From: Octopus sinensis
Taxonomy: Eukaryota
Length of the DNA stretch: 48,755 nt
Reading direction: 5' to 3'
Assembly: GCF_006345805.1 (NCBI RefSeq)
Contig: NW_021834399.1
Span: 1-48,755, forward strand
In this document: piece after piece, positions 1-48,755 of the stretch
Layout: each line of letters starts with the position of its first letter
Position numbering within the stretch: position 1 is the stretch's first letter
Made by a program: the position numbers and the translations under genes
Notes under the pieces: model-generated
The model's database searches: none
The model's input: the letters and a program-made list of their open reading frames with translations, nothing else
What the model was told of the DNA's origin: nothing

Positions 1-330
1 CCAAACATCTAGAGTCTAAGGAGTATCTGTAGTCATGGCGTTATTACAAAGGTCTAATTCCTTGTTCCTATTAATTATTATGTTATAGCTCCAGTTGTAT
101 GTCTACTGCCCTCATTTCTATTTGTTAACCATTTTTTCTATGCTTTCTATCTATAGGTGTTGGTGAACTGCTATTTCTAGCGGTTCCCACTCCCTGTCCT
201 GTGGAGGTATCGGCTTGTGCTGGAGTAGTCTTCCTGAGACTGATGGTTCTTAGTTTACTACCTCCCCCATTACAGTGTGTGTTATGTTGGTGTTGGTGTT
301 CAAGTCCTTTCTGTTGTTAACTATTCTTGC

Positions 331-699
331 TCAATCATCTGTCTTGGTATTATCAATATTTCTGTTGGTATGTTCGTTTTTCTTGTCTAATCTATTTTCC
401 CTGGCCCTTCTGAAGTGATATAGTCTTCTTACGTTGTGTGTTGCTATTATCTTCGCTATGTTACGGCCATTGGAAAAAGCGAGTAGCACATAGCACGTAC
501 TGAATATTCTATGGTATGTGCTAGACTCGGGAAAGTGTTTCTCGATCGCAGTGTGAAGCAGCTTCGGAATGTTGGACATTATTTGTTTTCCGAATCCGAC
601 ATTATACCACAGAGTAATCCTGGAATCCCTATTACTTTTGACATTATTAAGTATTGTGTGGTTGTTAATGTTAGGGCCTTTCTTTTTACTGTGGTTCAC
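331..699 (-). mobile_element. Penelope-like element fragment (RT thumb / linker region), degenerate
   Basis: ORF contains 'RITLWYNVGFGKQIMSNIPKLLHTAIEKHFPESSTYHRIFSTCYVLLAFSNGRNIAKIIATHN'. This matches the PLE motif R-x-IIWFNPP...FL.LIDKHFP..H..HKIFNRN.VK.SYS...N...II..HN. Confidence 0.65.
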
Positions 700-1099
700 G
701 TGTATGCCTAGAGTGGTTTACTTCACTTCTAAGGTACAGCGTACCGTGGCTTCTGCTGTTATTTCCACCAGATCGCAATAACTATAAAACTTTGCTGTAT
801 GTAATTATAAAATATGAGGAAATAAATCTTGAAGATGAACAGGTCTCCGTATTCTACATCGTTATAATTATTGCTAATATATACTCCAGATTATATTACC
901 ATCCAGAGAAGCGAACGCGGAATAACACATCGGAGGAATTTACAGCGCGATTGACAATTAATAGTAGTCATAAACGTTAAATAGTAATCGATGCAGGTAG
1001 CCGTAACCTAGAACGTAACTGAGAGCCACCACGGTATCCGCCAGATAATATATCCTCCAAACTCACACGATATATATTTGATCATGCTGATCTACTAAC

Positions 1100-1266
1100 C
1101 CCTACACATTTTTCTCTCCTCGGTTTTTGTTGTTGTTCTTTCTCCATTTTTTTCCTTTCTATCGAAGAGCGTAGAATCTTCCATTCTTCCCGAGCGTCAA
1201 ACTAATACACCTGCTTGTTGTGCTCTCACCTGTCTTCGGTCTTTTGTCTTCTGTAAATTTGAGCTA
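1100..1266 (+). mobile_element. PLE 3' terminal repeat (pLTR) remnant with partly deleted hammerhead, same family as 30200-30360 and 33470-33655
   Basis: Shares 'gaagagcgtag', 'ccattcttcccgagc', 'aactaatac' and 'gtcttttgt' blocks with the other two copies, and ends at (TA)n. Confidence 0.6.
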
Positions 1267-1268
1267 TA

Positions 1269-1306
<38 letters not shown>

Positions 1307-1342
1307 TTTTATTTGTTTCAGTCATTTGTCTGCGGCATGCTG

Positions 1343-1404
<62 letters not shown>

Positions 1405-1471
1405 GTGTGTAATATATATATATGTGTATATATATATATGTAATATATATATATGTGTATATAAATATATG

Positions 1472-1536
<65 letters not shown>

Positions 1537-1545
1537 ATATACATA
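1265..1545. repeat. Compound (TA)n/(TG)n microsatellite with a short SINE-tail fragment
   Basis: Direct reading of the dinucleotide runs. Confidence 0.95.
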
Positions 1546-1647
1546 CAGCATGCCCGAAGACAAATGACTGAAAAAATAAATAATATATTTAAATGGTATT
1601 ATTTATAGTCTTTATCTGCTTTGAGAAACACAATTCTAGAAAAGTAT

Positions 1648-1690
<43 letters not shown>

Positions 1691-1803
1691 GTGTGTGTGT
1701 GTATGTATGTATATGTGTACACATACACACACGTAATACTAATAATTAGGGAAACGAAGAATTTGAACATTCAGACTCTCCGCTTGGTTTATTTATATTA
1801 ATT

Positions 1804-1896
1804 GTCTGATACGTGTTTCGATCGTATCAATTGCAAATTGCTGCATATTTATATGCAGGGATTTATGCATAATTTGTACTACCTCTTCAGGGTGAA
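1804..1896 (-). ncRNA. Degenerate type I hammerhead-like motif with long stem II
   Basis: Minus strand reads CTGAAGA-ggtagta...(internal hairpin ctgcatat/atatgcag)...tacgatc-GAAAC-AC-GT-A. Stem I pairs poorly. Confidence 0.45.
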
Positions 1897-2059
1897 AAAT
1901 ATGTCATTGTTCAAGGTGTAATTCTCCTTGTTATTAGTTTAAAACAGGCTTGGCAGTGGTAGGAGTTAATCATGTTGTTCAACGATGTGTTGTTATTCAC
2001 ATATTAATATCCCTCCTCTTACTACATATGTGCATATATACAGAGAGAGAGAAAGGGAA

Positions 2060-2616
2060 AGGTCACAAAAGTGATAGAGGGTACTGTCTAGCACCGCTTT
2101 CGCTAGAGAAAGGAGTTAAAGTAACTCAAAGGCTACAAAATCACTGTCTTAATACTTTTGAGTTATTTTAACTCTTACCTTTAACAAGAGCTGTACTAGT
2201 CAGTGCCTGTGTCACTTTTGTGAACGCTATTAATTTGGCTTTAGGTTCTAATTGCTAATAAGCCACCCTTTTAATTTGTTGTTTGCGCTTTTAGCGTTTT
2301 GAAAATCAGCACACGTTTGCAACGGTTTTTTCTTATAAGAGTGATAGAAGTAGCTGAGTTTAACCCAAGGCGTTAAGAGCCGCTGATGAGAATTAAGATG
2401 ATCTACATCAAAGTCCGAAATTGCGATCCGGTTATGTACGCTGGGGACTTACCTTCCTTTGTCAGTCATTAAGACAATGATTTTGTGGCATTTGAGTTAT
2501 TTTAACTTCTATCTTTAGGAAAAAATGGTGCTAGTCGAGTACCCTCCATCACTTTTGTGACCTCTATTAATTTTGCCTTTAGGTTCTAATTGCTAATAAG
2601 CCACCGTTTTTAATTT
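2060..2616 (+). mobile_element. Non-coding PLE/retrozyme-like unit: inverted repeat, tandem direct repeat and hammerhead
   Basis: 2060-2153 is the reverse complement of 2468-2563. 2157-2277 is a direct repeat of 2491-2616. The HHR is at 2378-2433 and the unit is flanked by (GA)n and (CA)n. Confidence 0.75.
2378..2433 (+). ncRNA. Type I hammerhead ribozyme
   Basis: agccg-CTGATGA-gaatt..gatg/catc..aagtcc-GAAA-ttgcga-TC|cggtt. Stem I is agccg/cggtt, stem III is the near-palindrome attgcgat, the cleavage triplet is AUC, and stem II has one mismatch. Confidence 0.7.
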
Positions 2617-2639
2617 ATTACACACACACACAAATGCAT

Positions 2640-3030
2640 GTATATGCAAAACTACTCGAGTTTTCAAAATTCTTATAAGAGAGTTTCACATCCGAACGAT
2701 AAATATCGCGAACTGATAAATAAGCTAAATAAGCAAAACGTGATAACATCGTATTGCACAACAAGCATTTACAGACACCCAAGCCATGCACTACTAACTG
2801 CAATTATAACATCTCTTCATATTGCCCTCCGAAACAGAGCTGTTCCTTTTAGTAATATGTGTGCAATAATAGCTATCAACACCACAGCATCAAATGCGAC
2901 CATATATATTGGGTTAACCCATACACATATTTTGCAATACAAACTGGGTGAATGATACTTCACTTTCTAAACACAGATCGTCATTATAGTCCAAAAATCA
3001 TTCCATATTGCATTAATTGGAAAATATTAA
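2640..3030 (+). mobile_element. Penelope-like element fragment (linker and GIY-YIG), highly degenerate
   Basis: ORF 2638-2955 contains 'HPNDKYRELINKLNKQNVITSYC' and 'TIYIGLT'. A downstream frame gives 'YCINWKIL', resembling the PLE endonuclease C-terminus. Confidence 0.45.
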
Positions 3031-3524
3031 CTTATGTTTATCCATATCAGGCAAACAACAAATCTGGCACACTCCGTGTCGATGAATCTGATCAAATTAC
3101 CTTTTCTAAAAGGTAATTCCTTCTTTCTTTCATTCTCTCTTTCTCTGTCTTTGATATAAATACATATACACACATAGATATATAAATTTGTGGATATATA
3201 CCCATAATAAAGCACAACATCGATGCATGCATATATACATACATATGCAAATACTTATAAATATATGAGCATTCATATACATGCATATATAGCCAGATGC
3301 ATTCATACATATTCATACCCACCCTCACTTCTTTACACGTCTATCGCAAACAGAGATATATACATACGCCCATACATCTATGGATATATACATGCACACA
3401 CAGACACAATTGAAGGCGAACATCATTGAGCTTATATCCGTATTGACATACAAATGCGGACATAACTATACACTCTTACATATGCGTTATTTACATATAT
3501 TTATCCTGGGTTAAAAACTGTATC

Positions 3525-3652
3525 TGGTGGTGAGGCTTCAGTTCAGGAGTTGTGCGGAGAGTGGGATCATCCATTTATTACCATTACTCTCAAGTCTGTT
3601 CTGACCCGGAACGGTAAATGCCAAGAGCCCATCTATAGGCTAAATTGATTTC
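3525..3652 (+). repeat. Short interspersed repeat fragment (Octopus-type), unclassified
   Basis: 'tggtgaggcttcagttcaggag...ccattactc...ctgacccgga...cccatctatagg' recognised from recall only. It is a single copy in this window. Confidence 0.35.
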
Positions 3653-3689
3653 CTATGGATAGAGGAGGCTACAGTTATTTTTGACAAAA

Positions 3690-4730
3690 TCTTAGGGAGA
3701 GATATTCTGACCTGGACGGACACATGCAATATGTACTTGAAGACCTTTTTGGTATTACAATAACCTCGTGACCAACCTGAGTAATGTAGACTACTTGGAC
3801 ATCATTGTAAACCTAGCCACCAACTTCTACAAATCATTTAGGAAAGCCTAACTATAATCTAACTTACATAAAAGGCCTTCCAACCCGTTATCAGTTTCTG
3901 AAACCCTAGTGAATAATTCTGATTTCAAATTGTGGCACAAGGCCAGCTATTTCGGGGTAGGGAGCAAGTCGATTGCATCGACCCCAACACTCAACTAATA
4001 CATATTTTATCTACCCCGAAATGATGACTGGTAAAATCGACCTCGTTGGAATTTGAACTCAGAACATGAAGACGGACACAATGCTGATAAGCGTTTTGCT
4101 CTGCGAGCCAACCATTCTGCTAGTTTGCCGCCTTACTCTAGTGAATAATATTGATAGGAGAATATCTAGCCTTTTGTCTAATAAGGAAACATTTCATAAT
4201 ACAGCATATTACTATGACTTCTAGAATCTGGCGGATTTGATGAAAATCCTACAAACATACACAATACCGCAAAAGAGGTCAACACAGATAGAAGACACGA
4301 AATTTTATTTTTCTATCCATAAACTCGCATAAAACCAAGTCAAATTTAAAAGAAAAGTATTAGTGTGCATAAGCAATTGATCCACGAACCTCATAGAAGA
4401 ATCTTCAGCAAGCATAATCTCAAACCCAGTTTCAGCTTACCCACCAACATGAATATTCTCATAAAAAAGTCAAATTAATAATATCGATGCTCCATGAAAA
4501 TGTAAAAATTCGATCACATGCTTGTTAAATGTCCTGCAAAGTACAATCTGTAGTATACAAGATTGAAGTCACTAACGCTGGAGCTAACTCAGTGAACAAA
4601 AAAGGTATATAAGAATGGGGAAAGGCAAATTCAAGCAGCGATGTAACAACCGCACTGCCAGATCCAGGCATTTTGAAAGCAAATACTCTACAAAACTATT
4701 AAGTCAATGAACAAGCAGTTTAGTTGATCG
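3690..4730 (+). mobile_element. Penelope-like element fossil (RT domains 6-7, thumb, GIY-YIG), interrupted by a SINE
   Basis: Broken frames give 'NLSNVDYLDIIVNLATNFYKSFRK', 'LVNNIDRRISSLLSNKETF', 'HRRIFSKHNLKPSFSLPTNM', 'VQSVVYKIEV' and 'YIRMGKGKFKQRCNN', colinear with PLE ORFs. Confidence 0.7.
3918..4133 (-). mobile_element. tRNA-derived SINE family A (Nin/Deu-domain-like centre) with 12-bp TSD
   Basis: Head 'ggcggc..ctagcagaat', B-box-like 'gagttcaaattcc' and centre 'tcatcatttcggggtagataaaat'. The TSD ctagtgaataat is at 3906-3917 and 4138-4149. Confidence 0.85.
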
Positions 4731-4877
4731 GACAACTGAAAAATACACATGATCGAAATCAACGGAGATCCATTAACATATTTTAAAATTTATGTGTATC
4801 TACACACGCATGCGCACACTCACGCACACACATACATACAAATATATTTATGTATGTATATATATACATATATATAT

Positions 4878-4952
<75 letters not shown>

Positions 4953-5737
4953 GGGAGAGGGAGAGAAAGAGATTGTTAAATGCAGTTTATGTGGAGATAA
5001 TGGTTGATAAAGATGGTGGTTGTGATTGTGTTAATGGAAAGGGGAATTACAGATACTGTAGCTTTTATCATTGATGTATTTGATACATGCGCCTTAGTGC
5101 AAGTAATTTTCGTGTGTTACATAAAGAAACGGACTCTTTTATAGTTTAGATGATTTTAAAAAATATGAAGAGTGATAACGACGTGAGATAACACGAGAGG
5201 AAGGGAGAGAGAAAAGGAGAGAGAGACTGGAAGGGTACTTGAACACCACATCAGATTTTTACTTGTTTATTTTCTCTACAAGTTTATCACTTTTTTGTAT
5301 GAAGTTGACTTTGCCTTCACGTGGGTTGCGGTGAAAGTGGCAGCTGTGGTAATGGAAACAGCTAAGCTTTAAAGCTATGCCATTACCGTGTTTGTTGTCA
5401 CCCTTTTTACCTGATCGTCTCTTTCTATTCCCCACTTATTTTTCATTTACTCTTCCCCTCTATTTTCTTCATCGTTGTCTATTGTCTACTTAGTACGAAC
5501 GTGTGAACGTGGCCCTGTTAAAGAAAGTTTTCAGTTGAAGGGAGAGGAATCTTATATATTTTTTCGTGGTTTTATAAAGTATGGACAATGAAAGGCAGCG
5601 TGAACTAGCAAGAGAAACAACGAGGATGTATGGGAAACGGATAAGACAAGCACAGAAGAATGATTCACAGTAAGGAAGACAAAAACAGCAGCGGGGAAGA
5701 GAAAATAAAACAAAGCGTAATAAGTATTTATAGTAGA

Positions 5738-6120
5738 CTAGCAGTATCGCCCGGCGTTGCTCAGGTTTGTAAGGGAAATAACTATAAAGCATTTTTAGAG
5801 AGTTATAGCCAAAAAATAGCAAAAAAATGGGAAAAAATGATGGTAAATTTTTTTTGAGAGTAAAAAAAGGTGGAGTTGCGTCCCCTAGACAGTTTGCGGT
5901 TTGTGTTTCTGATTCTTGACCCCATGTCGAATTTATCGATTTTTTCAGAACTGGGGGAACTTTTCAAAATTTTCTCTGCGTTAGTTTTGAATTATGACAT
6001 TGTGCTATGTGTGTGTCAAGTTTCATCAGAATCGGTTGAAAGCCGTGGTCAGGGTGAGGGTACAAGCAAACAGACACACAGAAACACGCACAGACAAACT
6101 GCCGTTTATATAGAGAGAGA
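5738..6120 (-). mobile_element. Non-autonomous Helitron
   Basis: Minus strand begins A|TC(tctctctata) and ends with the GC-rich hairpin cctgagcaacgccggg about 10 nt before CTAG|T. There is no TSD. These are the canonical Helitron termini. Confidence 0.8.
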
Positions 6121-6594
6121 TGAAAGAAAAAGTTCAAGATTGAATAGAAAATCAATCTGAATGAAGAACAAGAAAGCTGAAATCGTATAGATGAACCTTA
6201 CAACATTGGTGGCATGAAAATTCTACGTAATCATTATGAAATCCCTTGATTTATAAATATACTTCTGAATTGCTGCCAGAGTAGAAGAATTATGTTCCCT
6301 TAGCTACGGTTTTATCTAGCAGAAATGAAATTTCTTTCAGGAAAATAATGCAGAATAAACCCCTTCCTGTTATATATAATGTGTTGCAATCGTGTCTGTT
6401 TTCTTTACTTAATTTGAAGGCGAGGATTTTATTATGTCAAAGTTCTGGTATAAATTTACGGAGAATTTGGATTGAATGAAAGCCATCCTCATGAAGTATA
6501 CAAGGACACGTGTTCGTACCCGGGAGACAGTTTTATACTTTTCGATCAGTGCTAGGCATAGATTTAATACTGGTTTCAAATTATTGCTGAAGAC

Positions 6595-6682
6595 CATCTA
6601 CCCCAATACTTAACTGGTACTTATGTTATTGACCTCTAAAAATGAAAGTCACATCGGTGGCATTTGAACTCAGAATATAATG
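6595..6682 (-). mobile_element. SINE family A fragment
   Basis: 'actggtacttatgttattgacc..atgaaag..atttgaactcagaa' aligns to the other family A copies. Confidence 0.6.
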
Positions 6683-6869
6683 TCGGAAGAAGGAGAGGAG
6701 ACATTCCAGATATCAATGCGTGACACGTTCTCGGTGTGCCTGTTGCTCATGTATGTTACCGAATTTCAAACAAGAGGCCTGTCACATTGCGACATGCTGA
6801 ATTGATTTTTTTTTTCTTTGTGAAGAAGACAAAATAATTATAATTGCGGATGGCCTCGACAGAAATTCC

Positions 6870-9382
6870 CCCAAAAGTCATTCCGTCGGGGAATCTTGCA
6901 GCAAAATTTACGATACGCCGGCCACGTTGAATTAATAATCTTGCTTCTCTTTGTATGGAGAATGTAAACATGCGCATAAAAACTTTCCAAAAAGCTTCTG
7001 AGGAAAAGAATTACTGAATATATACGGTTTCCCAAAAATACCGAAGACGTAAAAATAGACTTAATGTTCAAGCTAGACATCATTGTGTAACGAATCGCGA
7101 CATAATAACATACAATGCCTTCTTGCTGAAGAAATGTCATGCGCATGAATTTAGAAATATTCTGTTAAAGATATAAAACATATTTTTTAAAATGTCTACA
7201 AAAGTCATGACTGCACCTCTATTGAAATATCAATGTTGCTATTAGTGAACAGTAAAATCATCTACGTGAACACGATGAAATTTAGTTTTACTTGTCCTGT
7301 AGATATGTTTCACCCACTTAAACTATATATAAAATGTATAACAAATCTCACACGGTTTATAGACTTGTCATTCATTTTCCAGACCAACAAAGAGTCTTAA
7401 TTTCAAATGGAAACATCTCTTCATGCAGCTGAACTTCACCGAGGCACAAACGTCACAGCATGGTTTTGTGTGGCTTAAGATGAACAATAAAAATGAAAAT
7501 TCACGTTAGTTCTCATACTCCGAAATTTCTTTTCATTGAGTGTTCAACGAACGTGACAAAAGTGGACAGTTATACAAAGAAAGTAAAATAGTATTTCCAG
7601 CATGTAGTCAGTGAGTTCAAAAAATGTTGAAGAATTTCGTTTCTGCCTAATGCTGCTTCACGTTCCACGTGTAAGGAACTATGAAGAATTGAGAACTGCT
7701 CAACGAGAAATTATGTTAACTTTTAAAGATGTTTACTTTCGGCTAGGATTATTGGAAAACAATAATGAGTTAGAAAATACTTAAGAGGAAAAGTCAACGT
7801 TCAGAATGCCGTGACAACTTAATGTTTTTCATGAATACATGCTTTTGCAATCTTCAAAATGTAGTTCAGCTTTGAAACTATTTTATACTACAAATGATTC
7901 AATTTTTTTTCTTTTTAATAGATGACCGAAAGAAAAGACGCAGAAAATCCCTGAAGTTTTAAGTACAAATGAAACAGGAGAATGGACTACTTGAACTTGT
8001 GAGAGAATTTAGGGATATAAATGAACAAAACCTTCGAAGTTAAATTAAACAATTTGAATAATAAACAACAAAGTACAACAGCCAGCAAAGTGATACATGC
8101 ATTTGAATTGAGATTTCGGAATGTAGTTGCTTTTAAATCGATACTCCAGGAAGACATGGTAAAGCTTATTTAATGAATATTGTCTTTACTAATCTTAGGA
8201 ACCACAACGTGAATGTATCGGGTGTTGCGTAGTCCCGTATTACTACTAAATTACTTTTAAGTGGTGAAACATGACCAAGTATATTTAAACTACTAGCGCC
8301 TTTGATCGATATAAGCACTTGCATTTATAACTCCTGTAGCTGAACAAGATAGTTTCTTAAGAGATCAAGATTTAATTATCAATGGTAAAGTATCCTCTGG
8401 TATCTACTTTTTATTATTCATGTCATCGATAAATGCCATCCAGATATTACTGGTATGAACAGAATTTTCAGAGAAAAGATCGAATTATTGGTTAGGGTTT
8501 GCAGACTAGTGTTACTTAATGTTACGCAAGAAAGAGTGACTATTACTGTCGATATACAACCTCAAACGATCTCTTTTTGAATTGTAATTCACACAATATC
8601 GCCTAATATGAGTCAAAGGACAACAAAAAGAGACATTGCAAGTTTGTTTCCTCTGTCTGGAGATGGAACCACTTCAACTCTATAGTGATTAACATCAGTT
8701 AATGTTGAAGTAAGAGTCTCTTTATGCATTGAAAATTCGTTAATAAATTTTATTTTTAGTGAAACATTTAGGAAAGTGATGTTGTAACGTAATACTTTCC
8801 TCTAGAATCTTCGACTGCATTTCTTTAAACAAAGAGATTTTAGAACTGCTACCACGAAATGGCCAAATGAATTTTAGCGTAGATCAAATAGTAATAATCA
8901 GGTAGATAATGAATACCACACAATATAATTACTTAACACATTAACTCCAACTGGAATGTTACCGTATAGACTGAATCTAAAAATAGGACCAATTGTAATG
9001 CTATTACATTATATACAAATTCAGCAAGAATTTTGTCATGGAACTAGACTAGAAATTACTAACTTCAGCGTAATTGCATTGCAGGTTTGTTAATAAGTGG
9101 TATTTTGGAGGGTAGGCGAGCGTTAATATCTAGACTTAATGGTACATAGTGATTCTAATTTACCTTTTATTCTAGAACTAACTCGGTTTCCTGTTGGATT
9201 AGCGTATTAAATTTCAATTAATGAAGCAATCAGTCAAATATTTCATAAGACATGGATTTACTTATTGCGGCCACAATTATATGTTGCATTATCAAGGGCT
9301 AGGAAATTAACTATGTTTTGTAAGGAAAGCAAAGAGTCAAAAACTGTCAGTAAAACATTGCATACAAGAAAGTATTAAATAA
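6870..9382 (+). pseudogene. Fossil Helitron Rep/helicase (PIF1-like) coding region with many stops and frameshifts
   Basis: Ordered motifs: FP.YRRR, 'VTNRDIITYNAFLLKK', 'SVKDIKHIF*NVYKSHD', 'DEI*FYLSCRYVSP', 'HTVYRLVIHFPDQQ', 'LMLLHVPRVRNYEELRT', Walker A 'IDTPGRHGKAYL', 'TPTGMLPYRLNLKIGPIVMLL', 'CHGTRL', 'RFPVGLAY*ISINEAISQ', 'QLYVALSR', 'NIAYKKVL'. Confidence 0.9.
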
Positions 9383-9840
9383 ATGACATAAATTTACGAT
9401 TTTACGACTAATAGTTATTCTGAAATAACATTGTAACTATCGAAGTATAATTAAATACTGGACGTTGGTGCAAAAGTCGGCATACAGGTGGGGGTGTAAA
9501 AGTAAACATACAGTTATGAAAAAAGAAAACACGTACAATATTTATTTATTTTTATAAAACAAATATCAAAGTCAGCTTCATTTTTGATCGTATTCGTGTT
9601 GTCTGTTTTGCTCTTCATCAATTTGAAACGCTCCTTGAAGAAATTTTTATTTAGCAATTGTAGAGATAATCTTGGTTAATCGAAGAGTTTCAGTGCATTA
9701 TATTACATGTGTAACACTACATTTAGATGTCTTTGACAGATAAATCTTTGCTTCTGAGGTATTTTCCGTCAGCTATATTCATAATCAACATATTTATATT
9801 CCCTCTATTTCTCTCTTCCGCTCTCTCTCCTCTCTCCCCC

Positions 9841-9872
<32 letters not shown>

Positions 9873-10459
9873 TGATCACTCTTAGTCTTGCTGACTAACT
9901 GAGCTGAATATAGTTTGCTGAGGAGGTCTAACAAGGCTGAAACAGATCCCTTTTTTCACCAGATGGCTTTAAGTTCCGGACCACATCAATCTAAATATGC
10001 ATTTTTGGTTTTAAGTATTTGATACCCGATCTTGATGAAATAGTCTACCACACTTGTTTTTAGATTTAAAACAACTGCAGGGGGAATTTTTGTTCACTGA
10101 TTGTGGAGGTAATGCCAGCTGATTGAAGTTTTCCAACTCACTATATTACATATACGTTACCCTATTACATTTGTTTGATTATAAATTGGGTCAGAATTGA
10201 TAATCACCACTTTTTCACGAAGTACAAAAAGAAAAATGAGAAAAAAGGAAAAAGAGAAAATATTGCAGTGAAATGAATTATTTTGTGGACTCTTTGTCTT
10301 TTCTTCACAGTATCTAACTTTATTTGGTTACTTTTTTCTGCCTGTCATTTGTATAGATAAAAAGATCATTCAAAGAATTCACCTAAATTGCAACACAAAG
10401 GTGTAAACTTGGAAGAAAGTTACGATTGTTGTGGTTTTTGTTGTGGTTGTTTTAGTTAG

Positions 10460-10635
10460 ATTTCAGAACTGGTCGTGATGAACAATAATCAAAAACGTCC
10501 CATCTATGGCTATTGCGCCTTTTTTCATGCACAATGCATAAAAGATTACATTAGTCAGTATGTAGTATTAAGATGTTAATGTGTTATCTGAGAGAGATTT
10601 AGTTACTATTTCTAACATCTTGAATGGTCAACCTG
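10460..10635 (+). repeat. Interspersed repeat family D, degenerate
   Basis: Similar to 29577-29745 (+) and 28895-29050 (-), sharing the 'gag.gagatttag.tactatttcta' block. Confidence 0.45.
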
Positions 10636-11584
10636 AATAACCATCATTGGTTCGAGGTGAATTTACAAGTCTCTTTTATTTTCGTTTTCTTTTATGTTCA
10701 TGGTGGAGGTAGGGTGGATATTTATTTGGCAACAATATCTTATCGAGTCTACTGACTAGGGATAGAAGAATAACTGGAAACACGGTGAGGTGAGGGCTAA
10801 TTCCTCGACCCCATTTAACGATTAGCAGACACCATTCTTTATGTAAGATAATAAAGTTTTTATTTAGTTCTCCTCAGTGTCATAAGAAAAGGGAATTGGT
10901 ACAGTAGCTAATTATTCGGGAATTAAAATTGTGGCTTGCCTACGCTTCATACCAAGTCTTTAAGTGGCCACTCGACTTGATAAAAATAATTTGAAATTTC
11001 CCTTATATCAAACTGAACACATGGTGAATCGTTATTTACGTTAGATGTGTTATCGATTATAAAAGTCCCATGTTGCCTCTCAGTATGTACACAAAACTGC
11101 AATTAGCACACACTAAAAAAGAAGCAAAATCACATTTTACTTTATTCCGATTGCATTCAGATCTCACATTCAACTACATGCGAACCGAAATAAGTATACT
11201 CAAAATGAAAAGTCATTTGGTCATGAGAGACATAGTTTATTACAGCAGCAAATTTAAACGTACATAGGTCATGTCACTACGGAGTATACGCTAACATTCT
11301 AAGCTTTCAGAAAAGAAAAGATACATATATTCACTTTGCTGCTCAACTCTTTGAATTTGCAAAAATGTTAGATTTTTACTTTTCTCTGTCAGAATGCCTT
11401 AACTTTTCAATATTTTCATAATAAGCATTGAAAAAAAATTAGGACATCAATCAATCTATAAGAACTGAATCTCGTAACATGGTCGCTTTGATTTCGGAGC
11501 GACTAATTGAGGAATAATTACAATGGTCACATTAAATGGCGTGGAATTGACAGACAATACTTTAGTCTTTAAATAAGCTAAATA

Positions 11585-11965
11585 TATACATACGCACATA
11601 CATACATACATACATAAATACATACATACATACATACATACATACATACATACATACATACAACATACATACATACATACATACATACATACATACATAC
11701 ATACATACATACATACATGCATGCATGCATGCATGCATGCATGCATACATAAATACATACATACATGCATGCATACATAAATACATACATGCATGCATAC
11801 ATACATACATACATACAAACATACATACATACATACATACATACATACATAAATACATACATACATACATGCATGCATGCATGCATGCATGCATGCATAA
11901 ATACATACATAAATGCATGCATGCATACATAAATACATACATACATACATAAATGCATGCATGCA

Positions 11966-11997
<32 letters not shown>
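11585..11997. repeat. (CATA)n/(CATG)n tetranucleotide array
   Basis: Direct reading. It abuts the 3' end of the RTE element. Confidence 0.97.
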
Positions 11998-11998
<1 letters not shown>

Positions 11999-13350
11999 TA
12001 TGGCTGCCCCCTCGTTATCGAGTATGGCCATTGCACGAAGCTTAACTGTTATCAGTGCTGTGATCGAATGTGACTTTTTAGCCCAGCTAAAGATCTACAA
12101 CGTCTTGTACAGAATTGGCAGCTAAAGCCTTTACCGGCATAGCCGGCTGTAGTTGTAACTGGGCTTCATGTACCTTTGCGTGTCGTTTAAGTCCTCTAAC
12201 CGAATTACACTCCCTTCTACATACCTGACAGATATGATTAGTATGGTATGTAGCACCACCACCAGTGACCTGGTTGTCACTCATCTGTCTTGCTTTATGA
12301 CTATGAAGATGACTCTTGAGTCCAGCTTTGTGAGGCAGGGTCTTGCACAGACACTGCATGTCAGCATCATAGGAAGACCCTTACCATCTGGAAGTGCAAC
12401 AGCGATGCTCTTCCTGACATCCCTCCTTACTTTCCCATGCGCAACTCGAGATTTCTCAAAAGTAGCTGTCTCCTCGTGCACAATCCTTCTCCCCCTGCTA
12501 CAGTCAATAGCTATGCCCTCCCATGTGTCAGGAGAGATGCAAGCATCTCTTAAGGAAGTCTTCAGCAAGTCCTTATACCTCTTTTTTAGTTTATGTGGAT
12601 GTTGTTCTCCTTTAGCTAACTCTCTATAAAAGGTTTTTTTTTGGCATCCTTGAATCCTTCATCCTGACCAGATGACCACTCCATCTGAGCCTTTGCTTTA
12701 ACACAAGAGCTTCTATACTTTCACACCGAGAGCTTTCCAATATTTCAAGATCACTGATGCAGTCTTCCCACTTAATGCCATAGATCTGTCTGAGACACAT
12801 CTGATGGAAACGTTCCAGTTGTTTAAGGTGGTATCGATATGGGACCCACGTCTCGCAGGCATAAAAAGAGAAGGGAATACACATGCCTTGTACACCTTTA
12901 CCTTTGTCTTTCTGCATATGTCTCGCCGATTCCAGAGGCACCTTTCTAGCCTTCTAAAAGTATCACTTGCTTTCCTAATTCTGTATGGAATTTCATTATC
13001 CAGATTGCTATATCTATTAGCAGTGCTTCCCAGGTAGACAAACTGATCAACTACATCAAGTCGTTTACCATACACATAGATATTTGTTTCACTATACTGC
13101 TTACCAGGGGCAGGTTGGTACATGACAACAGTTTTTTTTAGACTGACTGTCAATCCTAAGGTAGTGCAAGCATCAGAGAATGCATTCAAAATGTGTTACT
13201 TATCAATCTCTGTGTGCGCTACTAGATCACAATCATCTGCATACAAAAGGTCTCTTATGATAGAGGTAATTATCTTTGTTTTTGCAGCAAAACGCCTGAT
13301 ATTAAATATGCTGCCAGAGGTTCGATAATGGATGTAAACTCCATATCTGC
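11998..13350 (-). mobile_element. RTE-clade LINE, 5'-truncated and frameshifted (RT C-half, C-terminal C2H2-like fingers, 3' end)
   Basis: 'IRDLLYADDCDLVAHTE', 'GLTVSLKKTVVMYQP', 'FVYLGS', 'YACETW..Y..HLKQLERFHQMCLR', 'LRWSGHLVRMKDSRMPK'. The 3' terminal stem-loop 'gccatactcgataacgagggggcagcc' is followed by a short-repeat tail. Confidence 0.92.
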
Positions 13351-13439
13351 AAAATATATGGCAAATAGGGTCGGTGCCAGAATATCCCCTTGTTTCATTA
13401 CATTTTATATTGAGATAGGCTCCGACTTGTAAGTGTAAT

Positions 13440-14165
13440 CTAAAAACTTCAGGATGGAAAGCACATGGAAGAGACTTGATTATTGGATACTGGTACAAGG
13501 AACTAACATTCTATCGACCATATCTTATCAACCTGTATCAACAAGCTCTCGATGGAAATAGTAGCATGCCAGACTGGTTAGCTCTGACAGAGACAAAGCT
13601 GATCCCCAAAAGCAGAACCACCTGTATGGTAAAAAAACAGTCGACCAATTGCATGCCAGAACGTGATGTATAAAATATACGCAGCATGATTAAACCTCTT
13701 CCTCCAAGACTATTATGAAAGTAATAACCATCATCACAGCATAACAAGCAGCTGGGGAGAAGGGAGCTGGATATGTGCCGAATAATTGTTGATAAACAAA
13801 AGTGTTATGTCAGAGGTGCAGGAGCATATGAGGAACCTAGTTTCAATGTGGCTGGACTACAAGAAAGCCTTTGACTCTATCCCCAACTCATGAATGCTAG
13901 AAGTCCTTCAACTTGCTAAAGTTCCCCTAAGCATAGTCAAAGCCAAAGTTGGCCACCGTCTTGAAGTCAAATACAAGGAGTGATTACATAATCTCTGATA
14001 GAATACAGTGTTGCAAAGGTATATTCCAAGGGGATATCCTCTTTGTGATGGTGTTTATACGTTCTGTAAACCCCTTATTTCACTGGTTCACAAGGAAACA
14101 AAAATGTCAAAATTGCACACTATTTCTCTGTGGATGACTTGAAACTGTATGCCAAGTATGTGCAT
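13440..14165 (+). mobile_element. R4/Dong-type (RLE) LINE reverse transcriptase fragment
   Basis: 'GWKAHGRDLIIGYWYKEL', 'MPDWL..TETKLIPK', 'RPIACQNVMYKI', 'EQLLINK', 'WLDYKKAFDSIP', 'KGIFQGD', 'DDLKLYAK'. Confidence 0.85.
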
Positions 14166-14179
14166 GGGTTAAATAATAC

Positions 14180-15885
14180 AATGAATGCAAACAAAATGCT
14201 TCTTAATATTAATAGATTTATTAAATCTCAAATTATACATCTTATAAAGATATTCATAATTGCTCACTTGTGGAGAATAGAAAACCTAGCGGAGTGGTGG
14301 AGAATTACTCGTTAGAGAGATGTAGAAAGCCATTAAATGATAAACAACATAGCAATAACCTAGCTATTTCAGTAGATAATCTCTTATATAATGGGGAAAC
14401 GAGTAGAATAACTGAAATTCCAGGTGTCTATATAATCTTTGGTAGTAAATTCACAATCAGATTTGTTAACAGGGCAAAACTAATACTAGAATAACTGATA
14501 ATCTGAGCTTGAACTGGAGTAGCGCAGAATGTTTGAGGCATTCTAACATAGAACTCTACCGAAGTTTAATAAACGAAATTGGAAAAGAAATATTATCTGG
14601 TTTAATCTACCTTCCTGTAGCCATGTGCAAACTTCAATTTCAAAGTTCTTTGTGATACTTCGAGAATTTTTTCTCTGCAACACAGGTACTACCAGATATT
14701 TAATAAGTACACGGTAAATCTATCATACTCAGCTACCTCGAAAGTAGTGATACACCTTCCGGCATAAGATTAAAGGCTAGTAAACTGGGTGCCACTGTAA
14801 GATTGTACATGATTAAATGAAACGTCTCATAACTTACTTTTTGTCATTGATAAACGTAAGTCCTTAGAAATGGATGGCATTAACAGACCTAATGATTTGA
14901 ATGACAGGAAGATCGTTACTAGAGCTACAAGAAGGAACTAAGTACTCAGGTAATAAAGCGACCCATATGAAGCAATCTGATTTGCAAACATCTAGAAATT
15001 TTTAAAAAATGTTAATAACTGTACATATGATTACAAATGTATGTCTCCTAATAATTGTCAGTTAAGTGGTAAGTTCATGCCCAGAAATTCAGTTTATAAA
15101 TATACTGTAAAATGCATAACAGGTAATGCACTAGATCGAGAACGAACCACGCCAAAAAAGACATATCAATGTATAAATATTCCTAAGCTAATCCATCTCT
15201 CATTGATAATATATTTAGTTTAAAATCTAAAGGAATTAAATTCAAATCAGATTGGAATATTATTAATTATACGAAATTATACCAAGAAGATAAGCACATT
15301 TTGCCATTCGTATAGACGGGAAGCACTCGAAATCCTTATGGCAGATGATAATTCGTTAAATAAGTGAAGTGAAATAGTAATTAATTGTAAGCACAAATTT
15401 AAATAGACGTTTTAAAAGTAGCCTAATCGAGATAAATCCAATAATGGAACTTGTCCACACTTAAATTACATTTAGTGAACTTATCTACACTCTAATCCGA
15501 ACTGCCTCTCTAAATTCTGATATATTACACGTGTGTCCTATGTTTAAGTTGGACTACTTGTTGAACAATTGTCTGCTTTTATTATGATTCTTATTTTACT
15601 TTTCTTTTACTTATCGTTAATATTATTATCTATTATTACTTGAAATACATCTATTAACGTAATGTATTTGCTATCATGATCTCTTAGTATACCATCGTTT
15701 GAAAGTAATTTACGTAATTTAATTAATATAGTTTTGTTCTGCGCATATTGTATACTGTTTTCGTATCGATTAAGATTTACTTGTTTGGTTTATTTGTTCA
15801 CTGTCGTATCAGTTAAGTGTTTGTCTACATTCTATTTTATTGTTTGCTTATTCATAGCTGAAGAAGCGGAGTGGCTGCATGAAAT
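14180..15885 (+). mobile_element. Penelope-like element fossil (thumb/linker, GIY-YIG C-terminus, 3' region)
   Basis: 'KRNIIWFNLP' at about 14583, 'HRYYQIFNKYTVNLSYS', 'NCQLSGK...SVYKYTV', 'DWNII' and 'EALEILMADDNSLNK*SEIVINCKHK'. CTGAAGA at about 15858 may be a truncated HHR core. Confidence 0.75.
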
Positions 15886-15886
15886 C

Positions 15887-15964
15887 CAAGATCAATGAAA
15901 ATGAATGGAATAGCAGAAAATATGAGAAGCCTTATACGGAATACCATGAGATACTGAAGAATGG
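15887..15964 (+). repeat. 78-bp direct copy of R4-type RT sequence at 17268-17345
   Basis: 'caagatcaatgaaaatgaatggaatagcagaaaatatgagaagccttatacggaataccatga.atactgaagaa.gg' occurs twice with about 2 differences. Confidence 0.9.
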
Positions 15965-16027
15965 CTTGGGCCCTTGCATCCCTTAGAGAAAATTATTATT
16001 ATTACTCTCGTTGTTGCTGTTCTTCTT

Positions 16028-16276
16028 AAGATGGAGAGCTGGCAGAATCCTTAGCGCGCCGGGCAAAATGCTTAGCAGTATTTCGTCTGCCGTTACGTTC
16101 TGAGTTCAAATTCCACCGTGGTCGACGTTGACTTTCATCATTTTGAGGTCGATAAGATAAGTACTAGCTGAGCCCTGGGTTCAATGAAATCAGATAAAAT
16201 AAGTATCAGTTGAACGCTAGGGGTCGATGAAATCAATTTAATCCCTCTCTCGAAAGTGCAAAAACTTGGAAACCAT
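16028..16276 (+). mobile_element. tRNA-derived SINE family A with a small internal duplication
   Basis: A-box-like 'gagctggcagaatc', 'gttctgagttcaaattcc', 'ctttcatcattttgaggtcgataagataagtac' and an (ATT)n tail. Confidence 0.85.
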
Positions 16277-16454
16277 TATTATTATTGTTGTTAAAGCATT
16301 GCTTATATAGCCACCGTGTACAGTGTGTTAAGTTATAGGATATACCAATTTACATATTAACCGCATTCCTAGAGCTGGTATGTAAAAACTAATGATTTGT
16401 AGATAGTGGCATTTCCTTATGCAACCATAATATACTATAAAGTATTTTAAATTA

Positions 16455-17070
16455 TATTGCCACATTCTGGTAATTTCGTCTTTTAGTAGTCTGTACTTTT
16501 CGATCTTTTTTAGTTCTTTGTCACTTATGCGTGCATCTCCAGGTATTTCAATATCTATGATCTTGGTTTCCTTTTTTCTTTTATCTACCACAACAATATC
16601 TGGTCTCCGAGCCTCGATTAAGGAATCACATTAGATTGTAAAATCCCACCATATCTTATGTTCCTTGTTCTCAGTGACTCCTTCTGGTTCATGTTCGTAC
16701 CATTTCCGTACTCTGTTCAAGCCGTACTTTTCACATAACCTCCTATGAAAGAACTAAGCTACGTTATCGTGTCGCCTTTTGTAGTGCTTTTGGGCCAGCT
16801 TGCTACACTCACTCACAATATGTGAGATTGTTTCGTTTCTGCTGCCACACATTCTACAAAGGGGCGAATCGCTACTCTTATCTATTTGGAACTTGGTGTA
16901 ATTAGTTCTCAGAGCTTGTTCCTGGGCGCTGCCAATCAATGCCTCAGTGCATCCTTTCAGATCACTTATTCTTAGCCATCTCCAAATGTTGGTCTTGTCT
17001 TTTCCTTCGATTTCTCTGAGGTATTGCCCACAGAGTGATTTCATTTTCCAGTTGTTCACTCTTTCTTCTT
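16455..17070 (-). mobile_element. R4/Dong-type LINE 3' part: CCHC knuckle and restriction-like endonuclease
   Basis: 'AQEQALRTN', 'CRMCGSRNETISHIVSEC', 'YKRRHDNVA', 'WYEHEPEGV', 'ARRPDIVVVDK..TKIIDIEIPGD', 'KIEKY'. Confidence 0.92.
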
Positions 17071-17470
17071 CATGTGCAGATACTTGGAAAAAAGTGGGCT
17101 GCTACCCATTGAACAGAAAGGGTGCCGAAAAAGGAGCCGGGGAACGAAGGATCAGCTCTTTATTAATAAAATAATTATCAGGCACTGCAAAAGAAGACAT
17201 ACAAACCTGAGCATGGCATGGATTGACTATCGCAAAGCATAGGATATGATACCACATTCCTGGATAACAAGATCAATGAAAATGAATGGAATAGCAGAAA
17301 ATATGAGAAGCCTTATACGGAATACCATGAAATACTGAAGAACGGAATTGACAGCAGGGAATCAAGTATTAGGGGAGGTGAAAATCAAGAGAGGAATCTT
17401 CCAGGGAGACAGTATGTCCCCACTGATATTCGTGCTGGGAATGATCCCCTTGAGTGAAATACTACATAAA
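17071..17470 (+). mobile_element. R4/Dong-type LINE RT segment, inverted relative to 16455-17070
   Basis: '[20 protein letters not shown]', '[19 protein letters not shown]', 'IKRGIFQGDSMSPLIF'. Confidence 0.88.
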
Positions 17471-17858
17471 ATATCAAGAAAAAAATGCTTTCTAATCGAT
17501 GTATCAATACCAACAGATGACAATGTTTCTCTAAAAGAAACGGAGAAACTTTCAAAATACAAAGATCTAGAAATAGAGGTAACTCGAATGTGGAGCCTAA
17601 AAACAGAAACAATTCCTATCATAGTAGGCGCATTAAGTATGATAAAAAAATATTCAGACAAATACATAACAAAAACATCAGGACTAACAAGTATATATAA
17701 CATACAGAAAGTAGCACTACTAGGCACCGCACACATCCTACGTAAAATACTTTCAAAACAGTGAAAATAAGAGCATCACAACAAACTACAATACATACCC
17801 AAGGCACACAGAGCTGCGCTCGGTAGTGCAGTGAAAGCACATGATAGAAATAACACTA

Positions 17859-17906
<48 letters not shown>
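17471..17906 (+). mobile_element. R4/Dong-type LINE 3' end (RLE C-terminus, 3' UTR, (AAT)n tail)
   Basis: 'CFLIDVSIPTDDNV..KETEKLSKYKDLEIEVTRMW...IPIIVGAL...IQKVALLGTAHILRK', stop at 17764, and (AAT)n at 17862-17906. Confidence 0.9.
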
Positions 17907-17907
<1 letters not shown>

Positions 17908-17910
17908 TTA

Positions 17911-18122
17911 ATGGTTCATATTTTTGTACAAGGCCAGCAATTTTTTTATGGGGAGTAGCAAGTCAATAACATCACCCCTTCCCTCATTACTTGATTGGTA
18001 TTATATTTTTATCGATCTCGAACAGATAAAAGGCAAGGTCGAACTCGGCTGAATTTGAAATCAGAAAGTAAGAAAATGCTGCTAAGAATTTTGACTGATG
18101 CGTTACCGATTCGGTCAGTTCA
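17911..18122 (-). mobile_element. SINE family A
   Basis: 'tttttgtacaaggccagc', 'tttatcgatctcgaacagataaaaggcaaggtcga' and 'gaatttgaaatcagaa' match the other copies. Confidence 0.75.
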
Positions 18123-18499
18123 GTAAACCGTGAAGAAAATGTGTTTAAAAAATAGGTAGTGCTGTAAGGAGCCAAAGAAATAATTGAAATGTATAATTGA
18201 AATTATACTTGATCTCAACATATGAATTGCGAAAAATAATGCGATTCATACTTTCCGTGTCGAATTGTAAGTGCGTAGTGTATTGCATTGTGTGCACATG
18301 TATTCATTGTTTAATCTGCCTATATGCTTACTAATAGATGTGTATATAAAAGCTGATGTACAGCATGTGTTTGCGCGTGTGTGTTACAGTGAGAATTTAT
18401 GTATGTATGTTTGCCACAATAAGTGGTAACCATATTAGTCACTGCCTGTCTCTCAAGACTTGTCAATAACTTCTACTATGTCACTTGCTTTGCTTTCGA

Positions 18500-20210
18500 T
18501 TCTTTAACAGGCTTGTAACCGAGATAATCTAGAATTTCGTCGTTAATGTGTTTATAATGTCTTCGTAATCTGATGCAGAACGACCATCAATAATCCAGCA
18601 TCATTACGACCTGAAGGGTACCGAATTAGGGATTTTTCAAAATCAGAGTGAAGTTAGAATTCACTTAATGCAACAGCTAACTACTTCATCCTACCTTCAA
18701 AATATCCACGTAAATCAGTGCAATGTCCTCATAAGTAGCAGACTCAAACCTCATTCCGGGCCACAATTCATGCTATCTATTTTCCAGTATGGGTGCTTCT
18801 ACAGATTTCCAAAGATAGGCATCGCAGTAAATTATATATTTTGCATTAAAACCCTTGAGTAACTCACGAACTGGCCTGCCAGAGTTAATTACATTCAGTT
18901 GGCGCCTCATTAAATAGATGTGATATTTAAACTTAAACGAACATCGTATATATATTACTCTCCTGGCGGAGTAGGGTTAATGATGTATAATTAGGTGGGT
19001 GGTAAATGCTAAAAACGTTTTTCGTTTTCACCATAAGTTCTGCCATAGGATGTATGGGTCGGTTGTGAAAAATATGCCTTATTTTACAGTTGTGTTTTAG
19101 GCTAACAGAATCATGCTTGGAGAACAAAATAATTTTCCAACCAATCCAATAAAATGTCAGTTGTTTTACAATCTTGTTTGTTATCCCGATGGGGTGTGTC
19201 ATAACTTTAAAAGCCGTTGGACATAAACCTTTACCAACGACCAACAATTTAGACCTATGGCATAAGAGTAACTCAGTACAGCGATACGATCTTTCGATGA
19301 TTTATAACATTTTGTTAATTCTGTATCCATTATTATCAGTGTTTTTCTCGGATCACATTTCGGAAAAAGCAGTTTCACTCCATTGCAGACCTGCCAAGTA
19401 GTTAAAGATTCATCTGAACATAATTCAGTGAACTCGTCAACAAACTTGATAACTACTTCCTTGTCCAGTGAACATTTTTAACTACTCGCTGCACGAAACA
19501 TTAACCCATGTCGATCCGCAGAGTAATATCACTCAAAACCTAGACCTAACGTTTATGAAATTTTGGGATTTGTTTTTTTCATCAAATCTCTAAACAACTC
19601 ATCAAAACTGGATCTAATTCTGAACTTTTCCATCTTCTATTGCTTTCTTTTTACATTAATATTTCCTTGCATTGCTGTTAGAAGAAAAAAAAAAAACTAG
19701 TATTTTTTTTGCATTTCTATGTCATAAACTATGGAAAACCAGTACTGTATAACTCGCACAGACTTTTTACAGACACACCACTGTCAGTTTTTTTTTCTTA
19801 TCTTTAATAGACAACGTCCAGTGTTTGCGATTTACACAGCGTGAAACACTTTCTTTATTCATTGGAATCATGGCGGGGAATAATAATGAACATGTTATAA
19901 TAATCCTTCATTCTATAGCCAAAAACCTGAAATGTTGGGGATGGTAACTAGTCGATTACATCGTACCTAGTGCTCGACTGATTCTTATTTTAGCGGTCCT
20001 GAAAGGATGAAAGACAAAATTCGACGGAATTTGAACTCGGAACGTAAAGACAAGAAATGCCGTTAAGCATTTTGTCCAGCGTGTTAACGACTCTACCAAC
20101 TCGCTGCCTTAAGAACAGCGAAAATTTGAAATTAAAATTAGGCCAACTGGCATTGGATTAGTGATGAAGCCGGATTAATGATTGTCGGATTAGTAATGGA
20201 GAACCGGTAC
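18500..20210 (-). mobile_element. Tigger/pogo DNA transposon fossil (CENP-B HTH and DDE transposase), with a SINE inserted near its 5' end
   Basis: 'RKHWTLSIKDK', 'SGVSVKSLCELY', 'SLDKEVVIKFVDEFTELCSDESLTTWQVCNG', 'YKSSKDRIAVL', 'KLLVVGKGLCPTAFK', 'HPMAELMVKTKNVFSIYHPPNYTSL', 'FNAKYIIY..AYLWKSV'. Pogo-like subterminal 'taatccg' repeats lie at 20155-20195 (minus). Confidence 0.85.
19895..20111 (-). mobile_element. SINE family A
   Basis: 'gtcgattacatcg', 'cctgaaaggatgaaag', 'ggaatttgaactcggaacgtaaagac', 'accaactcgctgcctt'. Confidence 0.8.
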
Positions 20211-20277
20211 CACCAACCTGTATGCATCTTGTATCAACTACGTCTATTTGTTTATTTTATTTTATTAGATCGTTCAT

Positions 20278-20696
20278 CTTTTATCTTTTATCATTCAGTT
20301 GTTCCAGTCGTTGAACTGCGACCATTTGGGAGCAATGCTTTGAAGGATTTAGTCGAAGAAATCGACCCCTGAACTTATTTTTAAAGCTTAGTACTTATTT
20401 TATCGGGCTCTTTTGCTAAACCGCTTGTTTACAGGAACGGCAACAAACCAACTCCGGTTTCCAAGCGATGGTGGGAGACAAACACACACACACACATGCA
20501 CGCACGCGCACGCATGCATACACAGACATTTATATATACAACGGGCTTTTTCAGTTTCTATCTATCAAATCCACTCACAGGAGTTTGGTCTGCCTGAGGT
20601 TTTAGCAGAAGGTACTCATCCAGGCTGCCACGAAGTGGGACTGAACCCAGAACTATACGGTTGGGAAGCAGACATTTTACCACACAACCACACCAA
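20278..20696 (-). mobile_element. tRNA-derived SINE family B (internal microsatellite)
   Basis: Colinear with 26892-27285 and 47967-48442. Confidence 0.8.
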
Positions 20697-21234
20697 GTCT
20701 GTTTTTTTTTATTGCTTGTGTTCTTTTTCATTTGCTTTTTTTCTCCCTCTCTTTATTCTATTATTTTCTCGTACAGGATATTTGATTCTGACAAAGAATT
20801 TTATCCTTTTCTTTATCATCATTTTTATTTGGACGCGATTTCCGGGTTTCTAAAGGCGGCATTAAATGCATATCATTATATTTCAATTAACTTTTACTGG
20901 TGAAATGATTTTATGATTGCATAAAATGATTGAAACGAACGCTTCGAATGTAAATAATTTGCTTTCTGTAATTCTTTCAATTATATTTGGCTATTTTCCC
21001 AAGTTTAGTCTTCCCCAGTTATACATAACCTTTTACTTGATTAAGTGTGCAGCACTGAAGCGGGGTGAGGGTTTACATGGAATAAATATGAAACCCTTTA
21101 ACTACTAGTAACGTTTTATGCACTTAGAATATATCATAAATTATATGTGCGTGTGCATTTGCGTATGTGTATCGGTGTGCGTGTGCGTATGTATTTGCAT
21201 ATGTGTGTCGGTGTGTGTATGTGTATGTGAGAGT

Positions 21235-21296
<62 letters not shown>

Positions 21297-21675
21297 AGTA
21301 ACGAGCACCCGAGAAAAATTAAAGGATATATTTAAGGTATAAACAAAGCAAATATGTGCGTAAAACAGTGTGATAGATTTGGATTTATACACAGGAATAT
21401 AGACAGAATTAAGTTGACGGTAGAAGTAAGGGTAATTTTGTAACAGAGAAAGAAACTGGGGGGAGAGAGGGGAGAGAGAGGAGAGAAGGGGAGAGAGGGG
21501 ATGGACAGAAGGGAGGGGAGAGAGTTGTTAATGTCCGAAAGTAAGATATGTTAGAAAGGTGAACTCTGTGTTACATAATTATTCTTTCACTCACTCTATG
21601 TCTATCTATTTGTCGGTTTGTCTGCCGGCCTGTCTGTCTGTCTTAATATGTATTTAATGAAGTCATATATATATA

Positions 21676-22107
21676 TATATGGTAAATGAAAGACGGAAAA
21701 TGGAATATACGAGAATTTTTGTTATTAATCATAACAATGGTTTCGACACATGTAGCATCGATCCCGCACGGGTGGGACACTTAATATCTAGTTCAGGAAC
21801 ATCCGACGGTGCAGATGTGTCTCATCGGGTGACAAATAGATTCGTTAAAATAACAGTTCCACAATATATCTTCTCATTTCGTTGAAAGAAGAGCAGCAAA
21901 ACCAAGTAAATATCTTTATTTATAGAGAAGATCAAAAATAAAATCACAGGTGATAAAAAAAAAAAGAAACGAACACGCCATACAGCGGGAAAATTTTGTT
22001 AAGTGTTCCACCCGTGAGGGATCGGTGCTACATGTGTCGAAACAATTGTTATCATTGATAATAATAATTCTCGTATATCCCATCTTCCGTCTTTCAGTTA
22101 CCATATA
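21676..22107. mobile_element. Fold-back non-coding element (109-bp inverted arms) with a hammerhead-like motif
   Basis: 21676-21784 is the reverse complement of 21999-22107, also visible as near-identical ORF peptides on opposite strands. The left side abuts (TA)n. Confidence 0.85.
21726..21835 (-). ncRNA. Variant or degenerate type I hammerhead with about 75-nt stem II
   Basis: Minus strand: ttgtcac-CCGATGA-gacacat..gcaccg...cgatgc..atgtgtc-GAAAC-catt-GT-T-atgat. The stem II base gacacat/atgtgtc is a perfect 7 bp. The inverted copy has palindromic stem III acaattgt. Confidence 0.55.
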
Positions 22108-22785
22108 CAAAACGAACACTGCGAACGTGACAGTGCTTTACCAGTAAGATCCCAGGTGTAAACCATTCGTTTTATTGCCTTATATATATAGTTAATAGGT
22201 TAGAGACAGATGTTCTCTATATAGAATGCACTTCAAAATGCTCGAGAGACTTGAACTTGAGCCGGTAGATGAGCAAATGTAATGAGAAGAAAGTTAGGCA
22301 AGTCGATTTACACAGAATATTAAATACATTTAATAGAAAAAAATGTACATGTGTATGAATATTAAATAGTACGACATACAGAATATAAATGATATCAGGA
22401 GTTAAATGGGTAGAATTTAACGAGGCCAACAGGTGTTTCTAGGGGCTTGGTGGTCCGGAATAATGATAAGTTACTTGGATCTACTATTGGCTAAGACCAC
22501 CTCCGTCTTCGGGGAGAATTTTACATTTGAGGTGTTGACAGGATGGAATTTAAAGATATATATATATATATAGAATGACTGGTAGAAATGACTGATTGTC
22601 CCTCTTAGCGTTTGGCATGTATTTATAATGCCTTCTGGCATGTATGTATAATGCCCTCTATATATAAATTAATATGTTCAATAAGAAATAATTATTTTCG
22701 AAATTTTTTCTCTTATGAGGTTTTTACGCTATCTACCTGACAATTTCTTGTTAAGTTTTCCTTATTAAGTAGTTGTCCTTAATTG

Positions 22786-22787
<2 letters not shown>

Positions 22788-22882
<95 letters not shown>

Positions 22883-22915
22883 TGTGTATGTGCGCGTGTG
22901 TGTGTGTGTGTGTAT
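22788..22915. repeat. (TA)n(TG)n microsatellite
   Basis: Direct reading. Confidence 0.97.
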
Positions 22916-23189
22916 ATTAAATTGTTTATGGGAAATGTTTTGAATGTGCAAATAAAGCTCCTATTCCATTATGCCGGTCACAGTCTAATGATGCTGACTG
23001 GTGAACCAGTTTTTAGGGGTTGCATCGAGCTGTACCGATATAATGTAGGATAAATATAATAGTAATAAAATAATTCTTGGATGGAATTTATAAATATTTA
23101 ATGCTTCGCTACGCGCGTTTCCACAAATCACATGACCCTTAAGATCACAGTTCGTATTCGTGGAATGGCTGTGATCATATGGTTGATGC

Positions 23190-23835
23190 TAAATTAGGAT
23201 ACACTTTGCAGCTTTCTTACTGAACCCCTCAACGTTAGTAATGCAAAAGTAGCAATTAGTAGCATGGCTGCTTTATTCTTACAATGCTATTGGAGTGGAA
23301 AAAGTCATTTAATTCTGCTTGCCACAGGGCCACAAGGAAATCCAAGCACTACAATCTTTGCATGCAATATGTAGAGCAAAGCATGTATCCTGGTCTCCAA
23401 GTTACATTTTGAAGTAATGCTTGTATAAGTGGCAAGGAATTTCTCCTACAGTCCTTGAATGCATATTACTCACAGATGTAGCAAAAGTGATCTGGATTAC
23501 TTGCCATGCAAATTGAACCAAACTGAAGTGGAAAAGTAAAAAAAAAAGCAGTCCATAGTGAACAGAATAATTATCAATGTGATACAAGAAATCACAATAA
23601 CATCCGAAACACTCACTTAAATCAAAGTGTTCTAAAAATAGACATGATCGAATATGTGTTATATCTACTTTTACAACTCTTAAAAAGAACAATCAATTGC
23701 ATTTTTAAAAAACAAATAGGAACATTTGATGATCAAGACCCACGTATGATGGAACAAAACTGACTTCATATGCAGAAAGAGCAGTCCAAAATTTTCCTCT
23801 TGCTAAAGAAATTTTTATCATTTTGCCATGCAGTG
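23190..23835 (-). mobile_element. Chapaev3-like (CMC) DNA transposon 5' end with N-terminal Cys-rich transposase region
   Basis: 'NPDHFCYICE', 'YKHYFKM*LGDQDTCFALHIACKDC', 'SHATNCYFCITNVEGF', 'VYPN'. The putative terminus CACTG is at 23835 (minus). The superfamily name is from motif recall. Confidence 0.7.
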
Positions 23836-24487
23836 CTGTATGTATGCTTAATCACAGTTGACCTTACAGTTACATAACAATCTCTTCCATCCTGCCTCGA
23901 TATCAAATTCGAAAATTAAAATAAAATAAAATAGAATAAAATAAAAATAAAATAAATAAATGAAAAAACGCATAGCATGCAAATGGACTTCTCAGTTAAG
24001 CCATATTTAAGTATATATTTATTTATTTATTTAAATTTGAATTTAATTTTCTTCGAGCAAAAAAAGAAATTGTTGTGGCGCTTAAGATATGAGAATTTAA
24101 TTAAAACGATTTCTTCTAAGAGTAAATTGATTTGGAGCAAAGCAATCGCTTGCGGTGTATTAATTATTATAGAAACGAGTTAATGCACATGGAAGATATT
24201 GAATAAAATTTTTCTTGTTGGTTATGCATGTATGAAAGTGTGTGTCTGTGTGTGTATGTATGTGTGTGTATGTATGTGTGTGTATACATGTATACATATA
24301 TATGTATACCTATACATGTATACGCATATACACATACGTATACGTATATATGTATACATATATGTGCGTGTATGCATGTATGTTTTCTTCTGTTTTTAAT
24401 TATTTGAATTCTTCCTCCGAGGAAGAAGTTTGGTTTCTAGCAAAGATGCAAAGTTCTATCGATGCAATGTAGATATCAAAAACAAAT

Positions 24488-24730
24488 TCACATATTAAAC
24501 TCGAGAAAAATCTTGCATAAATTTACTGTTCCCCTTATAGATTGCATTTGTAATGTGCGAATTTGCAGGTTGATTTCTCTTTCTGAATACTCTAGATTTT
24601 CCATTTTGTTACTTAGGCATTTACGCACTAAACCAAGTGCATTAATTATTATTATTATTATTGCTATAAATGTGAATTTGTGATCTGTATATGGAAGCTG
24701 AAGGTTTCTCAGCAGTTGTCCGTAGTTGTC
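24488..24730 (-). mobile_element. RLE-type (R4-like) LINE C-terminal fragment
   Basis: 'NYGQLLRNLQLPYTDHKFTFIAII..ALGLVRKCL...LQMQSIRGTVNLCKIFL', homologous to 25884-26150. Confidence 0.75.
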
Positions 24731-24732
24731 CG

Positions 24733-24860
24733 AAAGAAAACACCGAATGACCCGTCCTTGTTTTCTTTGTATCGTCTGTCTGGATGTTTTGTTGTACCTT
24801 TTCTGTATCACCTGCCTGGATGTTTTGCGTTCTTGTCCCATTTTGTATTTTATATATATA
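24733..24860 (+). repeat. Interspersed repeat 3' end (probable PLE pLTR), copy 1
   Basis: 'ccgaatgacccgtccttgttttctttgtatcgtctgtc.ggatgtttt..gcgttctt.tccca.ttttgtatttt' is repeated at 25490-25590. Both copies end in (TA)n. Confidence 0.7.
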
Positions 24861-24939
24861 AAAAAATATAGCGGCGTACGTACACTTGTCTCTTGTATGT
24901 AAGTAAATATGTATCTAAATCTTGTACGACTCTATCAAT

Positions 24940-25590
24940 CGTTCTATTCTTTCATTCTTTCTTTCTTTCTATCAGCTTCTTCACACTTACTTCGTTCATT
25001 CCACTCTACGTTCTTTTGTTTCCCTTCTCTCACATTTCTTGGCCTTCTCTTCATGCTCAACTTCCCTCCTCTTTCACTTCACTCTGTCCCTTTCATTTTT
25101 TCTCGCCCCTCCTTAATTTTTCTATCCTTCTGACTCTACCTCTCTCTCTTCTCTCCCCACGTGATCAGTGTTCGGCCAAGCCTGACCTTTCTTTCTTGGT
25201 TCGACTACCATCCGTACAACATCTATATTCCTCCCTGTGTCTGTCAAATCTTATGTCCAGCTTAATTTAATTCGTCCTTAGTCGAAAGATACCCGTTGTT
25301 AATATCCTGTTATATGTATTTGTGTACCATTTCTCTGTTTTTTTCTGATCTTGTTTTCGTATACATTCGCTACTTTCTTCCAAGGAATCTAATGCTTTTA
25401 GCTTAGTTTTTCCTTGGGGCTGGCCAGATTGGAGCAATCTCGAGTATAACCAGCCGAAATTACAAAGATAATCTGGAACTCGACTGAGGAAAGAAAACTC
25501 CGAATGACCCGTCCTTGTTTTCTTTGTATCGTCTGTCCGGATGTTTTTTGCGTTCTTATCCCAATTTTGTATTTTTTATATATATATATA
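24940..25590 (+). mobile_element. Longer copy of the same repeat, with a pyrimidine-rich upstream part (probable PLE 3' UTR/pLTR)
   Basis: CT-rich tract, then the stem ggctgg/ccagcc followed by GAAA at 25418-25459, then the block shared with 24733-24860. Confidence 0.55.
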
Positions 25591-25593
25591 AAA

Positions 25594-25595
<2 letters not shown>

Positions 25596-25624
<29 letters not shown>

Positions 25625-25882
25625 TGTATGTATGTATGTATGTATGTATGTATGTATGTATGTATGTATGTATGTATGTATGTATGTATGTATGTATGCA
25701 TGCATGCATGCATGCATGCATGCATGCATGTATGTATGTATGTATGTATGTATGTATGTATGTATGTATGTATGTATGTATGTATGTATGTATGTATGTA
25801 TGTATGTATGTATGTATGTATGTACGTATGTATGTATGTACGTATGTACGTATGTACATATGTACGTACGTACGTACGTATG
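25596..25882. repeat. (TATG)n/(CATG)n/(TACG)n array
   Basis: Direct reading. Confidence 0.97.
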
Positions 25883-25883
25883 T

Positions 25884-26800
25884 TTTACCGATTTTTACAG
25901 TTCCAATGATAGATAGGATCCGTAGTCTTCGAATTAGCTTTCTCCTGTCTGGTTTTCAGAAGCCTAACTTCTCCAGACTGGTATTTAGGCAGTGTGTTAC
26001 ATATATCAGTGCCCCAATAATTACAGGTATAAACCTGAACTTGTAATCTGGATAGAGTAACTGCAAATTACTCAATAGTTCAGCGTAGATATTCTCATCT
26101 TCATTGATCTTCAGCTTTATGTTAACATCCGCTGGGTAGCTAATTTCCACAATTGTACGTAGCTTCTTTTCTCTGTCCTAAATCATTATATCAGGCCTGT
26201 TGCTTACATTGTATTGAGGAACATTCTATTTTATTGGAACACTCCATCAGTACTCCTTTTTATTATGAGTGGCTATGGCTTCTACAATACTGTAGGTTCT
26301 TATTTCTTTGTCCTCGGGGTTATCCTACCGACGGATTTCATTATAGAGTGTCCTAGCTACAACGACATGTCTCATCGGTAGATAATACCGTTATGACATT
26401 TTCGGACAACTGCTTATTATGTGGGAAATATCTTCGGTATTAACTACACGAAGTGTGCATCGGTTGCCACCTTTTACAGCTTTTCCTGCATCTCTGTCCC
26501 TTTTGTGCATCAGGTACTTGGTTGATATTTCCTGTTCCTGGATTGCAAACGCATACCCTTCAAAGTGGGAGGTAGTAATCCGGCTACTGGTTCATGATAG
26601 ACTGTTTTGATGATCAATGTTACTATCATCTTGGGGCTTTCTACTAACATATCCATGTATAATCTTCTGCTCATATAGGCTCATCCTTTCATCTAATGAT
26701 ACATTGAGGTAGAGTCTTGCGACTTTTTGGGGCATATATTCTAGGTTATCTGATAAAGAATGTTGCTCAAAGAGCTGCCTTCCAAGTCTAATGATGTTAT
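25884..26800 (-). mobile_element. R4-like LINE 3' fragment (CCHC remnant and RLE)
   Basis: 'TTSHFEGYAFAIQEQEISTKYL', 'EDISHIISSCPKMS*RYYLPMRH', 'VEISYPADVNI', 'YPDYKFRFIPVIIGAL', 'IIGTVKI'. Confidence 0.85.
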
Positions 26801-26891
26801 CAGCCTCATGTATGCAAACTTGGTTAAGGAATGCACTTCGACACTTGGTATGTATGTATGTATGTATGTATGTATGTATGTATGTATGTAT

Positions 26892-27285
26892 ACTCTTTTA
26901 CTCTTTTACTTGCTTCAGTCATTTGACTGCGGCCATGCTGGAGCACCGTCTTTAATCGAGCAACTCAACCCCGGGACTTATTCTTTTGTAAGCCCAGTAC
27001 TTATTCTATCGGTCTCTTTTGCCGAACCGCTAAGTAACGGGGACATAAACACACCAGCATCGGTTGTCAAGCAATGCTAGGGGGACAAACACAGACACAC
27101 AAACACACACACGCATATATATATATATGCTTGTTTCAGTTTCCGTCTACCAAATCCACTCACAAGGCTTTGGTCGGCCCGAGGCTACAGTAGAAAACAC
27201 TTGCCCAAGGTGCCACGCAGTGGGACTGAACCCGGAACCATGTGGTTGGTAAACAAGCTCCTTACCACACATCCACTCCTGCGTC
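26892..27285 (-). mobile_element. tRNA-derived SINE family B, near full length
   Basis: Head 'gcaggagtggatgtgtggtaag..ggttccgggttcagtccc', CORE-like 'ccttgggcaagtg', internal (TA)/(TG) and tail 'aagtaaaagagtaaaagag'. Confidence 0.9.
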
Positions 27286-27918
27286 TATATATGTATTTAT
27301 ATATTATAAATGTTTGAATGTATGTATTGAATGTGAGCATTTACGTACCCACCTAAGTTTGTATATAGGTACATATATCTATATATTTATGGATGTATTT
27401 TTCGTTTGTGCATTTGCTTTCCAATATTCCTGATCTGAAATTGTGCGTCGAAACAGATATTATTATATTTTGGGACGGTCATTTTCTTCTTGCCAAATAA
27501 ACACACGCACTATATATTCGTTCTTCACTCGATCATTATTGTTCTTTTTTATCTTATGTCCATTGGCTGAAAATCTTTCGTCAAACACCTGTGACCTCTT
27601 CGGCGACTCTCCATCCTACGTGACTCCTCCAGGAGGAAGCAACGAAAATATAGTATGTGTGTTTATAAAGCAAGAAAAAAGAATGACCATCCAGAAATAT
27701 AACGACAGGTGTATTTTTCCCTCTGCAGTATTCAAGCCGGCCACTTCAAAGTGAGAAGTGCTTTCTGTTTAAGTAGAGACAGCTCTTCTGGTCTATCAAT
27801 ACATGAAATTAGTACACGTGTAGATAAATTTGTAGTCATATGATAAGTGTGCATGACACACTTTAGTACTCTTCTGTGTCTGAGCTTCGCTTCTCTTTAT
27901 GTGTTTGTATGATAAATT

Positions 27919-27971
<53 letters not shown>

Positions 27972-28059
27972 CTGTGTGCGTATGTATTTTGTCCAAGAGG
28001 AGAGTCAAATGGAGAATATTTGAAACGTTGAACAAAATTTCCCTGTACTACTAAACGAT

Positions 28060-28410
28060 AGTGTTTGAAGGATGCGAATAAAAGTCCTTTGTTCTCTCTT
28101 AAAGAACTACAGTATTTGTAGGCTTTTGTAGGCGAATATATTGTTACATATCCCAGTGAACCTATGATAATAAGGACGAATGAAAAACTAATAACCTTGG
28201 CTAGAAGAGCTGTAAGTGTTTTCTTGGTTCTCCATAAACATTCTTTTATCTAAATCTTAAAGAGATATTTATATCCAGTGGATAGCTGATTTCCACAATA
28301 CTGTATGACTTTTACTCTCTAATCAAAAGTACATCTGACCTATTGTATCTATACCGGATTGCTGTTTTTATTGGAATGTTTCACTTGTATTCTTTATTTT
28401 TAAAGGTGCG
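28060..28410 (-). mobile_element. R4-like LINE RLE fragment, degenerate
   Basis: 'NIPIKTAIRYRYNRSDVL', 'IVEISYPLDINI', 'NVYGEPRKHLQL'. Confidence 0.65.
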
Positions 28411-28894
28411 TACACCTCGCTCTGTTACGCCTTTGTCGTAGTGATCGGTTGATCACAACCTTGCTGTTGTCTTTAAAAAGAGAATTTCATCTTCTCCCGA
28501 GCGTGAATAAAATCAGAGGATTGATTTTGGGACAGAAACCATTTCTCCCCACCCCCAAAAGATTACTAGCTGGCTATAGAAATTGTTCAAAAACTCCACA
28601 AAGACTTTTTCCAACGTAGATATGTTTATGATGGACGTGAATGAAACAATGCATAGTGCAACACAGAACGGACTAAAGACTTCTTTATGGCGGTGGCCAC
28701 AGTAGAGAAAGAGTGAGAGGGACTCAATCAGGTGACAGTTGCTATTCCAGATCAGATAGGGGAAGGCGAGACTAATGAAGCCTTGGGACTGCTACTTATC
28801 TGGTGGGTCAAGTTTCTGAAAATATTTCTTTGGACGGAGTAGAAGAGTTAATGTTTTTAGAATGTTGTAAGTATATCTGAACGTCTTAAGATGA

Positions 28895-29050
28895 CTGTTG
28901 CTCGATCTGCTATAAATAGCAGCAACAACTCTTAAATTTTATTCTACTAGCTTAAAATTTAATAAATATACTGGGCAAAATGCCCAGAATATAATATACC
29001 GTGAAAGGAGACGCGATGGTTACAGGTGCAATGTCCATCAAATGATGAAC
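28895..29050 (-). repeat. Interspersed repeat family D
   Basis: 'ctcgatctgctataaatagcagc' and 'gatggttacaggtgcaatg' are the reverse complement of family D blocks. Confidence 0.45.
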
Positions 29051-29576
29051 ATTTGAGAATTCTGATAGGTTATTTCAATTTTGGAAGACATTCTATAAAT
29101 CTATACTGTGACGGCTGCTATAAGATAAAGCAAGATAAGTAGGCATTTTATATGACTGCCAAATGTATTTATTTTATTATTAGCATTTTCGCATTGTCAG
29201 TTGTTTGTGTCAGGTTCTAAACAAATAAATTTTGTTCGTTCCTTCTCAAGCTTTTCTAATTACATTTAGGAGTTCGTAGAGTAAAAACAGATTGTTTTTC
29301 CCGTACTTTCGTCTGTCAGTAAATGCAAAAGACATTAAATGATAAGTTTCAGTCGACACAAACAATTGCACAAAATTTATTTTTACGTTATTAAATTAGA
29401 GTTTGCAATAATGGATTTTCTTAATATAAATTGTCTATATTTCAGTATTAAATTTATTACAAACGATAAAATTACAAATTGATAGCAAAAAAATGAGCAA
29501 ACAAATAAATATACATACATTGATAGTAAATTAAATACGCAATATTAAATATATTGGTTTTTGCTATTTTTCCTGA

Positions 29577-29745
29577 TAATCAGATCACCGATTAAAGGTC
29601 TTCCAGTCGTGACCATCTCCTTTTCATAGAAGCATAGTTTTAGTTTTTTCCTGGAGTTGCTTTATCCGTCTTTTTAAGACGATAAAATGTGTTTGAAAGG
29701 GGAAATTTTGTTGTTATTTCTTGCAAGTAGAAGGATCACGTATAA
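29577..29745 (+). repeat. Interspersed repeat family D
   Basis: 'attaaaggtcttccagtcgtgaccatctcc...ttgaaaggggaaattttgttgttatttcttgc'. Confidence 0.5.
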
Positions 29746-29849
29746 ACGTTTTCTGTTTTGGTGTCTTCCGGAACGTTTTTATCTTACTAATAGTAAGGCA
29801 TTGTATACACATACATATATACATACATACAAAATGAAGATAATTAAAA

Positions 29850-30065
29850 AGATTGCTTTGTTGTGGAAATCAGCTTTGAACACATATGTCATCATAAAAT
29901 ATAGGAAAAAAGATTATGTCTATGGACCATTGACTAAGAGCTTGCAAACCCAGTACTCAAGATACACTTTCAGCTTTGTACCTATTATTATTGAAACAAA
30001 AAATACGTACCAACCCACTTGAAGCAAAGTATGGCTCAACTTAGAGTCTTGGGAAGAGAATGCAA
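29850..30065 (+). mobile_element. R4-like LINE RLE fragment
   Basis: 'CFVVEIS' and 'KDYVYGPLTKSLQTQYSRYTFSFVPIII', homologous to 25956-26150. Confidence 0.65.
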
Positions 30066-30199
30066 TTCCTTACTTCATTTGCTACAAATGATCACGCTAT
30101 CAGCGACTGTAAACATCTGGTAAACCTTCGCAATGATGATAAACAATAAATGTTTTTCTTCGCAAACTTGCTGTAATCCGTGCACATTTTTTCTCTCTC

Positions 30200-30357
30200 C
30201 ATTTTTTCGTTCTCTTTCCATTTTTCCCTTCTCATTCTTTTCTGAGCGTAGGATCGAAACGTAAAAGACCTTTCCATTCTTCCCGAGCATCAAACTAATA
30301 CACAAGGTTGTTGTTCCCTCACCAGTTTCCGTCCTTTTTTCTGCCAATTTGAACTCT

Positions 30358-30360
<3 letters not shown>
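30200..30360 (+). mobile_element. PLE pLTR remnant with the 3' half of a hammerhead
   Basis: 'gagcgtaggatcgaaacgtaaaagac..ttcccgagcatcaaactaatac' is homologous to 33529-33650 and ends at (CA)n. Confidence 0.65.
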
Positions 30361-30437
<77 letters not shown>

Positions 30438-30963
30438 GTGTGTGTGTGTATGTATGTATGTATGTAGATCACTTAAATTTTAGTAGAAGTTTTAAATATT
30501 TCAATGTAAGTATATTTAATTAAAATGTTTTTGATATTCATTCTGAGCTCTATCTTTACTCAAAACTTACAGTTCTTTCTCTCTACAGCCGTCCATTTCC
30601 ACGAACCCCTTCTTTCCTTCTTACCGTCCATATCTTTAAACATAGATTCACTTCTTTATCACTTCCACTCACCAATCTAAATATGTTATCTCATTCTGTT
30701 TATATATGCATAACAATTACTTCACTAATACAAGTAGAAAGATATATTTTTTCAACGCGTAAGTCCTGATAGAATAGCATATATAGGATAAAATCCTTAC
30801 AGAGCAGAAAAATCTGTCAGAAACCAGCCCTTTTTTATTTTCCTTTTTTCTGTTCCATTATTCTATAAACTTCAATTTTTTTTCAACAATTTAGGGAAGA
30901 ACACAACAGTGGAGAATGTAATCATGTATGTATACATGTACGTGGGTTTTCTAAAATTTTGTC

Positions 30964-31007
<44 letters not shown>

Positions 31008-31837
31008 TGTTTGGCCGAAACTACGAAGACAATATTCTTTTTTAAGAATAAACTTTACTGTGTTGGAGGCAGATTTAATTCTACCATTATAGCGCGTAAA
31101 GAAAACGTTGTTGTAGGAATGTACACAGCAAGTGCACTACAGCAGTACTATGCGTAGTTCTAATACTGAGATTGAAAGGCAGCGGCGAATTATGTCTACC
31201 TAATTGCTTTTATTAAAATTAAACACAAAAAAGTTTATATATATATATATGGGTTATGACTTTTTCTCAACCTAATAACCCTATACAGTAATTCGATGAA
31301 TATTTTCATAAAACTCAGGAAACTAAGATTTATTTTGTTTTATTTGAACAAAAAATCGACACCCCCAGCTTAAGAAATCAATCACCACTTTTGACCTAAA
31401 TCATGCAAAATTCATAACGCCTACTCAATTTTCTTTTACAAAACTTGGTGTGCTGATTCAACGTAATGCAGAAATAGGATATCTAAAATTTCAGCTTTCT
31501 AGTTTAAGTAGTTTCGGAGTTACGAGCTTTTAAAACTATAATCACTAGATGGCACAAGATTCACACTACAGTATTTCCGCTCCCTAAATCCTTGTAAACG
31601 CAAGAAAGATATGGAATAAAAGTGTATTTATACATTTTAAAGACTACTGAATTGAAATTGCTCTATGCAAAGATTCAGAACTAGGCTATTTTAAGACAGA
31701 GGCCACTAAAAGCATTCGATAACATACAAAATTAAAAAAAACAACATATTTTTAACTTTATAGGTTTATTTCCAATTTTAAATAACTGTATAAGAAAAAT
31801 GGTGCTGAATATTAGCACATTTTTAAACATAACAAAG

Positions 31838-32120
31838 AATTAATATGTTTTGTTAGATAAAATAAATCGAAGCTGAAGTTTCTCCTTCTTTTTACAAACA
31901 TCATAATGATCTTGAAGGCACTTGACTGCCCGTTCTGCACTCTGATTTGTTCTGGGAATTTCCAATTTTTATGGTTCTCGACTTCAAAAGTTTTTTACAG
32001 AGTTCAATGCTTTTTTATGAGCTTGCAGGCTACCAAATAACTTCTGATAATCATGTGCATCGAACATTTGGTCAGTGAACGAAATATCTGTTTAGCTGTA
32101 AGAGATGAATCGAAAAACAT
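31838..32120 (-). mobile_element. Probable DNA transposase C-terminus (hAT-related), degenerate
   Basis: Minus frame reads 'DYQKLFGSLQAHKKALNSVKNF*SREP*KLEIPRTNQSAERAVKCLQDHY...LRFILSNKTY*'. The N-x-x-AERAVK motif resembles the catalytic-Glu helix of hAT-related transposases. MITE-like sequence lies to its left (31250-31600). Confidence 0.45.
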
Positions 32121-32675
32121 TAAGCAAAACTCTTCGAGCTTTCCGTCATCTCCAGTCCGACCCGTCCACTTCACACCTCTTCCCTAACCGACCCCTCCCC
32201 TCTTTCAAACGAGCCCACAACCTTCGAGACCTTTTGGTCCATAGCTCCTTCCCTGACCCTACCTCCCAACCCGGCTCGTTCCCCTGCTCCCGCCCACGTT
32301 GCCGCACTTGCCCTTACCTCTCCAACACCACCCGTCTCACTAGCACCCACCATCGACCCTATCCCATCATCCACTCCTTCACCTGCACCTCCAGCAATAT
32401 TATCTATTGCATCTCTTGCTCTCTCTGCAATTCCTTGTACATCGGACAAACGGGACGCCGCTTGGCTGACCGGTTCGCGGAACACCTTCGTGACATCCAC
32501 CTTGCGAACGACACACCGGTCTCACGCCATTTCCGCTCCACCGGTCACTCCTTGCAACACCTATCTGTGTTCGGTTGTCCTTACACAGAGGCCATCCGGA
32601 TTCCCGTTTGCGCCGTGAACAGGAATTAATCTTCTCTCTTCGCTCTTATACGCCATTTGGTCTCAACTCTCCCCC
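32105..32675 (+). pseudogene. PLE GIY-YIG endonuclease with Cys-rich linker (Neptune-type), one frameshift near 32575
   Basis: 'PLPSFKRAHNLRDLLV', 'PCSRPRCRTC', 'FTCTSSNIIYCISCSLCNSLYIGQTGRRLADRFAEH', 'PVSRHF...H'. It continues in another frame as 'RLRREQELIFSLRSYTPFGLN'. Confidence 0.92.
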
Positions 32676-32965
32676 CTCCTCATCTAACCCCCCTCCCCCC
32701 CTCCTCACCTATCCTTTCCCCCCGACCCCTACTTCTTCAGTCCTTCAACTTTCACCCCTACTCCCCTTCCCTTCTTCCCTCTTTCTCCCTCCCTCTTCCC
32801 CTTCCCTCTGCTCCCTCACTCCCTCTCTCCCCCTCTCCCTCTTTCCTCCTTCATCCCCCTCCTCCCCTTCCTTCTCCCCCATCCTCTCTCCTCTTCCCCC
32901 TTCTCCTCCCCCTCTTCTTCCCCTCGCCTTCTCCCCCCTCTTCTCCCCCTCCCCCTCTTCTCCTC
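32670..32965. repeat. Polypyrimidine (C/T) low-complexity tract
   Basis: About 300 bp almost devoid of purines. Confidence 0.95.
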
Positions 32966-33009
32966 ACTACACCACATGACTTTACACATCACATCACATA
33001 TGATGTGCC

Positions 33010-33345
33010 ATACTAATACACACACCAACTAATACATACTAATACGTACTAATACATACCAGTACATACTAATACTTACAAAACCCTATACATACACACG
33101 TCCAGACCCCGCATACGCACTTATACTCTCTCACAACACACACACACACACCTATACATACCAATACGTACTAATACATACTAATACATACTAATACATA
33201 CACCAACCACATACATACGCACGTCCAGACCAATCTTACGCACTAATACTCTCTCATACACACACACACACACACACCCAATTATACATACTAATACATA
33301 CACCAACCCTATACATACACACATCCAGACCCTCCAACGCACTTT
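33010..33345 (+). repeat. Imperfect 100-130-bp tandem repeat (3 units) with nested 10-mer ctaatacata
   Basis: 'catacatac.cac.tccagacc' recurs at about 33091, 33224 and 33324. Confidence 0.75.
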
Positions 33346-33515
33346 TAGCTGGTCCCTCAATCCTTTTATCAACCCTATTATCTCCCCTTATTTCGCTCTC
33401 GCGTCTCATGTTTGATCTTTGACCTCTGGCCGAAATCAGATCGCCATGTTGATTCGTTAGCTACTGCACGCATTTTTTTTCTCTCCTTCTTTCTGTGTTT
33501 TTCTCTCTCTGTGTA

Positions 33516-33553
33516 TCTTTCTGTTGAAGAGCGTAGGCTCGAAACGTTAAAGA
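33516..33553 (+). ncRNA. Minimal type I hammerhead variant in a PLE pLTR
   Basis: tcttt-CTGTTGA-a-gagc-gtag-gctc-GAAAC-GT-T-aaaga. Stem I is 5 bp, stem II is 4 bp, stem III is the palindrome AACGTT, and core A6 is replaced by U. Confidence 0.65.
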
Positions 33554-33852
33554 CTTGTTTTATTTATATTTCCTGAGCGCCATACTAATACAATTGTTCG
33601 TTTGTTTTCCACCTGCCTTCGTCTTTTGTTTATTTTCATAAAGCTTCCCGTTATATATATATATATATATATATACATACAAATTGAGATAGGGGTTGTA
33701 AATGCAACCCTCCATGGGATAACATATATCCAATATACTGCTAGTGAAGTACCCAACAAAGTTAATACATAAATGTTAAGAATTGCGATGCAATTAATTC
33801 ATTTACTGTATTATATGGGCAAAAGTAAAATGTTTTACCACAAATTAATAAT

Positions 33853-33993
33853 ACAAAATAAGAAAATGGAGAAATAAATCTAAATCAATTATCAACTACC
33901 AGATAATACCCAATCACATAATTTATTAAACCACTACATATGAACATAAGTTGATAATTGATTTAGATGTATTTCTCTATTTTCTTATTTTGT
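33853..33993. repeat. 45-bp inverted repeat with a 51-bp spacer
   Basis: 33853-33897 versus the reverse complement of 33949-33993, with 2 mismatches. Confidence 0.9.
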
Positions 33994-33994
33994 G

Positions 33995-34026
<32 letters not shown>

Positions 34027-34034
34027 AATATTTT

Positions 34035-34220
34035 ACCCTTTACTTGTTTCAATCATGAGACTGAAGCTTAGTCGAAGGAATCGACCCGTGTACTTCTTTT
34101 TTTCCTGAAGCTTGGTACATATTATATCGAACTCTATAGCGAAACCGCTAAGTTACAGAGACATAAGAACACCAACGCCGGTTATCCAGCAGTGGTGTGG
34201 GACAGACAGTAGACACACAC

Positions 34221-34284
<64 letters not shown>

Positions 34285-34426
34285 ACACACACGCGCGCGC
34301 GCGCACACGCACATATGTATGTATGATGGGCTTCTTTCAGTTTCCGAAGGTGTCACGTAAGGAGACTGAACCCTGAAACATGTGGCTGACAAGAAAATTT
34401 CTTACCACACAGTCACACCTTGCGCT
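34035..34426 (-). mobile_element. SINE family B, internally deleted
   Basis: Family B blocks 'gaaaccgctaagttac', 'gggcttctttcagtttccg', 'gactgaaccc' and 'cttaccacacag'. Confidence 0.8.
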
Positions 34427-34439
34427 TGCATATACATAC

Positions 34440-34635
34440 ATGTACGTATGTATGTATGTATGTATGTATGTATGTATGTATGTATGTATGTTTGTATGTA
34501 TGTATGTATGTATGTATGTTTGTATGCATGCATGTATATATGTATGTATGTTTACATGTATGTATGTACGTATGTATGTGTGTATGTATGTATGTATGTA
34601 TGTATGTATGTATGTATGTATTATCTATGTATGTA
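34440..34635. repeat. (TATG)n array
   Basis: Direct reading. Confidence 0.95.
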
Positions 34636-35393
34636 AAAATACGCGTATGTTATACAGTTCTGCTTCGTTCCATTCTTTACAAGGAAGGTATCAGCAGTTG
34701 TGTATTGCCCATCCTCCGGTTTGTCTGCAATCTACTTCTCAACCTTTCTGCAAGCTGCGTTCAGAAATGTTGTCGAAGGTGTAGAGTGCCTATCCAGTTT
34801 ACGACAAATAACAACATGTTCGATCCACAGCTCCGCAGAATCAGAACCTAAACTAGGCAACAAATTCTGAGAATTACAATTTGCAAACGACTCTGCTTTG
34901 ACAGTACTCTCAGTACAGGGCATCCTAGAATTGGTTGTTTGTTTTATAAGAGCCGCCAAAGAACGAGGGAAACTAAGGCTATTCTTAAACCGAGATTGTT
35001 GTTACTTTGGGAGTAGTTCTTAGACTACGACTATTGCTGGACCGACATTATTGTTAGATAATACTTTCAAAGATGGATTTTAAAATTGGTTTTTAGAATT
35101 TCGCACATATAGACATATCCATACTCTCTCATTCACAGTCTTTTTCTCCTTCTTTTACTTTCTTTCTGCATTTCCCACTGTCTATCTGTCTGTCTGCTTC
35201 CTCTCTCTCTTTCTTTCTCTCTCTTTTTCTCTATCTCTCTCTCTCTTTCTATTTATATATATATATATATATCGAGAGAAAGAGAGAGAAACATATATCA
35301 TATATATATACTTTTATATTTCACATATATGTATGCTTTTATATACGTATATACGTGTATGCATATATGTACATATTTGTGTATACATATATA

Positions 35394-35434
<41 letters not shown>

Positions 35435-35609
35435 GTGAATTTGTACACAAATTCACACTTGCTACCTTCTTATACATATGTTTATGTACGTATATACATA
35501 TATACATATATGAATGTGTGTGCGTGTTCCTTTATGCATACATAGACAGATATAGGTACTGCTATATGAGCATGATATATATATATATACATATATATAT
35601 ATATGTATT

Positions 35610-35657
<48 letters not shown>

Positions 35658-36301
35658 ATGTAAGCATGTATGCATATAGAAAACTACAGCATGCACACAC
35701 GAATATCATTTATAGCATGCAACATTCAAAAGCCATGCATTTAAGAAGCCTACCACGCAAATACGTTTTAGAAATTTTAGTTTTTTTTTTTCATGCTTCT
35801 TTTCATAAGCCGGTATCAGAAGAGGTCATATTTTAAGATTTCTTTTCGTTTACACCCCCATCCACCACATGCACATATTACCTTTCTTTTATGAATCGTA
35901 TTTTGCTCTTTACTTTCCGCCTGACCTCTTGGAATACAATTCAATTTTACTGCTTAGTTCTCTTTGATTCCACCGTAAATTTGTTCTGCTTGTCCCAAGA
36001 TAACGCTTATTTTATTCTGCCGGAAAACACAATCGGGATCCAATGGTGAATTTCTGTGATGAAAAGAAAGGAAAAATTCAACCAATCAAAAAGAAAATCG
36101 TATATAATATATTATTTGCTTAATATATTTAATGTATTTATGTACATATAACAATAAGCATCGCGCGCTCTCTCTCTGTCTCTCCCTCTACACGCACACG
36201 CATATACACACAAGCACCACACATACACACTCACACCACTTACACAAGCACACATACACATATATGTATATATATACACACTTCACACACTCTCTCACAC
36301 A

Positions 36302-36474
<173 letters not shown>

Positions 36475-37154
36475 ATGTATAACACACAACACACACATGT
36501 ATGTATATAGATATTTACGCGATTTTGTTTACAAACTGCAGATAGGGCACATTATTTGAAGCTTATATTTATACGGAATCAGTTGATAATTCAATGCGAG
36601 AGCAACCCAGGTGTATTATTTTATCGATAAAACCCCAGTCAAGTGGTTTCTCATTGGTCGAGAGCTGTCAGGTGGTAGTTTGTGTTACGTCCTTTAAAGA
36701 ATGTTGCTTCTGCTGTTGGCTTTTTTTCCACACTGTAAAAAAAGAGAGCACTTCGGCCCGAATTGCTGGCTTAGCTTTTTCTACAGTGTATAACAAAGAG
36801 AGCATTCTATCTCTATTTGCAGGTACCAGGGCGAGCCATCCCGCATCAACCTCGCTCGGACCAGCTGATATATCCCCACAATACTGGCGTTTCGTATTGA
36901 TTTCCTCGTATTATTAATTTCAGCTCTGTGTACTCTGACTTCAAATTGAATACCAGTAGTTTACTTGGGTCTCTCTCTCTCTCTTTATCTCCCTCTGACT
37001 CATTTCTGCCTGCCTGTTTTTTCTCTCCCTTTCTGTAAGATCTGAAGAGATCTGTGATCAGATCTGGGCCTGGAAGTCCCAAGAGACACGTTGTATGGTG
37101 CGAAGGTGCCCCAACAGCTTCAACAGCAGTTGATGAACTCGAGACAAAATGCAC

Positions 37155-37201
37155 ACATACATACATACATACATACATACATACATACATACATACATAC
37201 A

Positions 37202-37235
<34 letters not shown>

Positions 37236-37283
37236 CATACATACATACATATATACATACATACATGTGTGTGTGTGTGTGTG
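37155..37283. repeat. (CATA)n followed by (TG)n
   Basis: Direct reading. Confidence 0.95.
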
Positions 37284-37572
37284 CTAGAGCATTGTATCCA
37301 TAATAGTAATTGCATATAACCATACATACATATATAGAAGCATTCCTCTTTCAAGCATACATAACTACAACTACAGACGTTGCCCATACGTACATGATTA
37401 AAAATATACTAGGAAATACACCAGTATTTCTTAACGCTTTCCCAGATAAATACAAATGGTATGAAGTGGATGGGGTGAGGTAAGTTCAAGAGGGGAGCTA
37501 ATGTGTTGCATTTTGTGTCTTCTGGTGTATGCTGCCCAGTAAAGAAAGTTAGTATAATTGGTGATAAAACTG

Positions 37573-37745
37573 TGGTAAGTTGGCAGAAATTGAAGAGACT
37601 CGAGCGAAATGCCTCGCGGCATCTAATTAAATCTCTAACGGTCTAAGATGAAATTCCGCCAGGGCCGATATTACATTTCATTTTTCTGTGAAAGATATAA
37701 CAATACCAGTTAAGTATTATGGTACGTTTAATCGACTGATTAACC
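37573..37745 (+). mobile_element. SINE family A, old degenerate copy
   Basis: 'aagttggcagaaat', 'aaattccgccagggccga', 'tttcat', 'taccagttaagta', 'taatcgact'. Confidence 0.55.
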
Positions 37746-37904
37746 ATTCTCAAAACAGAATGGTCTCCTTGTAATTATGTTTGACGTTAATATAATTAAT
37801 GAACAGTCATGATTTATTGTTTCTTTGGTCTGTTTTAAATACAGAAGACAGAAAACAGCAGGAGAGATTTGAGGAAAGATTTAGTTCTGAGAAGAGTTTC
37901 AGAG

Positions 37905-38400
37905 CACTATCCATCTATCTACCCATCCATCCATCGATCTTCGTCCACAATTCCTGGGAGGGTCGAGGAAGTAGTGTCCTCAGGCACCTCCTTCATAAGG
38001 TCCTATCAGAAGCAACCATTATTAGACTTTCTTGCTGGATTCACTGTAATACCCATATACTCACTTGATCATCAGGGATCAACTGAGACTATGATATTTT
38101 CCAACATTTTGTTCTTGGTCTACCCCCAGGTCTGGTTGACTTGGCTTCAACAATCCGTATTGCGATTCTTTCTTGCTACATTCTAATCATATGTCCGCTG
38201 TATCTCTCAATGCGGTGAATTAGTAGCTCGACCTGGAGAGACTCCGTAGTCTCCGAGCACCCACTCGATAACTATAAACTCGTGTTATATATTATTTATA
38301 AACTGCATACGTCACGAGACGTGGAAGAATAATGGGTATATATGAATAGATTTAGGTAAGGGCTACTTGGAATGTTGTAAAACGATGTAATGACCAGAGA
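37905..38400 (-). mobile_element. RTE-clade LINE 3' fragment with a (GATG)n-like tail
   Basis: Minus frame 'RYSGHMIRM*QERIAIRIVEAKSTRPGGRPRTKCW' matches the RTE C-terminal LRW.GHV.RM...RP.GRPR..W. Confidence 0.65.
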
Positions 38401-38544
38401 ATGATAAATAAATCCTTAATTAGGTTGTTGGATCATCGTCGCATGCTTTGTTCCCATGTCTTGGTTCGCAGATTTGTTAGCTTGGTGAAGTTAGAGGAGA
38501 GCCGACATTCTCTACTTCCTCCCCATCTCTCTGTTAGTTTCTGT

Positions 38545-38885
<341 letters not shown>

Positions 38886-39194
38886 CATTGATTACGATCA
38901 AGCCGATAACTGTAGGTTACGAGTAAACTAATGAAGTGAAATGACTCATCCGGGACTTTTATCACTGATTCCACTCGTCGGAAACTCTTAGCTTTCCTTG
39001 CTAAGCGCTCGGACAAGGACGGTTACTATCTCTCGGCAAATTCATAGCAGCAGAAACCAATATTTGGAGAAGGAGCAAAAGAGCTAAGGGGGTGGGTGAA
39101 GCGGAAGAAATAGAACTTTGGTAGGTCAAATCCTTTTAGTGAAATGTTCAATGGCGGTTCTCTTATAAACAAATAAATTTTAGCGTTTGCATAT

Positions 39195-39208
39195 AAGATA
39201 TAAATATA

Positions 39209-39278
<70 letters not shown>

Positions 39279-39352
39279 AAATATGTATATATAAATATAT
39301 AGTGTATATATATGTATATATAAGGCATATATATAAGGTGTATATATATATA

Positions 39353-39391
<39 letters not shown>

Positions 39392-40002
39392 TATGTGTGT
39401 GTGTGTGGTGTGTGTGTATTTGTTTATACATATTATGCATGCACGCGTTCGAGTGTATGTTTGCCTGCAGGATTGTAAGGGTAATGTTGTTTGTGGTGAG
39501 TTGTGTAATGTATGTGTATATATGTGTGTTTCGTATGTACGATGTGTATAAAGCATAGTTGCTGTATGCATATATATATATACGTCCTAGCTTACGTTGT
39601 ATTGCGTAGCGTATAATAATGTCTATGCGTGCCTTTAGTTGTTGGTAGAGGAAGATACGGAAGAGAATATAAATGCGACTGATTGATACATAGTCCCAGA
39701 AGCAAAATATAACCTGAACAGAAAGTGATTAATAATGTTGAAATACTTTAGGTAATCATCGGGAGAGCTGAAAATATACACAACAAAAACAACAACAACA
39801 ACAACAACAACTATAACAACAGTAGTAGTAGCAACAATAGCAATGATAGCAACAACATCGAAAGTTACAGTAACAATAGTACCGCGGAAACAATCAAATC
39901 AGGTTTGTTTTAAGAATCTGAGCAAATGCCAAAACGAACAGTCCTTCTTTGGCTTACCAAATAGCAGTGTGAAAATATATATTTACGTGTGTGTTTATAT
40001 AT

Positions 40003-40051
<49 letters not shown>

Positions 40052-40122
40052 ATGTGTGTGGTGTGTATGTATGTATGTATGTATTATGTATTAATGTATG
40101 TATGTATATCTATGCATAATAT

Positions 40123-40173
<51 letters not shown>

Positions 40174-40193
40174 ACATATATATATATGTATGT

Positions 40194-40233
<40 letters not shown>

Positions 40234-40540
40234 GATATATGTGTGTGTGTGTGTGTGTGCGTATGTATGTATTATGTATTTAATGTATATATGTATATCT
40301 ATGCATATATATACACATATGTATACATGTACATGTATATACATATGTATATATATATATATATATATATATGTAAATATATATGTTTATATATTTTATG
40401 TTTATATGTGTACATTATTCATTCCCTCTGATGTGTGTGTATTATATATATATTATATATATATATATATATACACACACATATATATATGTATATATAT
40501 ATATATGTATGTATATATATCTATTTATGTAAATTATATA
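39195..40540. repeat. Cluster of degenerate (TA)n/(TG)n/(CAA)n microsatellites
   Basis: (TA)n at 39200-39390, (CAA)n at 39780-39855, and TA/TG mosaics at 39985-40540. Confidence 0.9.
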
Positions 40541-40652
40541 TGCATGAACGCACCACCACACGCACACTATGTGAGTAACTAAGAAAGGACTGTTGATTTT
40601 TGGCAATTGACCATTATCTTAAAACAAACTTGATTCGATTTTTCTTATGTCA

Positions 40653-40694
<42 letters not shown>

Positions 40695-41374
40695 CACACA
40701 CACACACACACACAATACATATACACATCTATCTATTTATTTGTGTATGTGCACCTGTGTGTATGTATGTGTAATTCATGTTAGAGGTAATATTCCGAAT
40801 GAGGCACGCAAAAAATTCTCAATGAATTGAAGTTTGCTTTTTGGTTGGAGAAAGAGAAATAAAACCTACTGGCAATTGTTAGTAACATTCAAATAAAATA
40901 GAGAAAAAAAAATCAAGTAATTAACAATATATTTTACAGAAAGTTCTACTCTCACGCATTGTAGTAGAATTGACGAGGTCAGTGACCAGGTCAATGAAGT
41001 GCGACGAATCCGTTTGACATTTCATAATAAACAGTATTTTCATAAAACTCAATGAAAAGCTGAATATAACGTATTTTTTGTGATTGTTTAAATGCCTGAA
41101 ATGGCACTCCCACGATGTAATTATTTTATATGAAATCAAAAGTCAAACCAACGCAATGAAAAGTGCCCCTCTCCAACATGTACATATATAGGTATGTCTA
41201 TAGCCTATTACTCTGCCGTTTCCACGACGTGTAGCTGTTTCTTTAGACGGCTCAAAACAGGGCCCGTGTCACAGGTCACTGAACTCCCTAAGTAAATCAT
41301 GGCAGTTTGCCTTTGTATCGAAAATTACTTCGAATCATTTCTTGACAGCGGATATACATACATACGTACATACA

Positions 41375-41411
41375 TATCTATCTATCCATCTATCTGTCTG
41401 TCTGTCTGTCG

Positions 41412-41501
<90 letters not shown>

Positions 41502-41641
41502 ATCTATGTATCTATCTATCTATCTTTATACAAGCAGACACACACGCATACACACATGCGCGCACACACAGACACGCATACACATTATATACACACATGC
41601 CTATATCTCTATCTCTCTCTCTTCTCTATCTCTCTCTATCT

Positions 41642-41672
<31 letters not shown>

Positions 41673-41705
41673 GATATATAATATATATAATATATATATA
41701 TATAT
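41375..41705. repeat. (TCTG)n/(TCTA)n and (TA)n arrays
   Basis: Direct reading. Confidence 0.93.
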
Positions 41706-41714
41706 ATCTTCTAT

Positions 41715-42063
41715 TTCTTTTACTTGTTTCAGTCATTAGACTGCGATCATGCAGGATCACAGCCTTCAAAATTTTTAGTCAAACGAATCGACCCCAACAT
41801 TTTCTGGTACTTAATCTATCGTTATTTTTTGAGCCGAACCACTAAGTTATGGAGACGTAAACTCACCAACACTGGTTGCAAAATGGTGGAACAGGGGACA
41901 AACACAGACAAAAAAACACACAAACACACATGTGCATATACGCGACAAGCTTCTTCCAGTTTCCGTCTTCCAAATCTACTCCTAAGGGTTTGGTGGCCCG
42001 AGGCTATAGTAGAAGGCATTTGCCCAACGTACTAACCAGTGGGACTGAACCTGGAATCCTGTG
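41715..42063 (-). mobile_element. SINE family B, head-truncated
   Basis: 'tttacttgtttcagtcattagactgcg', 'gccgaaccactaagtta', 'cccgaggctatagtagaag', 'cagtgggactgaacc'. Confidence 0.85.
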
Positions 42064-42242
42064 ATAGCAAACGTCTAAACAAAAACAACGACGACCACCA
42101 TCACTACCACTTCCACTACTACTACTACTACTACTACTACTAACTACTACACATTATATACATACATATATATTTACGTAGATGCGTACATATATACATA
42201 CATGTGTATGTATGTATGTATGTATGTATGTATGCATACATA

Positions 42243-43510
42243 ATGGTTTGGCAAGAAAGTAATTTCCTTTTTCGCAAATAAAGTTGCGATTCTTTTGAAT
42301 GACTTTTGTCAATGTCATGATTTCTTTCCTTTTGACATTTGATAGCCGTTACTTTTAACTTATTTTAGAAGCAAATTACGTGTAATTTTGTTTACAGTTG
42401 TTCGTTCAGTGTTAATTTTAACATGTAATACAAAAACGAACATTTTCGCCATATTTTGCTGTTTTATTTCCGTTAAAGGCAATAAAGTTGCTAAGCTCAA
42501 AAGGAGATATGTTAAGTTTATGATGTTGACTGCTTAACAGAGCGCACATGTCAGAAATGGTTTTAAAAATTCCGTTCTTCAGATTTTTTACTCAAAGACG
42601 ATCAACGTTCTGGTCGACCTACTGAAGTTGATGATGACCGAATAAAAATCCTAAATGAATCTGATTGTCATAAAACTGTGCAAGAGATTGCAGAGAGGTT
42701 AAATGTATCACACACAACAACTGAAAATCATTTAAAATGTCTCGGACTCATTAAAAAGCTTGATATTTAAGTTCCACATAAATTGAAAGAGATTACACTT
42801 AATAAAACGAATCAATATTTGCGATATGCATGTCAAACGCAATGAAATCGACCTAGTTTTGAAACGAACAATGGATTGTTTACAATAACATCAATCGCAA
42901 ATGATCATAGTCCAAGCGTATTGAACCAGCACAAATCATATCGAAAGCAGAATTGCATAAAAAAGGTCATGCTGTCGATTTGGTGGGATTACAAACGTGT
43001 TCTGTATTTAGTAACCGTCCTTGTCCGAGCTGCTTCCAAGAAACTAAACGATCAATTCAGATGTTTGCTGTCAACAACTAATGAAACTGGAGGAAACAAT
43101 CAAAGGCAAACGGCCAGAATTGGCAAATCGTAAAGGAATCGCTAAACAACACACGTCTTTGCTAACTTGTGAAAAATTATTGGAGCTTGGTTGAGAAGTA
43201 ATGTCACATCCACCATATAGCCCCACCATTGCACCATCAGATTATCATTTATTTCGAAGTTTGCAAAATTCTTTGAATGGTAAAACTTTCAATAATGATG
43301 ATGACCTGAAATTGCACTTGCATCAATCTTTGGCTAATAAGGATCAGAAGTTCTATGATCCCGGATTCATGAAGTTGCCAGAAAGGTGGTAAAAGATCAT
43401 CGAACAAAATGGAAAATATATAATTGATTAAAGTTCATTTTTTGTATGAAAAAAAAAAACAACTTTTATTCACACTAAAAAAGAACGAAATTACTTTCTT
43501 GCCGAGTCAA
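42243..43510 (+). mobile_element. Full-length mariner transposon (about 1.27 kb, cecropia/Hsmar1-like), inactive
   Basis: TIR core ggcaagaaagtaatttc at both ends in inverted orientation, with TA on each side and a transposase remnant inside. Confidence 0.93.
42423..43431 (+). pseudogene. Mariner transposase pseudogene
   Basis: 'EHFRHILLFYF', 'LTERTCQKWF*KFRS', 'DDQRSGRPTEVDDD', '*VPHKL' (WVPHEL), 'KKVMLSIWWD', 'HPPYSPTIAPSDYHLFRSLQNSLNGK', 'KLPERW*KIIEQNGKYI'. Confidence 0.93.
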
Positions 43511-43541
<31 letters not shown>

Positions 43542-43565
43542 ATATATAAATATATATATATATAA

Positions 43566-43597
<32 letters not shown>

Positions 43598-43752
43598 TGT
43601 GTGTGTGTGTGTGTGTGCGTGTGCGTGCGTGTGTGTATATATATAATTTAAATAATGAGGGAGATAAATTGAATATTAATTTAATTAATATCAAGTTAAA
43701 ACCAGTAGCCTAGCATATAAAAATCTGAAAAATCAGAGAAAATTCCAATACA

Positions 43753-44344
43753 TGTGTATATTTAGGGCTAAAAACCACTATGTGGACAGCCATATGTTAG
43801 AAGTAGATCACATACGATTAAACTACAAAGAAAGAATGTTCTCCAGAGAAAATCCAGCGGACACCAGAACATAGGCGGGCAAGACAGATGAAAATGACAT
43901 AAAAATCAAGAATTAATCGTATACCGGTTTCGTCTATCACCGAATAAATTACTTACGTAATCCTTCGTCCGTAGATTCATCAGTCCTCCAGAACTCAGAA
44001 CTCAGACATTTGAAATTAAGCCCAATATAATAAGTAGAACTAAGCATGTGTCTGGTTTTATACAGAAAACTGGTGGTTAGTTTTACAAATTATATTGCTT
44101 TTGGAAAGATCGTACTGATGAATCTACGGACGAAGGATTGCGTAAGTAGTTTATTCGGTGATAGACGAAACCGGTATACGATTAATTCTTGATTTTTATA
44201 TAATTTTCACCTGTCTTGCCCGCCTATGTTCTGGTGTCCGCTGGATTTTCTCTGGAGAACATTCTTTCTTTGCAGTTTAATCGTATGTGATCTACTTCTA
44301 GCATATGGCTGTTCACATAATGGTTTTTAGCCTAAATATACACA
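43753..44344. mobile_element. Fold-back element: about 231-bp inverted arms (about 96% identical), 129-bp spacer, containing a hammerhead ribozyme
   Basis: 43753-43984 versus the reverse complement of 44114-44344 shows about 9 substitutions and 1 indel by manual alignment. TA/TG microsatellites lie nearby on both sides. Confidence 0.93.
44108..44183 (+). ncRNA. Type I hammerhead ribozyme with extended stem II
   Basis: gatcgta-CTGATGA-atcta-cggacgaa-gg-attgc-gtaa-gtagt-ttattcg-gtga-tagac-GAAAC-CG-GT-A|tacgatt. Stem I is 7 bp, stem III is the palindrome ACCGGT and the triplet is GUA. The first stem II pair is an A-C mismatch. Confidence 0.8.
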
Positions 44345-44964
44345 CACACATATATAAATATAATATATATATAATATATATGTATATATATATATATATA
44401 TAATATTATATATATATATATATATATATGTATATGTGTGTGTATGCATATATGTGCTTCGCACATTCATTCAGACAGCAGTACGGTATGCTATAATATT
44501 AATCTAAGTTGCCGACAAGGCTTAGCTAAATACTTGGCTAAAGCAGGCTTCTTCTAAATCAAGATGTAATCGCAAGACCTGTATGGCTTTAGCTGAAAAG
44601 TATAATTGAACTATCAATTACGTGCTGATTGCCCTTTTCTCTTGTAAGTCTAACTTAATGTGCAAGTAGGATACACACACTCTCTCTGTCTCTCTCTCTC
44701 TCTCTCTCTCACTCACACACGCACTTATATGTAATATATACAGCGTGCTGTGTGTGTGTGTGCTTGTGTTGAGTTTAATCTGAAAATTCAAGGATAGGAA
44801 CTGCACAGAAGCCATTAGCTAGCAGACATGCAACAAATTGGTAGTACCTCACCTACAATATCAAAAAAGAGGTTGTGATCAGAGAAATTTAATGAAGGGA
44901 AGGAGCATGCAAACAGAAACAGTTGGATTGAGACGCTAACGCTAATGGATAGCTTAAGTAAAAG

Positions 44965-45001
44965 GAAGAAAAAGAGAGAAAGAAAGAAAGAAAGAAAGAA
45001 A

Positions 45002-45050
<49 letters not shown>

Positions 45051-45125
45051 AAAGAGAAATGAATAAATAAATGAATAAAGAAAGAAAGAAAGACCGAAAG
45101 AAAGAAAGAGAGAAAGAGAGATAGA
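44965..45125. repeat. (GAAA)n purine tract
   Basis: Direct reading. Confidence 0.95.
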
Positions 45126-46064
45126 GATGTGAGCAAAAGAAGCTATTGTGGATGATGTGGGCACGTGTTCTTGAAAATGGAACTTTCCAGGTTGATTCAT
45201 ACAAACAATGGCGAAAGTTGTGTACTTCGATCTTGTAGTCAGTAATAAATAGTGATACTAGTGTGACACTGATGATGGTCATCAGTGCTGAGGCTACTCA
45301 TCCACGGATGATGCTTTTTTGCAGCAAGCTGGTCATTCCTTGAAGATTACGGCCGCATATTGAAGTCTTGAATGTTCTTGTAAAATGTTGCAAAAATTCA
45401 TTATTGCAATAGAATCAGCGTGATGAGGATCATCCTCAGAAACATGCTACAGAGTTTTACAAGGACAACGAAGGTACTGTATTACCATTGTTTTCAACGT
45501 TATGTATCAGTCAACCGCATCTATAAAATTTCATAAATTTTACATCTACTTACAGAAAACTCAAGGGCTGAACATACCAGCATATAATGCTTCAAATATT
45601 GTCACGAAGAAAACAATACAACTCATCGGTCTGGGGTCACATTTGGCCAAACAAAGAAATAATTCTCTGATAGCGTTTGATTCTACTGAACTGCGGTATA
45701 AATGTTAAAAAGGCCGTAATTTGTGTTTGACTAAAAGCAATATCGTATCACACCCGGTCCGCACCAATAATGAGCAGAAAGACATTTCATTATCTGTTCA
45801 CACTGCAACAGACATATTATATATGAAGTTACAGATTACCAGAATCATCACTCATCAGGTGACATGCTACCATTATGTCGTTTATGTTGACAACTATAAG
45901 AGAATATGAAGACCGTGGTGTCCAAATTTCTCGATACTAGTTTAAAACCATATGGGAATAGCAACAGGTACTCTGTGTATGTGCATGCGTGCGGGTTTGT
46001 GTGTATATTTTTGTGTGTGAGCATGTCTATGCATGTACGTATGTATGTCATTGTTCAGTTTATT

Positions 46065-46150
46065 CCAAGATTTCTTGCCAATAGAGGAAGAACCGGTTTC
46101 TAACCTAGATCCAAGGTTTCTTCATCGGAATTTCAACATCGACAACAGGG
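46065..46150 (-). repeat. Probable PLE pLTR fragment with a hammerhead-like core
   Basis: Minus strand: CCGATGA-aga-aacct-tggatct-aggtt-a-GAAAC-CG-GT-T. Stem I is not well formed. Confidence 0.4.
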
Positions 46151-46247
46151 TAATTTTAGTTGTGTGTATGTATGTATGTATGTATGTATGTATGTATGTA
46201 TGTATGTATGTATTATGTATGCATGTATATATGTATGTATATATAGG

Positions 46248-46520
46248 TTCTCTGCCAGTTACGATGCGGAGTGTTTTAGCCTGTTCGCAAACTTAGCGTG
46301 TAAGTGGCAGAGCATTCCACAGGCACGTGAACTCTTATCATAGTTTTCAGAGAGATTCAGCATGACACAGAATGTGATAAGCCTAGGTTTTTGAAATGCA
46401 GGTACTAATGATTTTTGCTAGCTGAGAGGACCGGAACAATGAGAATTAAAGTGCCTTCCTCAAGGATACAGCGCGCCGGCTGGAATCGATCTCACAACTT
46501 TACAATCATGAACCGAATAA
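46248..46520 (-). mobile_element. tRNA-derived SINE family C (V/Meta-domain-like)
   Basis: Minus strand has a B-box-like 'gagatcgattcc' followed by 'gtatccttgaggaaggcacttta', then a unique 3' part next to (TATG)n. Confidence 0.65.
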
Positions 46521-46754
46521 GTCACGTACCTTCAAACACACACGCAGACACACACACACACACGCACTATTATTGTGACATAAGAAAAGCACAGTCAGGT
46601 ATGAAATTTTTACAACGAGTATGAAATTACGCAATATACTATAACGCTCTCATCTCGTCATGGATTAATAGTCGGATTTGTATTATTCTGACTCGCCAAT
46701 TAATGGCGGGTTTCATTTTCACAATTCCGTATGGATCATCTGTAATAAAAACCA

Positions 46755-46915
<161 letters not shown>

Positions 46916-47539
46916 ATAAAGTCTAGGGGGACTTTACGCAGTGAAATAGTAAAGCGCTATTTTTCCGCAATTAAGCTCGGTGCTCACTTTTTGCTCGTGA
47001 TATGGTCCCCATCCTTTCACACCTCAGTTTCATTGGGATTATAGGTCTTCCCGGCTTGTACATTATCGACATTTAAACACCATTAATGCATCGGTTGCAA
47101 AAATGCAAAAGCCAGCAAGCAAAATTCGCTGTCTAGGTTTTGAAAAATGGCGTAGATATTCAGAAGTATCTTTCAGAAATTAACCCACACCGAACACCTC
47201 TTCCCCTGCTTATCATGACAATTGAACAATATACGATCTAAAGATTGTCGCCGGAAGGCTTGTGAAAATTACCTAACTAGGCCAAATGTCAAGGGAAATA
47301 ACCGCATATTTAGTGCCAAGGTTAATCTGGAATCAAGAAATGCTGTTCTCTTCGTGTCAGCCGAGAATTACGCACAATTATAATTACGTATTATTCTGTT
47401 GAGACTGGTAATATAGTTTATAATTACGCTACATATGTAAATTATATAACCGATATGATACATCCATAAAATTATTCTTCGGAAGCACTAACACACAAAA
47501 CTATATACTTACATACATACATACATACGCAGAGACATA

Positions 47540-47567
47540 TATGTGTGTGTGTGTGTTATGTATGTAC

Positions 47568-47598
<31 letters not shown>

Positions 47599-47647
47599 TG
47601 TATGTATGTATGTATGTATGTATGTATGTATGATGTATGTATGTATG

Positions 47648-47715
<68 letters not shown>

Positions 47716-47745
47716 TACATATACACACATACATGCATACATACA
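47540..47745. repeat. (TATG)n(TA)n microsatellite
   Basis: Direct reading. Confidence 0.95.
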
Positions 47746-47966
47746 TTCACATATGTATGTGCGTGCCTGCGTATACAATCACATGTACACAGATAGTGAA
47801 GGGGACTCTCATGATAAATTTTCACAAATTTTCTCATCCAGTTGATATTACACAGATACACGATCACACATACACTCTCAAGCATATATTTGCACGCACA
47901 TATATACACAAATGCATATGCTTATATAAAGTTTATATATTTACACACACATCTATGTATGTACAT

Positions 47967-48146
47967 AGGCGTGGCTGTGTAGTAAGAAGCATGCTTCCCA
48001 ACCATATGGTACTGAGTTCAGTTCCGCTGCGTGGCACCTAGGACAAGTGTATTCTACTATCGCCTCGGGCCGATTAAAGCCTTGTGAGAAGATTTGGTAG
48101 ACGGAAACTCAAAGAAGCCTATCGTATATACAAATATACATACATA

Positions 48147-48177
<31 letters not shown>

Positions 48178-48442
48178 TCACACACACACAACACACACAC
48201 AACACACACACTCACACACACATATATATATGTTTATGCGTGTGTGTTTGTTACCCGACCGTCTCTTGATAACCAATGTTGGTGTGTTTACGTCTCCGTA
48301 ACCTAGCGTTTCGGCAAAAGACACCAATAAAATAAGTACTAAACTTACAAAAAATAAGACCTGGTGTCGATTTGTTAGATTAAAAGCTGTGCTCGTGCAT
48401 GGTCACAGTCAAATGACTGAAACAAGTAAAAGAATAAAAGAA
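47967..48442 (+). mobile_element. tRNA-derived SINE family B with expanded internal (CA)n
   Basis: A-box-like 'gtggctgtgtagtaag', B-box-like 'gagttcagttcc', 'gcctcgggccga..aaagccttgtgag' and tail 'aaatgactgaaacaagtaaaagaataaaag'. Confidence 0.9.
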
Positions 48443-48559
48443 TGAACGAATATATACGGATACGCAAATACTAATTCTGTCAATGTGGAAGAATTTTTGT
48501 CGTAATTCATAGTTTTCATTTTGTCCATACAAAATATTAACGCACCTGAACACTCACGG

Positions 48560-48635
<76 letters not shown>

Positions 48636-48755
48636 CTATACTGACCTGTGCGTGTATTCAATGTATTTATTCTCACCCACCTGTGTTGTTGAAAATCACA
48701 GTGACACTTAATTAGACTTCATTAATTTTCATTAAAATCTCTCTCTCTTTCTAAC

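Follow-up and report, generated by a model that had tools for sequence, protein, structure and literature searches.

The insertion at positions 2060-2619 of the window, which is the whole 48,755-nucleotide stretch of Octopus sinensis DNA analysed here (contig NW_021834399.1), is built from three copies of a terminal repeat, one of them inverted, and a short unique segment that carries a type I hammerhead ribozyme. By comparison with published elements, this arrangement is the insertion layout of a Penelope-like element (PLE) with the interior shrunk to ~185 nt. The reading we favour, with moderate confidence, is that the element is a non-autonomous, retrozyme-like mini-PLE of ~335-340 nt, which would have been inserted in trans by PLE enzymes from mixed templates. 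It is classed neither as an autonomous PLE, having no ORF, nor as an active retrozyme, having one hammerhead. The parts of the locus are as follows.

2042-2052, plus strand: (AG)n run just beyond the left junction
2060-2156, minus strand: copy A, a 5′-truncated terminal-repeat copy, inverted, head-to-head with B and without the tail
2157-2280, plus strand: copy B, a 5′-truncated direct copy, with core to ~2226 and tail-equivalent at ~2227-2280
2281-2463, plus strand: unique segment U, without ORF homology, holding the hammerhead
2287-2380, plus strand: predicted long hairpin in U, with a 15-bp helix pairing 2287-2301 with 2366-2380; borderline
2369-2442, plus strand: type I hammerhead, core 2383-2428
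2464-2563, plus strand: copy C core, the pLTR-like 3′ portion, with three small hairpins common to A, B and C
2564-2619, plus strand: tail-like extension of 56 nt, in B and C and missing from A in the alignment
2620-2632, plus strand: (AC)n run at the right junction

The preliminary description had given the order as inverted copy, direct copy, hammerhead segment and full copy, and blastn, alignment and the hammerhead descriptor all bear this out. Its boundaries were close, but A extends to 2156, B to 2280, C spans 2464-2619 and the hammerhead 2369-2442. In blastn, 2060-2153 matches 2468-2563 in inverted orientation (84% over 96 nt, E 6e-23) and 2157-2280 matches 2491-2619 directly (82% over 129 nt, E 9e-27). 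A three-way alignment has 83 of 97 columns identical between A and C, 105 of 124 between B and C and 55 of 70 between A and B, with local scores of 151, 126.5 and 73, respectively, against maxima of 54.5, 42.5 and 38.5 in 500 shuffles each. Copy A reaches 2156, its match to C beginning at 2464 and including a 1-nt gap, and B follows at 2157 with no filler between them. Relative to C, both A and B are truncated at the 5′ end: A starts 35 nt and B 62 nt downstream of the cut site. At the other end A stops at the equivalent of 2563, and B and C run 56 nt beyond it, C ending at 2619; the extension, like its length, is seen at one locus. The offset of 334 nt reported earlier between the direct repeats holds at the start of B and rises to 339 by its end because of indels, giving a period of 334-339 nt with a GC content of 37.5-38.3%.

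No tandem array was detected at 2060-2619 by TRF and no other copy of the repeats, nor a second copy of U, elsewhere in the window by blastn. No target-site duplication was found, the best local match between left and right flanks scoring 20. The simple repeats that flank the insert are a weak sign of target preference, such repeats being common in the window. Continuation of A into the left flank was rejected, as 728 of 1000 shuffles did as well. A decayed extra unit in the right flank, suggested by a 12-nt match at an offset of 340, was likewise rejected, being very gappy and far more diverged than B is from C. The match is an identical 12-mer at 2331-2342 in U and 2671-2682, and the weak, gappy similarity of U to 2632-2750 around it (5 of 1000 shuffles, 4 of 476 window tiles) is probably chance. 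By eye, a possible short intron lies at 2461-2518 on the plus strand, with GTCAGT at 2461, a branch-like TTTAAC, a pyrimidine tract and AG at 2517-2518; the AG is kept in A (2095-2135, minus strand) and C and lost in B. An intron has been reported inside Penelope pLTRs.

Searches for further copies gave no match to the element in phage and plasmid collections and none in prokaryotic genome contigs (0 and 0 in two exact-pattern scans). Three of four probes were absent from the supplement of PMC8557442, and the fourth, a 9-mer, matched once in an unrelated context. As no second copy of the family was found, the unit length and the B/U junction rest on one locus.

A typical Penelope has two direct pseudo-LTRs (pLTRs) with a shorter, inverted pLTR adjoining at the 5′ end, and it may carry a tail of 31 bp (Arkhipova et al, 2013, PMC3846280). 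PLE insertions are described as showing 5′ truncation, partial tandems, an immediately adjoining inverted truncated copy, a tail of 30-40 bp and microsatellites as targets (Craig et al, 2021, PMC8557442). At 2060-2619 the direct pLTRs B and C form a partial tandem, the inverted A stands head-to-head against B at 2157 and the target is a simple repeat with no discernible target-site duplication, the last being weak evidence. The layout had been taken in the preliminary description as the sign of one reverse-transcribed circular RNA, with the partial tandem as a retrozyme trait. Inversion, partial tandem and tail together are instead the standard PLE signature in these sources; partial tandems are described for PLEs in PMC8557442, and retrozymes are described as dimers to 62-mers in PMC7229834.

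The closest system is that of the EN+ PLEs (Penelope/Poseidon, Neptune and Nematis), including Pen2a_Av of Adineta vaga (PMC3846280) and PAc of Anolis (PMC11167929). The element shares with them the shorter inverted repeat at the 5′ end adjoining a direct repeat, the second direct repeat with a tail-like extension, the type I hammerhead near the 3′ end and the simple-repeat or AT-rich target. Unlike them it lacks the single ORF for reverse transcriptase (RT) and GIY-YIG endonuclease of an autonomous EN+ PLE, its interior is only ~185 nt, it has no target-site duplication, its extension is 56 nt against the published 30-40, and its hammerhead lies in the single-copy part, with A and B truncated downstream of it. 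Non-autonomous PLE derivatives that form pLTRs and head-to-tail insertions are described among the Chlamys PLEs, for example MRC1 (PMC8557442). Those belong to a green-algal clade with an N-terminal EN, mostly without hammerheads according to the same source, and they match an autonomous partner, whereas the element at 2060-2619 matches no other hammerhead-bearing end in the window (best local scores of 19-25 against four such ends).

The hammerhead motif is genuine. Its core is complete, with CUGAUGA at 2383-2389, the G10.1-C11.1 pair (2390/2416), GAAA at 2417-2420 and AUC ending at 2428, and cleavage is predicted after C2428, the site named in the preliminary description. Helix I, of 5 bp, an internal loop and a further 5 bp, carries the motif past the earlier limits of 2378-2433 to 2369-2442, and in an isolated 85-nt fold its pairing probability is 0.79-1.0. 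Helix II (2390-2416) consists of five positions with one A-C mismatch, an AA/AA loop and 4 bp; it misfolds in prediction, with a pairing probability of at most 0.03, and the predicted ribozyme is possibly decayed. Helix III has 2 bp closed by a self-complementary loop, and the octamer forms a self-duplex of 8 bp (-5.9 kcal/mol). It could pair along its full length with a second copy, which is what a ribozyme acting as a dimer would be expected to do (PMC4209133), and the weak helix III would imply cleavage as a dimer. Loop 3 is of the canonical palindromic type and loop 1 is closed. The type I descriptor matched twice in the window (2383 and 44115, both plus strand) compared with one match in 60 shuffled windows. 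No Rfam family was found in the window at the gathering score, and a permissive scan returned microsatellite-driven matches and a weak HH9 match of 15.8 bits (gathering score 52, E 4). The element has the type I hammerhead with intact core of a retrozyme, with helix II misfolding in prediction and the Rfam match below threshold. A degenerate core (CUGAAGA ... GAAAC), apparently of a fourth family, is also present at 1806-1890 on the minus strand, 170 nt to the left of the insertion; its helix II is long, and helix I is not clearly recognisable.

No ORF over 66 aa is present in 2060-2619. A tblastn search with 150 PLE-type proteins gave no match in the element, and a protein search found no homologue of the 66-aa minus-strand frame that crosses the B/U junction. 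The element has the size and composition of a retrozyme unit (150-450 bp, GC below 50%, non-coding) only if the period is the unit, and at this one locus the 334-339 nt may be the true monomer or merely the truncation length of the last copy. Folding the monomer had been proposed as a check on the retrozyme reading. As modelled, closing the period into a circle gives a fold no stabler than those of its shuffles (z -0.38 for 2157-2490 and -0.04 for 2281-2619, with 33 of 100 and 51 of 100 shuffles as stable); decay of the insertion could hide a highly self-paired circle. The hairpin in U begins 6 nt past the B/U junction and is borderline, with a z of -1.77 and 10 of 200 shuffles as stable, and its helix length of 15 bp, equalled in 13 of 200 shuffles, is not significant at 0.05. 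In the circular period the pairing probability of helix I drops to 0.02-0.06, and the upstream 15-bp helix is predicted to sequester helix I of the hammerhead in the whole period.

Metazoan non-LTR retrozymes, for which PMC7229834 and the review PMC7761336 were used, resemble the element in being ORF-less and below 50% GC, in size (350-390 nt in the mussel Mytilus and 330-350 nt in axolotl; PMC7229834) and in a type I hammerhead with a weak palindromic helix III suited to dimeric cleavage. They differ from it in that the element has one hammerhead, no array and a PLE-type inversion and tail-like extension, in that its circle is not predicted to be highly self-paired, and in its predicted blocked helix I, which is described as unusual for metazoan retrozymes except some from mussel (PMC7229834). 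For Li et al (2026, bioRxiv 10.64898/2026.07.22.740005), an active retrozyme needs two or more successive units, each containing a complete hammerhead; 2060-2619 holds one hammerhead, and the genomic copy cannot excise a monomer or circle by itself. The two labels overlap, since retrozymes are argued in the same preprint to be pLTR-derived non-autonomous PLEs, and what has to be decided is whether B-to-U occurs as a natural junction. In both the preprint and PMC7229834, the mobilisation of animal retrozymes is described as an open question.

For the mini-PLE, the following course of insertion would account for the observed anatomy. The unit would derive from a PLE terminal repeat and be inserted in trans by a PLE reverse transcriptase/GIY-YIG endonuclease, which would nick both strands at a simple-repeat site. 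A purified PLE protein is described as nicking and extending both strands, preferring AT-rich DNA, and as beginning reverse transcription at two internal sites in the RNA that delimit the tail (Frangieh et al, 2024, PMC11167929). At this locus, cDNA primed from the right flank would begin at the outer site, at the tail end (2619), copy C and U, enter a further unit, B, and stop at 2157, while cDNA primed from the left flank would begin at an inner site 56 nt upstream and copy the 97 nt of A. The two truncated cDNA ends would then be joined head-to-head. The RNAs or array units copied into A, B and C would already have differed from one another, as a heterogeneous multimer or as several templates. 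The participation of PLE enzymes, the two priming sites and B-to-U as a natural junction are what we infer from the layout. The presence of PLE machinery in the genome (337-843, 14547-14794 and the GIY-YIG fragment at 32102-32629) supports the mini-PLE reading. That the period is a true unit is supported by its size near that of the mussel and axolotl retrozymes, the canonical-type loop 3 and closed loop 1, the lack of coding trace in U and, at borderline strength, the hairpin 6 nt after the B/U junction. Against the mini-PLE stand the single locus, the 56-nt extension, the lack of a target-site duplication, the circle that is not highly self-paired, the misfolding helix II, the U hairpin that is not significant by length and the lack, in the window, of an autonomous partner with a matching pLTR.

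It is quite possible, although we lean the other way, that the locus is instead a stack of three independently 5′-truncated 3′ ends of a long autonomous PLE, with U and C together being its last ~340 nt. B and A would then be shorter ends, which template jumping and priming on the opposite strand had added; the period would be a truncation length and there would be no monomer or circle. This would leave the same published PLE signature (PMC8557442, PMC3846280), mixed templates would be expected, and PLE hammerheads are described as occurring mostly singly, in truncated copies, or in closely spaced pairs on opposite strands (PMC4209133). The window itself holds relevant examples. At 43753-44344 there is a head-to-head pair of truncated hammerhead-bearing ends from another family, with arms at 43753-43984 (minus) and 44114-44344 (plus) that are identical at 222 of 231 positions; the pair is younger than the 2060-2619 insertion. 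Its plus arm is ~340 nt, and the distance from cut site to end is 168 nt compared with 191 nt in the 2060-2619 element. A short duplicated filler lies at the junction of the pair. A third family couples a GIY-YIG ORF with a hammerhead remnant: its 3′ end at 32102-33652 (plus) consists of a GIY-YIG fragment with a CxxxxCxxC linker followed by a long pyrimidine-rich tract, with a minimal hammerhead remnant at ~33521-33553, 104 nt from (TA)n at 33652. The stacking of ends is opposed by the order of B and then U, which reproduces the canonical PLE layout, where the sequence coming naturally after the 5′ pLTR constitutes the tail (PMC3846280), by the hammerhead, which is canonical-like and not minimal, and by U, which is without coding trace and opens with the borderline hairpin.

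The differences among the three copies bear on the number of templates. A, B and C differ by 14-21%, and in the three hairpins of the C core 46 of 47 cells are paired across the copies. No two-sided compensatory change was found in these hairpins among A, B and C, and a shuffle control for covariation was uninformative with three sequences (500 of 500). In the 70 columns common to the three copies, 5 of 20 substitutions fall in stems against 10.45 expected (P 0.003) and 2 break pairs against 6.5 expected (P 0.002), in a test that was prompted by inspection and covers three sequences and 20 changes. A rotation control that allows for clumping gave 2 of 70. Five aligner settings returned the same alignment (P 0.0085/0.0055), and neutral simulations reached P≤0.01 in 0 of 150 and 0.05 in 5 and 2. 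As substitutions avoid the RNA stems, the copies would seem to come from different RNA templates and not from one circle; DNA-level palindrome repair could also spare stems. On this comparison of sequences, A, B and C had probably already diverged under RNA-structure selection before insertion, as several RNAs or as a heterogeneous multimer.

This pattern makes improbable the model built on the preliminary description, in which a single retrozyme circle of ~334 nt was copied 1.4 times round by reverse transcription, with an inversion at one end, and then decayed neutrally. That description is supported in part: the ORF-less, AT-rich unit has the size of a retrozyme at 334-339 nt, carries a type I hammerhead and is present as ~1.4 units plus an inversion. 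The unit size, low GC and hammerhead type fit a single circle. A and B both begin downstream of the cut site, circular templates have been proposed for PLE tandems (PMC4209133), and the private substitutions (5, 10 and 5) do not reject equal ages (p 0.29) and could stem from one event. A single circle, however, predicts that B and C were identical and then decayed blindly to structure, which the stem-sparing differences speak against, and the tail is more conserved than the core (3 of 54 positions differ between B and C in the tail against 14 of 68 in the core; Fisher p 0.019). The one hammerhead, the lack of an array and the circle no stabler than its shuffles also weigh against it, as does the dominance of uncleaved RNA as substrate, with cleavage dispensable, in the only PLE reported as tested in vitro (PMC11167929). 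The mobilising machinery is probably that of a PLE whether the locus is a mini-PLE, a stack of truncated ends or the product of one circle.

Inverted repeats, like microsatellites, are prone to instability and may lead assemblers astray. Local DNA-level duplication and inversion of a solo hammerhead-bearing terminal repeat, or an assembly artefact of the sort for which PMC8557442 notes problems, is nevertheless very improbable, as copies 14-21% different exclude an assembly duplicate and local duplication leaves the stem-sparing divergence and the exact PLE geometry unexplained.

By itself the element is one old, fairly ordinary transposon insertion among Penelope-type remains and of low importance. 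There is a lesser prospect, which we regard as rather unlikely, that units of 335-340 nt form a real family of invertebrate retrozymes, with the locus as junction-level evidence for insertion by PLE enzymes, on both strands, from two initiation sites and from an RNA pool differing by 14-21% with its hairpins kept. Were this so, the phylogenetic case for retrozymes as non-autonomous PLEs would become a testable mechanism, and the pattern would fit the proposed fast RNA-level evolution of these motifs. If the unit is a true monomer, PLE enzymes would have left their mark on a retrozyme in the form of the inversion and tail. No published inversion-plus-tail junctions for retrozymes were found in the open-licence literature or by a term search of the main text of bioRxiv 10.64898/2026.07.22.740005. 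For a true monomer, a cheap way to tell one circle from many templates across the genome would be to compare the copies inside single insertions.

The window is AT-rich, most kb having ~25-45% GC, and rich in microsatellites; it is DNA of animal type in which no tRNA genes were detected. One PLE-type protein group has left decayed ORF remnants, from the RT thumb/linker region, at 337-843 (minus) and 14547-14794 (plus), with 148 and 97 tblastn matches, respectively, from 150 proteins. The remnant at 337-843 gave 245 phmmer matches at E≤0.001 (best 2e-8) and nothing in a word-indexed protein search or Pfam; among the 10 long matches scanned, only one fits GIY-YIG, just under the curated cut-off. 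A link between this remnant and the element was considered and is unsupported, the two being 1.2 kb apart with unrelated repeats between them; the 3′ end of the remnant is outside the window. The GIY-YIG fragment at 32102-32629 (38 of 60 candidates) has a Pfam E of 8.5e-4, below the cut-off, and its linker would be Neptune-like by the description in PMC8557442. Sister ends of the 32102-33652 family occur at ~30185-30365 and 1095-1275.

Short inverted, near-complementary pieces seen by eye at about 1317-1342 and 1546-1573 flank a (TA)/(TG) microsatellite and are possibly the ends of a SINE-like repeat. Decayed ORF fragments at 12281-13195 (minus) and 17339-17764 (plus), with nothing in Pfam, we take from family resemblance to be LINE-type. 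A dispersed repeat with at least five copies, 68-84% identical, is found at 20284-20694, 26849-27398, 33991-34551, 41662-42063 and 47967-48441.

Follow-up and report, generated by a model that had tools for sequence, protein, structure and literature searches.

A tail-out insertion in Octopus sinensis belongs to a dispersed 544-nt repeat, likely a PLE-copied non-LTR retrozyme with a predicted long-stem-II hammerhead

Described retrozymes span a range from dimers to large multimers. Those of animals, the non-LTR retrozymes, are reported as ORF-less tandem units with a type I hammerhead that are expressed as circles, and enzymes of Penelope-like elements (PLEs) have been proposed to move them (PMC7229834); a vertebrate survey has likewise linked retrozymes to the pseudo-LTRs of PLEs (bioRxiv 10.64898/2026.07.22.740005). 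The hammerheads of PLEs themselves are described as having a small palindromic helix III, a helix II of 6-8 bp, a conserved G10.1-C11.1 pair and U3-A8 variants (PMC4209133). PLE insertions are characterized by inverted 5'-truncated copies and a bias towards (TA)n or other microsatellite targets, and the same source mentions Naiad half-cores 35-50 nt apart (PMC8557442). For purified Poseidon, two internal start sites of reverse transcription were reported, with uncut RNA as the main substrate (PMC11167929). In the portions of the literature available, our search found no paper on octopus retrozymes or on type I hammerheads with a long stem II; Lunse et al. 2017, on PLE hammerhead dimers (as cited in PMC6765202), may hold longer stem II variants.

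The locus that we compared with these systems lies at 43646..44344 of a 48,755-nt stretch of O. sinensis DNA (contig NW_021834399.1), called the window below. We consider it highly probable that the locus is a tail-out copy of a dispersed, ORF-less, permuted 544-nt repeat, that this repeat is a non-LTR retrozyme copied in trans by the reverse transcriptase/endonuclease (RT/EN) of a PLE, probably of Neptune type, and that its long-stem-II type I hammerhead is one that would cut after GUA as a dimer. The ACCGGU/GUA end of the hammerhead, shared with two unrelated families and an intact Neptune-like PLE, together with the architecture of the family, points to a non-autonomous PLE passenger of the non-LTR retrozyme type.

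The insertion (L001/L124 when mapped on the 544-nt unit, in which c1 is the first base 3' of the predicted cut) is 699 bp long and strandless as a whole, and both of its 3' ends face outward into microsatellites. The inverted arm (43646..43984, minus strand) covers c482-544 followed by c1-278 and ends at the distal of two 3' hot spots, and the forward arm (43997..44344, plus strand) covers c363-544 followed by c1-171 and ends at the proximal one, its exact end being blurred by the microsatellite. Between them lies a 12-nt inversion junction (43985..43996) with 3 nt of filler and a duplication of 7 nt; the copy lacks c279-362, a stretch of 84 nt. The flanking microsatellites, with TAAA, TA and TG runs on the left (43510..43645) and CA and TA runs on the right (44345..44452), are the probable target, and no contig bridged an empty-site allele. 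An earlier, sequence-only reading had bounded the element at 43753..44344; the insertion runs 107 bp further left, and the added stretch (43646..43752, minus strand), which lies between the two 3' hot spots, is family sequence that has no partner in the right arm. The ORF-less inverted arms of about 96% identity given in that reading were recovered, as 43766-43984 and 44114-44332 align over 219 nt ungapped with 9 mismatches (96%), and 43753-43984 and 44114-44344 over 232 nt with one gap (95.7%). The inverted arm holds a truncated hammerhead (43915..43984, minus strand) with the core, stem II, stem III and the 3' strand of stem I; as had been described, it ends one base outside CTGATGA and therefore lacks the 5' strand of stem I. 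The locus has one complete ribozyme and one truncated inverted ribozyme, and the complete tandem pair that Li et al. use as their criterion for 'active' is absent. The predicted fold of the whole insertion is a duplex of -432 kcal/mol with the hammerhead core buried. With a single complete ribozyme, 84 nt of its unit missing and a 219-bp duplex that would bury the core, the window copy is probably inactive, an ordinary decayed insertion and a dead end.

A DNA search of the 2.72 Gb genome from which the window comes gave about 1,650 first-look candidates, and the best 40 of these yielded 52 matches. Full-length matches among the best 40 were 87-94% identical to the window, the window itself excepted, and no pair of distinct long copies was more than 96.1% identical. 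The word 'young' in the sequence-only reading was thus an overstatement: with no long pair above 96.1% and a terminal branch of about 0.04 for the right arm of the window copy, the family looks quiet rather than young, as judged from sequence divergence. Our family sample comprised 94 loci, representing 72 distinct places, in which the copies are permuted windows of one 544-nt unit (GC 32%) with seamless head-to-tail joins; the longest stop-free frame in the doubled unit is 65 aa. Same-strand runs longer than one unit were found at 21 of the 72 places, and the ribozyme site is repeated one unit apart in L018, L023, L007 and L097, the largest arrays seen for this family being shorter than two full units. 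At 27 places both orientations occur, all of them tail-out and none head-out.

The 3' ends of the copies are concentrated at two hot spots. Among 29 arms collected with a ribozyme-adjacent pattern (L094-L123, one duplicate removed), 28 end at c165-182 or c275-295, and over all segments 90 of 102 ends fall at these two sites, two of the queries being biased to those ends. The two fixed sites adjoin (TA)n, and 67 of the 90 hot-spot ends adjoin microsatellite-like flank. The 5' ends are scattered, with only 2 of 99 within c540-c8. Variable 5' ends combined with fixed 3' ends are a signature of retrotransposition. The marks of PLE-type insertion are thus present, namely variable 5' ends, an inverted 5' copy, two alternative 3' ends and a microsatellite target, as are those of a non-LTR retrozyme, namely the absence of coding capacity and a head-to-tail unit with one type I hammerhead each; the mark of an autonomous PLE, an ORF for RT and GIY-YIG, is absent from the unit. 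The proposal of a non-autonomous, ORF-less, PLE-style insertion is supported. Of 80 copies containing c1-21, collected with a pattern that excludes C at one upstream position and read by eye, 77 run on through the cut site into the ribozyme. Since the copies cross this site, either a circle or an uncut multimer served as template, and the data are compatible with both.

These observations are consistent with the following route. Tandem-source RNA is predicted to be cut by two hammerheads that pair through the ACCGGU palindrome, and the cut RNA might then be ligated into a circle. A PLE protein would nick a (TA)n tract, and reverse transcription would start inside the RNA at either of two sites, about 170-176 or 278-283 nt past the cut, and continue through the ribozyme. 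A second cDNA would account for the inverted arm, its synthesis being primed at the other site by the opposite strand of the target; in the window, the 3' end of the right arm lies at site 1 and that of the left arm at site 2. This resembles the green anole Poseidon PAc as described in PMC11167929, with its two internal RT starts 3' of the ribozyme, AT-rich targets and copying of uncut RNA. PAc differs in being autonomous and in that its two sites bound a tail of 30-40 nt (PMC11167929); the spacing is about 105 nt in the 544-nt family, and 65 nt and about 85 nt in two further families, B and C, described below. Genomic copies of an ORF-less element would thus record the mode of copying that an autonomous PLE has shown in vitro, with two start sites, read-through and tail-out products, a record that lends fairly direct support to PLEs as movers of retrozymes.

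Compared with the metazoan non-LTR retrozymes of coral, mussel and axolotl as presented in PMC7229834, and with those of the vertebrate survey (bioRxiv 10.64898/2026.07.22.740005), the family has in common an ORF-less unit with one type I hammerhead each, low GC, head-to-tail copies, co-occurrence with PLEs and a unit length within 51-972 bp, as well as the weak palindromic stem III of the axolotl HHR_Amex1. It differs from them in that its copies are mostly dispersed, shorter than two units, often tail-out and bounded by two fixed (TA)n ends, and in its stem II of 45 nt as opposed to the canonical 4 bp and loop. Expression, cleavage and circles have been shown for the described retrozymes (PMC7229834), whereas the 544-nt family is known here from genomic sequence and its cleavage is a prediction.

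The complete type I hammerhead of the window copy occupies 44103..44189 on the plus strand, where its parts lie as the sequence-only reading had placed them: the 5' strand of stem I at 44108-44114, CUGAUGA at 44115-44121, stem II at 44122-44166, GAA at 44167-44169, the palindromic ACCGGU of stem III at 44170-44175, H17 of the GUA site at A44176, after which the cut is predicted, and the 3' strand of stem I at 44177-44183. All core elements (CUGANGA, GAA, A15.1-U16.1 and H17) follow in type I order at 44115-44176. The proposed 7-bp pairing of stem I was found, but the stem is longer than that, as 4 bp (44103-44106 with 44186-44189) extend it past an internal loop. The 45-nt stem II (44122..44166, plus strand) consists of an A.C mismatch, 4 bp, an internal loop, two further helices and a GUAA tetraloop; in isolation it is predicted to fold as the single hairpin that had been suggested, at -10.5 kcal/mol with the A.C at its base unpaired. 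The closing pair G10.1-C11.1 is absent, A.C standing in its place in both arms. The arrangement shares with the PLE pseudo-LTR hammerheads in PMC4209133 the type I order, palindromic positions 15.2-16.2, predicted dimers and a helix II above canonical length, and that work already contains opposite-strand hammerhead pairs 100-700 bp apart, as in the window. Helix II is 6-8 bp there and about 17 bp in three segments here, and the window copy further differs from that description (PMC4209133) in having no extra nucleotide between 9 and 10.1, no G10.1-C11.1 pair and no attached ORF.

The Rfam search that had been suggested as a check (42000-46000, E up to 10) returned 36 matches and no hammerhead; the top match, to a plant miRNA model, was rejected as a reflection of the fold-back. 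The long stem II probably defeats the Rfam models. The predicted stability of the isolated 126-nt hammerhead region was not significant (z -1.5), and competing predicted folds are about 4 kcal/mol more stable than the hammerhead fold. Among them is a local hairpin with a UACG loop, which forms at the start of stem II (44122-44135), is followed by GAAG and rivals the active fold in the predictions. A GACGAA direct repeat flanks the remainder of the long arm, a hint of a recent insertion of that arm into an ancestor with a short stem II; we rejected this idea, as the corresponding short-stem pattern, an exact pattern in the G10.1/T7 form only, had no matches. A second hammerhead nested in the first, with GAAG and the GUAA hairpin forming its stem III, was likewise rejected, since it would require G15.1 and a broken stem I.

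A family-specific hammerhead pattern gave 66 genome matches against 1 in the control. For the core and its covariation we aligned 50 copies, picked mostly by DNA similarity, and the 12 fixed core positions are retained in 48-50 of these 50. N7 is T in 30, C in 19 and G in 1, H17 is A in 40, C in 8 and T in 2, and position 10.1 is G in 27 and A in 23; these three are the only core columns that split by subfamily. The named structure leaves 93% of cells paired, compared with 31-42% in slid controls, cell counts that are inflated by shared ancestry and represent few independent events. Of 49 distinct rows, 37 have UA and 7 have CG at pair II.2, a change that may represent one or few events, and pair 2.2 of stem I is UA in 34 and UG in 13. 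Several stem I and distal stem II pairs switch between Watson-Crick and G-U, the distal stem II varying mostly on one side only (G-U), and the measures shuffled at the level of pairs did not reach significance (131/500 and 77/500). The conservation of core and stems among genomic copies, on which the sequence-only reading had made its case depend, is therefore seen, with few independent events behind the covariation.

Stem III is 3 nt longer in 19 of the 66 pattern matches, and in the aligned copies this accompanies a GUC triplet, so that one subfamily with a 3-bp stem III and a GUC site coexists with the palindromic, dimer-only form. In constrained fold predictions the long-stem-III form makes a complete monomeric hammerhead, and in the palindromic form stem III is predicted to pair between two molecules. 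The subfamily tree is unrooted and gives the stem III change no direction; rooting with an older relative in repeat family D brought no resolution (34-38 of about 65 columns). Naturally occurring variants, which differ in the length of stem III, in G versus A at 10.1 and in U versus C at 7, make the family suitable for studying dimer dependence and the closing pair.

The A-C first pair of stem II, which the sequence-only reading had noticed in both arms, is also a subfamily trait (A10.1 in 18 of the 66 pattern matches) and has not stopped amplification. That copies lacking the conserved G-C have spread, and that 5' ends do not cluster at the cut site, would also be expected if the element were the same and the hammerhead of this subfamily no longer cut usefully, its fold giving the PLE protein a handle on the RNA and its copies arising from uncut tandem transcripts and not from circles. 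In keeping with this, ribozyme mutants of lizard Poseidon insert normally in vitro (PMC11167929), and cleavage was reported for only 1 of 9 frog retrozyme dimers (bioRxiv 10.64898/2026.07.22.740005). On the other hand, an axolotl retrozyme showed 22% cleavage despite having a U.U mismatch at the base of helix II (PMC7229834). Moreover, the A10.1 rows do not form one clade (p-AU 0.0004; 20 versus 20 rows, one lone A row dropped), which implies a return to G or recombination, and the other core changes of the subfamilies fall on N7, a free position, and on H17, a pattern indicative of selection for catalysis among the source elements. We therefore regard the loss of useful cutting as a serious but clearly less probable alternative to a retrozyme whose hammerhead cuts as a dimer.

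With respect to a source of enzymes for such a retrozyme, the genome contains an abundant PLE with intact 784-aa frames that have an RVT_1 match and a sub-threshold GIY-YIG match. We take it to be Neptune-like on account of the Cys motif in its linker and of features known for that clade, and not from a tree. At L184:1643-3994, L185 and L186 it has an upstream ORF and tandem and inverted copies, and its copies are 98-100% alike and thus young. Its hammerhead has U3-A8, a 4-bp stem II and an ACCGGU/GUA end, followed by a tail of about 35 nt. Its stem III and cut triplet, GAAACCGGUA, are those of the 544-nt unit, which it also resembles in having two 3' ends at (TA)n and, upstream, a copy in inverted orientation; unlike the unit, it encodes RT and GIY-YIG, has the short stem II and U3-A8 core, and is younger. 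In a comparison with this one PLE family, the unit showed no sequence homology outside GAAACCGGTA. The Neptune-like PLE is the natural candidate for the helper. The window itself contains a fragment of another PLE at 32102-32626 (plus strand; GIY-YIG match at E 0.00085, below the Pfam cut-off), and stop-free frames resembling decayed retroelement pieces at 331-717 (minus strand), 12281-13510 (minus strand) and 16328-17764, which we assume to be PLE-like, RTE-like and another LINE-like, respectively.

Truncated 3' ends of an autonomous PLE outside our sample could produce this pattern of inversions, of two 3' ends and of targets in microsatellites, as PLE ends do in PMC8557442 and in the Neptune-like PLE here, and the locus would then be an ordinary pseudo-LTR remnant. 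The flanks covered only about 1.5 kb and the best 40 of about 1,650 candidates, which leaves some room for this view, but upstream of the ribozyme the copies run into the same 544-nt unit and not into coding sequence, and the runs longer than one unit at 21 places also speak against it. A tblastn search found a Neptune-like RT/EN within about 1.5 kb at 0 of 90 family loci, so that the situation named earlier as refuting a separate element, copies always joined to a PLE ORF, did not occur. At one of the 72 places, L004 (G000:C4), a family copy is directly preceded by a decayed RT-like remnant of like orientation. The remnant is presumably Naiad-like, judging by a motif; queries from two RT-like remnants matched the L004/L111 place alone, and the adjacency is probably due to chance. 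On balance, a pseudo-LTR remnant seems to us improbable. A fold-back or MITE-like DNA transposon, with the 219-bp arms of 96% identity as terminal inverted repeats and no ORF, is hardly conceivable, as the architecture of the family rules it out: an inverted part is lacking at 45 of 72 places, the point of inversion differs freely among copies, 107 bp of the left arm have no counterpart in the right arm, and fixed terminal inverted repeats common to all copies do not occur. The earlier description as a fold-back element is accordingly valid for the inverted arms at the window, but it applies to the architecture of single insertions only.

The long stem II is not confined to the window family and is common in this genome, where three other families have a stem II of 31-62 nt. 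In genome scans for CTGATGA...GAAACCGGTA, 240 and 102 matches were obtained, the controls yielding 3 and 6, and among the matches listed most belong to two unrelated ORF-less families, B and C, which are permuted, tail-out and two-ended like the 544-nt family and have no homology to its unit beyond the ribozyme. Family B (L031-L058, L080, L084) has a unit of about 426 nt, a 43-nt stem II, the ACCGGU/GUA end, 3' ends at c199 and c264, and clear double changes (35 cells) in stem I and in both the base and the distal part of stem II. Family C (most of L061-L090) has a unit of about 438 nt, a 31-nt stem II, the same stem III, 3' ends at about c203 and c290, and weak covariation (88/500 for cells paired). 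A model derived from the 544-nt family found the B ribozymes at E of about 1e-5 and those of C only at 0.19, both being rough E-values. A family B trimer with units 98% identical (L092:1686-3063) may be a source locus. We also observed a family E with a 62-nt stem II, the palindrome ACGAUCGU and U at 10.1 (L212-L231 at about 1570-1660, and L093:2074-2150), whose copies look 5'-truncated and linear and which had no ORF in one translated flank, and another long-stem-II hammerhead (about 52 nt) with the palindrome ACAUAUGU and a GUC site at L163:3028-3131. If the preferred reading is correct, animal retrozymes extend to an octopus genome in a form that Rfam misses.

The hammerheads of three unrelated ORF-less families and of the intact Neptune-like PLE all end in ACCGGU/GUA, and within the 544-nt family the dimer-only palindrome occurs beside a 3-bp stem III that is sufficient by itself and has a GUC site. 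A speculative, and in our opinion rather doubtful, reading of this is that ACCGGU acts as a shared docking code, in which parasite and helper would form mixed hammerhead dimers that tether the parasite to the helper RT/endonuclease or cut the helper, and that the long stem II, through the UACG hairpin of its 5' strand, would be a switch that spares the circle from cutting itself.

Four sequencing runs that we guessed to be RNA gave contigs only. Long pieces over the ribozyme had a depth of 3-5 and carry no end, strand or circle information, and one 377-nt contig of depth 3 crosses the predicted cut site. Joints that appeared to go back 543 nt were rejected as evidence for circles, as they are an artefact of the two-unit reference. 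No run containing the stretch was recorded as RNA, and the data speak neither for nor against expression. The very high depth at c204-284 in these runs probably comes from a different abundant repeat that shares this stretch.

A search for a 3'-end motif common to the families and the Neptune-like PLE gave only matches of 4-7 nt for the 544-nt family, B and C. The 3' end of the older relative in repeat D shares 13 nt with the end of the Neptune tail, a match noted post hoc. Repeat D (L187-L211 at about 1200-1700, and L025:1-774) is abundant, has a fixed 5' start and is, we assume from its features, Helitron-like. It contains 80 nt that resemble c204-284 at about 83%, as well as a short segment that resembles c115-141 in inverted orientation, and possibly carries an old tail-out insertion of the 544-nt family that was amplified afterwards.
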